Assembly: GCA_002269645.1 (NCBI GenBank)
Contig: NIVC01001921.1
Span: 157,433 to 221,432 of the forward strand
Reading direction: 5' to 3'
Source: Macrostomum lignano
Taxonomy: Eukaryota
DNA length: 64,000 bases
Every line of letters begins with the position of its first letter. The stretch's first letter is position 1. Below, one piece after another: positions 1 through 64,000 of this stretch. The notes under the pieces were generated by a model. That model had not been told where the DNA came from. It saw only the letters and a list, made by a program, of their open reading frames with translations, and made no database searches. A program made the translations under genes and the position numbers.

Positions 1-79
1 AAGTGAGAAAGGTTTGGCGAACCTATTTTCCAGCAGTGGATGCGATCATTTTTATTGTTGACGCCTCTGACCATCAAAG
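1..79 (+). CDS. SAR1: SAR1 small GTPase (COPII), internal exon, truncated by the window start
   Basis: From position 3 it reads VRKVWRTYFPAVDAIIFIVDASDHQR, matching the Sar1 ARRVWKNY..IVFLVD segment. GT donor at 80; the 113-bp intron 80-192 ends in CCAAAAG. Confidence 0.9.
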
Positions 80-192
80 GTGCGTACATGTTTATGGACA
101 ACCGTGTGTACAACGGTTAAAGCTAATAAAATCGCGAATGTAAAGTAATAATTTTCTTTTGAAAAACCACCGAATCGCACCAATTCCAAAAG

Positions 193-487
193 GTTCTCCG
201 AGGCGCGCGCCGAGCTCGACTCGCTATTGTCCGACATCTCGATCCCAGCTGACGCGCCGCTGCTGCTGCTGGGCAATAAGATCGACCGGCCGACAGCAGC
301 GTCAGAGGAGGATCTGCGTCGCTGGCTTGGCGTGCAGCACCGGACAACTGGGAAGCAGCTGGCTCAGGCTGGCGCCGCTGCGGGCATCGAGTTCCAGTCT
401 AGGCCAATGGAACTGTTTATGTGCTCCGTTCTGCAGCAACAGGGTTACGGGGAAGCGTTTCGATGGCTGACCAGTCACATGCGCTAA
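193..487 (+). CDS. SAR1: SAR1 small GTPase, last exon
   Basis: Splices in frame (AG|G = Arg) to FSEARAELDSLLSD..PLLLLGNKIDRP..TTGK..RPMELFMCSVLQQQGYGEAFRWL. Contains the G4 NKID motif and the Sar1-type C-terminus. Stop TAA at 485-487. Confidence 0.93.
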
Positions 488-842
488 TCCAGAGACGAAG
501 GCGACTAATCCATAGTGACCTACATGTAATATGCTCCATGCGTATGCACGTTTTATTTGAGATCCTTTTAGTTGCTAACGAAGCTGTTGTAGTGCCCCAA
601 AATGCACATACATGTAATTTGTAATTTGCTAGCTTGTAAACGAGAGGCGTCTATAAATTAATAATGGTACTTCAGTAGTAATCAGTAGCATTTAGACTCA
701 ATTGTAATTTAGAATCTGCAAATTTTGTAGTACACCTAAGCAAGAACCTAAGAAAAACAAATTACAGGCCTAAAATTTGCATTGCGGGCGTTTGGATGAT
801 GCAGAACGTAGAAATGACACAATCGGATATATCGTCTAAAAA

Positions 843-2470
843 TTGCTATCTGGGGGGATGCTTGCTATCTGGGGGGATGCTTGCTATCTGGGGGATGCTT
901 GCTATTTGGGGGATGCTTGCTATCTGGGGGATGCTTGCTATCTGGGGGATGCTTGTTATCTGGGGGATGCTTGCTATCTGGGGGATGCTTGCTATCTGGG
1001 GGGATGCTTGCTATCTGGGGGGATGCTTGCTATCTGGGAGGATGCTTGCTATCTGGGGGATGCTTTGTTATCTGGGGGATGCTTGCTATCTGGGGGGATG
1101 CTTGTTATCTGGGGGGATGCTTGCTATCTGGGGGATGCTTGCTATCTGGGAGGATGCTTACTATCTGGGGGGATGCTTGCTATCTGGGGGGATGCTTGCT
1201 ATCTGGGGGGATGCTTACTATCTGGGGGATGCTTGCTATCTGGGGGATGCTTGCTATCTGGGGGGATGCTTGCTATCTGGGGGATGCTTGCTATCTGGGG
1301 GGATGCTTGCTATCTGGGGGATGCTTGCTATCTGGGGGATGCTTGCTATTTGGGGGGATGCTTGCTATTTGGGTGGATGCTTGCTATCTGGGGGATGCTT
1401 GCTATCTGGGGGGATGCTTGTTATCTGGGGGATGCTTGCTATCTGGGGGGGATGCTTGCTATCTGGGGGATGCTTGTTATCTGGGGGATGCTTGCTATCT
1501 GGGGGGGATGCTTGCTATCTGGGGGGATGCTTGCTATCTGGGGGGATGCTTGCTATCTGGGAGGATGCTTGCTATCTGGGGGATGCTTGTTATCTGGGGG
1601 ATGCTTGCTATCTGGGGGATGCTTGCTATCTGGGGGATGCTTGCTATCTGGGGGATGCTTGCTATCTGGGGGATGCTTGCTATCTGGGGGATGCTTGCTA
1701 TCTGGGGGATGCTTGCTATCTGGGGGGATGCTTGCTATCTGGGGGGGTGCTTGCTATCTGGGGGATGCTTGCTATCTGGGGGGGGGTGCTTGCTATCTGG
1801 GGGGATGCTTACTATCTGGGGGATGCTTACTATCTGGGGGGATGCTTGCTATCTGGCGGGATGCTTGCTATCTGGAAGGATGCTTGCTATCTGGGGGGAT
1901 GCTTGCTATGTGGGGGATGCTTGCTATCTGGGAGGATGCTTGCTATCTGGCGGGATGCTTGCTATCTGGGGGGATGCTTGCTATCTGGGGGATGCTTGCT
2001 ATCTGGCGGAATGCTTGCTATCTGGGGGGATGCTTGTTATCTGGGGGGGGGGGTGCTTGCTATCTGGGGGGATGCTTGCTATCTGGGAGGATGCTTGCTA
2101 TCTGGGGATGCTTGCTATCTGGGGGATGCTTGCTATGTGGGGGATGCTTGCTATCTGGGAGGATGCTTGCTATCTGGGAGGATGCTTGCTATGTGGGGGA
2201 TGCTTGCTATGTGGGGGATGCTTGCTATCTGGGGGGATGCTTGCTATGTGGGGGATGCTTGCTATCTGGGGGGATGCTTGCTATCTGGGAGGATGCTTGC
2301 TATCTGGGAGGATGCTTGCTATCTGGGGGGATGCTTGCTATCTGGGAGGATGCTTGCTATCTGGGGGATGCTTGCTATCTGGGGGGATGCTTGCTATGTG
2401 GGAGGATGCTTGCTATGTGGGGGATGCTTGCTATCTGGGGGATGCTTGCTATCTGGGGGGATGCTTGCTC
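843..2470. repeat. G-rich minisatellite, unit GGGGG(G)ATGCTTGCTATCT(G), 19-21 bp, about 80 copies
   Basis: Direct tandem repetition; the G-run length varies; the array decays into unique sequence around 2470-2510. Confidence 0.97.
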
Positions 2471-2741
2471 TCTTTGGGATGTTTTCTATTTAGGGGGAAT
2501 GTCTGTTATCTTCGTGAAACATTATGTTATTGTCTTTCTGTTGTTTAGAAAAAAAGAAAGAACAGGGACTACTCAAACATGTTTGAGTAGTCTTTGAGAA
2601 AGAGATTCATAGTAAACATCTTTGTCCGTGACAATTGTACTCGAACAAGGTGATTTATAATACTGAAGAAGGAATTGGTTCTTAAGAAAATGAGCTTTTT
2701 TAATTGTTTTCCATGAATAAGTTTTGCTCCTTGCTTATTGC

Positions 2742-2772
2742 GCGCCCCGAAGGGGGGCACTAGATTGCTAGT
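2742..2772 (+). mobile_element. Helitron-like 3' terminus (GC-rich hairpin, then CTAG|T)
   Basis: GCGCCCC-gaagg-GGGGCAC stem (one mismatch) ends at 2760. CTAG at 2768-2771 is followed by T, so the hairpin ends 11 nt before the putative terminus. Confidence 0.4.
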
Positions 2773-3399
2773 CAAGTACAAAAAACAAATGACACGAAAA
2801 ATCCCCTCAAAAATATGATCTATTCTACGAGCTAGATATACAATTCGAAAACATTTCTAAGCTCTCCGTTTGATTCTGTATATTGACAGCGCTGCCTCGA
2901 TGCAGTCAGAAAGTGCTGAGAGTAGCGCGCGGGCTTTTGCGGCATGCGTTGTCAGGTAAATTGCGTCATACATGCGGCTTGCAAAATAAGCATTGGGGGA
3001 GCATGTTTCGAATTTGGCGCAAATTTCTTAACTTTTACGTTAGTAAAAAAATTAAGTACGTAATGCAGTTTAAATCACATAAAAAAACGTACATACATCG
3101 TTATGCAAAGACGCATAATTATGGCTTTAAATGTGGTGCAAGAGCCTTTTATACTGAAATTTACCTGATTTACCTGAATTTACCTGAAATTTACTCGTAC
3201 ACTAACATTAGAATTATGAAATTAATAAAGCTATTGACAGTTTTAGGGCAAAAGTAAAAAAAGCAATTTATTTTTTGGATCAATGATGTTTTTTGCCCAG
3301 TTTATTTTTTCATGAAAAAGAAACAGTAGAGTATAAACATTGCATACGAGCTATTTAAGCTTACATTTTTAGCAATACAGCTTTCTTTCAAGGCGGGAC

Positions 3400-4420
3400 T
3401 CAATTCCTAATTTGCTGGCCTCCGCCATGCGTTGATAAGCTTGGTGGAGCTGTTTGGAGGCATTCTAGCCGGAGGTCGCTTGCGATGTCGGCAGCGCCAG
3501 TGGAGGCGGAGACGACGGCGCCGTCAAGATCATTAATGCTGTTGTTGTACGGCTGGTCCACGAAGCCCTTTAAGTCATCGGAGCTCACGATAACTCAAGT
3601 AGCGGAGTTTGTTAGACGGTGTCAGGCAAAACGGCTCCAGGCAGGACGGCTCCAGGCAGGACGGCTCCAGGCAGGACGGCTCCAGGCAGGACGGCTCTAG
3701 GCACGGCGGCTCCAGGCAGGACGGCTCCAGGCACGGCGGCGCCAGCGCCAGGCAGGACGGCTCTAGGCACGGCGGCTCCAGGCAGGACGGCTCTAGGCAT
3801 GGCGGCTCCAGGCAGGACGGCTCCAGGCACGGCGGCGCCAGCGCCAGGCAGGACAGCAGCAGCCGGCCTCTTTGACTTCTTTGCTGCCGATGTCAAAGGT
3901 GCTTTTCTTCTCTGTCATCGGCACGGGGGAGAAGCCCTAGAAGCGGCAGCTGCGGCAGTTGCTGATTGGCCCGCAACCGACACTGAGTCGCTGTCAGCAG
4001 ACGGTGGATTCTGTATTGCTTTCAGCATGCGGTCCCAGGTCGCATTAAACAGTTTTTTAACAGGCTTCATTTAACAGTCCACTTAAATTGCTGAGGAATC
4101 TAATTTTCATTTCAAAATATTGATTACTTTTCATTTCAGGAGTCTTCTGTGCCAATTATTTAGCAAATTTAGCAACTTTACCTGATAATATTGGCGCTGC
4201 ACACCTTCGATGTGGTTTTGGTGGGCTGCACCATGAGCCGCTGAGACTGCGGCGAATATCGTTCTTGATATTGATAGAAAAGTATATCAAAGGAGCCGTA
4301 GCGAAACACGAGCGCCAGGTCGTCGTCCTTCGGGCGCTTGGCGAATCTCTGGGCCAGCATCTCAGCAGATGCTGGCCCAAGCCGACCAGCGCTTCGAACT
4401 GGATTTGTGATTTTACGCCT
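3400..4420 (-). pseudogene. Decayed spliced gene fragment, unknown product
   Basis: An exon reading AKRPKDDDLALVFRYGSFDILFYQYQERY..SANII ends at a GTAAAG donor (~4181). After the acceptor near 4091 comes [42 protein letters not shown] plus an in-frame 15-bp repeat. Internal TGA, frameshifts and stops throughout. Confidence 0.4.
3623..3855. repeat. 15-bp (with 21-bp variants) GC-rich repeat GGCTCCAGGCAGGAC, frame-preserving
   Basis: All unit lengths are multiples of 3. It lies within the decayed minus-strand frame (AVLPG/AVPRA repeats). Confidence 0.9.
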
Positions 4421-4604
4421 TCAGCGGCTCATTGGGTGCTTTGAGTCAGCGCCGGGCGTCGGAGATGAGGCAGGACGAGGCCACGCCTTTCCGGTTGGCA
4501 TTGCCGTCTCCAAAACAAATAACCATGCCAACGGCACCGTCCTGTGCAGATGCGAATTAGAGATGGTTATTTTTCTGAGCTTTCTCAGAATTCTGAAATT
4601 TCAG

Positions 4605-4953
4605 AGACGAAGAAGATTCAGGAGTTTCTTCGTTCGACATCAGCTTCGCCGAGATGGACAAAGTCCTCGCTGACATCGAGAAACAAGCGGAGGAGATCAA
4701 CAAGGATAAGATGGACGATCCGATGAATACAGAATCGGAGCAGTTTCAAAATCAAATTCTAGGCCCTAGAAAGCCTAAATAGAGCAATGTCGAAGGAAAG
4801 CTTTTGAAACTGAGCACCAGCCACAGCTGTGACTCAAAGGTAATCAAGCGGCTCAAGAAAGAAGTGCGCGAGGACGAGCAGAATGTGCAAAATCTGCGTC
4901 GCGATCTTAGTAGCGAAAGGTCTAAAGAGAGAGACCGCGAACCGTTTATATAA
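4605..4953 (+). pseudogene. Exon-like fragment with one in-frame TAG
   Basis: Acceptor TTTCAG at 4604, then DEEDSGVSSFDISFAEMDKVLADIEKQAEEINKDKM..GPRKPK*(4780)SNVEGKLLK..VIKRLKKEVREDEQNVQNLRRDL..EPFI*. Coiled-coil-like composition on both sides of the stop. Confidence 0.35.
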
Positions 4954-5543
4954 CCAGAGGTATATGGTTAAGCCATGGCTTAAAGGGAGGCTTTGATGCC
5001 AAGGCTTAAAAAAGGGGCCGTGCTGATAAGGGTAACAATTGATCAGAAAGGGTCAAAACCTACATGCGGTTTATCCACAAACATTTATTCACGTCTGTTG
5101 CTTTCTTGCTATCTAGTTTTTCTGAACTAAATCCATTTTACAAATGAATACAACCTGCACAACTAATCAAGGACCACTAGGAGCACTTTGTTCCTTGTCT
5201 AGTCTAGTAGTCCTTGCAACTAATGCGCCTGATAATGCACTACTTTTCACACCTCGTACAAGAGCTACTTGTTAGATGCTTTGAATCTGATAAACTTGCA
5301 ATCTGATAAGATTGGTTTAAAGATTTTTCGTGTTTATGAGCGTGTTTCATGCTCCAATAAGTCTCAAGCTTGTGGGTGCGAATATTGATTTCGTGTCGTG
5401 TAAAACGAAGGGAAGTGACAGGCTATTTTTATATGCTATGCAATACAGTCGAGTATATTTGCAGTTGCTTTAAAAACAAATTAACGCACGCACAGCAGGG
5501 ATTTTGAGTGACTAAAACAAAAAATCATAATATTGCTTTTAGT

Positions 5544-6393
5544 TTAGTAACAAGACCAAATACAGGCAGCGTAAAGAACCGAGTCCTTAAAGGGTGATGA
5601 GAACTGACCAGATAAGATTCCGGGAGAAGATTCAGAGGCCGAGAGAGCGGAGGGGAAGATCAGATCGCATATTGATAGGAGATTTTCAAGTTTACATGTT
5701 CCATGAATGTTTGTTATTGTGTTCACAAGAAGTAATCAAGTCAAGCATATTTACTTGAAGTAATTGCACTTCAGTTAGATATAGAAACTCGAACAATGTC
5801 TTCAACAGTGATCGCCTTTGGCTGAGTTCCAAATCGACTCAGTAGTTTAGCGGAAGCCGCCAGTGTTGCCAGAGTTGGTCTCGACGGAGGCTGAGGATGG
5901 GGCTGAGGCTGATGGTGCACCCCTGCGCCCTCTCTGGCATTACTAGCCGGTTTTTCCGAGATGAAGCTGACTTCGGTTACGCGGCTATCATTGTGATCAA
6001 AGTTCTGCTGGTTGCTCTCATAGTCCACGTCGTCATCGATGGCGGCGCTCTCCAAGTCTGTGTTCGGCTTGGCCATGCTTGGTTGTGGCTTGGTGCTGGT
6101 GGACTTGGTTGTTCTGGTTCAAATTCCGATAAAATGCTGGATAAGTTACCCCGCTCGATATCAGACTAGCCTATAGAGGTCGGTCGATTCTTTCCTTCAA
6201 GGCCAATCGATATTAACAGGGGTGGGTGAACTAAAACGTGTACATTCTTGCAATGTACATCAAACGCACTAACCTTGGCTGTGAAAAGCGGCCTGTCCAA
6301 CCGCCAAATTAGTTCAGTAGCTTGCTTAACCCGACTGACACGACGCCACCCCCCTACCCCACCGAGAACGTACATGCAGAACTTGGTGTACAT
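5544..6393 (-). pseudogene. Decayed coding-like fragments (low-complexity, acidic/Pro-Gln)
   Basis: Protein-like segments SDIERGNLSSILSEFEPEQPSPPAPS and MAKPNTDLESAAIDDDVDYESNQQNFD..ISN lie in different frames, separated by a stop and a frameshift. Confidence 0.3.
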
Positions 6394-6838
6394 AGTCTGC
6401 GGTAAGGATTAATTTCCCTCAGAGCTATAAATAGAATCATTCACTTCAGTTGAACAACCCTTGGCCTTGGCCTTGAGCCTTTGAGTACCTGATTGCAGCG
6501 CATGGGCATTTTGGCGGACGGCGTCCGGCGCGGATCTAATACGGCGCGGCGCGGCGCGTACGGCGCGCGGCGATTAGTACGGCGCGGCGCGGTACTAATT
6601 AGATGCCGAGGCATTTAGGCTTGATAAGACAGTCATAGTTACTCCTGCCGTTTACCCAAAACTGCGTTAATTTTGCTTTAGAGTTTCTTTCATAGGTAAG
6701 TCATTTCACAGCGTGGCGCAGGTTGTGTAGGCGTCTGGCGTACTTAAGCCATGCGCTGCAATAGGGTTTGAGTAAAGACCACTAGCAATCAGTGGTCTAG
6801 CAACCACTAGCACTAGCCCCAGTAATATTACATTAGAT

Positions 6839-6975
6839 TCAGCAACATTGAAAACCACCGCCCTAGACCCAGTGCACCTGAGTGAGAGTTGAAAACCTTC
6901 TGTCATATGCAGTTTAGTGAGCTGAAGTCGATCGCTCTGCCAATGCTCTAGGGTGTTGGTTTTCAATGTTGCTGA
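6839..6975. mobile_element. Small element with 29-bp terminal inverted repeats (MITE-like)
   Basis: TCAGCAACATTGAAAACCACCGCCCTAGA (6839-6867) matches the reverse complement of 6947-6975 at 27/29. No target-site duplication seen. Confidence 0.5.
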
Positions 6976-7514
6976 GTACGCTCGCATGTATGCCAAAATC
7001 TTTTAAAAGATTTGAATAATAAATTTACTACTGCTTGTTTATTTTTTGAGAAAACAAGGAACTATTATTCTCTTCAAAAACCATAAAGACAAGATAAAGG
7101 AAAATCGCAGAGGAGCAACCAAAAAACGCGCACCCAAAATGGCTTGAATTCACTTTCAATCGCAGCATTATTACGATTTGTACTTCGAGTAAAAAAGTAA
7201 AAATGCAAATTACACAAAGCTGCAGTTTGACATGTCACGCTTGCTACTTGTTGTGAGTAGTGCAATATGGAAGGACAATTGAAGCGCTAGCTTATTACAG
7301 ATACACAGAAAAATTTTACGGAGCACAATACTAAACAGACTACTAAAAGTATCAGTATATTCTGCGTGCATAATTTGATTTTTAAAGCAGATTTTAATTC
7401 AATTAAAAATACCAGTCACGGGTCTCAAATTCGATTAAACTCCTTCATTGAATTGATATAGGGATGGCGATTTTTCGAAAATAATTATTATAGCTCCTAT
7501 CGAGGACCGACAAT

Positions 7515-7570
7515 TGCCTAGGGGATCGAACCAGGCATGCCAAAGTCGAGAAGCTCACTGTCTCATAGAA
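7515..7570 (-). other. tRNA-derived fragment or SINE head with a Pol III B-box
   Basis: The minus strand reads ..GAGACAGTGAGCTTCTCGACTTTGGCATGCCTGGTTCGATCCCCTAGG. GGTTCGATCCC is a canonical B-box/T-loop, but the A-box is weak and I could not fold a full cloverleaf. Confidence 0.3.
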
Positions 7571-7821
7571 GTTTTTGCATGATTAAAAATGCTAATTTCT
7601 GCTCCAGCAGAAAGAGTTAAAATGAGTTGGTTGACTTTGCGGCAAAATAATTTTTTTCTCAAGCCGATAGCATTTCTTCTTGCAGAAAATTTTTCAGAGA
7701 GAAAAAGCTTGAATTTGCTTTCAACACCGTGAGTATAACATCTTTTATTGTTTCTCCTGTCGGCTGCCCTTGCCCTGCCTCCCTCGCTACTGTCCATGAC
7801 TGAATCGGTGGACCTACTCTG

Positions 7822-8133
7822 GCCTCATTTGCCCAGCGTATAGATTGCAGTTGTCTATGGCCCAATCGATGGTGACCTCCTCTAGCCTCATTTGCCTGCA
7901 GTGTATACATTGCAGTTGTCTATGGCCCAATCGATGGTGACCTTCTCTAGCCTCATTTGCCCAGTGTATACATTGCAGTTGTCAATGGCCCAATCGATGG
8001 TGACCTCCTCTAGCCTCATTTGCCCAGTGTATACATTGCAGTTGTCTATGGCCTAATCGATGGTGACCTCCTCTAGCCTCATTTGCCCATTGTATACATT
8101 GCAGTTGTCTATGGCTCAATCGATGGTGACCTT
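7822..8133. repeat. 63-bp tandem repeat, about 5 copies, just downstream of the TTLL10 stop
   Basis: Unit GCCTCATTTGCCCAGTGTATACATTGCAGTTGTCTATGGCCCAATCGATGGTGACCTCCTCTA, with few substitutions and no spacers. Confidence 0.95.
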
Positions 8134-8196
8134 CCCCGTCCTTGGCTTTGCCCCGGCTTGACAGTTCAAGAATGATCTAGCACAGAAAGTGAATAA

Positions 8197-8739
8197 TCAA
8201 AATTTGCCAATAGATTTGACAACAGCTGCCTGACTGGCACTGCTTGGCTTGGTCTGTGACAGTGACAGACTACTTTTTGCTTTCTGCAGCCTGACCGCTA
8301 CCGCGCCACGCTGCTGGCGCTGTGGCAAGGTCTGTTGCGTCTGTTGCTTCTGCAGCTGTTGGGGTTGACTGTTCGACGAGCTAGCAGTTGATGGCCGACT
8401 CAGATGCAGATTCTCCGAGGATTTCGCGCTGGAGATTCCTGAATTTGCGTGCAGATTCAGTGCCGGCATGCTCCTAGTCCGGCTGCTCAGCTGCCCAGCC
8501 TTCTGCTGCCGCTCGACCAGGGTCGGCCTCGGTTGTCTGGGACGCGAGCTGCTGTCGTAGATCAGCTGGAACTCCTTTTGCTGTCCGGACAGTGGCAGAA
8601 CTGGCTGACGGCGGAACACGCGGTCGAAAGCCTCGGTGGCGATGGCCAGGGCTTCGTGGACAACGCCAGGTATGATGGCTTCCTGGGTGGAGTTGTACAG
8701 GCCCAAGGCCGGAGTGGAGTTCAACTCCAGGAGCCACAC
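8197..8739 (-). CDS. TTLL10: TTLL10-like tubulin glycylase, exon 3 (end of TTL domain plus disordered tail)
   Basis: Acceptor TCCATCCAG (8740). Begins VWLLELNSTPALGLYNSTQEAIIPGVVHEAL, continuing the GCDFLVEESGK| of exon 2 (TTL motif xWLLExNxxP). Stop TGA at 8197-8199. Confidence 0.88.
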   Translation of the reverse strand: MWLLELNSTPALGLYNSTQEAIIPGVVHEALAIATEAFDRVFRRQPVLPLSGQQKEFQLIYDSSSRPRQPRPTLVERQQKAGQLSSRTRSMPALNLHANSGISSAKSSENLHLSRPSTASSSNSQPQQLQKQQTQQTLPQRQQRGAVAVRLQKAKSSLSLSQTKPSSASQAAVVKSIGKF

Positions 8740-8954
8740 CTGGATGGAGAGAAGCGATTGGAAGGCTTTTCAATGCTGGGTGGGCCGCATTTGTACAGTT
8801 GATGAGAATCTGCTACCTTCTATTCTTATATTCGTGCCCGTTTTGCTGACCCTTGGGCACACATGCGAGCAGATGGACACGTACGCGGGTACACGCTAAC
8901 ATCATGTGTATGGTACAGTAGGCCCTGACTTTTCCATTACCTTCAGGCTACCGG

Positions 8955-9560
8955 ACATTCCCCTTGTCATTTCCCCTCCGGCATGCGTTTCCCCTTTCCC
9001 CTTTCCCTTTCCCCTTCGGCGGCGCTTCCTCTTGGGACATTTCCCCTCCGGGATTTTTCCTCCGCCGTTTCCCCTCCGGCGTTTCCCTTCGAAATGAAAA
9101 TTGACATGAAAGTGGAAGTGGCCGGGCACCTCCAGCCAGGCGTGCTGGTAGGCAGCTGCCAACCGCCGGAACCGCTGGTCGCACGCCTTCCATATCCTGC
9201 GCTGGGCGGTTGGCTCTGCACCAGTTTTCGGACCGTTGATCGGCATGGTGATCAAACTAGAAGCGCCGGAGAGAAAACAGTGGAAGGGAATGTTGGAGGG
9301 GAAACGGCGGAAGGGAAACGGCGGAGGGGAATTGCCGGAGGGGAAGTGCCGGAGTGGCAATCTACTACTGTCCGGAGTGGAAGTGCCGGAGTGGCAATCT
9401 ACTACTGTCCGGAGTGGAAGTGCCGGAGTGGCAATCTACTACTGTCCGGAGTGGAAGTGCCGGAGTGGCAATCTACTACTGTCCGGAGGGGAAGTGCCGG
9501 AGGGAATCTGTCCTCAAGGGGAAACACCGGAGGGGAAATGACGGAATGACGGAGGGGACG
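8955..9560. mobile_element. Fold-back (long imperfect TIR) element in TTLL10 intron 2
   Basis: The left arm is built of TTTCCCCTCCGG/TTTCCCCT motifs (8955-9095). The right arm has the complements GGAGGGGAAA/AGGGGAAAC (9285-9560). Example: CATTTCCCCTCCGG at ~8968 versus CCGGAGGGGAAATG at ~9527. Confidence 0.55.
9342..9500. repeat. 37-bp tandem repeat x4.3 inside the fold-back right arm
   Basis: GGAAGTGCCGGAGTGGCAATCTACTACTGTCCGGAGT starts at 9342, 9379, 9416, 9453 and 9490. Confidence 0.95.
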
Positions 9561-9727
9561 TGAATGACTCGACAAGCGCGAGGCTAATTTGCGTGCCGGG
9601 ACTCCAAAACTATTGTGAATCCGGGTACTCTGACGCAAGAGTCATACACGGTACGGTGCGATAACAAGCAATCCAGGGATTAAAGAAGACAAGATCTGAG
9701 CAAGAAGTATGCAGCAGGTGGATGCAC

Positions 9728-10667
9728 CTTGCCGGATTCCTCCACCAGAAAATCGCAGCCGAACAGCTCAAAGCAGCCGCAGGCGGTGGCCAGCTTTGGT
9801 CGAGTCGCCGCGACAAGGTGCGCCAGCGCCTGACGGATGCTGACCTGCATCCCGGAGATGGCGAAGTCCTTGTCCAGTCCTAACTGTTCGCAGTGCTCGT
9901 TGATGTGGCAATTCAGCCTGTCGATTGACCAGATTGTCTCCTCCCGGGCCGCATCGTAGGTGGAGTCCTTCTGCTGCACGGCTTGATTGGTCAGGTGCAA
10001 GCAGAGATCGTCGCTTTTCAGGTCGAAGTCGCGGCAGGTGAGTCGGGCGTAGCCGGGGTGGTAGAAGGCCAGGCAGTTGAGGTTTAGCGTGGCCAGCACC
10101 AGCAGGTAGACGCGCAGGTCGAATTTCTTACCGGCCAGCAGCAGCGGCCGCTCGATGTACTTTTGAATGACCCAGTCGCGTCGCGGCTCGCCGTTCGTGC
10201 GCTCGTCGTTGAACAGATTACGGAAGTCAAGCTCGGCGCGCACCAGCTTGATGCCTTCGCCTCGGTTCAGCGTTGCGGGCTTGCAGATCCACAGGCTGCC
10301 GGACTCCGAGCTCATCCGGCGAAGGAACTGCAGCCTCTGCATCGCGGTGCGCAACACAAAGGTCGCCGGCAGGACGGCGTCGGCCGTTAGGCGGGGATGA
10401 TCGCGGCAGCGGCACTGCGGCGCAGCGTCCTGAGCTCTGAGAGTCTCCGGTAGGAGCAGCTTGTTGGTCAGGCAGCGGGTGCCGGGCAGGCGGCTGATGA
10501 TGTGCTGCCCGGGCCGCATCTTGCGGATGAACAGGTCGGCCTGGCAGCCGTTGCACCAGATCAGAGTGAGCGGCGGCGCCGCCTTCGGCTGCTGCGTCTG
10601 CGGCGACGAGAGAATGGCCGAGTCGGCCGCCTCTGGCCAGTTTAAGCGCCGCATCACCTCGCGGATT
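9728..10667 (-). CDS. TTLL10: TTLL10-like tubulin glycylase, exon 2 (TTL catalytic domain)
   Basis: WICKPATLNRGEGIKL, VIQKYIERPLLLAGKKFDLRVYLLV, GYARLT, HLTNQAVQQK, TIWSIDRLN, FELFGCDFLVEESGK. The HLTNQ..QKK and GYARLT pattern is TTLL10-like. Acceptor CTGCAG at 10668; donor GTGCAT at 9727. Confidence 0.9.
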
Positions 10668-10914
10668 CTGCAGAGAGTCGCATGATTGAACCGCTCTTAA
10701 GCTTTGCACTGTCTGGAGAAACCAAACGCAGAGGTCAACTTCTTTTTTAGAAAATTTCTGGAGACAATTCGAATATTTCGGGACTGGGTGCAATCAAACT
10801 AGTTAAGCACGGGTTTGACCAAGGACTACTAAGTAGGAATGGCACAGCTCGACTCATTGGTTTTATTAATCTATTTTATCATTCTTAGCTGATGACTGTA
10901 ACAAAATGTGTTTT

Positions 10915-10941
10915 AGAGTGACGTCATTCAGAGTGACGTCA
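10915..10941. promoter_or_regulatory. Two tandem full CRE palindromes (TGACGTCA) in TTLL10 intron 1
   Basis: AGAGTGACGTCA occurs at 10915-10926 and 10930-10941. Confidence 0.4.
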
Positions 10942-10995
10942 AATTTCACGACAGCGCATCAAAGGCAATGGGTCACTTTCCTGACTCGTGCTCAC

Positions 10996-11144
10996 ATTTT
11001 TGCTCCGTACTGCGTGGCCAGGTAGCAGGAACAGGTGCGGCGTCCGCTGGCACCGCGACTGCTCCGAGGCGTCTTCCCGGCCATCGGCCGGTTTCTACCG
11101 GTGGACAGCCGGGTCAGCGGCTCTGCGGCGCCCTCGTCCTCCAT
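10996..11144 (-). CDS. TTLL10: TTLL10-like, exon 1 (probable start)
   Basis: ATG at 11144: MEDEGAAEPL..YLATQYGAK. GTGAGC donor at 10995. Joins exon 2 in phase to give YGAKIIREVMRRLNW. The three exons total 1632 nt (543 aa plus stop). An earlier start cannot be excluded. Confidence 0.7.
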
Positions 11145-12448
11145 GGCGTGAAGAGGCAGAATCTCTTCACTGCTCACTTAACTCAATTGGCCCTCTCTGA
11201 GTTCTGTCCAAGGCCTGTTACTTGTTGTAAACTTTAAGTATGGAGTGGGTTCCCACCCTCCTATCTATTCTTTCTCCTGTTAGTCAGTTCCCTTCTCATT
11301 TTGGTGGGGATTACTTAGCGAGGCGGAGTGACTGTGCGGGGGGCGGCTTTCGGATTGGCCTGCGAAAGAAGACAGAGCCAGGGAGAGATCGGAAGGGGGA
11401 GTTTCAGTGGGGGGGGGGCAGAGAAAATGACAGAGACGCACAGGCTTTGGCTCTCACAAGCGCTGCCCAGACATGCAGATATTTGAGATCGAAGCCAACC
11501 GGCTGCTCAAAATGGAAGGGCAGACATTTCACAGGGCAGTTTTTTACTGTCGCCATTCCCTAAGCAAGCGATCCGGCAGAGCCAGAGCACCAGAAACCAG
11601 ACAAACTTGCTCAGAAGAATGAGCTGAGCCAGCTCAGGCGTTGCCGGGCAGGCGGTAGGATAATTATCCCAATGCCAGCTGTCTCAAGAATCTGCAGAAT
11701 TCAGAGCGATTCGTTGTAAACCCTCGAGGGGGGGTTCGCTAAGATCTTTGAATTTTTTGTCAACTCTTAGTTTACCAAGATAACGCTAGCGAATCTTCAC
11801 TTGCTACTGGTAGTAGTGTAGCTAGGACGCAGCTTTTGACAAGCAGATTTTATTCCTTAAAATTTTTTTTATAACTACGTGCTTAGCTCGTAAAGTCCCG
11901 AAGGGTCCCATCGGACTGACTTCAAAGCACTGAAATTGGATTATGAAGTACGCAGATTTTTTATAGTCTACAATATCTCTTTAAGGCCTGTAATATCTCT
12001 TTTAGGTCTCAAATGCTACATCCCCTCTTGGAATGAAAATAGGTGAATTAATAGTTATGCTATGAATTAGTGACCCCAACCTTACTTCCAGATACATTTT
12101 TACACTCTGTAGTTGCATTGAAAAGTGCACAATGGAAATATTGTAACCATGCTGGACTCAGATGAGGCAATCCTCACTGATATAACCCGTTGCTGCCGTC
12201 AACCTGGCGTGCTTTTCCTGCTCACCTCGACTGAGGGTTCACTCATCAGAATTCCGACAAGCTTTTGAAAGGCGCGCGGGCTAAGGTAATTCCGGATTAT
12301 AGAATGGGAGTGGAAGGCTTGGGATAAAATCACGGGAGAACTGCTTAGGTGTTAGAAAACAGCTTATAGAGAGAGGAGAGCATGCAGAGAGAAGACGGAG
12401 AAACGAAGATTGGAATCGTAAAAGATTCAATAAAATCAGTTAAAATTT

Positions 12449-12462
12449 GTTGCCATGGTAAC
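12449..12462. promoter_or_regulatory. Canonical RFX X-box GTTGCCATGGTAAC
   Basis: Exact match to GTNRCC-N(0-3)-RGYAAC, about 1.3 kb upstream of the TTLL10 ATG. CATAGCAAC half-sites follow at 12644 and 12656. Confidence 0.7.
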
Positions 12463-12902
12463 CAGCTGGGGGATTTCGAAGAAAATACACTATTATTTGT
12501 TCCGTCAATTGATCCTTAAGCAACTCGACGACTGTCTTAGTCTCTGAATTGAGTTCCATAGACTCACCCGGGCCATGATGAACATGGGAACTGCTACCTG
12601 TTTCCTTTCCCTTCTCTCTCTCCCTCTTTCCAGCTTTTTTCTGCATAGCAACAGGCATAGCAACAGGCCTGTCGTCTCCAAGCGCCCTGCCAGCTCAAAA
12701 GTAACTGAAAACTGTTGGTGGCTGCACAGCTAGACTCAGCCTGAGTACTCTGGGCTATTATTTTCTTTCCAGCCTCCGCCCCCTCCATCTCTCTCTCTCT
12801 CTCTCTTTGTCGCTGAGTCTACTAAAAAGTTCCTTCGGGTTTTGGAATCTGTATTTTTTTGTCTGGTCACTAAAGATCTTCTCGCCGACTTGGTGCAGTG
12901 CG

Positions 12903-12905
<3 letters not shown>

Positions 12906-12975
<70 letters not shown>
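12906..12975. repeat. (GA)35 microsatellite
   Basis: Pure dinucleotide run. Confidence 0.97.
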
Positions 12976-12978
<3 letters not shown>

Positions 12979-13466
12979 ACCTATTTTTAATCTCATACAA
13001 TCGCTTGCCCTCCCCATACAAGCTTTTCTCTTCTTGCGTTACTTTGCTGCTGGGGCCCGGGGCTGCCTGTCTTTGCCCAGAGAGGACAGAGGAGAGAGAG
13101 AGGGTGATGAGGGAGAGAGGCTGCTGGGGAGCCAATAGAAGAAGAGGTTTCCTAGCCGAGGGTTGGACACTGGTAGTGAAAGACTGAGAGATGAGAGATG
13201 AGGGAGGCGGCTGGGCGCCAGAAAGCAGTTGACATAATCTTTCAAACATAAATAGCTCAATTTTTCTGTCTGGACTCGCTGCTTGTAAGATTAGCGAGCG
13301 CACCTCGCATAAAAAAGCTCATTTTTAGCGAAGCCTTGAGCCGCAGTGGAAATATTCGGTGAAATGTTTGTCCAAACCCACGCGCCCGAATGCAATCACA
13401 ACAGGAACAGAACTGGCATCTTCCTGGCTGCTCAGGTGAGCTGTGGTTCCGCACACGGGAGAGACT

Positions 13467-14080
13467 GAGAGTGAATGGATGAGAGTGAATGGGAGAGAGT
13501 GAATTGGAGAGAGTGAATAGGAGAGAGTGAATAACTAAAAAATAAATGACTGAGAGTGAATTGGAGAAAGTGAATAGGAGAGAGTGAATAGGAGAGAGTG
13601 AATTGGAGAGAGTGAATAGGAGAGAGTGAATGGCTGAGAGTGAATGGCTGAGAGTGAATGGCTGAGAGTGAATGGCTGAGAGTGAATGGCTGAGAGTGAA
13701 TGGCTGAGAGTGAATGGCTGAGAGTGAATGGCTGAGAGTGAATGGCTGAGAGTGAATGGCTGAGAGTGAATGGCTGAGAGTGAATGGCTGAGAGTGAATG
13801 GCTGAGAGTGAATGGCTGAGAGTGAATGGCTGAGAGCGAATGGCTGAGAGTGAATGGCTGAGAGCGAATGGCTGAGAGTGAATGGCTGAGAGTGAATGGC
13901 TGAGAGTGAATGGCTCGGAGTGAATAGGAGAGAGTGAATGGCTGTGAGTGAATAGGAGGGAGTGAATGGCTGAGAGTGAATGGCTGAGAGTGAATGGCTG
14001 AGAGTGAATGGCTGAGAGTGAATGGCTGAGAGTGAATGGCTGAGAGTGAATGGTTGAGAGTGACTGAGAGAGAGTGAATA
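13467..14080. repeat. 14-bp minisatellite GAGAGTGAATGGCT
   Basis: Homogeneous core with degenerate edge units (GAGAGTGAATAGGA, GAGAGTGAATTGGA). Confidence 0.96.
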
Positions 14081-14139
14081 TAAGGGTGTCGTAAGAATGT
14101 GAATGAATGTAGATGTAAGAGTGGATGTAAGAATGAAGG

Positions 14140-14310
14140 ATTGTGAAGGATGGCCAGGGGAGTGAAGGATGGCCAGGGGAGTGAAGGATGGCCAGGGGAG
14201 TGAAGGATGGCCAGGGGAGTGAAGGATGGCCAGGGGAGTGAAGGATGGCCAGGGGAGTGAAGGATGGCCAGGGGAGTGAAGGGTGGCCAGGGGAGTGAAG
14301 GGTGGCAAGT
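14140..14310. repeat. 19-bp minisatellite GTGAAGGATGGCCAGGGGA
   Basis: About 9 tandem copies. Confidence 0.95.
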
Positions 14311-14492
14311 GAGGGTACTAGGCTATGTAATAAATAGGTACAAATGCGCACGCCATGTCAGCGGAAGCAGAGACGGGCCAGAGACTCGGGCAGGCGGTTA
14401 AGCGGAAGGAGACACGTGTGGGGAGAAATCATAAAATCTGTCAAAGTTACGCTCATCAATCTGTGCTGTCATGCTGAAATGCAGCAGAATCT

Positions 14493-14509
14493 GGTTGCCA
14501 GTGGCAACC
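14493..14509. promoter_or_regulatory. Second X-box-type palindrome GGTTGCCA-G-TGGCAACC
   Basis: GTTGCC-AGT-GGCAAC fits the RFX consensus with a 3-nt spacer; perfect 8-bp inverted repeat. Confidence 0.4.
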
Positions 14510-14844
14510 GAAGCAGAAAATTCCTAGCTCTTGTTGACTTTGAGAAGCCACTACGCCTCTCTGAATTATTGTCTGAATAATTGCTAAGCGTATTTCTATC
14601 TACATTCTCTATTAGGGGTTGAGCTATTTTGAGCATTGATGAGGCCGCCTCACGGCTGCTGAGGGGTTTTGTCAAGCTGACGGGTCCGTGGAAGAGGGAC
14701 GAAAGTGAGCAGAGGCGGCAAAAACAAGTGACAGACAGAATGAAGACAATTAAACTTGGGAGAGATGTGCGTTGCTGGGCCATTGTACTAGTATTTAGGA
14801 TGGTTACGAGAAGGTCAGCCAGATTGACTGGTAGATTAGTAGGG

Positions 14845-16890
14845 ACAGGCAGAGGGCAGACAGACAGATGGCAGACAGGCAGAGAGGCAGAGGGCAGACA
14901 GGCAGAGGGCAGAGAGGCAGAGGGCAGAGAGGCAGAGGCCAGAGAGACAGAGAGGCAGAGGGCAGACAGGCAGAGGGCAGAGAGACAGAGACCAGAGAGG
15001 CAGAGGCCAGAGAGACAGAGGGCAGAAGGCAGAGAGGCAGAGAGGCAGAGGGCAGAGAGGCAGAGGCCAGAGAGACAGAGAGGCAGAGGGCAGAGAGGCA
15101 GAGGGCAGAGAGGCAGAGAGGCAGAGGGCAGAGAGGCAGAGAGGCAGAGAGGCAAAGGGCGGAGAGGCAGAGGGCAGAGAGGCAGACAGGCAGAGGGCAG
15201 AGTGCAGAGAGGCAGAGGGCAGAGAGGCAGAGGCCAGAGAGACAGAGAGGCAGAGGGCAGAGAGGCAGAGGCCAGAGAGACAGAGAGGCAGAGGGCAGAC
15301 AGGCAGAGGGCAGAGAGGCAGAGGCCAGAGAGACAGAGGGCAGAAGGCAGAGGGCAGAGAGACAGAGGCAGAGAGGCAGAGGGCAGAGAGGCAGAGAGGC
15401 AGAGAGGCAAAGGGCGGAGAGGCAAAGGGCGGAGAGGCAGAGGGCAGACAGGCAGAGAGGCAGAGGGCAGAGTGGCAGAGAGGCAGCGAGGCAGAGGGCA
15501 GAGGGCAGAGTGGCAGAGAGGCAGAGAGGCAGAGAGCAGAGAGGCAGACAGGCAGAGGGCAGAAGGCAGAGAGGCAGAGAGGCAGAGGGCAGAGAGGCAG
15601 AGGGCAGAGGGCAGAGAGGCAGACAGGCAGAGGGCAGAGTGGCAGAGAGGCAGAGGGCAGAGAGGCAGAGGGCAGAGAGGCAGAGGGCAGAGAGGCAGAG
15701 AGGCATAGGGCAGAAGGCAGAGGGCAGAGAGGCAAAGGGCAGAGAGGCAGAGGGCAGAGAGGCAGAGAGGCAGAGGGCAGAGGGCAGAAGGCAGAGGGCA
15801 GAGAGGCAGACAGGCAGAGGGCAGAGTGGCAGAGAGGCAGAAGGCAGAGAGGCAGAGGACAGAGAGGCAAAGGGCAGAGAGGCAGAGGGCAGAGAGGCAG
15901 AGAGGCAGAGGGCAGAGCGCAGACAGGCAGAGAGGCAGAGGGCAGAAGGCAGAGGGCAGAGAGGCAGAGTGGCAGAGAGGCAGAGGGCAGAAGGCAGAGG
16001 GCAGAGAGGCAAAGGGCGGAGAGGCAGAGGGCAGAGGCAGAGGGCAGAGAGGCAGAGGGCAGAGAGGCAGAGGGCAGAGAGGCAAAGGGCGGAGAGGCAG
16101 AGGGCAGAGAGGCAAAGGGCGGAGTGGCAGAGGGCAGAGAGGCAAAGGGCGGAGTGGCAGAGGGCAGAGAGGCAGAGGGCAGAGTGGCAGAGGGCAGAGA
16201 GGCAGAGGGCGGAGAGGCAGAGGGCAGAGAGGCAAAGGGCGGAGTGGCAGAGGGCAGAGAGGCAGAGGGCAGAGAGGCAGAGGGCGGAGTGGCAGAGTGG
16301 CAGAGAGGCAGAGGGCAGAGAGGCAGAGGGCAGACAGGCAGAGGGCAGAGAGGCAGAGGGCAGACAGGCAGAGGTCAGAGAGGCAGAGGGCAGACAGGCA
16401 GAGGAGGGGTAGAGGGCAGACAGGCAGAGGGCAGAGAGGCAGAGGGCAGACAGGCAGAGGTCAGAGAGGCAGAGGGCAGAGAGGCAGAGGGCAGAGAGGC
16501 AGAGGGCAGAGAGGCAGAGGGCAGAGACGCAGAGGGCAGACAGGCAGAGGTCAGAGAGGCAGAGGGCAGACAGGCAGAGGGCAGACAGGCAGAGGTCAGA
16601 GACGCAGAGGGCAGACAGGCAGAGGGCAGACAGGCAGAGGGCAGAGAGGCAGAGGGCGGAGAGACAGAGGGCAGAGACGCAGAGGGCAGACAGGCAGAGG
16701 TCAGAGACGCAGAGGGCAGACAGGCAGAGGTCAGAGAGGCAGAGGGCAGACAGGCAGAGGGCAGACAGGCAGAGGAGAGGTAGAGGGCAGACAGGCAGAG
16801 GTCAGAGAGGCAGAGGTCAGAGAGGCAGAGGTCAGACAGGCAGAGGGCAGACAGGCAGAGGGCAGACAGGCAGAGGAGGGGTAGAGGGGG
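14845..16890. repeat. Purine-rich compound satellite built from GGCAGAG / GGCAGAGA / GGCAGACA modules (~2 kb)
   Basis: 7- and 8-bp modules combine into ~15-bp units, with sub-domains of variant units (GGCCAGAGAGACAGAG, GGCAAAGGGCGGA, GGTCAGA). Confidence 0.96.
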
Positions 16891-16932
16891 CAGGCGAGAG
16901 AAAAATCACCCAATTCCGCCGTCTGTTCGCAG

Positions 16933-17082
16933 GAGTCGCTCACAGTCTACAGGCCAAAACAGGCAAACAGGGACTCTGACAGGGGACTGTCAAGGCAGCA
17001 CCAGCCGCCTCCCTCGCAGCAGCAGCAGAATTTTGCAGCTCATTCAGCACACGACCAAGTGGAGAGATTTATGCGGGAGAAG
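16933..17082 (+). CDS. Uncharacterised gene A, internal exon
   Basis: Acceptor GTTCGCAG and GT donor at 17083. 150 nt: ESLTVYRPKQANRDSDRGLSRQHQPPPSQQQQNFAAHSAHDQVERFMREK. Upstream exons unresolved (candidate 13329-13435). Confidence 0.6.
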
Positions 17083-17175
17083 GTGCCGGTTGCTACGCGT
17101 TCATACTCGTAATTAATTATTTGTGCCTGTTTGCTTCTTCATGCTCAAATCGTCCCCACCTTCCCCGCCTGGCAG

Positions 17176-17271
17176 ACTCTGCTGGAGCAGCTGCGCGTTC
17201 GAGACGCGCGGCGTGGCTTCGTCGGTAGTCGAGGATTGGAGAACTACCGGCTGAAGAGGATGCAGTCCTGC
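17176..17271 (+). CDS. Uncharacterised gene A, internal exon
   Basis: Acceptor CCTGGCAG and donor GTGAGC. 96 nt, phase 0/0: [32 protein letters not shown]. Confidence 0.68.
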
Positions 17272-17281
17272 GTGAGCTGCT

Positions 17282-17457
17282 TGTCTGTGTGTCTGTCTGT
17301 GTGTCTGTCTGTCTGTGTGTCTGTCTGTGTGCCTGTGTGTCTGTCTGTCTGTCTGTCTGTGTGCCTGTGTGTCTGTCTGTCTATCTGCCTGCCTGTCTGT
17401 GTGTCTGTCTGTGTGTCTGTCTGTGTGTCTGTCTGTGTGTCTGTCTGTGTGCCTGTG

Positions 17458-17532
<75 letters not shown>
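17282..17532. repeat. (TGTC)n/(TG)n microsatellite filling an intron of gene A
   Basis: Fills most of intron 17272-17565. Confidence 0.95.
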
Positions 17533-17533
<1 letters not shown>

Positions 17534-17565
17534 CACATGCTCATCCTCCCCGCCCGCACCCCCAG

Positions 17566-18099
17566 CTGGAGGGTATGAGGCTTCAACGCGAACCGACAGC
17601 CGCTTCGCTGGACTCGCCGAGGCTGCGAAATTCGCGCGCGGCCGCTGCGCCGCCGTTGAGTCGCCTGGTGACGGCGGCAGCGTCGCACTCGGCGGCGGAA
17701 CCGGCGGCCGGTCGGCAGCTGTGGCGCACTCGACGATCTCAGCTGCCCTTGACGGCCTCCTCGCTGTCGGAGCCGCCCGGGCAGCCCCAGCAGCAGCCGC
17801 AGCAGCTCCATCGGTCCTTTGCCCAGCCGCCTACCGTCAACCTCGGCGCCGATTTTCAGCAGCCGGCGCCGCTGCCAGCGCTGGCCAGGGGCGCCAGGCG
17901 GCAGAGGCGAGGCGGCGCAGAATTTGCGCCAGGCTCAAAAGCCACCCAGCAGCAGCAGCAGCAGAAGCTGTACTTTAGCAGCGGTGGCGGCGGCGGAGCT
18001 GTGGCAGGCATCGGCCAGCGGCTGTACAGAATGAGGAGCGGGCGGGAGCGCCTGAGGCAGCTCGGATTGAGGGGTGAGCAGTCATTTCACCTGGCTTAG
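17566..18099 (+). CDS. Uncharacterised gene A, last exon (disordered, Ala/Gln/Arg-rich)
   Basis: Acceptor CCCCCAG, in frame with the previous exon: [43 protein letters not shown]. Stop TAG at 18097-18099. Confidence 0.68.
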
Positions 18100-18556
18100 A
18101 GTCCTTAGTCCCCTGGCTTAGAGTCCTTAGTCCCCTGGCTTAGAGTCCTTAGTCCCCTGGCTTAGAGTCCTTAGTCCCCTGGCTTAGAGTCCTTAGTCCC
18201 TGGCTTAGAGTCCTTAGTCCCCTGGCTTAGAGTCCTTAGTCCCCTGGCTTAGAGTCCTTAGTCCCCTGGCTTAGAGTCCTTAGTCCCCTGGCTTAGAGTC
18301 CTTAGTCCCCTGGCTTAGAGTCCTTAGTCCCCTGGCTTAGAGTCCTTAGTCCCCTGGCTTAGAGTCCTTAGTCCCCTGGCTTAGAGTCCTTAGTCCCCTG
18401 GCTTAGAGTCCTTAGTCCCCTGGCTTAGAGTCCTTAGTCTCATGGCTTAGAGTCCTTAGTCTCATGGCTTAGAGTCCTTAGTCTCATGGCTTAGAGTCCT
18501 TAGTCTCATGGCTTAGAGTCCTTAGTCTCATGGCTTAGAGTCCTTAGTCCCCTGGC
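18091..18556. repeat. 22-bp minisatellite CTGGCTTAGAGTCCTTAGTCCC
   Basis: About 21 copies, with a block of TCTCATGGCTTAG variants near the 3' end. The first unit overlaps the gene A stop codon. Confidence 0.97.
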
Positions 18557-18888
18557 CCTAAGCATTCCATATGCTTAACGTGCCTACTCACTTAAGTAGT
18601 CTGTCTGGCCATCTGCCGAGATTCGCATCGGATTTTAATTAGCCTTAAATAAAAAGCAGAGAAAACTAAACATAACGCTTGAATACGCCGTACTATTTTA
18701 TTGATAATGAGCCGGCCCAGCTATCGATAATTAATTCTGCACTGATTACTGCATTTCCGAGTTTTCATGCATGATCGATGCGAGGTTCCGACCTCATAAA
18801 TAGATTGATTAGATAGGAAAGCTGGACTCCTTAAATAGAATTATGAATGGGTTTTAAGCATGAATATTAGGGATTATACACTTGGCTA

Positions 18889-19208
18889 GAGACTGGGGTG
18901 AGATTCGGTTGCTAATGGGTGAGATTCGGTTGAGACTAGGGTGAGATTCGGTTGAGACTAGGGTGAGATTCGGTTGAGACTAGGGTGAGATTCGGTTGAG
19001 ACTAGGGTGAGATTCGGTTGAGACTAGGGTGAGATTCGGTTGAGACTAGGGTGAGATTCGGTTGAGACTAGGGTGAGATTCGGTTGAGACTAGGGTGAGA
19101 TTCGGTTGAGACTAGGGTGAGATTCGGTTGAGAGTGGATGAGACTCGGTTGAGATTGAGGTGAGATTCAGTTGAGACTAGGGTGAGATTCGGTTGAGACT
19201 AGGATGAG
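18889..19208. repeat. 22-bp minisatellite GAGACTAGGGTGAGATTCGGTT
   Basis: About 14 copies. Confidence 0.96.
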
Positions 19209-19975
19209 ACTGGTTTCAGTCTCAGGTGATGCAGGATGCAGGACTATTAGTGAGTTAGCTCGCCAGTGAAGGCAAACGAAGTGCAGGATTTCCGCAGCTT
19301 GGCAAACAGACTGTCTGGTCCTGCTGTGTCCTGTGAAGCGAGTCAGTCAGTAATCTTGAGAGACGCAGAGAAACTAGCGGGTTCATTAAGGTGAGCTTGC
19401 AAGACTCAGCTTCATCTCAAAGGAATTTTTTGCACTGAACAGCGAGCTGAGGTGCTCAACTCGCCTGGGAATTCCCTGGCAAACTCGAAGTGAAAACAAG
19501 CTTTTCTTTTCACTTCCCTCGCAGTCTCTGTGTTGTCTCCGTCCCACTCGAATCTCGGGGGTGATTCTCATTCATCGCTGCTCATGCGGGCATCCGCTTG
19601 CACCTCGCATCCCCTCTTCTCTCCCTCTCTGACCTCCTCTTCCTATTCTTCCATTCCATGAGAGGCTGCAGGATTGCTGCGAAAATTAAATTCCTAGTTG
19701 CTGGGGCGGCCTCCGCCTTCCCCATCTGGGAGCTCAAATTCCAGCCATCCTAATTCATCCCATTCAGTTCTGGCTGAATCCCCGGTTGAGTTACTCAAGA
19801 TGGCAAATATTGGTTCAACTCAATCAAATCAAAGAAGACCTTTGTCTTTGTCAGCTTTTGCTCAGTTCGAGTGGCTGGAGCATATTTTATTGAGCTTTTC
19901 TTGAGAAACGGGATTTCCTGGAATTTCAAGATTTATCAGTGAGTTTTTGTTTTGAGTATTTTTTCCGCAGTCATT

Positions 19976-21160
19976 CATGAACTCAATCACCCCATGAACT
20001 CAATCACTAATGAACTCAATCACTCATGAACTCAATCACCCCATGAACTCAATCACTCCATGAACTCAATCACTAATGAAATCACTCACCCCATGAACTC
20101 AATCACCCCATGAACTCAATCACCCCATGAACTCAATCACCCCATGAACTCAATCACCCCATGAACTCAATCACCCCATGAACTCAATCACCCCATGAAC
20201 TCAATCACCCCATAAACTCAATCACCCCATGAACTCAATCACTAATGAAATCAATCACTCATGAACTCAATCTCTCATGAACTCAATCACCCCATGAACT
20301 CAATCACTAATGAAATCAATCACTCATGAACTCAATCACCCCATGAACTCAATCACCCCATGAACTCAATCACCCCATGAACTCAATCACCCCATGAACT
20401 CAATCACCCCATGAACTCAATCACCCCATAAACTCAATCACCCCATGAACTCAATCACTAATGAAATCAATCACTCATGAACTCAATCTCTCATGAACTC
20501 AATCACCCCATGAACTCAATCACTAATGAAATCAATCACTCATGAACTCAATCACTCATGAACTCAATCACTCATGAACTCAATCACCCCATGAACTCAA
20601 TCACTCATGAACTCAATCACTCATGAACTCAATCACCCCATGAACTCAATCACCCCATGACCTCAATCACCCCATGAACTCAATCACCCCATGAACTCAA
20701 TCACCCCATGAACTCAATCACTCATGAACTCAATCACCCTATGAACTCAACCACCCCATGAACTCAACCACCCCATGAACTCAACCACCCCATGAACTCA
20801 ATCACCCCATGAACTCAATCACTCATGAACTCAATCACTCATGAACTCAATCATTCATGAACTCAATCACCCCATGAACTCAACCACCCCATGAACTCAA
20901 TCACCCCATGAACTCAATCACCCCATGAACTCAATCACTCATGAACTCAATCACTCATGAACTCAATTACCCCATGAACTCAACCACCCCATGAACTCAA
21001 TCACCCCATGAACTCAACCATCCCATGAACTCAATCACCCTATGAACTCAATCACCCCATGAACTCAATCACCCCATGAACTCAATCACTCATGAACTCA
21101 ATCACTCATGAACTCAATCATTCATGAACTCAATCACTCATGAACTCAATCACTCATGAC
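19976..21160. repeat. 16/17-bp minisatellite ATGAACTCAATCAC(CCC/TC)
   Basis: About 70 copies, with recurring variant blocks (CACTAATGAAATCAATC, CCCCATAAACTC) that indicate higher-order duplication. Confidence 0.97.
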
Positions 21161-21936
21161 TCGCGCACTTCCGAACGTACTCATGAACTCACGACTTCAC
21201 CCTGTATTTATTTACATCTGCCTTCTACCATTCGCCAATAATGTATTCCTGTAGCAATTATGCTTAGCTGGCTAGCATTTCCTTGTTCCAATATTTCCAA
21301 CAAAATTCTCTCAAGTCTGACCGTAATTTTTGCTATTCGAGTGCCTCAGCTATCGCATATCAGTATCCCGAATCAACCGAATAAAGGCTGCGGGATAAAA
21401 TGAGACAAATTGGCGAGATCCCCAGTTGAGAGGAGACAGATCCCAACGGAATGCGCGAGTCCTTCTCTCTTCCTCTCTCTCTTCCTCATCATCAATACCG
21501 CATCGCCGACACAATGCCCGCAAGCACAGGCCGGATTTCGCTTCCCAACCCTCCCTCTCCTTCCCTCCTCATCCCAAGGTCCCCTCTTGGAGCCAATGGG
21601 ATCCGCTCGATGCCAAGGAGGGAATTCTGCAGAGAGATAGTAAGTGAGAGAGGGGGAGGTACGGCAGAGGCTGCCTGTCCACCTCAGGCTGAGGCCCCAG
21701 CCCTAGAGTGGGGAGGCAAAGGCCGGGCAGAGATGCAGAGGACACATGCAGAGGCAGGGGATGCATGATTGATATTTTACACCGCGGATAAATGCATGGG
21801 GGGAGGTGAAGGCCGAGTAGACAGACTCAGAAGAGTGACTCTGACAGCACAAAGCACAGCTGGCATCTCAGCCACGAGGGTCTGCGGCAGGCGCTTTCAA
21901 GTTTTCCTTTCGAGTTGCATTGCTAATTTTGACCAG

Positions 21937-22097
21937 CCGAGTGGCCAGCTGTGGCCCGAGAGACTGCTCGAAGCGCTCGATGTCCGAGTTCCTGTCCAAC
22001 ATCCGGACCCGGGTGTCCGCCGTTGTCAACGAAATGGCGACCGCCATCAGCCCGCGGCTTCAACGGCGAGGCTTCGCGGGCAACGCCGCTCCAGCTG
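21937..22097 (+). CDS. Uncharacterised gene B, first or early coding exon
   Basis: Acceptor TTTTGACCAG and donor GTGAGC (phase 1). MSEFLSNIRTRVSAVVNEMATAISPRLQRRGFAGNAAPA; the ATG near 21980 may be the start. Confidence 0.6.
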
Positions 22098-22106
22098 GTG
22101 AGCTGC

Positions 22107-22690
22107 AGATGGCGTGCCTGGCTTTGAGATGGCGCGCGCCTGGCTTTGAGATGGCGTGCGCCTGGCTTTGAGATGGCGTGCGCCGGGCTTTGAAATGGCG
22201 TGCGCCGGGCTTTGAGATGGCGTGCCTAGCTTTGAGATGGCGTGCCTAGCTTTGAGATGGCGTGCCTAGCTTTGAGATGGCGCGCCTAGCTTTGAGATGG
22301 CGTGCCTAGCTTTGAGATGGCGTGCCTAGCTTTGAGATGGCGCGCCTAGCTTTGAGATGGCGTGCCTAGCTTTGAGATGGCGTGCGCCTGGCTTTGAGAT
22401 GGCGCGCCTGGCTTTGAGATGGCGTGCCTAGCTTTGAGATGGCGTGCTTAGCTTTGAGATGGCGTGCCTAGCTTTGAGATGGCGTGCGCCTGGATTTGAG
22501 ATGGTGCGCCTAGCTTTGAGATGGCGTGCCTAGCTTTGAGATGGCGTGCCTAGCTTTGAGATGGCGTGCCTAGCTTTGAGATGGCGTGCCTAGCTTTGAG
22601 ATGGCGTGCCTAGCTTTGAGATGGCGCGCCTGGCTTTGAGATGGCGTGCGCCTGGCTTTGAGATGGCGTGCGCCTGGCCTTGAGATGGCG
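22107..22690. repeat. 20/22-bp minisatellite TAGCTTTGAGATGGCGTGCC
   Basis: About 28 copies, starting ~10 nt after the gene B donor. Confidence 0.96.
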
Positions 22691-23466
22691 CTGAGTGTAT
22701 CGTTCTCGGCTCATACAGTATAGTCTTAGCACATGAGAATATTTACATCGTACATTGTGCAATGGAGAGGCATCCAGCTATACATCAATGCACTGTGCAT
22801 AAGCCACTAAAGCGACAACAAGCGTTTGATGAAAGCGTTTCAAAACCTCAAAGCCTTAAGTGACCATCGTATCCAAATTAGGTTGATGCTATTTTTGAAG
22901 CAATTAAGTTCTCAGCGGGGGATTGAGGAAATTCTCAATTAGATGGCGGGACGGCGGTCGAGCCCCCGTCTTGTCCGGTGAAAAATTTCCCCAGAGGGAC
23001 AGGTCGCGCCGCTTGTCCGTGTGGCACAACCTGGTCAATAAATTCAACCGGTCCCCGAATAAATGGCTGCAATTCTCTCCAAGCACTGCTGAACAGGACA
23101 GGTTTCAACTCAAGCCTTGGCCTCTATTTCTTGTTCTCATCTCTCCCGAGATCCCGCGGCTCAGGTGACACGGCGGAGATGGGATTGGTGGGGGGATGAG
23201 GCACTGATAAAGTGCTGTCAGAACTGCATGGGGTGTAATATACCCCCCCGAGGGTCGCCAGCTGTAGAAGCAGGTTGAGTTTGTGCCACTGAGTCTATAA
23301 GCTGGGGCGATGAGAACTCAGACACGGGGCTCGCTTGTTTGCTCAAAGCACCCTTGGCTTGTAAAACAGTTGAGCAGCCGGCTGCGGTTGCGACTGGGAA
23401 GTTGTTGGACTTGGGGATTAGTGAGATGGTGGGAGCTCATCTTGTGTGTTTTTTAATGAATTACTG

Positions 23467-24170
23467 AGTCAGTCAGTCAGTCAGTCAGTCAGTCAGTCAG
23501 TCAGTCAGTCAGTCAGTCAGTCAGTCAGTCAGTCAGTCAGTCAGTCAGTCAGTCAGTCAGTCAGTCAGTCAGTCAGTCAGTCAGTCAGTCAGTCAGTCAG
23601 TCAGTCAGTCAGTCAGTCAGTCAGTCAGTCAGTCAGTCAGTCAGTCAGTCAGTCAGTCAGTCAGTCAGTCAGTCAGTCAGTCAGTCAGTCAGTCAGTCAG
23701 TCAGTCAGTCAGTCAGTCAGTCAGTCAGTCAGTCAGTCAGTCAGTCAGTCAGTCAGTCAGTCAGTCAGTCAGTCAGTCAGTCAGTCAGTCAGTCAGTCAG
23801 TCAGTCAGTCAGTCAGTCAGTCAGTCAGTCAGTCAGTCAGTCAGTCAGTCAGTCAGTCAGTCAGTCAGTCAGTCAGTCAGTCAGTCAGTCAGTCAGTCAG
23901 TCAGTCAGTCAGTCAGTCAGTCAGTCAGTCAGTCAGTCAGTCAGTCAGTCAGTCAGTCAGTCAGTCAGTCAGTCAGTCAGTCAGTCAGTCAGTCAGTCAG
24001 TCAGTCAGTCAGTCAGTCAGTCAGTCAGTCAGTCAGTCAGTCAGTCAGTCAGTCAGTCAGTCAGTCAGTCAGTCAGTCAGTCAGTCAGTCAGTCAGTCAG
24101 TCAGTCAGTCAGTCAGTCAGTCAGTCAGTCAGTCAGTCAGTCAGTCAGTCAGTCAGTCAGTCAGTCAGTC
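23467..24170. repeat. Perfect (AGTC)176 microsatellite, 704 bp
   Basis: No interruptions seen. Confidence 0.98.
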
Positions 24171-24575
24171 CTAGTTCTTTCATTTAAAAGCGCAGTTTGG
24201 GATAAAGTGAGCCAGCGGACACCCCTCAAGGGCGCGGCTGTTCCCCAGTGATTGGAATAATTGATTGAAAGTGCAGCCAGCCCCAAGCCTAGGCCCAAAT
24301 GGTTCAGGAGGGTCGATGGTTGAAGCGCTGTGACCGTAGAGCTTATTAACTGGGTCACTTAATACCCAGTGGGAATTAGGGGCGGTCAAAGTGAAGATTT
24401 ATCGCAAGTCTTTCCCTTCGAGTTTCCATTGGCGTTTATAATATTCAATCACTAGGCTAACTTACTTCGTAAAAAGCTTTCGAATAAAATCTAAGTGGAT
24501 GGTATGATAGGTTTGCACACCAAACACAATCATTCATTTGTCAATCTACTCAGTGCAATAATTATTAATTAAAAA

Positions 24576-24914
<339 letters not shown>

Positions 24915-25859
24915 AATCTCTGCAGAAGCAGAACGAGACTGAATCGTACAAAATCCATAAGCAGCATCATATCGCTGCAGGTAGGCTGAGCAGAAATGCA
25001 AACATCTACCTGAATTCAGAGCAGCTCCCAGCCCCGCCCTGGCAACCCTGCGAGGCTCCCCGTGAACTCAAGCTCACCTGCACTGAGCTCGCTGTAAAGA
25101 AGCCCCTGCAATTCACATGTAGCTATCTCTCTCTCCTTTTTTAACCTAGTATCTGCCCAAGAACCCGTGTCTCACTTTGAGTTCCTTTGACAAACAGGCT
25201 GGGCCTCCCCTTCCCTCTCTGCCTTCTCCAACCGTCTTCACTGCCCAAGCGTGAGAGCGCAAGAAAGGACAAGACAGTTCAATCAATGCTCAATCTAATC
25301 TGGCCTCAAATTTGTCAGTCAAAACCGAAACCAAAATGTACTCTGGTGGGAATATTGCTGTAGTTCAGAAACTCTTTTTGATTGGAACTTCCCGCCAGAT
25401 CCTGGAGGCAATGCGTCACGAGAGTCTCCTGTACAGACACTGGGGGGTCTCGCAAATTTCTGCGACAAAGAGGGGGGGGGGCGGGGCTGCCTCTTTCCTA
25501 TTTCTGCCAGCCGTCTTCCTTCCGGTGTTTCTGCGCACCCCCCCCCCAACTTCATCGCTGCCTGGGAAGCCGCTTATTGATTGGGAAGAGAGCTGCTGCA
25601 GGATCCTGTTAAGCTCTCTCCATCGGGATGAGCTCCGACTGCAGCTGCTCACCTTGAGACCCCTGATCAGCCTCATTTATAGCTTTTACGGGGGCTGACT
25701 GGCTTACGAGTCCGGGCCATGCTCACATGAATGAGGATAATAGAACTGGGGGGGGGGGATTGCTAGCTGCTGCTTCTCCATCATAATGCAGCTGCTTTCT
25801 GGGTGACAGCGGGGCTTCTTGTTCCAGCTGGCTTGCCGGGGACTGCGAAATTGCGGATC

Positions 25860-26465
25860 TGCTGTCACTCCGACTGTCACTCTCACTCTGGCTGTCACTC
25901 TCACTCTCACTCCTGCTGTCACTTCCACTCCGGGTGTCACTCCCACTCCGGATGTCGCTCCTACTCCAGATGTCACTCTCAATCCGGCTGTCACTCTCAA
26001 TCTAGCTGTCACTCTCACTCCGACTGTCACTCTCACTCTCACTCCGCCTGTCACTCTCACTCCGGCTGTCACTCCCACTCCGGCTTTCACTCTCACTCTC
26101 ACTCCGCCTGTCACTCTCACTCTAGCTGTCACTCCCACTCTCACTCCGCCTGTCACTCTCACTCCGCCTGTCACTCCCACTCCGGCTGTCACTCCCACTC
26201 CGGCTGTCACTCTAACTCCGGCTGTCACTCTCACTCTAGCTGTCACTCTCACTTCGGCTGTCACTCTCACTCTAGCTGTCACTCTCACTCCGGCTGTCAC
26301 TCTCACTCTAGCTGTCACTCTCACTCCGGCTGTCACTCTCACTCTAGCTGTCACTCTCACTCCGGCTGTCACTCTCACTCTAGCTGTCACTCTCACTCCG
26401 GCTGTCACTCTCACTCTAGCTGTCACTCTCACTCCGGCTGTCACTCTCACTCCAGCTATCACTCT
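25860..26465. repeat. 18-bp minisatellite CTGTCACTCTCACTCCGG
   Basis: About 33 copies built on a 6-bp subunit. Confidence 0.95.
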
Positions 26466-26895
26466 GATTTTGGTAATCAGTTTAAACTAAAATCACTCTG
26501 ACTTTCACACCTTCTGTTATATCACACTCACTCCACTTCGTGGGCTTCAGTCTCCGCTACCCATCTTTCAAGCTGCCCATTTCTTGCAGGCAGAATCAGC
26601 TGCATTCCCTCATCAAACTCAATGAATCTTCAGCCCGAGTTGATAATTTCAGACAGAGGCTGGACAAGGAAGGGGCGGGCCAGTCAGAAATTAGATTAGT
26701 CATCTCTCTTTGTTCAGTAAAGGCAGCCAAAACCGGTTCGAGAATGGAGGGTTTCAACAGGAGGCCAAGGGAAATCACCATTGCCAAAAGAAGTTATTGT
26801 CCAGACAAAGGACAAGGTTTTTGGTTGCTCGAAATCTCCCCTAAAATTGGGATTTTTTACATTGAGGAAGCCGACATCTGTCAAAATACCCGCAG

Positions 26896-26984
26896 GCGCG
26901 AGCAATGGAGGAGATGATGGAGCATCTGCCAGTTCTTCCCAGCAGCCGCAGCAGCAGCAGCAGCAGCAGCAGCACATCAATGAT
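26896..26984 (+). CDS. Gene B exon
   Basis: Acceptor CCCGCAG and donor GTGAGT. Phase 1 to 0: (G)ASNGGDDGASASSSQQPQQQQQQQHIND. Confidence 0.72.
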
Positions 26985-27134
26985 GTGAGTTTTTTATCTC
27001 CAATTTGTTTGAAGCTTTCCGACCCGCATGTCCCAATCGTACTACTAAGTGACTACTGTCGGCAACTCTTTTTTTAGTAGTAGTTGTTTACCGTGTCTTT
27101 CTTTAAGCAACAATCCGCGCGTTTTAATTTGCAG

Positions 27135-27162
27135 ATATTCCGCTTGCCCGACTCGGACGCGG
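27135..27162 (+). CDS. Gene B 28-nt micro-exon
   Basis: Acceptor TTTTAATTTGCAG and donor GTGAGT. Encodes IFRLPDSDA(G); its phases fit both neighbouring exons. Confidence 0.68.
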
Positions 27163-27528
27163 GTGAGTGAATGACAGCTGCATTGCCAGAATATGATCAT
27201 CTGTTTTAGCTAATGCATTACTTAAGGTAAATGGGGATTCTCGGGGATCGGAGAATGAGATCCGATGCGCGAGGGGACCCCACCCAGATGGCTCGATAAT
27301 CCTGGCGGCTGCTGGATTTCTAGGAAAATCTGGCGCGCAAGAAAAACACGCAAGCAGAAGCGGGCGAGCTCAGCACTCGGGCGGAGGCTGGGGGTGTGGG
27401 AGGGGTGGGGCCGGCTGCCGACGAATCCCAGACAGCCCTGCCCGCTGCACGGCCTCTCAGACTAGAAAAGACCCCCCATAAGAAGCTGGCAACTCCAGAA
27501 TAGCTTCATCTGATTGCATTCCCGCCAG

Positions 27529-27933
27529 CCTCTCATCCCCCGCGGCTGCGTCCGAATCCCCGAAGTCTTCGAATCCGCAAAACCTCCTCAGCACGGATGG
27601 ACGGCGGCGCGGCCGACGACAACTCCGAGGCCGCAGCGGCGCCGCCGCCGCCCACCGCCGCCCAGCTGAGACGCCGGTCCGGCCGACGCTCGCAGGAGGA
27701 CGGCGACGGGGCGGCTGCGACAATGTCGGGCACCCCGCCGCCGAGACCGACGCCTCCGTTGACAGCCGGAAGCGGTAGGGGCGGCGCGAGCGGCGGCGGC
27801 GGCGGCAGCGGCGCTGGCGGCAGGCGGCTGTCGAGCATCGAGATGATGGTGCAGAACGAGGACGGCGAGGCCGAGGAAGTTGAAATCGACGTTGCCGACA
27901 CGGAGGACGACGTCGTGGCGCCGCTCGCGAAAG
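27529..27933 (+). CDS. Gene B exon (disordered, Gly/Ala/Pro-rich, acidic end)
   Basis: Acceptor CCCGCCAG and donor GTGAGC. SHPPRLRPNPRSLRIRKTSSARMDGG..RRLSSIEMMVQNEDGEAEEVEIDVADTEDDVVAPLAK. Confidence 0.75.
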
Positions 27934-28497
27934 GTGAGCGAAGAACTTTTAATGTCGATTATTGCTGTTTCTGAGCAGTGGGATGCCTGCTTTGAGGTCT
28001 TATCTTTGTGAAGGCTCTATGTGTGGTGCGTGTAAAAGGGGTCATTGTGTGTCAAATGTGACACTTGTGTCAGAAAGTGTCATTTTGTGTCAGTTTTTCA
28101 CGTGTTGTTTCGTTACTGTCGCGCCAAATCAAACAAACAAATCGTATTTATTTTTACATTTCGAATCGTCAAGGAACGCCTGAGAACTCGCCACCAGAGT
28201 AAGTTATGAGTGGCTTGACTGAGACACTGGCTGCTCAAGTTCGAATTGAGTCTGTCTGGGCTTGAAAACGCCATTCGTTCAGTAGTTTTCCTCTGCAATT
28301 TTTTCAAACAAATCATTTCTCTGACAACTGGCTTGTCGCAAAGTAACTCCTTGGTTTGAAGCTCTGCTGCTGAGAGATTTTCTAACTTTCATCTCTATTA
28401 GTTGCAGCGTGATAGTTTAAAAAGTTGCTTTATTTTTGTGGCTTTTTTAATCAGCATTTGCTAACACATTGCAGCAAACTGTGAACTGGCCCTCACT

Positions 28498-29090
28498 AGC
28501 TCAGCCCCTCACTCCCCTAGCCCCTCACTCCCCCAGCCCCTCACTCCCACAGCCTCTCACTCCCCCAACCCCTCACTCCCCTAGCCTCTCACTCCCCAGC
28601 CCCTCACTCCCCCAGCCCCTCACTCCCCCAGCTTCTCACTCCCCCAGCCCCTCACTCCCCCAGCCCCTCACTCCCCCAGCTTCTCACTCCCCCAGCTTCT
28701 CACTCCCCCAGCCCCTCACTCCCCCAACCCTTCACTCCCCCAGCCCCTCACTCCCCCAACCCCTAACTCCCCTAGCCTCTCACTCAACTCCCCCTAGCCC
28801 CTCACTCCCCCAGCCCCTCACTCCCCCAACCCCTCACTCCCCCAGCCCCTCACTCCCCCAGCCCCTCACTCCCCCAGCCCTCATTCCCCTAGCCTCTCAC
28901 TCCCCCAGCCCCTCACTCCCCCAGCCCCTCACTCCCCCAGCCCCTCACTCCCCCAGCCCCTCACTCCCCCAACCCCTCACTCCCCCAGCCCCTCACTCCC
29001 CCAACCCCTAACTCCCCTAGCCTCTCACTCCCCAGCCCCTCACTCCCCCAACCCCTCACTCCCCCAGCCCCTCATTCCCCTAGCCTCTCA
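28498..29090. repeat. C-rich 16-bp minisatellite GCCCCTCACTCCCCCA
   Basis: About 36 copies in the last intron of gene B. Confidence 0.95.
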
Positions 29091-29194
29091 GCACCCAATC
29101 GCTCTCAAACATTTGACCCTCAGCCTCTCAAAGCCTCAAAGCTGCTCAGAGCCCCTCTCACCGCTCGCACTGTCCCTCCCCCGCCCACCCGCAG

Positions 29195-29427
29195 ACAACC
29201 AGCGCTGTCGCAAGCAGCCCATAGCGGACCGGATCAGCCGCCGGCGCAACTCTGAGGTGGCCGCCGACATCATCCGGATGTCGGCCGCGCACCGCAGGCG
29301 CGAATTCGCCGCACTCATCGACGAGCACCAGGCCATCGTGCGCGAGCTCGAAGGCCAAAAGCCGCAGCAGCAGCATCAGCCAGCTCCGAGGTCAGACAAG
29401 GAGAACATCGGTCGCCCGGGCCGCTGA
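29195..29427 (+). CDS. Gene B last exon (predicted helical/coiled-coil C-terminus)
   Basis: Acceptor CCCGCAG. (D)NQRCRKQPIADRISRRRNSEVAADIIRMSAAHRRREFAALIDEHQAIVRELEGQ..RPGR*; stop TGA at 29425-29427. Confidence 0.75.
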
Positions 29428-29639
29428 ACGCTGCAATTTCATAGAGTTTTTTGGAAGCTTGAGTTGTCCTTATTTGAAACTGTGCAGATTTTTAAACTGT
29501 GGAGAATTTTGTGTCCGCTCATCCCGTGCTCCCCCCACCCAGCAGCTTCTGCCTGCTCTCGCAATGCCTCTCTGCCTTTGAGCTGTTGACTGTCCGCTCG
29601 TATGATGCTCTCCTTTTGACATCCAATGACCCCACCTGA

Positions 29640-30005
29640 CCCCTGACCCCTTGCTCTCTCCCGGACTCTCTGTGCCCTTTCTCCCTCGCTCTCTCTACCT
29701 TCTCTCTCCCACCCTTTGTGCCCTCTCTGTCTCACCCTCTGTACCCTCTCCCCCTCACCCTCTCCACCCTCTCCACCTCACACTCTCTACCTTCTCTCTC
29801 TCACCCTCTGTGCCCTCTCTCCCTCACCCTCTCCACCCTTTCCCCTTACACTCTCTACCCTCTTTCTCACCCTCTGTACCCTCTCCTCCTCAACCTCTCT
29901 ACCTTTTCTCCCTCACCCCCTCTACCCTCTCTCCCTCACCCTCTCTACCCTCTCTCCCTCACCCTCTCTACCCTCCCTCCCCCGCACCCTCTACCCTTCC
30001 CCTCT
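29640..30005. repeat. CT-rich degenerate repeat (CTCTCTCCCTCACCCTCTxTACC-like)
   Basis: Low-complexity pyrimidine tract with roughly 23-bp periodicity. Confidence 0.85.
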
Positions 30006-30929
30006 CTAGCCTGTCAATCATCAATGATAAATATTGTCTTTAATTGTGTTGTCTCTGTTTCTGGTATTTTATTATCAATGTAATTCTTGCCTATGTTTTG
30101 CTTCGCTCACTGCCTGAGCTGTCACAGGTGTCCGGGCAGAGTATCAGAACATTTCGTTTAGTTTGTACATCATCATCGACATGGCTGTTCTCAATGGTCC
30201 AATTCAGGAAAATAAGTCATGATTCCATTTTCTTGGAAAAGTATCAATATTTATTGTTTATGTCACGCGCCGCGCCAATTTAAATTCCAAGCCGAACGTG
30301 CTATTTTCTAAGAAACCCGAGCGTTTGAATTTCAGGCTCACTAAAAAAGCTAATTATCGAGGTGGAAAATTTCGGAAAAAACTTGCAAATGGTCTGAGCT
30401 GACGCACTTCCTCCCATTGGGTGTCTTCTCTTTGATTGCAATCCTGAGCCTTGAGCTGATCACAGTCACTCTCGCGCCCTCCTACTCAAATCTCTTCATT
30501 TCCTTCCTTAGTTTATATTTTCACCGAAATCAATTTTTTGTTTCTTTGGCGTCCGCCCTGCGTTGCTTATATCCGTGTGCACTCGTTGTCGATTCCATTG
30601 ATTTTCGATCAATCAATTTGTTCCGCGAATCGAACAATAAATTATTTCCGAGATGTTGTTCGTCTTTTGGAATGTTTCACCTCGATGTCAACCACTTGCT
30701 GTTTGTTTGAATGCGTATGCTTGCACAGCTGCGTGTTTCTGCAACAAAGAAGAAAAATGTTTGCAATACAGAATGACTGCAGGCCGTTTTAAAATGCCGT
30801 TTAAAAATTAAATTTTCCCAGGGTTGTTCCCAAGCTTAGGTAACTGATGGCTTTTGCATTCAATATTTATTTTTTGCAGTTGATAGCTTCAAAACGGGTT
30901 GTGTCTAAATAAGGCTATGCCTGAAAATT

Positions 30930-32206
30930 GTGTCTAACAGGATGGTGTCTAACCGAATGACTTCTGTAACAGGATGGTGTCTGACAAACTTGTGTCTAAC
31001 AGGATGGTGTCTAACAGGATGGTGTCTAACAGGATGGTATCTAACAGGATGGTATCTAACAGGATGGTGTCTAACAGGATGGTGTCTAACGGGATGGTAT
31101 CTAACAGGATGGTGTCTAACAGGATGGTATCTAACAGGATTATGTCTAACAGGATGGTGTCTGACAAACTTGTGTCTAACAGGATGGTGTCTAACAGGAT
31201 GGTATCTAACAGGATGCTGTCTAACAGGATTATGTCTAACGGGATGGTATCTAACAGGATGATGTCTAACGGGATGGTATCTAACAGGATGGTGTCTAAC
31301 AGGATGGTGTCTAACGGGATGGTGTCTAACGGGATGGGGTTTAACAGGATAGTATCTAACAGGATGGTGTATGACAGGATGATGTCTAACGGGATGGTAT
31401 CTAACAGGATGATGTCTAACAGGATGGTATCTAACAGGATGGTATCTAACAGGATGGTATCTAACAGGATGGTATCTAACAGGATGGTATCTAACAGGAT
31501 GGTGTCTAACAGGATGGGGTCTAACAGGATAGTATCTAACAGGATTATGTCTAACGGGATGGTACTTAACAGGATGGTGTCTAACAGGATGATGTCTAAC
31601 AGGATGGTATCTAACAGGATGGTATCTAACAGGATGGTATCTTACAGGATGGTGTCTAACAGGATGGTATCTAACAGGATTATGTCTAACGGGATGGTAC
31701 TTAACAGGATGGTGTCTAACAGAATGGTGTCTAACAGGATGGTGTCTAACGGGATGGTATCTAACAGGATTATGTCTAACGGGATGGTACTTAACAGGAT
31801 GGTGTCTAACAGAATGGTGTCTAACAGGATGGTGTCTAACGGGATGGTATCTAACAGGATTATGTCTAACGGGATGGTACTTAACAGGATGGTGTCTAAC
31901 AGGATGGTGTCTAACAGGATGGGGTCTAACAGGATAGTATCTAACAGGATGATGTATAACAGGATGGTGTCTAACGGGATGGTATCTAACAGGATTATGT
32001 CTAACGGGATGGTACTTAACAGGATGGTATCTAACAGGATGGTATCTAACAGGATGGTGTCTAACAGGATGATGTCTAACGGGATGGTATCTAACAGGAT
32101 TATGTCTAACAGGATGGTGTCTAACGGGATGGTATCTAACAGAATGGTGTCTAACAGGATGGTATCTAACAGGATGGTGTCGAACAGGATGGTATCTAAC
32201 AGGATT
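30930..32206. repeat. 15-bp minisatellite TCTAACAGGATGGTG/A
   Basis: About 85 copies with recurring variant strings and no indels. Confidence 0.97.
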
Positions 32207-32902
32207 AAGTTGAGGACTGGCGACCTCAAGTTAAATCCCAGCAGACAACACATCGTCAAACAAATTTATTGAAATTCAATAGCATTGCAAGCCCTTTGAT
32301 TCCCCAGCCCACGCCGAAAATGCAACACCATACGGATTCATAAAACCGACCCCCCAAACAGACCAAAAATGGAATTTTCAGCCGATCAGTTTTCTGCCCC
32401 CTCCCTTCCGTGAGATTTTTTAGATCGCCGGAAACTAGGAGCCGCTGTAGCCACGCGGAAGGCAGGCGAACCCGGTATGAAAGCTCCTGAGGCCGGGGGA
32501 CTCGAACAGTAGCGAGTCTTAGATTGACAGAGAGACAGTGTATTTTGTATGCTCACCTGCTAGCCCCGTGCGTGCAGCTCCGGCTTCCGATAGCCCTGAG
32601 CTAGGCAAAAATGTGCTCAAATAAAGATAGGGCTTGTATGATATCTATGGACTGGATTGATGGGACTCTGTGATTTGATTACTCCGAGGTAAATGGCTCG
32701 AATGGAAAAGTCTTGCTGGATAAAAATTAATTAATTAGGGGCGTTCGTTTGACTTGTCTAATTCGTATAAAAAACTGTTTTTCGAGTGAGTACACACTCT
32801 AATTAGCCTTGATATATATACATATATATATATATATATCTAGGTCTATATCTAGGTCTAGGTCTATATCTATATCTATATATAAATAAATATATACGAG
32901 CA

Positions 32903-33125
32903 TTGTTCTCAAAATAGAAACAAGCGGAAATGAGTAAAAATCTTGTTCTAAAAATAGAAACAAGCGGAAATGAGTAACAACCTTGTTCTAAAATTAGAAA
33001 CAAGCAGCGATTAGTCACAATCTTTTTCTAAAATTAGAAACAAGCAGCGATTAGTCACAATCGTGCTCTAAAAATAGAAGCACTTGGCCATTAGTCATTA
33101 TCTAATTCTAAAAATCGAAACGAGA
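32903..33125. repeat. 40-bp tandem repeat x~6, decaying to the right
   Basis: TTGTTCTAAAAATAGAAACAAGCGGAAATGAGTAA.. units at 32903, 32943, 32983, 33023, 33063 and 33103. Each unit is a near-palindrome (TTGTTCTA..TAGAAACAA). Confidence 0.88.
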
Positions 33126-34084
33126 AGCGATGTCTAGTATTTTATAAGAAATAGATGCACTCAAAATATCGCGATAATTTGGTCAAAAAAATTGCTGAAT
33201 TGTTGCGTAAATTTCTATCGGAAATTGAAATACCTGTAAAAACATAAGGAGGTATGTAAAACAATTAGTCTAGCCCTTTCACTGCGATTTGGTCGTGATC
33301 ACAGCCGTCACTGTGATTTAGTATGCACAATACTAACGACTAAGTACAGATAAGAAATAGAATTGGCCCAAAGAGAGTCTATACTAGGGAGGCATAGAGG
33401 CGGGAACAAAAGCCAATGTCCTGTTGCTTTGTTGAACAAAGTATAAAGCTACGATTTATGGCGGATTAATGCCGGGGGAAACCGGAGGAGGATTTTTCAG
33501 GAGAAATCGCAGAGAGGCGCCCCCTGCGGGCATCGGTGGCCGGAGTCAACCCCCCCCCCCTATTCAATTAGCCCCGGCCCGAAAACTCAGCCGTGAAGCT
33601 TCCTTTCTCTGCCTTTGAGCCGGAATGCCATTTTAGAGGCGCAGAGAAGATCGGATGGAAGGAGAGGGAGAGAAAGTGAGCTGAAGGCAGTTTTTCCTCT
33701 CATTTCGCCGGGCACCGCAAAGGAGGATCCCGAACCCCCGCAGGGAAAGTGCGCTCTGTCAGAGTCTGCAAAATCATGTCGAGTTAGCAGCCCGTAGTCG
33801 GGAAGGTTGATTAGGCCGCGGGAGCTGCTTTTCTCTCTTCTGGGGAATACAATGGCTGGTGATTTGAGTCCCTACTCGTTTTAGCTGTTAATTGTGCCCG
33901 TGCCTTCTCTCACACTTTTGTGCTCTCCTTAGTTGAGTGAATAAAAACAGCTGCGATCCGCCTCCGGGCGCTACTGAGCTGCCGGGATTAAATTGCAAAT
34001 TTGTTATTCCCCCATTAAGCTGATGGAGTACTTTTGGAGTCAATATACAACTGCTTGACTCTCGGAGAGAGAATGGAGGGAATT

Positions 34085-34517
34085 AGTGTAGTGTAGATAC
34101 AGTGGGAGATAGAATGGAGACAGAGGGGAGATAGAGAGGGGGATAAAGGGAGATAGAGGGAGATAGAGGAAGATAAAGGGGAGATAGTGGGGAGATAAAG
34201 GGGAGTTAGAGAGGAGATAGAAGGGAGATAGAGGGGAGATAGAGGAAGATAGAGGGGAGATAGAGGAAGATAGAGGGGAGATAGAGGAAGATAGAGGGGA
34301 GATAGAGGAAGATAGAGGGGAGATAGAGGAAGATAGAGGGGAGATAGAGGAAGATAGAGGGGAGATAGAGGAAGATAGAGGGGAGATAGAGGAAGATAGA
34401 GGGGAGATAGAGGAAGATAGAGGGGAGATAGAGGAAGATAGAGGGGAGATAGAGGAAGATAGAGGGGAGATAGAGGAAGATAGAGGGGAGATAGAGGAAG
34501 ATAGAGGGGAGATAGAG
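34085..34517. repeat. 21-bp purine minisatellite GATAGAGGGGAGATAGAGGAA
   Basis: About 20 copies; two 10-11-bp half-units. Confidence 0.95.
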
Positions 34518-34999
34518 CACAGAATGAAGCAAAAGAGCCAGAACGAGGTGGATGATCGAACAGACAGGCTATGAGAAATAATTGAGACAAATGAAAAATG
34601 CGAATTATCTAGCAAAATTGAATTAAAAGTACTGAGAGGTAATTTAGCTCTATAAAAATAACGTTATTTCTAAAGGCTTAAGAGGTTCAATAGGTCCTTT
34701 TTATTCACGAGTCTGGAGCCGAAATGAGAGTCAGATGAACAGGACGCGCCTTGAGTACCGCACTGAATCCTGGAGCACGGACTCCTCGTATCTAAGCGGG
34801 TAGCTTGTGATATGAATGCGGGAATTGTTGGGGGTCAGTTCAGGTTAAGCAGGATGCTCCTCATCCTCCCACGCGCAGATTGCAGACGCGGATATTCGTC
34901 CTCACTGGGAGTGAGTGAGCTAAGTCTATGGAAGCACTGGCCAGATGCTAATTAGCTAACTCTGGAGGGTGCCTCATGCCGACGGCACCGAATCGTTGT

Positions 35000-36232
35000 C
35001 AGGAAGGCGCCAAGTCTATTATGTCAGGAAGGCGCCAAGTTTATTATGTCAGGAAGGCGCCAAATTTAGAATGTCAGGAAGGCGCCAAGTTTATTATGTC
35101 AGGAAAGCGCCAAGTCTATTATGTCAGGAAGGCGCCAAGTTTATTATGTCAGGAAGGCGCCAAGTTTATTATGTCAGGAAGGCGCCAAGTTTATTATGTC
35201 AGGAAGGCGCCAAATTTAGAATGTCAGGAAGGCGCCAAGTTTATTATGTCAGGAAAGCGCCAAGTCTATTATGTCAGGAAGGCGCCAAGTTTATTATGTC
35301 AGGAAGGCGCCAAGTTTATTATGTCAGGAAGGCGCCAAATTTAGAATGTCAGGAAGGCGCCAAGTTTATTATGTCAGGAAAGCGCCAAGTCTATTATGTC
35401 AGGAAGGCGCCAAGTTTATTATGTCAGGAAGGCGCCAAGTCTATTATGTCAGGAAGGCGCCATATTTAGAATGTCAGGAAGGCGCCAAATTTAGAATGTC
35501 AGGAAGGCGTCAAGGTTAGGATATTAGAAAGGCGCCAATTTTATTATGCGAGGAAGGCGCCCAGTCTATTATGTCATGAAGGCGCCAAGGTTAGGATGTC
35601 AGGAAGGCGTTAAATTTAGAATGTCAGGAAGGCGCCAAAGTTAGGATTCAGAAATGTGCCACGCTTATTATGTCAGGAAGGCGCTAAGTCTATTATGCCA
35701 GGAAGACGCCAAGGTTAGGATCTCAGGAAGGCGCTAAATTTAGAATGTCAGGAAGGCGTCAAGGTTAGGATATTAGAAAGGCGCCAAGTTTATTATGCCA
35801 GGAAGGCGCCAGGTTTATTATGTCAGGAAGGCGCCAATGTTAGGATGTCAGGAAGGCGCCAAATTTAGAATGTCAGGAAGGCTCCAACTTTAGAATGTCA
35901 GAAAGGCGCCAAATTTAGAATGTCAGGAAGGTGCCAAATTTAGAATGTCAGGAAGGCGCCAAATTAAGAATGTCAGGAAGGCGTCAAGGTAGGATATTAG
36001 AAAGGCGCCAATTTTATTATGCGAGGAAGGCGTTCAGTCTATTATGTCAGGAAGGCGCCAGTTTTATTATGTCAGGAAGGCGCCAAAGTTAGAATGTCAG
36101 GAAGGCGCCAAAGTTAGAATTTCAGGAAGGCGCCAAAGTTAGGTTTCAGAAATGTGCCACGCTTATTATGTCAGGAAGGCGCCAAGTGCATTATGTCATA
36201 GAGGCGCCAATTTTTTATGTCAGAAAGGCGCC
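35000..36232. repeat. 25-bp minisatellite ATGTCAGGAAGGCGCCAAGTTTATT
   Basis: About 49 copies with interspersed AATTTAGA and AGGTTAGG variants; more divergent toward the 3' end. Confidence 0.97.
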
Positions 36233-37429
36233 CTAAACTGGCGACCTCAAAAGTTGATCACGTGACCTTAATAGATCGAGTGGCAAAGTGCAGCTATTTT
36301 CTGTCACGATCATCAAAGGCTTTTCAAAGCTGCCAGCAAAGACTGCAGGGCGGCTCGACTTCTCCTACTCTTTAAAAATAAATTTAAACGCCGCTCCAGA
36401 CGGGAGATCAATCAGCTGGTGGGATGGCTGCTCACTTCCACACGCTGTAAAAGTGGCTGCAGATGAGGAGCCGCTGGAACTGACGGGTTGGGAGGGACGA
36501 GCGGCGCCCTCAATTTTACCGTTCAAATTTTTTGAGAGCGATCCAAAATTAGCAGGCTCCCCTTTTTTAAACCTGGTTGTAAGTCGAATATGGGATCTCG
36601 TACTATCAAGCAAGCTCGGCTATTTTGGATTTGGGCTTTTTGGCTTAGTGTTTACCAATATTGCCCATGGATGAAAAAAAAATTTTACTCATCCAGATGG
36701 AATCACGAGGTTTTCTAGAAAAAGTGCATTTTCTGTAGAAACGTCTCAGATTACCAGTTTAGTTTCTCTTACAATTTTTGAAGATTATTTACTTGCATCT
36801 CTTTCCTGCAACTCTCTTCCTGCTCTCATTCTGTTATTCCCCAATATTTTTCTGCTTCAGTGGAAGCATTATCAAAAAAGCTGAGTACCGTGTTTTGAAT
36901 ACAAAATAATCTTGCTAGCTTGAGCTAGCTACCGTCACGATATTTAAATAGATACACCAGCGTTGTGCATAACAAACGGTATGCAAGCATTACTGAAGTA
37001 GAAGGACAGGAAGCTGCGTTTTTGGAACTTTTTTCTGGGGCAGTTTTCCATACTATCATCAAAAAAAACATCAAACAATTTTATGTACATTAAGATACTC
37101 TATAGAGGCGCTCACGTACATGTACAAATCAGGAGAGTACAATTAGTACGTGCAGGTATGCTGGAACTTCTGGAACTAAATAATGTTTCTAACGAACTAT
37201 GATGTACATGTACCATTTGTAAGCCGATCGCGTATAGAATTACCTGGTACAATCTGGAATGTACGTATACCAATCGTGCCAACTACCTGTCCAAGGAATA
37301 CTTTTAATAGAAGAATACTTAATTTACATAACATGATCTCAAACATAAAATTTGTTTGCATTTACATATATTACCTTCAAGGACGGACCCAAGGACTGAC
37401 GATTTAATTATAAGTAGTCCTTGATCAGA

Positions 37430-40400
37430 GTGAAATGGATTTAACTTAAAAAAGTCACGATAAAACGGTGTTCGACTAATGCTCGAGTGTGAATTTATAA
37501 AAAACTGATGTTTGTATTATTTTATTTATCATTAAAATTAATTAACCGCTAACTCAAATTGATTCAGCCTAAAAAACTTCACAGTGGGCATAGCGATTTT
37601 GTTTTCTTGCCTTGGAACGTATGGCGTATGCTAGGTTGCTAATCAATAAATTATTATAAATTAGCAACAAACACAACAATTATACGCTTCAATGATGGGG
37701 AAAAGTTAGACATAAAGGGTTTTTGATCAAGAAAACATTGGAAAACCGTTTTTAGATTTTAGATTATTGAGTTTATTTTCTACTAAAGGCGACGGTAAAT
37801 GGGTAAAAAGAACAAGTTATAACAAAAAATGTCTATTGTGCTAATATAAATTTATATTTCTGTGTCAAAAAAGTAGGAATCATTAAATTAAAACTATCTG
37901 CAAAATTATAAACAATTATTAAATAAATAAACAAGTTGAACACTAGCAAAGTAGATCCACAAACCATATTATAAAAGAAATAAAGTTAATCCTAACTTCC
38001 AGTTAATTTTAATAGGCTGAAAGCTTAAGATAGTGTTAAAGCCTGTCGATTTCTGTAGTGTAATTTATTTCCTATGGATTCCGTGTTCTGCAGTTTGTAA
38101 AAGCCTCTTGAGATGTTTGGTAAGCTATGTCTTAGTCTTGTGTCTTTTTGTTTTGCAATGCTAATTTTTACTCTACAGTAGGGCAAAATTGACATTCAAG
38201 ATTTCGTGCAAGAATACAGGAAGTAGAATAGGTGAAAAATTATGGCGTCTTTTTAAACCTTTACAATGCAATCACAATTTTAAAACATGGCCGATATGCA
38301 TGCGCGGTTACTAGTTATGAAGTTATGAACTTACTCAACGACTGCGTCTGTGTAAAGTTCAAAACTATGAATAAGTAAAATAACTTCACGTTAAATAATA
38401 AATTCACCCAACAGCCTGCCTAAACAAAGTCTTATGTTTAAAGAGGCCATAAAACTAATTATTTTTTGAAAAGCTCTCTACTTAGGCCCTAGCTTAGCCT
38501 TAAAAAAGAAGATTCAAGAAAACAGGAACAATGTCATTTATTATTTTTTAAATAACTATTTATGTGATCTTCCAATCCTATCATTATACCAATGGTCATA
38601 AACTAGTATCAAACATGTATCATGTCCTCTCAATTACAACTTAGTTCCCCCAATTGTGACTTAATTTTCACTTTGTATATGACTTTTCTTGCTTTTTTAT
38701 CTTTTCTTTTCTTTCTCTTTTTCTCTCCTCTTTCCCCTCTCTCTGTCTTCTCCCTCCTTTCTTTTTCTTTTTTCTTTCCTTTTTTCCTTTTTTCTTTTTT
38801 TTCTACCAATTTTTCATTTTTTTATGTTTTTGATTTTGCAACTTACATTGGCTGGCGCTGGCGGCCATTTCACTTGTCTGGCTTGGACAGGCTGGATGGG
38901 TATTGGACATGTATGACATGTATATATATACTTAGTTATCAATTATCATGTGTGCCATAGTAGAGATGGACCAAAAGCAGACTTTTAATCAAAATCAAAA
39001 TTGAAACTGAAAGTCAGCAACTTCCAAAATTGAAATAATTTCGGAAAGTTCCAAAGTTAAAATTTTTAAGCATTATAGCAATTTGCTTTTTGATGCCTAA
39101 ATTATAAATTAGAATTAGATTCAAAAATAGAAAGTTAGCCCTAACCTAATTAATTTGGACACTAGTCGTTTCAGTGATAAGTCATTTTAGTGACAGTCAT
39201 TTTGGTGACAAATAGTTGTTTTGGGGACAAGTTGTATTTGTAATAGACACTATTTTTGATAAAAAATAAGATTTTATAAGTATAGTTATTTTAGTAATAA
39301 CAGGCGCTTTATAATATTAGCTTGTAATTTTTTTGTTAATATTTATGTTTCTTATATATATATATATTTAACAATTTCCATTAAAAGATTAAAATATTTA
39401 AAAAAAGAAATCAATCTAATTATATTGTTTTCTTTTTGTGCAGATCATTTTCAATTGTCCCAGAATATTCAGACACAAACTATAAACCTATAAAAAATCT
39501 CATAAGATGACAACCACAAAAAAGTAGAGATTCATTGGACACCAATGGTATACTTAAGATTTTGAAAAGGGAAGGGATAACTTTTAGAAACAAAACTATG
39601 TAGACTAATAAAATAGTTTTTTTGCAATGTTTGCTTAGAATATACATTTAAAAGAACTAAAACCATGTTTATTTGGCTAAAAAAACTTTACTTTGTGAAA
39701 ATAAAAATAAAGCCGGCAGACGTGTATCTTGTCTATAGCATTTAAGAAACTAGGGATTCATGGAAATATCATTTAAAAAATTTGAATATTAATTTTTAGG
39801 AAAATATATGCCAATTTTTGGCAATTTTGCTAAGTCTCAGCAGCTTTATTTTGCATTTTTTAAACTTATTTTTGTTTCCTATAAATCATCAAAATGGGGG
39901 AGAGATATATCCCCGTATCCCCTTCCTAGGTACGCCACTGCTGGACACTATGGCTAGATTAGAAAACAAATTCAAAAGATCGCAACTCTGTAATTGTAAA
40001 TAAACAAAATTAAATAAAGCAATATTTAACCCTTTTAGAAAATTATAAAATTTGAAGTTAATATCCCTTAAGATTTGCTAGGTAATTTTCTGTTTAAAAG
40101 CAGAATGGCTATCACTAAAAGGATATTTTTCTTGTCACCAAAATGACTTTTGCTTGTCACTAAAAAGACTGTTACCAAAACATCTTGTCACCAAAATGAC
40201 TATAATCTATTAATTTAATAATAAGTATTTTGCAGTATGTTTTTACTTTTAACTAAGGTAGACCTAGTCCTAGGCCTTTTTTCATTTTGTTAAGCTAACC
40301 TACTATTTTAAAGTCTTTTCATTTCAATTTTTGTTTTAGTTTTTTTAGAAATCAAATATAAGCAATGTCAATGTGCATATGATTCAATAAACAAAGCTAA

Positions 40401-43240
40401 AATAAATTTTTTGTATTTTAAATTTTGTATAATCAAAACTATATTTATTAGCATTGTTGATCTACTTCATTATCACCTAGCTAAATCTTCTTAGCACACA
40501 TGTTAGGCAATAAAATTCTGGCTATTTTGCCTTAAACCATTTTAGCCATTGCAAAAAACCATTTTGCCCACAAACTAGTTCAATCATATAGGCATTTTGA
40601 TCACAATGGTGATTATATAATATACAAACATATGTATGTATTGCTAAGCTATATTTAGCTTTTAAATGCTAGTTTTTATCTTTATATATAGGCATAAAAA
40701 ATTAATAATATTGCCTCAATTTGTAGAAAGAGAGATATATGACAGAACTTCCCATTATATATTGGCTATACCTATCATACATGTTATACACAAAAGTTAT
40801 GTTTATAGCTATTATTAAACTATCATTCACTTATATTGTCACTTGTATCATTTGTGTTTTTAAGTTTTAGATAACTTAGCATCAATATTATATTGTTAGC
40901 AAAATTATTTCATATTGATAATTTTCTAAAAAGGCAAAAGTAAAGTATATAAAAGTATAATCTAAGTCATTTCAATCAAAGGAAAAGAGGCTTGAAGACA
41001 AAATAGTCCATGGCTGAATGGTCTATAAGCCAAGTGGTTTGGGGGCAAAATGTCCATGGCTAAAACAGTTTATAGGCAAAATGATCAGTTACTAGCAATA
41101 GTGCAACTTGGAATTTTTCAAGGAGGGCAAATTCTAAAAAGGTAGAGATGCAAAGAAAGGTTTTTAGCTAAAGAAAGGTTTCAAAGCTATTTAGAGCTCT
41201 ACTCATCTCTTATCTTAAATGGTATAGAGAGGGTTGGCTCTATATTTTAATAAAAAATTTGCTTGGTGCCTCCTTCCTTTGATTTTTTCTAGTCTTTGCC
41301 TAAGAGAAAGGCAACCACCCTATCCTTTCCCTCCTATTTGTACCATTAATTGCTAAGTGTAGCCTTCTAAATAGGATACAACAAATGCAATTAAATCAAA
41401 CATATTCTTTGAAATTAAAGAAATATGCCAATTTTAACAAAATGGATATTATTTTAATTAAGAAAATGTTTTATAAAGCATTTATTATATTGTTATTAAA
41501 TTATTTTTATCATTTGGGCATATTAACTGGGGTACTAAAAAGCAATCTGGGTACCAAAATACCAGGCACCAAAAACCATAGCAACTGTCACAATTAGGCA
41601 GTCCAATGAGTTGAAAAAATAGTAAAATGAATTTAAAAAAGTAAAAATGAATATAGTTCTTCTTTAAAAACATAAAAATGAGGTGAAATGATATATTAAA
41701 ATATGAAAGCTGAGAAAATTCTTTTCTTAAAATGTATAAAATTCTACAAATGGTAAAGTATACTAAAATTAATATGCTTTTTATAATTTTCCTTTTTGAA
41801 AAAATATATGCATATGACTCTTGTGAAAAATACAAAATAAGAAATTTTTTGTGTCAAACTAAAGATAATTTTTAAACAAAAAATTGTCATTTGAATTTAC
41901 TTTTTATCTGGTTTTGGTTAAGATTTATACTAAGAAATGTGAAAGAAGGTCAGTATGAGTGTTACACAACCTCAAATGTCTGTGGTGTCCTTTTCCAATC
42001 ATCATTTTTTGGTAAAAGTTAACTTTGAATTGGTCAGAAAGATGTGGAAATACCTGTGGATGAAACCAGTAATTAATTGCTGATCAGATCTAATGGTGTC
42101 AGTGTTTGCATATTCCATACCAAGTGCTTGCTTTTGGCTAAGGACTCAAAGATGAGTTCTTTCCAAAGTCTTGAAAGTCAGCAGAGTCAAAGTTTTCATC
42201 CTGTGGTCTATAGGATAGAGTAGAGCAGAAATTGCTAATCATATTTTTTTTAATCCATGGTAAGAACAGCATAAAGAAAATAAGTTCAAGAAAGTGAGAA
42301 GACAAGTTCAAGGATGGCTAGTCCACTTTGAATGACCAGTAGTCATACTCTTGCCATCCCCACATGGTGAAAACTTGACTCTGCTGACTGTTAAAGAAAA
42401 TTGATAATGGAAAAAGGACACCACAGACATTCGAGGTTGTGTAACACCATTACTGATCTTTTTCACATTTCCTGGTATAACTCTAAACCAAAACCAGATA
42501 AAAAGGAAATTCAAAGGACAGGTTTTTATCATTGAAAAATTATCTTTAGTTTGACAAAAAAAACATAAAAATTGGTCAAGCCACTAAGGAGCTGGAGCAA
42601 AGATTCTGAGAACTTTTGGGACACCCCATTGTGTATAGCTATAACTTTGTTTTTATTTTTAACAAAAATTGTATCAAGTTTTCAAAATACTTTTTTTACC
42701 AATAGGCTTGATGCTATGCATTGTTGACATCAATTTTTAATGCAGAATTTGTCATAGAATCTTTTGCAGAGATTGTTTTTTACATTTGCCTCCCACTTTA
42801 CCTATATAGAAGTTTAAGCAACCTCCAATATTATATATATATGGGTGTTTCTACAAAATGTAAACAAAAATTAAACTAAAAAAGTATAGTAGATAGTAAA
42901 ACAACTTTTAAATATATTAAAACAAGAAAATATTTTGAGACATATTAAGCAGAGTAATAGAATATAACTAGAGTTACTACTATTAATATAATCTATAGAC
43001 TATAATAGTTTCCATTGAGTCACTAACATATAATATACTAACAATAAACTCTAATATATATACTAAAGATTAAAGAAGGTATTGTCTTATATTTGTCTTT
43101 GTCTATTAATATGTGGATATAATCTTTTAAAGCAAGGCTTTTAGGTTTGAAGTAATGATATATTTGCTGGGTAGGCCTTGTCTGAGCAAATTTAGAAAAA
43201 TGTGACCACATCCCAAATTTTTTACCCTACCAATGTGCTC
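37430..43240. other. AT-rich, CpG-depleted block made of fold-back/MITE-like remnants (possibly foreign)
   Basis: Spot counts of 60-nt lines give 15-40% GC, mostly 20-30%. I found only one CG (42432) between ~39985 and 43239. Contains several long imperfect inverted repeats, no host-type minisatellites and no credible long ORF. Confidence 0.75.
41845..42560. mobile_element. ~715-bp fold-back element with ~170-bp diverged inverted arms
   Basis: 41845-42010 (..GTCAAACTAAAGATAATTTT..TTTTTATCTGGTTTTGGTT..GTGTTACACAACCTCAAATGTCTGTGGTGTCCTTTT) mirrors 42385-42560. Confidence 0.8.
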
Positions 43241-43779
43241 GCAGTATGATTGATAACACGTTTGCTTTCAATCCTGTCCAGCTTATCTTCCTGTCTGCTA
43301 AACTGAAACTGGGGTTGCCTGCCTAAAGTGCGCTTTGTACTTTTGTACTTTTGGCTGCCCTCAAATTTCAGGAGGCTCACTGCAGGCCGCCGGCAGGCCA
43401 GGCTGAGCCCCAGCGGCTGCAGCAGCGGCTTGGCGCCTCTCATATTGGCTCTGCGCAGCCACGGCGCCCGCCCACGCGCGCCACCGAGGCCGGGAGAGAG
43501 CTGAGTGCGCGCTAATTTAAACAGGCGCCGTGTAATTTTTTTAAGTAGAGAAAAAAAATTGGCAAGCTGCCAATAATCCCTCTTACATATTTTAATTAAT
43601 GACAGATTTCAGTTTGGCCTGGCAGATTTAGCTTTATTTCTATTGTTTATCAGCTAGCATTACTAAGCAATACGGGGTACTACTGTAAGTAGCTAGCAGT
43701 AGCATAGTATACCTCTAAACGCTATCCGCAACCTCAATTCTAGATAGCTAGCTAGCCAAACTGGTCCTGTCGACAATTC

Positions 43780-44311
43780 ATGGAGAAATTCAAAGCCAAG
43801 CGGGGCGGCGGCCCCAGGTTCAATATGAACGCCCGGGCGGCGGCGGTAGCGGCTGGCAGCCGGATTGCCCGCCGAGGTCGCGGAGGCCGCGTCATTCGAG
43901 GCGGAGTCGGCCGCGGTGCATTTCCGGCCGCGGGTGCAGCGGCGGCGGCACCTTGTTGGTCCAATAACGCCGGCGCTAGCAGATTCCAGCTTCATCAACT
44001 GCAGCAGCAGCAGCAGCAGTTTCGGCGGCTGCCCTACCAGCAGCAGCAGAGAACCCAGCTCATCCGTCGAGTCTGGCAAAATCGTCGGGGTCGTCGCGGC
44101 GGCGGCGTCGCTACCAGTTCGAGCTCCGCTGGCGGGGCCGCCCATCAGCAGCAGCTGCAGAGCTCCGATCCGTTGAACCTGCGCTGGGTTGCGGCGGAGA
44201 GCCAGCGCAGGGAGCTGGCCGGCTTGTCGCCGATGCCTGGTGACAGCGCGCTCGGCTCCCCGGTGCTGCCGCCCGTTGACGAGGGCGCAGCCGGCCAGGC
44301 TGCTGTGGAAG
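43780..44311 (+). CDS. MEPCE: MEPCE/Bin3 7SK methylphosphate capping enzyme, exon 1
   Basis: ATG at 43780; RG-rich and Gln-rich N-terminus with the conserved DPLNL motif. Donor GTGAGC (phase 1). Confidence 0.78.
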
Positions 44312-44352
44312 GTGAGCGAAAGGTCTTGTAGAATTGGGTCAGTTGACGATGC

Positions 44353-44437
44353 AGAATCTAAGCTGACGCGCATTCTAAGAATCTGAAGCTGACGCGCATT
44401 CTAAGAATCTAAGCTGACGCGCATTCTAAGAATCTAA
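44353..44437. repeat. 25-bp repeat GAATCTAAGCTGACGCGCATTCTAA x3 in MEPCE intron 1
   Basis: Three near-identical copies plus a partial copy. Confidence 0.88.
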
Positions 44438-44472
44438 GATCTTTCTGTAAATTCTTGATTTTCTATTCGCAG

Positions 44473-44993
44473 GCGCAACGTTGGAGTCCTCTGAAGCCGT
44501 GTCCACTAGTAGCGCATGCGCGGAATCAACAGCAGCCAGCAGACCTTCAACGACATCCGCGTCGACCGCGGTGAACTCGTCGTCGTCATCAACGACGACA
44601 GCGGGCTCGCACCGGTTCAAGCGGCCAGCCGGCGGGAACTTCGGCTGCAGTGGCGGTCGCAGCGGCGGCTTCTTCCAGCCAATCTACGGCAACTATCGAG
44701 CCTATTACGGTAAGCGGCTTCGAGCGGGCAATTTGAATATTGGCAGACTGCAGGACGACCGGCTGGAACTGCTGCAGCCCGACTGGTATCTGGGCCGCGA
44801 TGTGCTGGATATCGGCTGCAACGATGGCATTTTATCCTTGAAGATTGCCGAGACTCTGGGCGTGAAGTCGCTCACCGGGGTGGACATTGACGGCCACCTG
44901 GTGCAGCGGGCACAGCGGAACCTGAGGCTGCGGGTGCGTGAGGCCGAAGCCGAGCTGAGGCTGAAACGGAACCTGGCTAGGGAGGGCTACCAG
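44473..44993 (+). CDS. MEPCE: MEPCE/Bin3, exon 2 (SAM-binding motif I)
   Basis: YGNYRAYYGKR, DDRLELL, VLDIGCNDG, GVDIDGHLVQRAQRNL. Acceptor TTCGCAG and donor GTGAGG. Confidence 0.93.
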
Positions 44994-45019
44994 GTGAGGA
45001 CTGTCTTCTGCTTCTGTAC

Positions 45020-45479
45020 GTGTCCGATCTGCCTGTCTTTGTGTCCTATCTGCCTGTCTTTGTCCGATCTGCCCGTCTTTGTGTCCTATCTGCCTGTCTT
45101 TGTGTCCTATCTGCCTGTCTTTGTCCGATCTGCCTGTCTTTGTCCGATCTGCCTGTCTTTGTGTCCTATCTGCCTGTGCCTGTCTGTGTCCGATCTGCCT
45201 GTCTTTGTCTGTCCGATCTGCCTGTCTTTGTCCGATCTGCCTGTGCCTGTCTGTGTCCGATCTGCCTGTCTTTGTCCGATCTGCCTGTGCCTGTCTGTGT
45301 CCGATCTGCCTGTCTTTGTCTGTCCGATCTGCCTGTCTCTGTGTCCGATCTGCCTGTCTTTGTCTGTCCGATCTGCCTGTCTTTGTGTCCTATCTGCCTG
45401 TCTTTGTCCGATCTGCCTGTGCCTGTCTGTTCCGATCTGTCTGTGTCCGATCTGTCTGTCTTTGTCTGTCTAATCCGCC

Positions 45480-45515
<36 letters not shown>

Positions 45516-45551
45516 CAATCTGTCTGTCTGTCTGTCTGTCTGTCTGTCCAA

Positions 45552-45592
<41 letters not shown>

Positions 45593-45610
45593 GTCCGATC
45601 TGCCTGTCTA
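45020..45610. repeat. Pyrimidine-rich repeat (TGTCCGATCTGCCTGTCTT units grading into (TGTC)n) in MEPCE intron 2
   Basis: Fills most of intron 44994-45715. Confidence 0.93.
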
Positions 45611-45715
45611 TCTGCTCCCCATATGTCTGTACGATCTCTCTGTATTCTTCTGTCCCTAATCTGTCTTGGTCGTGTCTGATGACACCCTGTCGGTCTCATC
45701 CCGGTCATCCCGCAG

Positions 45716-46411
45716 GTGGAGTCGCGGCAGCAGGAGCGCACCGGCTTCCCCTACAACGTGTTCTTCCAGGCCGGCAACTACGTGCTGGACAGCGAGGAGC
45801 AGCTGGCCAAGGTCGAGGAGAACAAATACGACATCATCCAGGCATTCAGCATCACCAAATGGATCCACCTGAACTGGGGCGATCGCGGCCTCAAATTATT
45901 CTTCCGCCGGGCGTTTCGCGAGCTCCGGCCGGACGGCAAGCTGATCCTGGAGCCGCAGCCGTTCCAGTCCTACAAGAAGAAGCTGCTCTGCCCCGAGCAC
46001 AAGCGCAACTACGCCAATATCGAGATGCGGCCGGAGAAATTTCGCGAATACTTGGAACGCGAGGTCGGCTTCGCTCATAGTCTGTACATCTCCGAGCAGC
46101 AGCAGTACCACGGATTCCAGCGACCCGTGCTCATGTGCACCAAGCCGACTGGCCGCACCCCCGCGCTGCAGGCCGCGCCGGCCCCGCACCCGCTGCCGGC
46201 TGGCACGGCCGGCGGACCGCCGAGTCGCAGCGGGCGGCCGTGGCGATGGCGGCAGTCAGCAGTGCTGCCGAGACGCCGGAGTCCATCAGGCTGGCCGCCG
46301 CTTCGCCGCCCCAGCTGGACGACGGACTGGACTCGTTTGATGAGGAGCGGGGTTTTGAGTCCGGCGGCAGCCAGCAGCAGGGAGATTAGCGCTGGCTCTG
46401 CTGGCACCTGA
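45716..46411 (+). CDS. MEPCE: MEPCE/Bin3, exon 3 (Bin3 domain C-half)
   Basis: FPYNVFFQAGNYVL, YDIIQAFSITKWIHLNWGDRGLKLFFRR, LRPDGKLILEPQPFQSY, GFQRPV. The true C-terminus may lie in another frame (stop at 46389); see findings. Confidence 0.92.
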   Translation: MESRQQERTGFPYNVFFQAGNYVLDSEEQLAKVEENKYDIIQAFSITKWIHLNWGDRGLKLFFRRAFRELRPDGKLILEPQPFQSYKKKLLCPEHKRNYANIEMRPEKFREYLEREVGFAHSLYISEQQQYHGFQRPVLMCTKPTGRTPALQAAPAPHPLPAGTAGGPPSRSGRPWRWRQSAVLPRRRSPSGWPPLRRPSWTTDWTRLMRSGVLSPAAASSREISAGSAGT

Positions 46412-46495
46412 TTGTGCTTGTTAATGTTCTTTTATTCAGTCAGTTGCGGCTCTGGAGCTTGCGGTGGTACAGCTTATCAAATTTATAACTGAATC

Positions 46496-47217
46496 CCAGA
46501 TCCTCAGTTACTAGGCCAGCCTCACAGATTCCCAGTTGGTTAGCCAGCCTCCCAGATCCCCAGTTGCTTAGCCAGCTTCCCAGATCCCCAGTTGCTGCGC
46601 CAGCCTCCCAGATCCTCAGTTGCTGCGCCAGCCTCCCAGATCCCCAGTTGCTTAGCCAGCTTCCCAGATCCCCAGTTGCTGCGCCAGCCTCCCAGATCCT
46701 CAGTTGCTGCGCCAGCCTCCCAGATCCTCAGTTGCTGCGCCAGCCTCCCAGATCCCCAGTTGCTGTGCCAGCCTCCCAGATCCTCAGTTGCTGGGCCAGC
46801 CTCCCAGATCCTCAGTTGCTGGGCCAGCCTCCCAGATCCTCAGTTTCTGGGCCATGCCTCCCAGATCCTCAGTTGCTGGGCCAGCCTCCCAGATCCTCAG
46901 TTGCTGGGCCAGCCTCCCAGATCCTCAGTTGCTGGGCCAGCCTCCCAGATCCTCAGTTGCTGGGCCAGCCTCCCAGATCCTCAGCTGCTGAGCCGCCACT
47001 CGCTGCCCAGATCCTCAGCTGCTGAGCCGCCACTCGCTGCCCAGATCCTCAGCTGCGGAGCCGCCACTCGCTGCCCAGATCCTCAGCTGCTGAGCCGCCA
47101 CTCGCTGCCTAGATCCTCAGCTGCTGAGCCGCCACTCGCTGCCCAGATCCTCAGCTGCTGAGCCGCCACTCGCTGCCCAGATCCTCAGCTGCTGAGCCGC
47201 CACTCGCTGCCTAGATA
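46496..47217. repeat. 28-bp array CAGATCCTCAGTTGCTGGGCCAGCCTCC switching to a related 34-bp unit CAGATCCTCAGCTGCTGAGCCGCCACTCGCTGCC
   Basis: Starts ~85 bp after the MEPCE stop; the unit changes at ~46985. Confidence 0.96.
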
Positions 47218-47797
47218 CGAACATGGGTATTGTAAATAAGCTCCGTATTATCAGTGCTACTCAAGTGCAAGTAAATTTGCCCTTCATAGCTCCTTCCAAC
47301 GATACAAGTGATAATCTGTCAAAGTTCTGCTGTTAAACATGAAATATCAAGGCTTACTGTATACTCTGAGATAGGTGAAGTCTTCATTGAATTGCATATT
47401 TAACTCTTAGTTTATTATTTTATTGAGAAACTTTTAATATTGGCCTATTTTATTAGGAGTATCTCGCGACACTGGGGAGCCGCCATGCAGAGCGGACCGT
47501 CTGTGCCACGCCTTATAAACTGTCTGTTTTCCTGTCTGTTTATACACTTTGTTTATTTATATTTTGTTTTCACCCTGTCGCTAGGCAGCGCTAGTTAATG
47601 CACAGATACTGTCGTGGCAGTTTTTTATTCTGAAAACTTTATTTGTTTGCCTGTTTGCTTTCTCCATGTGCAAAGCCGCCTGTGGCAGCTAATATGATAT
47701 CGCGATCGGCTTCTGAGCCGTTTCGTACCTTTGTCGCCGTATTTTAACTTTGACTTGCCCCTCTTATCACGGTTCTCTGCGTCTCCGGACACCCGAT

Positions 47798-48421
47798 TCT
47801 CATCTGCCTTCTCTGCCTTCTCTGCCTTCTCATCTGCCTTCTCTGCCTTCTCATCTGCTTTCTCTGCCTTCTCATCTGCCTTCTCTGCCTTCTCTGCCTT
47901 CTCATCTGCCTACTCATCTGCCTTCTCATCTGCCTTCTCTGCCTTCTCATCTGCCTACTCTGACTTCTTCTCTGCCTTCTCTGCCTTCTCATCTGCCTTC
48001 TCTGCCTTCTCATCTGCTTTCTCTGCCTTCTCATCTGCCTTCTCTGCCTTCTCATCTGCCTTCTCTGCCTTCTCATCTGCCTTCTCTGCCTTCTCATCTG
48101 CCTTCTCTGCCTTCTCATCTGCCTTCTCTGCCTTCTCTGCCTTCTCATCTGCCTACTCTGACTTTTCATCTGCCTTCTCATCTGCCTTCTCTGCCTTCTC
48201 ATCTGCTTTCTCTGCCTTCTCATCTGCCTTCTCTGCCTTCTCATCTGCCTTCTCTGCCTTCTCATCTGCCTTCTCTGCCTTCTCATCTGCCTTCTCTGCC
48301 TTCTCTGCCTTCTCATCTGCCTTCTCTGCCTTCTCATCTGCCTTCTCTGCCTTCTCATCTGCCTTCTCTGCCTTCTTCTCTGCCTTCTCTGCCTTCTCAT
48401 CTGCCTTCTCTGCCTTCTCAT
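47798..48421. repeat. 9/12-bp module repeat TCTGCCTTC / TCATCTGCCTTC
   Basis: All modules are multiples of 3, so the reading frame is preserved across the array. Confidence 0.96.
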
Positions 48422-49237
48422 CACATTTTCTGCCGTCTCTCTTCCAACCCCCAGCTCCCCTCTTTCCCTGCCTTCCCTGCCCAATGCTGTTAATAAATTG
48501 AAATCCGACTCCTACACTCGCATCCCGCGCGCACTCCTGCATCCACTCACTGCGGTCAGTACTAATGTGTAATAATACATTAGCCATAAAATCTACTCTA
48601 TGCTACTGCTGCTAGCGACTCTGTGTGTACATTTCTGCGATCTTTTTCGCGCTAGGCTATTTCTAAACGTACTTTAATACACTAAAAAAAGATTTGCAAA
48701 AACTTGGAGTTATTATCATACGTAATGTCATAAACTATTAAATTAATTATGCTTGTAAGTCTCTTGTGTAGAATCTGCTTTTCTACGAGTTTAGTGTGTA
48801 TTTTGTAGAGTTTGTAAGCGGGACACTTGAGAAAAATTCACCTAGAGTGTATTAAGCGAGTGTGTGTTTTATATTCCTTACTAGTGGCATACTCGTACAT
48901 TATAATAATTATATTCACAATAAGCGGTAGCCTCTACTCTAAGTAGCATTATTTGGGCATATGCAAGATTAATTTAAAAGTATTGCTGGGAAAATTGTTG
49001 AAACGGTGGTGGAGCAGTTCACACGGTACGATTCATAGCGAACGGTTTTCTGTACATAAATGCTCAGCGAATGTCGCTTCATCTACTGTTCTTTTCAATT
49101 ATTCTTGTCTAAAAAACTAAATAGGGTGAGTGTTGGTGACAGCTCTTGCATAGGCTGCGGTGCGAATGGCAGGCCAGTTCTGCGAAAACATCACCTCTTG
49201 TAAAGGAATAAACCAATGGAATGCTCGAGTCATGCCT

Positions 49238-49908
49238 TGGGTCAGGGAATGGGATCTGGATTCCATTTGGGTCAGGGAATGGGATCTGGATTCGATTTGG
49301 GTCAGGGAATGGGATCTAGATTCCATTTGGGTCAGGGAATGGGGATCTAGATTCCATTTGGGTCAGGAAATGAGGATCTAGATTCCATTTGGGTCAGGGA
49401 ATGGGATCTGGACTCATTTGGGTCAGGGAATGGGGATCTGGACTCATTTGGTTCAGGGAATGGGGATCTGGACTCAATTGGGTCAGGGAATGGGGATCTG
49501 GACTCAATTGGTTCAGGGAATGGGGATCTGGACTCAATTGGGTCAGGGAATGGGGGCCTGGACTCAATTGGTTCAGGGAATGGGGATCTGGACTCAATTG
49601 GGTCAGGGAATGGGGATCTGAACTCAATTGGGTCAGGGAATGGGGATCTGGACTCAATTGGGTCAGGGAATGGGGATCTGGACTCATTTGGGTCAGGGAA
49701 TGGGGATCTGGACTGAATTGGGTCAGGGAATGGGGGCCTGGACTCAATTGGTTCAGGGAATGGGGATCTGGACTCATTTGGGTCAGGGAATGGGGATCTG
49801 GACTCAATTGGGTCAGGGAATAGGGATCTGGACTCCATTGGGTTGGGGAATGGGGATCTGGACTCAATTGGGTCAGGGAATGGGGATCTGGACTCATTTG
49901 GGTCAGGG
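49238..49908. repeat. 31-bp minisatellite TGGGTCAGGGAATGGGGATCTGGACTCAATT
   Basis: About 21 copies; the 5' units are 30-bp variants. Confidence 0.96.
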
Positions 49909-50389
49909 CAAGCAAACCGTTATTCCGAGCCGCTGCCAGTTGCTAAGACAAATGTCCGTGATGCAGATTAAAAGTGCAAAGTGCAGGTCATTGTGCCAGG
50001 CTAAATCGAGCGTCACCTTTCCGGATGCAGCGAATAGCTAATGAGGTTATCGAACAATTGCAACAACTATGCACTATAGAAAATCTATAATGCTGCAGAC
50101 ATTAGCGCAATCTTCGGCGAGCCCACTGCCGTACAGCGGGTGGCAATTAGGTTATCCTGAGCGGTGAACCCTGGCCAGCATAGTGGAGCCCCGCGTCAAC
50201 TCATTTTCTGTCGCCTGAAATTGCTTTCTCAAATCAGGTTTGCCGTCTCTAAGTCCCCCTGCCGGACTGCATGGGCGCGCCCTCCGATTCCACTTCGCCG
50301 AGCGGAATGCGCTAATCTCCTCTAATCCCTTCTGAAAATCACAACTTAAATAGCTTGAGAATGAGCATGAGAGATCACTGAGAATCCGT

Positions 50390-50805
50390 TAAAACTGCCA
50401 GAGAATCTCCTAAAACTACCTGAGAATCTCCTAAAACTACCTGAGTCCCCTAAAACTGTCTGAGAATCTCCCTCTCTACAACTACTTGAGAATCTCCCCT
50501 AAAACTGTCTGAGAATCTCCCCTAAGACCCACTGAGTAAATTCTTTTAAAACTACCCTAGTATCTCCCCTAAAACTACCTGAGAATCTCCTAAAACTACC
50601 TGAGTCCCCTAAAACTACTTGAGAATCTCCCCTAAAACTGTCTGAGAATCTCCCCTAATACTCTCAGAGAATCTCCCCTAAGACCCACTGAGTAAATTCT
50701 TTTAAAACTACCCTAGTATCTCCCCTAAAACTACCTGAGAACCTGCCTCTAGAACTACCTTAGAATCTCCCTTAAAATACTAGAGAATCTCCTCTAAAAC
50801 TATTC
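50390..50805. repeat. Degenerate 19-25-bp repeat CTAAAACTACCTGAGAATCTCC(C)
   Basis: Includes a longer duplicated block (CTAAGACCCACTGAGTAAATTCTTTTAAAACTACCCTAGTATC at ~50522 and ~50678). Confidence 0.88.
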
Positions 50806-50919
50806 GAGATTATTATTTTGACCACTCCGATGAAGAAGAATTTCTAGGAACTGACAGCAACTTTATATCACTCGAAGGGTTTGTGAGGATCTCCAATACA
50901 GCCTCGATAGGTAGGGCTC

Positions 50920-51184
50920 TCAGCACAGGTAGGGCGAACTGCAGTAGACATTGTCCCCGGCTAGCCTTCTAGAAGCTGCGGCTGCCGCGCCTCGAGAATC
51001 GTCCAACCGTCTACTGTCGCTCGTGCCGCTGTCCGGATCGTCAACGTCTTGGAATGCCGGAGCGGCGGCGGCTCCGGCTGCTGACTGGGGTGGACACCGG
51101 CGCATCAGCGGCCGCTCCTGCTGAGATGTCGGCCGCACCAGCGGGAGAGACAGCTGGCCTGCTCGGGCTGGGGTGGGGCGGCGG
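50920..51184 (-). CDS. Probable last (cytoplasmic) exon of the protocadherin
   Basis: Acceptor TTCATCCCAG. RRPTPARAGQLSLPLVRP..DDPDSGTSDSRRLDDS..GDNVYCSSPYLC*. Needs a phase-2 upstream exon, so at least one intervening exon is unlocated. Confidence 0.5.
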
Positions 51185-51188
51185 CTGG

Positions 51189-51886
51189 GATGAAGGGTCG
51201 CGGTCATGGCTGATGAAGGGTCGGTGATGGCTGATGAAGGGTCGGTCATGGCTGATGAAGGGTCAGTGATGGATGATGAAGGGTCGGTGATGGCTGATGA
51301 AGGGTCGGTCATGGCTGATGAAGGGTCAGTGATGGATGATGAAGGGTCGGTCATGGCTGATGAAGGGTCGGTCATGGCTGATGAAGGGTCGGTGATGGAT
51401 GATGAAGGGTCGGTGATGGCTGATGAAGGGTCGGTGATGGCTGATGAAGGGTCGGTGATGGCTGATGAAGGGTCGGTCATGTCTGATGAAGGGTCGGTCA
51501 TGGCTGATGAAGGGTCGGTCATGGCTGATGAAGGGTCAGTGATGGATGATGAAGGGTCGGTCATGGCTGATGAAGGGTCGGTCATGGCTGATGAAGGGTC
51601 AGTGATGGATGATGAAGGGTCGGTCATGGCTGATGAAGGGTCGGTCATGGCTGATGAAGGGTCAGTGATGGATGATGAAGGGTCGGTCATGGCTGATGAA
51701 GGGTCGGTCATGGCTGATGAAGGGTCGGTGATGGATGATGAAGGGTCGGTCATGTCTGATGAAGGGTCGGTCATGGCTGATGAAGGGTCGGTGATGGCTG
51801 ATGAAGGGTCGGTGATGGCTGATGAAGGGTCGGTGATGGCTGATGAAGGGTCGGTCATGGCTGATGAAGGGTCGGTGATGGCTGAG
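51189..51886. repeat. 21-bp minisatellite ATGGCTGATGAAGGGTCGGT(C/G)
   Basis: About 33 copies, no indels; abuts the minus-strand acceptor at 51185. Confidence 0.97.
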
Positions 51887-52436
51887 TAAGCTATTGATAG
51901 GGTACATGTACATGTAGAGTTACAAGCAGTAATCCATCAGTGGTAAGATAGCAACGGTGGTTAGAAACCCCATATTAGTTATTGTCAAAAAGCACACACT
52001 GACAACAAAACAAGGAAGTCGCTCTGCATGCGAACGGCATTGTCTGGGATACCCCGGCGTTCGCGTACTGTACACTGGCGTGTACACTGATACGGTTTGC
52101 CTGCACCGTGAAAATGCAACAGCAGGAACAGTTTTCACTGCTGGGAGTGGGCCAGGCCGAACCACTGTGACAGCCGGACAGCTGCCGCCTATCTGTCAGA
52201 GCTTTGCTGGGGCTGGGGCAATTTTTAACTTGGGGTCAGAATTGATAAGCCATGCGGTTATCCGGCACTGCGCTGATGTGCTTGCAGATTTTGTTTGCGA
52301 ATATTGCATCTCGAATTTCTGCGTGCCGAATCGCGTCCGGAATCTCAGCCAGAATTTTGTGAATAATGCGATTGGATCTTTCAAATTTTATTCTTTAGTT
52401 GGCTTAGCCATTGCTGTGGTGCGGTTGGGATCACTT

Positions 52437-53235
52437 AGGTCTCTCATGGTTCAGTCAGGGTCTCTCATGGCTCAGTCAGGGTCTCTCATGGCTCAGTCAG
52501 GTCTCTCATGGCTCAGTCAGGGTCTCTCATGGCTCAGTCAGGTCTCTCATGGCTCAGTCAGGGTCTCTCATGGCTCAGTCAGGTCTCTCATGGCTCAGTC
52601 AGGTCTCTCATGGCTCAGTCAGGTCTCTCATGGCTCAGTCAGGTCTCTCATGGCTCAGTCAGGGTCTCTCATGGCTCAGTCAGGTCTCTCATGGTTCAGT
52701 CAGGTCTCTCGGGTTCAGTCAAGTCTCTCATGGCTCAGTCAGGGTCTCTCATGGCTCAGTAAGGTCTCTCATGGTTCAGTCAGGGTCTCTCATGGCTCAG
52801 TCAGGTCTTTCATGACTCAGTAAGGGTCTCTCAAGGCTCAGTCAGGTCTCTCATGGCTCAGTCAGGTCTCTCATGGTTCAGTCAGGGTCTTTCATGGCTC
52901 AGTCAGGTCTCTCATGGTTCAGTCAGGGTCTCTCATGGTTCAGTCAGGTCTCTCATGGCTCAGTCAGGTCTCTCATGGTTCAGTCAGGGTCTCTCACGGC
53001 TCAGTCAGGTCTCTCATGACTCAGTAAGGGTCTCTCAAGGCTCAGTCAGGTCTCTCATGGCTCAGTCAGGTCTCTCATGACTCAGTAAGGGTCTCTCAAG
53101 GCTCAGTCAGGTCTCTCATGGCTCAGTCAGGTCTCTCATGGCTCAGTCAGGTCTCCCATGGTTCAGTCAGGTCTCTCGGGGTTCAGTCAGGGTCCCTTAT
53201 GACTCACTAAGTAGGTCTCTGATGACTCACTAAGG
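52437..53235. repeat. 20/21-bp minisatellite GGTCTCTCATGGCTCAGTCA(G)
   Basis: About 38 copies. Confidence 0.96.
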
Positions 53236-53949
53236 TTCACTCAGGTCTTCTAATAAACTAATTAACTAAATAACTTTTGAATTTTTTCAATCCTCGCGCA
53301 TCATTGTATTTTACGAGTGCGCACTGCAATTTGAAAAGTCAAGCGAGAGAAACGAACCCTGGTCAGAAATAGCAGAATTGTTTCCGCAGGAGGATTAGGC
53401 GGGCTAATTGATACCCGCGATGCTGATGTATCTTTATGGCCTCCACCACCGAGTGTTAGAGATGTGGGAGGAGATCGCAGAAATCTGGCGACCTTCCTCC
53501 CGTGTTTCTTCAGCCGGGGGCCAGCAAAACTGCATTGCTGGCAGTTCATAAAATTCCTGCGCTGCCGGTGGCTCAGCTCCGCTGGTTTCCCGTCTGGCTT
53601 TTTCTTTCTTTCGAATTTCTTTGGCCCACCGGGGCATTGCTGGGGATGTTGAGTGGCTCGCAGGCTGGAGTCCCGTCGGGGCTGGCCATTAGACTGCGTT
53701 AAAAATTTAACGGATTAATGGATTGCGAATTTAGGGGGATCGGAGTGGACCCGCAGCGGCTTCTGCTGCGCGAGGCTCTGCCGCATGTGCACACGCGTGT
53801 GATGCTGTGTAGCGATAGCCTCATCTCCGGGGTGATGCAGAATCCTTGTGAAGCATGTGGAACAAACATTACCTTCTGTGTGATACAACCCCACCTGGGT
53901 GAAACAATCATACTTACAGGGAGACAGCTAGACCGGCCCTTCTCAATCT

Positions 53950-54250
53950 CGTTTGACACAATCTCACACTCCGAGTGACACAATCTCACCTTCCGAGTGA
54001 CACAATCTCAACTTCCGAGTGACACAATCTCAACTTCTGAGTGACACAATCTCAACTTCCGAGTGACACAATCTCAACTTCTGAGTGACACAATCTCAAC
54101 TTCCGAGTGACACAATCTCAACTTCTGAGTGACACAATCTCAACTTCCGAGTGACACAATCTCAACTTCCGAGTGACACAATCTCACACTCCGAGTGACA
54201 CGATCTCACACTCCGGGTGACACGATCTCACACTTCCGAGTGACACAAGA
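53950..54250. repeat. 22-bp minisatellite GAGTGACACAATCTCAACTTCC
   Basis: About 13 copies, alternating TTCC and TTCT variants. Confidence 0.95.
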
Positions 54251-54919
54251 CACACAATTCCTACAGTTCTTCCCATTGCAGCTCCCTTATTGCTCATACT
54301 TGGGCCACTATGCCTGCTGATACAAAAAGTAAAGTTTATGTTGGTATCGTTTGTAATAATCTGTACTGAATTTTCGACTCTTAATGATTTCTCCTGGTTA
54401 TAACCCCAGCATTATAGCTCGTGATCTTGTTGATATTGCCAAACATTCAGTGGTTACTGCAGCTAGCGCCGCACTCAAGTAATTTCTCTCCTATCCGCCC
54501 ACAACCGTTGCGAATTCCGCAGCTCCCCCTGGCGCACTGATTGGGAATCGCTGCAGATTGCCCCCTCCCCGCCCCAGGCTACATGGCAGCTGTTGAATGC
54601 AGCCTGGGCAGGTCAGTCAGTGGGGACAGGCGACACACAAAAGCTGAGGGAAGACGCCGCGCACCACCTTTGGACTAATGAGCTCCCTCGCCTGCCCGGC
54701 TGTTGGGTAGTTGGGCTGTGAGACTGAGAGCTCAAGGGGAAGTGCAAGCGGCTATAGCTGTTAAGACTCGAGTCTGCTCCTGCTGCGCATTGGAAAGATG
54801 TTTGCAGGGATTTTACTTTGGGGAATAGAGGTTTCCAGTACTTAGAAATTGCTGATGGGCAGTGAATGGAGATTGATGGAGAATAATGGGAGAGTAGCCT
54901 GTGAATTCGTGGTGAAAGA

Positions 54920-55380
54920 ATGGTGAATGGGTAGTGAAGGGATGGTGAATGGACAGTGAAGGGACGGTGAATGGATAGTGAAGGGATGGTGAATGGACAG
55001 TGAAGGGATCGTGAATGGACAGTGAAGGGATGGTGAATGGATAGTGAAGGAATGGTGAATGGATAGTGAAGGGATGGTGAATGGATAGTGAAGGGATGGT
55101 GAATGGATAGTGAAGGGATGGTGAATGGGCAGTGAAGGGATAGTGAATGGATCGTGAAGGGACGGTGAATGAATTGTGAAGGGATGGTTAATGGATGATG
55201 GTGAATGGCAGTGAAGGGATTATGAATGACAGTGCAAGGATGGTGAATGGATAGTGAAGGGATGGTGAATGGACATTGAAGGGATGGTGAATGGATAGTG
55301 CAGGGACGGTGAATATATAATGAAGGGACGGTGAATGTATAGTGAAGGGATGTGTGAATGGCAGTGAATGGATAGTGAGT
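54920..55380. repeat. 22-bp minisatellite GTGAAGGGATGGTGAATGGATA
   Basis: About 20 degenerate copies. Confidence 0.93.
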
Positions 55381-56323
55381 TGATAGAAAAAATATGACAC
55401 ATTAAGTGTGAACACACAATGCGCTAACAGGGAACTCAGTGAGGCGGTATCAACTGAAGGTTGATTGGCCCATAAATCCAGAAACCTGGAGGCCGGTGGT
55501 TAACCAGGCGCACAGACCTCAGGCCTCAATTCATTGCAGCCTCAGGCTTGTAGGCCTCACAAAGCCAGAGATAATTGGCAGTGGAGGGAGGCTGAAAATA
55601 CCTGCCTATCCTTGGCTGCTCCGACCCCCCCCCCCCAGAGATTCGCGGAAAAGATTCAGCCGAAACAAATGAGTGCGAGGTGCAAACTTCGGGCGCAGGA
55701 AACAAATGGTTCAATAAAGATGAAGCAGCACTGATACCCGGCCTGTCCCCGCGCCCAGTCTCCCAGATGCTGCGAAGATTAACTGTGTAGAGGCCGGCAC
55801 TGCTGCGTGCGGCCCCCCAGCCTCCCCGGTCCTCTACGGGTTTTTAAATCCCCAAAATGGGACGCGCGATGCCTCCTGCTTGACACTGATTTATGAAAAG
55901 TAGCCGCCGGAGTCGGTGGTTGAAAAGTAACACTTCCGTGTAGGCTGTGGAAGCTGTGCGAAAGCCCGGGGATCCCCGGGATCTGAGCTTTCAATCAAGT
56001 TCGGTTCGTTCAGCCAATCCTTTGTTGTCTCTCCTCTCTTTCGCTGTTTTGCAAACAAACTGCACGCAGGCCAACTCTGCTGCCCCTTCAGGACTTTTGC
56101 ACTTTCTGGCCCTGCCTTCCCGCAGATTTCACCGCTTGATTTCTGAAGTTTCCTACAGTTTTCTGCAATCTGTTAAAAGATCATCGGGTTCTGTGTACTT
56201 CTAATGATTGAACAGGGGTTCCCGGATGCTTTAGGTTTAAGTGCTCCCGGAACAGAGTGTGGCAATGTTTATTGCCCTCGAGATCTCTTTGCTGTGGTCT
56301 CTCAAGTCTCATGGATCTCTCTC

Positions 56324-57897
56324 TGTGATCTCCCTGTTGTCACTGATCTCCCTGTTGTCACTGATCTCCCTGTTGTCACTGATCTCCCTGTTGTCACTGA
56401 TCTCCCTGTTGTCACTGATCTCCCTGTTGTCACTGATCTCCCTGTTGTCACTGATCTCCCTGTTGTCACTGATCTCCCTGTTGTCACTGATCTCCCTGTT
56501 GTCTGTGTGATCTCCCTGTTGTCACTGTGATCTTCCTGTTGTCTGTGTGATCTTCCTGTTGTCACTGTGATCTCCCTGTTGTCACTGATCTCCCTGTTGT
56601 CACTGATCTCCCTGTTGTCACTGTGATCTCCCTGTTGTCACTGATCTCCCTGTTGTCACTGATCTCCCTGTTGTCACTGATCTCCCTGTTGTCTGTGTGA
56701 TCTTCCTGTTGTCACTGTGATCTCCCTGTTGTCACTGATCTCCCTGTTGTCACTGATCTCCCTGTTGTCACTGATCTCCCTGTTGTCTGTGTGATCTTCC
56801 TGTTGTCACTGTGATCTTCCTGTTGTCTGTGTGATCTTCCTGTTGTCACTGTGATCTCCCTGTTGTCACTGATCTCCCTGTTGTCACTGATCTCCCTGTT
56901 GTCTCTGTGATCTTCCTGTTGTCTGTGTGATCTCCCTGTTGTCACTAATCTCCCTGTTGTCTGTGTGATCTTCCTGTTGTCACTGATCTCCCTGTTGTCA
57001 CTGATCTCCCTGTTGTCACTGATCTCCCTGTTGTCACTGTGATCTCCCTGTTGTCACTGATCTCCCTGTTGTCACTGATCTCCCTGTTGTCTCCGTGATC
57101 TCCCTGTTGTCACTGTGATCTCCCTGTTGTCACTGATCTCCCTGTTGTCTGTGTGATCTTCCTGTTGTCACTGATCTCCCTGTTGTCTGTGTGATCTTCC
57201 TGTTGTCACTGTGATCTCCCGTTGTCACTGATCTCCCTGTTGTCTGTGTGATCTTCCTGTTGTCACTGATCTCCCTGTTGTCTGTGTGATCTTCCTGTTG
57301 TCACTGATCTCCCTGTTGTCACTGATCTCCCTGTTGTCTGTGTGATCTCCCTGTTGTCACTGATCTCCCTGTTGTCTGTGTGATCTTCCTGTTGTCACTG
57401 ATCTCCCTGTTGTCACTGATCTCCCTGTTGTCACTGATCTCCCTGTTGTCACTGATCTCCCTGTTGTCACTGATCTCCCTGTTGTCACTGATCTCCTGTT
57501 GTCACTGATCTCCCTGTTGTCACTGATCTCCCTGTTGTCACTGATCTCCCTGTTGTCACTGATCTCCCTGTTGTCACTGATCTCCCTGTTGTCACTGATC
57601 TCCCTGTTGTCTGTGTGATCTTCCTGTTGTCACTGATCTCCCTGTTGTCACTGATCTCCCTGTTGTCACTGATCTCCCTGTTGTCACTGATCTTCCTGTT
57701 GTCACTGATCTCCCTGTTGTCTGTGTGATCTCCCTGTTGTCTGTGTGATCTCCCTGTTGTCTGTGTGATCTCCCTGTTGTCACTGATCTTCCTGTTGTCA
57801 CTGTGATCTCCCTGTTGTCTCCGTGATCTCCCTGTTGTCACTGTGATCTCCCTGTTGTCACTGTGATCTCCCTGTTGTCACTGTGATCTCCCTGTTC
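56324..57897. repeat. 18/20-bp minisatellite GATCTCCCTGTTGTCACT (variants CTGTGT, CTTCC)
   Basis: About 83 copies; ends ~35 nt from the protocadherin donor at 57934. Confidence 0.97.
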
Positions 57898-57934
57898 TAC
57901 TCGCACTCCTGCACCGCATCCGCACTCGAACTCA

Positions 57935-58541
57935 CCGCGCTTTGCCCTACCGCCGCCGCAGGCTGCACCGCCCATCATCGCCGCATCATCGCCAATGGAC
58001 GCCATCGCCGAATGCCGACCAGACGCCCTCAACCGGCGCCGCCGCCGACGCACTAGCAGGTAGGCGAGCGCCGCCGCAGTCAGCAGCATCAGCGAGGCTG
58101 TCAGTCCGGCCAGGAGGCCAGCACAGCGCTGCCAGCGCTCCCGCCAGTGCCGTCGTTGAAGCCGAAGCCGCCTCCGCCAGCGGCCGACTGCAGCGGCGGC
58201 GCCAGGATCGGCGGCAAACCGCCGACAGCCGCGGACTTTGGCGCGCTCGTCAGCACCAGTAGGCCGATCTGGACGGTGGCGTTGAAGCGCTCAGGCAGGC
58301 CGCAGTCGAAGGCGGCAAGTCGCAGTCGGTGCCAGCCGAGGTCCGCGGGCATCTCAGCCTTCCTGGCCAGTCTCAGGCGGCCCGAATGCCGCTCTAGTTC
58401 GAACAGCGGCTTTTTCATGGACGGTGATTCCTTGCTTCTTGTAGCAGAAGATGCTGTAGAGTCTAGCGGTATGTTCACCTGATTGAGCAGTTTGTACTCA
58501 ACTCTGCCATTCTCCCCCTCATCCGGGTCCTGCGCAGCAGC
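57935..58541 (-). CDS. Protocadherin exon 3 (end of EC7, transmembrane helix, start of cytoplasmic tail), with one frameshift
   Basis: AAAQDPDEGENGRVEYKL..LFELERHSGRL..AFDCGLPERFNATV. After a -1 shift near 58115 it reads GLLAGLTASLMLLTAAALAYLLVRRRRRR (TM helix plus basic stop-transfer). Acceptor TTGTCAG and donor GTGAGT. Confidence 0.85.
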
Positions 58542-58624
58542 CTGACAATAAAAAATGTTAAGGAAAAGTATTGTTGGTTTGTTCATATTCTGGCGTACGA
58601 AATTCAAACTGAAAAAATAAAAAT

Positions 58625-58890
58625 AGGGGTGGGCGAGGGTCAACAAAACATGCCAGGCTGGGCCTATGCCAACCCCCTGGCAGTAAGGGGTTAGGAAAAC
58701 TGGGGGGTGGGGCGATGGTCAACCAACCACTCCAGGCTAGACCTACGCCAACCCCCCCCCCGGCAGTAGGGGGTAAGGAAAACTGGGGGGTGGGGCGATG
58801 GTCAACCAACCACACCAGGCTCGGCCTACGCCAACCACCCGGCAGTAGGGGGTAAGGAAAACTGGGGGGTAGGGCGATGGTCAACCAAAC
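58625..58890. repeat. ~80-bp tandem repeat x3.3 in a protocadherin intron
   Basis: GGCAGTAGGGGGTAAGGAAAACTGGGGGGTGGGGCGATGGTCAACC.. recurs at ~58679, 58762 and 58841. Confidence 0.9.
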
Positions 58891-59145
58891 ACGCAAAGTG
58901 CACTTTTAGCAATGTACAATAGGGTGGAGACGATAAAGAGTGCATTAGATAAAAGAAAACTGGGGGTTCGGGAATCAGCGCGAAAAGTAGGGGTGTAGGG
59001 CTGCTCCAATCTTTAAACAGATTAAAAATTGCAGTAGAAATTAATTGCCTTCGAAGTAGCCAGATATGCAGGATAATTTGCAGATAAGGCTTAATTTAGA
59101 TCAGCCTCCGGTACTCAGAGGTGCATGGTACTCTATGTAACTCAC

Positions 59146-60438
59146 CTGCAGCACCAGGTGATCCTCGGGCTCGTGCACCGAGACAGTGTAGTTGGCCTCA
59201 GCAAAGGGAACAGAAATCTGGGCGGGCAGTCATTTCTGTCCAGTATCTGGACGGTGACGCTGGCCGTGATGTCAGACTGGGGTTGCCGTGGTCCCTGGCG
59301 AACAGCGGAAACACGAAGCTCGACCGCTGCTCTCGGTCGAAGCGCCGCTGGGTGACGATGGCGCCAGACTCGTGCACCAGGAAGGCGCCCGGCTCTCCGC
59401 CGAAGAAAGTCACCGGCCGCCGTCGCGCTGTCCGGATCGGCGCACCGGACAGGCCCAAGTTCGAGTCCGGGCGGCTCGTTCTCCTCCAACGAGAAGTCCA
59501 GCCGGCTCGGCAGCTGTGGCGCAACGTCGTTGACGTCGAGAATCTCCACGTTGACGGTGGCCGTGGCGGCCAGGGACACGCGGGCGACCGCAGTCCTCGG
59601 CCAGGATGCGCAGAGTGACGGAGGCGCGGCTCTCGCGGTCCAGCCGGCCAGCTACCCGGACGGCCTCCGGTGACGCATCCACGCGCGAACAGCCGGTCCT
59701 CGGCGTCGGACAGGAGCGGCAGCAGCCGGTAGACGACCCGCCCGTTTCTCCCCAGCGTCCGCGTCCGTCGCCGTCACATTGGCGACAATGCGGCCGCGCG
59801 GGACTGTCCTCCGGCGTCGAGACGAACAGCTCGTGGGCGACCAGCACCGGCGGGTTGTCGTTGTCGTCCTCTACGGAGACGAGCAGCGGCAGGCGGGTCG
59901 CCAGGCCGCCACCATCGGTGCAGACGACCACCAAGGGGTGGACAGCGCTGAGCTCGCGGTCGAGCCTGGCCAGAGTGAGGATCTGGTAGATGCCCAGCTG
60001 CTGGTCGAACTCGTGCACCTCAAACAGGTGCGACGGCTGCCGGTGCGCCGGGTTAAGTCCACAGCGGACGGTGCCATTGGCTCCGAGGTCCGGATCCTTG
60101 GCCGTGAAGGAAGCCACCACGGTGTGCGGCGGCCGGTTCTCTGCGACGCCCACGGGCCCGCCGGAGCCGGTCAGCTGCACGCTGGGCGCGTTGTCGTTAA
60201 CGTCCAGCACGAGGAGTCGCAGCGAAGCGACACCGGTTTTTGGCGGCCGGCCGCCGTCAACGGCGCGGAGTTGTGCACGCAGCTCCGGCGTCGATTCTCG
60301 GTCGAGAGGCCGCTCCAGCCGCAGTCGGCCGCTGTCAGAGTCGACGCTAATCAGGCGGCGAACTGCGGCCAGCGTGTCCGGCGCGAGCTGGTAGCTCACG
60401 CGGCCGTTTGCTCCATCGTCAGCGTCGTGGGCTCGAAC
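59146..60438 (-). CDS. Protocadherin exon 2 (EC3-EC6 and start of EC7), disrupted by multiple 1-nt indels
   Basis: Cadherin motifs AHDADDGANGRVSY, LDRE, DVNDNAP, AKDPDLGANG, DDNDNPP, ATDADAG, DVNDVAP, FDRE and DRNDCPP, spread over three frames between 59800 and 59200. Acceptor TTCACAAG and donor GTGAGT. Confidence 0.88.
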
Positions 60439-60504
60439 CTTGTGAACGGCGATGAGTGATGTGTTGACACTTGATTCTTAAATGACCATTGAGATCATGA
60501 GAGA

Positions 60505-60870
60505 AACCCCTTGTGGTCTGTGGGCTGCCCCAACCCCCTCTTATCTGTGGACTGTTTCAACCCCCTTCTTATCTGTGGACTGTTTCAACCCCCTTCTTAT
60601 CTGTGGACTGTTTCAACCCCCTTCTTATCTGTGGACTGTTTCAACCCTATTCTTATCTGTAGACTGTTTCAACCCCTTTCTTATCTGTGGACTGTTTCAA
60701 CCCCCTTCTTATCTGTAGACTTTTTCAACCCCCTTCTTATCTGTGGGCTGCCCCAACCCTCTTTTTATCTGTGGGCTGCCCCAACCCCCTTCTTATCTGT
60801 GGGATGCCCTAACCCCCCTTATCTGTGGGCTGCCAAAAACCCCTTCTTATCTGTGGACTGCCCCAGCGCC
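60505..60870. repeat. 28-bp minisatellite CCCTTCTTATCTGTGGACTGTTTCAACC
   Basis: About 13 copies in protocadherin intron 1. Confidence 0.95.
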
Positions 60871-61278
60871 TCTTATAATAAGATAATGTATCAATAAGAT
60901 TGTTTACTATCAATTAATTTTACCGCCAATCAGGTTTGTTGGCCAGACTGCCAATCAGCCTTTGTTGAAGTCACTTTCTTAGAAGTGAGCAAAGGAAATT
61001 AAGAGCAAAGTAGAGAGGGAAAAAGCTAACAAAGGCGAATTAATGAGTTACAACTTTTGTATTAAGGCAATTATGGATATAAGAGTATAAACTTAGATAT
61101 TACAAGCGTAGCTCATTATCAAAATATACTTGCAACAAACATGGGCTCAATCAGATCCAGGTGTTAGCTCTCTCCTGTGTCAACCCACTCGAGTGACCCC
61201 AGGACGATGCCAACAGGACATCCCAACTATGCCAACCCACCATCCGAAGCAGACTCAGACTCAGCAGCAAATACCCAC

Positions 61279-62103
61279 CTGCATGAGGTTGGCGGCTGGC
61301 GAGTTCTCGGCCACCGCCATCTCGTAGGTGTGCCTCTCAAACTCCGGAAAGCAGTCGTTGGCGTCCAGCACCGCCACATTCAGCTGCAGGTGTCCAAACC
61401 GTCGAGGCGCGTCGCCGAAGTCCGTAGCCGCCACAGTCAGGTTGTACTTTGCCAGGCGTTCTCGGTCTAGCGGCGCCGTTAACTTTAAGTACACCTGCGT
61501 TGCCGAGTCAAACTCGACGCTGAATTCTGTTGGCGACGTTTCCACCAGCGAGTAGGCGAGGCGGGCGTTCCGGCCGCTGTCGGCGTCCGTGGCGTGCGGA
61601 ATCGCCCGCCTGGTGCCCGGCGGATCGGCCTCGCTGAACTGCAGTCGGTGTCGCGGTGGCTCGAACACCGGCGAGTGATCGTTTACGTCCAGGACGCTGA
61701 TCCGAACGCTGAACACCAACATGGGCTCCTCGAGCGGTTTCAGGATGCAGCTCAGCATCAGTTGGCAGTCAGCCGTGTCCGAGTCCGGACAGACGGCCTC
61801 CCGGTCGAGCCGGCGTACCAGCGTCAGGTCGTAGCGAATCGCAGCGCCGTTGCCATGTCCGCCTATCGATTTTTTCACCCGAAAGTGCTGCCGGAAGTCG
61901 GGCCGGTGCAGAAGAAATTCCACAGAACGGCGAGTCAGAGCCGCCTGGCTGAGCTGGTCGCCCAGCCGCAGGTCGGCCACAAGGTCTCCAATAATTAGCG
62001 GCCCGTCCGTCTCCTCGGCAACTGAATAGCTCACGTTGTACCGGGCTTGTATCGCCGGCCATGGCAGCAAAGCAAGCAGCAAAAGCAACGGAGACGCCGG
62101 CAT
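61279..62103 (-). CDS. Protocadherin exon 1 (signal peptide, EC1, EC2, start of EC3)
   Basis: Signal peptide MPASPLLLLLALLPWPAIQA, then YSVAEE, LDREAVCPDSDTADC (protocadherin EC1 cysteine pair), DVNDHSPVF, ATDADSGRN, LDRE and DANDCFPEF. Donor GTGGGT. In-frame upstream ATGs (e.g. 62151) are possible alternative starts. Confidence 0.93.
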
Positions 62104-62254
62104 CGCGTCGTTGTTCTGCTTCTGGGCACTCGGTCGGCGCTGTGTGAGCATTTTTGTTTTAATGAACTGTAATTTCCTGTGGAAGCTTATGTTCAACATT
62201 TATATACAGTAACAAGTGGTGCCATGGGAAAGACAGAGCCTAACTTTGTTGCGT

Positions 62255-62480
62255 GGGTGGGTGTTATTTGAAGAGTCCGCGGCGTGGGTGTGGGTGTTAT
62301 TTGAAGCGTCCGCGGCGTGGGGTGGGTGTTATTTGAAGCGTCCGCGGCGTGGGTGGGTGTTATTTAAAGCGTCCGTGGCGTGGGGTGGGTGTTATTTGAA
62401 GCATCCACGGCGTGGGTTGGGTGTTATTTAAAGCGTCCGCGGCGTGGTTTGGGTGTTATTTGAAATCTTCGCGGATTGGG
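62255..62480. repeat. 32/33-bp repeat GCGTCCGCGGCGTGGGGTGGGTGTTATTTGAA x~7
   Basis: Located ~150 bp upstream of the protocadherin ATG. Confidence 0.92.
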
Positions 62481-64000
62481 GTGGTTGGTTGGGCATTTGG
62501 GTTGGGAATGAAGCAATAAAAGTGCTTCGCTTAAGGTCTCGACTCTGTGCCAAGCAAAATAAGAAGGCTGAAGCCCTGCTACAACCGCAAGCTGAGCTGT
62601 TTCCCCCAAAGCGAAAGGCAAACGAACGACCGCCTGTCCATCGGCTCCGATTGATGCGCTTGGTCTGACTGATTTGGTCATGCGATATCCTTTAAGACAA
62701 AATGGGCTCTTTTTTCTACGCCGAACACGGGCAAATAATAAACGTATCGTTTTGGAGTCCCTCGCTGCAAATGAAGCAGAACGACAACAAAAACGGCGAA
62801 GTTGAACAGCCTCCAAGCTAGCGCTACGCTGTCTTTCCGTGTACCGCTTCCGCGGAGCTGATCATTCAGATGCTTCTGTCACGGAATTTGCCGAGTGGCA
62901 ACAGGTCTCTCAAGCACCCCTGCAACCCCCAGCCCTCGCCCGCCGCCCAGCTCAGCTTCCTAGCGACGAGAAGCCGCGGCCCAAGGAGGAAACCAAATAC
63001 TGTTTGGCAGAGCGCGGGCTCTCCTTTGTCGCCAAGCCTAATTTTGTCTGACTTCTCTGCGTACCTGAGGGAGAACCGGGGGCCACGCCCGGGTGCTGTT
63101 TGAGGCGCGGGGTTTGCAGGTGGAGATGAGGGGGGCGGGATAAAGCAAAATGGGCCAATTTGTCAAATAGTTCCCCGTTCTGTGCCCATGCTGAGAAGCT
63201 CTGAACCGACTACTTAAATTCTGATGTCGACTTCCCTCTCGCAATTTCCCAGTGCGTTAGATCGGGTAAATTCTGAGTAAGAGGGTGTCTGCTGGCAAGA
63301 ATAAAAACACGGCCACTTGAGCAGAGCAAGCAGCTACCTCTGAGCTGGAGTGGCAGAGTGACAACTCTCAGGCATCAGCAGAGGCTTAAAGCACCTTAGC
63401 CTGGAGTGAGCGGATCCGTGTTTACGCAGCCCCAGACTCCTTGACGGAAGCGGCTGGTCCGTACCCTGCCAGAGAGCAAAAAACTGAGCGACTTCAGAGA
63501 TGGAGCAGAACTTCTCTAGGCACTTTTTCTCCGCAGCATCAAAAAAAGTGTCAGAAGTTGCCTGCCTTGGGCATATCAGAGAGGCGGCCAACTGTTAACA
63601 ATGCAATTTAGCTCTACAAAAAGGTCAGGAACAGCAGATTCTGCTCATGCAGTTTTGGCCAGCTGGCTGGGAAACTGGCTCTGCCGCAGGAAAGGTGCTG
63701 CTGCCTTGTTAATTCTCATTCTCCAACAACTCCTCATCAGGGAAATCTGAGCTCATCATTTGTGGGATGCAAAGAAATGCTTTTTGGCTCCAGCTGAAAG
63801 GAGATGAAATCCCCAGAAATGAAGTTGCTTTGAAGTTGCTGCATCGAGAGGCGGCATGGTGGGAGTTGAGACCCCTGCTGTCCCCAGCTCACCCTATCAA
63901 GTGTTTGGAGCTTATCCTAACAAAACTTTACCACCAGCCAGTCCGACCCTCCGCTCTCCGGTGGGGCAAAAATCAATAATTATTATCAGGCCAATTAAGC

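Follow-up and report, generated by a model that had tools for sequence, protein, structure and literature searches.

DNA methylation of insects is centred on exons and begins in the coding sequence. Mammalian DNMT3B follows H3K36me3; DNMT3A follows intergenic H3K36me2 as well. The repeat-induced point mutation of fungi shares with the CpG depletion described here a local erasure of cytosines in repeat-rich, AT-rich tracts; it acts mostly outside CpG and spares unique DNA. The depletion differs from it in being CpG-specific, dependent on position and not on repeats, and in including unique DNA. As described in excerpts of two reports on annelids, molluscs and cnidarians, invertebrate mosaic gene-body methylation is found in CpG context with DNMT1 and DNMT3, concerns broadly expressed genes, spares the promoter and affects intronic transposons (PMC11292947; PMC8857917). 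The pattern reported here is alike in its CpG context, in DNMT1 and DNMT3, in the broad expression of the genes and in the intronic transposons affected; a spared promoter is seen at MEPCE. The footprint does not extend over internal exons and introns. With methylation of the honeybee type, as far as an excerpt of one of these sources presents it (PMC8857917), it shares the 5′ concentration and the low global level; however, our footprint is intronic and stops where the coding exons begin. For the mammalian first intron, part of a further study describes a plateau of H3K36me1/2 followed by H3K36me3 downstream (PMC11465688), which is the same geometry, seen here as a CpG footprint only. The excerpt of a paper on ascidian promoters mentions outrons and not outron methylation (PMC3333190), and a literature search of limited scope gave no description of a depletion pattern confined to first introns or outrons.

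The window analysed here is a stretch of 64,000 nucleotides from Macrostomum lignano, in which the original prediction had pointed to an AT-rich block almost devoid of CpG at 37430–43240. Direct counting confirms the low GC content (28.8%), the single CG in about 3.25 kb (39985–43239) and the ten or so in 38400–39985 (10 counted, observed/expected 0.30). In the core of 3255 nt, 65.4 CpG are expected (observed/expected 0.02; Poisson p ∼4e-23, even with the expectation scaled to 0.85), and TpG and CpA both stand at 1.16. The equivalent of the core has one CpG in the sister contig C2904 and six in C2903, five of them inside a young insertion. The proposed length of ∼5.8 kb must be reduced to ∼4.8 kb, as the left kilobase (37430–38399) is AT-rich yet has 22 CpG (observed/expected 1.01); at the other side CpG reappears ∼130 nt 5′ of the acceptor of the first internal exon (43372). 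The block indeed ends 540 nt before the MEPCE start codon, and long host minisatellites are absent from it, just short low-score repeats being present; gaps of at least 5 kb between minisatellites are uncommon, not rare (19/457). The features of the locus are:

37430–38016, + strand: AT-rich, CpG-normal DNA 5′ of the upstream exon, by its position likely the promoter side of MEPCE
38017–38119, + strand: upstream 5′-UTR exon of MEPCE; 3′ end shown, start predicted and possibly different from the true transcription start
38120–43371, + strand: 5252-nt GT..AG intron in the MEPCE 5′ UTR, holding the entire CpG-poor block
38400–39984, no strand: partly CpG-depleted zone, 10 CpG, the remaining ones mostly in transposon copies
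39157–40210, no strand: E1, host MITE-like element split by E2; its halves match single contiguous copies elsewhere (80–88%)
39541–39955, no strand: E2, host repeat nested in E1, with 4/10 family CpG columns retained
39985–43239, no strand: CpG-free core, 1 CpG
40560–41083, no strand: short fold-back remnant, arms 40560–40587 and 41056–41083
41845–42627, no strand: E4, host fold-back element, arms ∼41845–42019 and 42387–42563
42234–42235, no strand: site at which C2903 carries a young MITE (790 nt, terminal inverted repeats, 4-nt target duplication)
43372–43504, + strand: first internal exon, 5′ UTR, GC- and CpG-rich, from composition and splicing
43505–43743, + strand: second intron, AT-rich but CpG-normal (7 CpG, 8.3 expected)
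43744–44311, + strand: MEPCE exon carrying the start codon (ATG, 43780); 3′ end predicted from sequence
45740–46147, + strand: C-terminal part of the MEPCE methyltransferase domain, by similarity to human MEPCE

The downstream gene is MEPCE (E 8e-36 against human MEPCE), and the block is its 5.25-kb 5′-UTR intron and host DNA, since contigs from putative RNA runs splice from 38119 to 43372 and skip the block. The runs X12, X16 and X19 were taken as RNA by guess; X2 is a DNA run. The upstream exon, which is joined by cis-splicing, was located through unaligned letters before 43371 in X16 and X19 that match the window from 38089/38090 to 38118 (the X19 contig has 102 such letters, 30 of which were compared). 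Donor (GTAAGC at 38120) and acceptor (TTTCAG ending at 43371) are identical in three sister contigs. The next GT..AG joint, 43504–43744, is seen in X12, X16 and X19 and is absent from X2; patchy cover by X16 and X19 within the large intron was left out of the evidence. Promoter side and upstream exon together (37430–38119) contain 14 CpG for 14.3 expected.

The original prediction suggested that the block could be horizontally acquired DNA, cargo of a large element, an old silenced island or a chimeric join with contaminant DNA. The compositional contrast with the neighbouring DNA is sharp, and the left junction lies, like the upstream exon, outside the read overlay (39000–43950). However, the block is found at 96–99% in three sister contigs, each with both junctions, whereas a horizontal segment or an assembly chimera should be absent from sister loci and lack host repeats and junction support. 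The DNA run X2 has depth in 30/30 bins and one of its contigs (42893–43757) crosses the right edge. The block contains host MITEs and is spliced as an intron. No open reading frame above 128 codons overlaps it, searches against Rfam and for phages gave no match, and six window reading frames near the block gave no Pfam family. In addition, comparable tracts occur every 30–40 kb, and their being common genome-wide is what the prediction itself had named as speaking against foreign origin. Nor does AT-richness mark foreign DNA: one round of CpG decay takes the GC content of AT-rich non-tract DNA from 0.330 to 0.306, close to the 0.312 of tracts. Thus, we give a horizontal segment, element cargo or a contaminant chimera practically no credence, and the silenced island finds no support in these data. 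An ordinary host repeat class, the other alternative considered at that time, does not fit either, as the block is defined by its position and CpG is lost there from repeats and from unique DNA. The several unrelated fold-backs exist, but they belong to many-copy host repeat families; repeat depth in X2 is raised around 41000–41150.

These repeat families allow position and origin to be separated. Copies of E4, one per apparent sister group, were split by the CpG depletion of their flanks. In the eight copies with depleted flanks, 3 CpG columns are kept, 41 have become TG or CA (23 TG, 18 CA) and 7 are otherwise changed, versus 27 kept, 11 TG/CA and 4 other in the six copies with normal flanks (Fisher p 1.1e-9). 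The same family loses CpG in tracts and keeps it outside; therefore it is position and not origin that erased the CpGs. The presence of both TG and CA reflects a symmetric CpG context. In the E4 copy of the block none of seven family columns is retained and five are now TG or CA. Likewise, five of six E2 copies examined elsewhere retain 9–10 of 10 columns, and the one in another depleted tract retains none. Thus, it is likely that the CpGs were converted in place to TpG and CpA by germline cytosine methylation, as the sequence comparison suggests. Deamination of methylated cytosine had been proposed before from an arm pair that reads CTCAAAT (41971) and CTCGAAT (reverse strand, 42429–42435); the pair is present, and the E4 conversions agree with it. 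The loss is a historical footprint which may outlast the methylation mark. Repeat-induced point mutation was rejected, as non-CpG C/G transitions are few (3–13 per ∼85–100 columns in every copy examined) and unique DNA and synonymous sites are depleted too. CC/GG is higher in tracts (1.27 versus 0.89), which is not obviously explained by deamination alone.

Methylation targeted to a transposon family wherever it is located does not fit, as one and the same family has retained CpGs outside the tracts. A related possibility is that MITEs landing in transcribed 5′ introns trigger spreading methylation, transposon-free first introns staying unmethylated. Tracts are rich in MITEs, and excerpts of reports on cnidarians and Owenia describe methylation of intronic transposons of expressed genes (PMC8857917; PMC11292947). 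Against such seeding stand not only the CpGs retained elsewhere by the same family but also young inserts that land in DNA already CpG-free on both sides, and depleted synonymous sites of first exons; we regard it as quite unlikely. The young MITE family favours CpG-depleted tracts: of the 10 sister copies that could be scored, 8 are flanked by depleted DNA, for a background of 4.2% (17.5% AT-matched; p 3e-5).

The block is one of many. Six regions chosen blind to composition (800 kb) contain 24 CpG-depleted tracts, and in a 994-kb sample tracts make up 5.5% of the bases and hold 0.5% of the CpGs. CpG observed/expected is bimodal among AT-rich windows, with 0.15 in tracts and 0.89 in AT-rich non-tract DNA. 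When breadth of expression is approximated by gene family, a tract ends at most 3 kb 5′ of the domain start in 15/28 ubiquitin-conjugating and proteasome genes versus 0/12 GPCR genes (p 0.001), and within 9.2 kb the numbers are 19/28 and 1/12. Tracts thus favour broadly expressed genes. Thirteen of the 28 housekeeping genes lack a tract in this 3-kb range; for four of them there is one farther upstream, which in three instances seems to precede another gene. The tracts were placed by eye on our own exon predictions; two of the 24 lie at sample edges and are unplaceable, and one (C108, ∼110.0–112.5 kb) is 3′ of both predicted neighbours. One neighbour, labelled NF1-like before, is MED12 according to Pfam, and the labels NCAPD2-like and zinc finger were given by eye, with no Pfam hit in the pieces tested. 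In these samples the tracts of housekeeping genes precede the first internal exon and taper off inside it.

Over the 3 kb that precede the first internal or coding exon of 13 tract-adjacent genes, observed/expected in AT-rich non-coding DNA is 0.24–0.32; over the 3 kb that follow, it is 0.73–0.83. A limit at a fixed distance from the start was rejected, because the exon-bounded tracts, from 1.3 to ∼10 kb, all end at the exon whatever their length; directly after the 1.8-kb tract of CutA the CpG content is normal (17/16.1). Six further genes mostly have near-normal CpG downstream, and one proteasome gene has low downstream bins (7/22 and 4/13). In some cases the 3′ boundary is blurred, and depletion leaks into first coding exons, where C before G is found at 101/191 synonymous sites with a tract and 155/208 without (p 7e-6). 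At synonymous sites of nine genes the value is 0.65 in the first coding exon versus 0.82 in the control, and later exons show little depletion (0.74/0.80 and 0.75/0.79). The leak would be expected if whole gene bodies were methylated and the footprint were visible only in the long first intron, exons being constrained. We consider this very improbable, as the synonymous signal is gone in later exons, downstream AT-rich non-coding 1-kb bins reach 0.73–1.04 in five of six cases (0.66 in the last), and introns 2 and 3 of MEPCE are near expectation (the third with 9/6.9). No footprint over internal exons and introns, as in gene-body methylation, was found in the tract-adjacent genes examined.

We suggest, with a probability of about 70%, that the block is a host MEPCE 5′-UTR intron whose CpGs were lost in place, likely by germline methylation that appears restricted to the first introns or outrons of genes with broad expression. 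The pattern is best read as a putative variant of gene-body methylation that covers just the first intron or outron of a housekeeping gene. It might be objected that most tracts are methylated domains 5′ of the promoter and outside the transcript, with the upstream exon of MEPCE as a special case, since the transcript evidence is limited to MEPCE and many tracts end tens of bases or less from the ATG. This is unlikely: the MEPCE joint lies on a contig of depth 42 with a depth equal to that of the next splice joint, and one proteasome alpha gene has a tract that spans a first coding exon of small size together with the following 4-kb intron. Moreover, 30% of the genes of this flatworm are trans-spliced, so that their transcription begins 5′ of the first exon (PMC8629364). 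An outron of such a gene would have a spliced leader attached at the gene-side acceptor and lack a donor farther 5′; at MEPCE, cis-splicing from the upstream exon is seen.

The genome encodes DNMT1, DNMT2 and DNMT3, in three copies each, and DNMT3 carries an ADD domain and a PWWP-like part. When the genome was searched with a PWWP profile, the DNMT3 contigs were missed, since the domain is divided between two exons; its first half alone gave no structure match, and the aromatic-cage comparison is provisional. In first-intron methylation as we propose it, DNMT3 and DNMT1 would methylate the 5′ intron zone in the germline and spare the promoter, and deamination would then erase the CpGs. AT-rich MITEs would also land or be retained in this zone, which would account for its fold-backs and for some of its low GC content; methylation there would likely restrain MITEs or cryptic starts. 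Targeting of DNMT3 is guided by PWWP, as excerpts of two studies describe (PMC9246332; PMC11292947). Speculatively, and with considerable doubt, it could here follow a 5′-intron chromatin mark such as H3K36me1/2 through a divergent PWWP, not the usual H3K36me3. More broadly, and tentatively, methylation may have shifted off the gene body to the housekeeping first intron or outron, stopping at the first internal exon, through a DNMT3 whose altered PWWP reads 5′-intron chromatin, where it would police the main transposon landing zone and leave an assembly-readable map of promoters and transcription units.

In practice, such blocks should be taken neither for contamination nor for horizontal transfer, and the tracts may serve as markers of promoters and outrons hidden upstream. 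Should the footprint correspond to present-day methylation, it would offer a natural test of how chromatin linked to splicing delimits gene-body methylation. A genome could then look almost unmethylated, with 0.5% of the sampled CpGs in tracts, and yet methylate thousands of genes, and the tracts would give a first map of this kind in a regeneration model with both DNMT1 and DNMT3 retained.

The AT-rich, CpG-poor block at 37430–43240, upstream of MEPCE (ATG at 43780), is an intron of ordinary origin that bears a strong scar, probably left by methylation. The splicing evidence comes from the sequencing runs X16 and X19, which are presumed to be RNA; a GT..AG joint at 43504–43744 is present there and absent from the DNA-type run X2. 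In contigs of both runs the unaligned letters before 43371 match the window at 38089/38090–38118, which places the splice donor (GTAAGC) at 38120 and the acceptor (TTTCAG) at 43371; both sites are conserved in all three contigs that carry the locus. Thus, the block is a 5252-nt intron in the 5′ UTR of MEPCE, the gene correctly named in the original prediction, and the upstream exon has a putative start at 38017 and may itself be trans-spliced. When 38112–38119 is joined to 43372–43402, translation from an ATG in the last letters of the upstream exon would give a short upstream ORF of ∼12 codons ending in exon 2. As read from the sequence, exon 2 is GC-rich and resembles coding DNA, but is out of frame with MEPCE. 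The next MEPCE intron holds a 25-nt repeat (44353–44438, 3.4 copies), which has far more copies in sister contigs (L002, L003, L005); contig C5097, carrying a fourth, partial MEPCE copy, starts within this repeat.

The block had been read as alien DNA or as a chimeric join with contaminant DNA. Neither reading holds. The window's contig C1921 and its sister contigs C2903 and C2904 run unbroken through both junctions at 96–99% identity, which argues against a chimera, and run X2 gives depth in 30 of 30 bins across 39000–43950 with one contig spanning the right edge. A foreign origin is contradicted by the presence of the block with both junctions in three contigs, by its splicing as an intron and by the host repeats inside it:

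39157–40210, E1, a multi-copy host repeat interrupted by E2
39541–39955, E2, a multi-copy host repeat within E1
41845–42627, E4, a multi-copy host fold-back

Searches of the block against Rfam and for phage sequences gave no match. Three paralogous copies with ∼2% divergence are described for Macrostomum lignano (PMC10733133). When 36250–44340 is compared with C2903 and C2904, divergence rises sharply at ∼40500: 17 of 4243 columns vary among the three copies before this position, 104 of 2560 in 40500–43239 and 24 of 1100 afterwards. Gene conversion or mixed assembly of the sister copies may account for this jump.

Counting confirmed the single CpG reported for 39985–43239 (65.4 expected) and the ∼10 reported for 38400–39984 (exactly 10). 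The proposed extent of ∼5.8 kb has to be reduced to a depleted part of ∼4.8 kb, as the left kilobase (37430–38399) is AT-rich yet CpG-normal (22 CpG, observed/expected ratio (o/e) 1.01). CpG is normal at the upstream exon (14 observed, 14.3 expected), drops from ∼38400 and is back ∼130 nt before the acceptor; it is also normal in the two following MEPCE introns (7/8.3 and 9/6.9). The block is indeed free of long minisatellites; of the 457 gaps between minisatellites counted over a 994-kb sample, 19 are at least 5 kb long.

Conversion of CpG to TG or CA is, by well-known chemistry, the signature of germline 5-methylcytosine deamination. Deamination had been proposed as the cause of the CpG loss, and the E4 copies bear this out. 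From an alignment of 27 rows we kept 14, dropping nine apparent sister-contig duplicates and four rows whose two flanks differed, one being depleted and the other normal, and scored the seven columns with CG in at least four rows. Eight copies with depleted flanks have kept 3 CpG, with 41 TG/CA and 7 other, versus 27 kept, 11 TG/CA and 4 other in six copies with normal flanks (p = 1.1e-9), and TG and CA alike are found at the same columns. The CpG decay is thus position-dependent and took place in situ. For E2, 4 of 10 CpG columns are kept in the block copy, 9–10 in five copies and none in one copy that lies in another tract. Two E1 copies within tracts (L037, L038) retain most CpGs, as would be expected if these were younger insertions.

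Comparable tracts are common, which also speaks against a foreign origin. Defining a tract by o/e <0.2 over 800 nt with tandem repeats masked, we found 24 in 800 kb (six regions chosen regardless of composition) and 29 in 994 kb including the window's contig, or 5.5% of bases. Extrapolation from these regions, a non-random draw of large contigs, gives ∼20,000 tracts in 764 Mb. Across all tracts of the 994-kb sample the CC/GG o/e is 1.27 versus 0.89 in AT-rich non-tract DNA. Placed by eye on home-made exon predictions with gene names from Pfam, 12 of the 24 tracts lie immediately 5′ of the 5′-most predicted coding exon, the adjacent genes including MED12, CutA, riboflavin kinase, glycogen phosphorylase, TBP, PRCC, MEIS/PKNOX and an EF-hand protein. 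Six more (one doubtful) are chained behind such tracts, one lies in the intron following a large first exon, two are 5′ yet 3.6–5 kb from the nearest predicted exon and two are at sample edges. The exception to the 5′ rule, at ∼110.0–112.5 kb of contig C108 (L069), is 3′ of both its predicted neighbours, of which one is an SLC10/SBF gene. At ∼478–481.5 kb of contig C33 (L151–L152), CutA lies ∼1.1 kb before a same-strand TTL-family exon with a tract before CutA only; the two genes likely form an operon, each transcription unit having a single tract.

The tracts are linked to the 5′ regions of housekeeping genes. In a gene-first test, genes were picked by family before composition was seen, one per sister group (12 of 20 planned GPCR genes were obtained). 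Of the 28 ubiquitin-conjugating and proteasome genes, 15 have a tract whose end lies no more than 3 kb ahead of the domain start, versus 0 of 12 GPCR genes (p = 0.001); for 9.2 kb the counts are 19 of 28 and 1 of 12. CpG change points coincide with the first coding exon or lie close to it, and earlier ones are, by eye, interruptions by an apparent recent transposon. For three genes the tract lies upstream of an apparent other gene in front, as expected for operons. In one proteasome alpha gene the tract spans the first coding exon, which is short, together with the following 4-kb intron; this speaks for a location in the first intron rather than one upstream of the coding region. Around 13 genes chosen for tract adjacency, o/e of AT-rich non-coding DNA is 0.24–0.32 in the 3 kb before, 0.73–0.83 in the 3 kb after and 0.86, 1.04 and 0.66 farther downstream. 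Synonymous CpG is lowered in the first coding exon and near normal afterwards, so the 3′ limit is a fade inside that exon and not always a hard edge. Since 30% of M. lignano genes, mainly conserved ones, are trans-spliced (PMC8629364), many tracts may be outrons, the 5′ parts removed by trans-splicing.

A young MITE family (L040, L227–L237) has terminal inverted repeats beginning GGCTCATTCC, variable 4-nt target duplications and at least 40 copies at 99% identity. Its 790-nt member in C2903 (48661–49450; L040:6661–7450) is additional there and has 39 sister copies, 99% identical, among the matches listed. Flanks are depleted in 8 of 10 scorable copies (11 examined of the 39), versus 4.2% of background positions and 17.5% of AT-rich ones. 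The MITE is thus enriched in the tracts, which may reflect insertion preference or retention. CpG-bearing breaks in tracts (L175, L179, L186, L189, L190) resemble recent transposons, with candidates in one SINE-like family at three loci and one Tc1-like end.

The genome encodes DNMT1, DNMT2 and DNMT3, each in three copies. DNMT3 has ADD domains and a PWWP-like part matching DNMT3B, divided between two exons identically in all three copies. Relative to DNMT3B the motif tryptophan is tyrosine and the WFGD motif is WLAE; the first cage phenylalanine is presumably absent as well. These differences may alter the methyl-lysine preference. The DNMT3 gene's own 5′ region (L214–L215 in contig C305, L222–L225) is a CpG-depleted tract including an AT-rich coding exon. 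Reviews give low methylation and the presence of both DNMTs for M. lignano (PMC10658182, PMC11292947), and one calls methylation patterns in free-living flatworms unknown (PMC9246332). Published work attributes gene-body targeting to binding of H3K36me3 by the DNMT3 PWWP domain (PMC11292947, PMC9246332) and describes, in mouse cells, an H3K36me1/2 plateau in the first intron with H3K36me3 taking over downstream (PMC11465688). In the flatworm, germline methylation would cover the DNA that separates the promoter from the first internal exon, and, more speculatively, this DNA would be marked by an H3K36me1/2-like state read by the divergent PWWP-like part of DNMT3. Our search of a limited literature collection listed no description of such CpG depletion of first introns or outrons. 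The tracts behave like gene-body methylation, but their footprint does not extend over the whole gene body. Thus, judged from sequence, a footprint that in housekeeping genes is restricted to the first intron or outron would represent a new variant of gene-body methylation.
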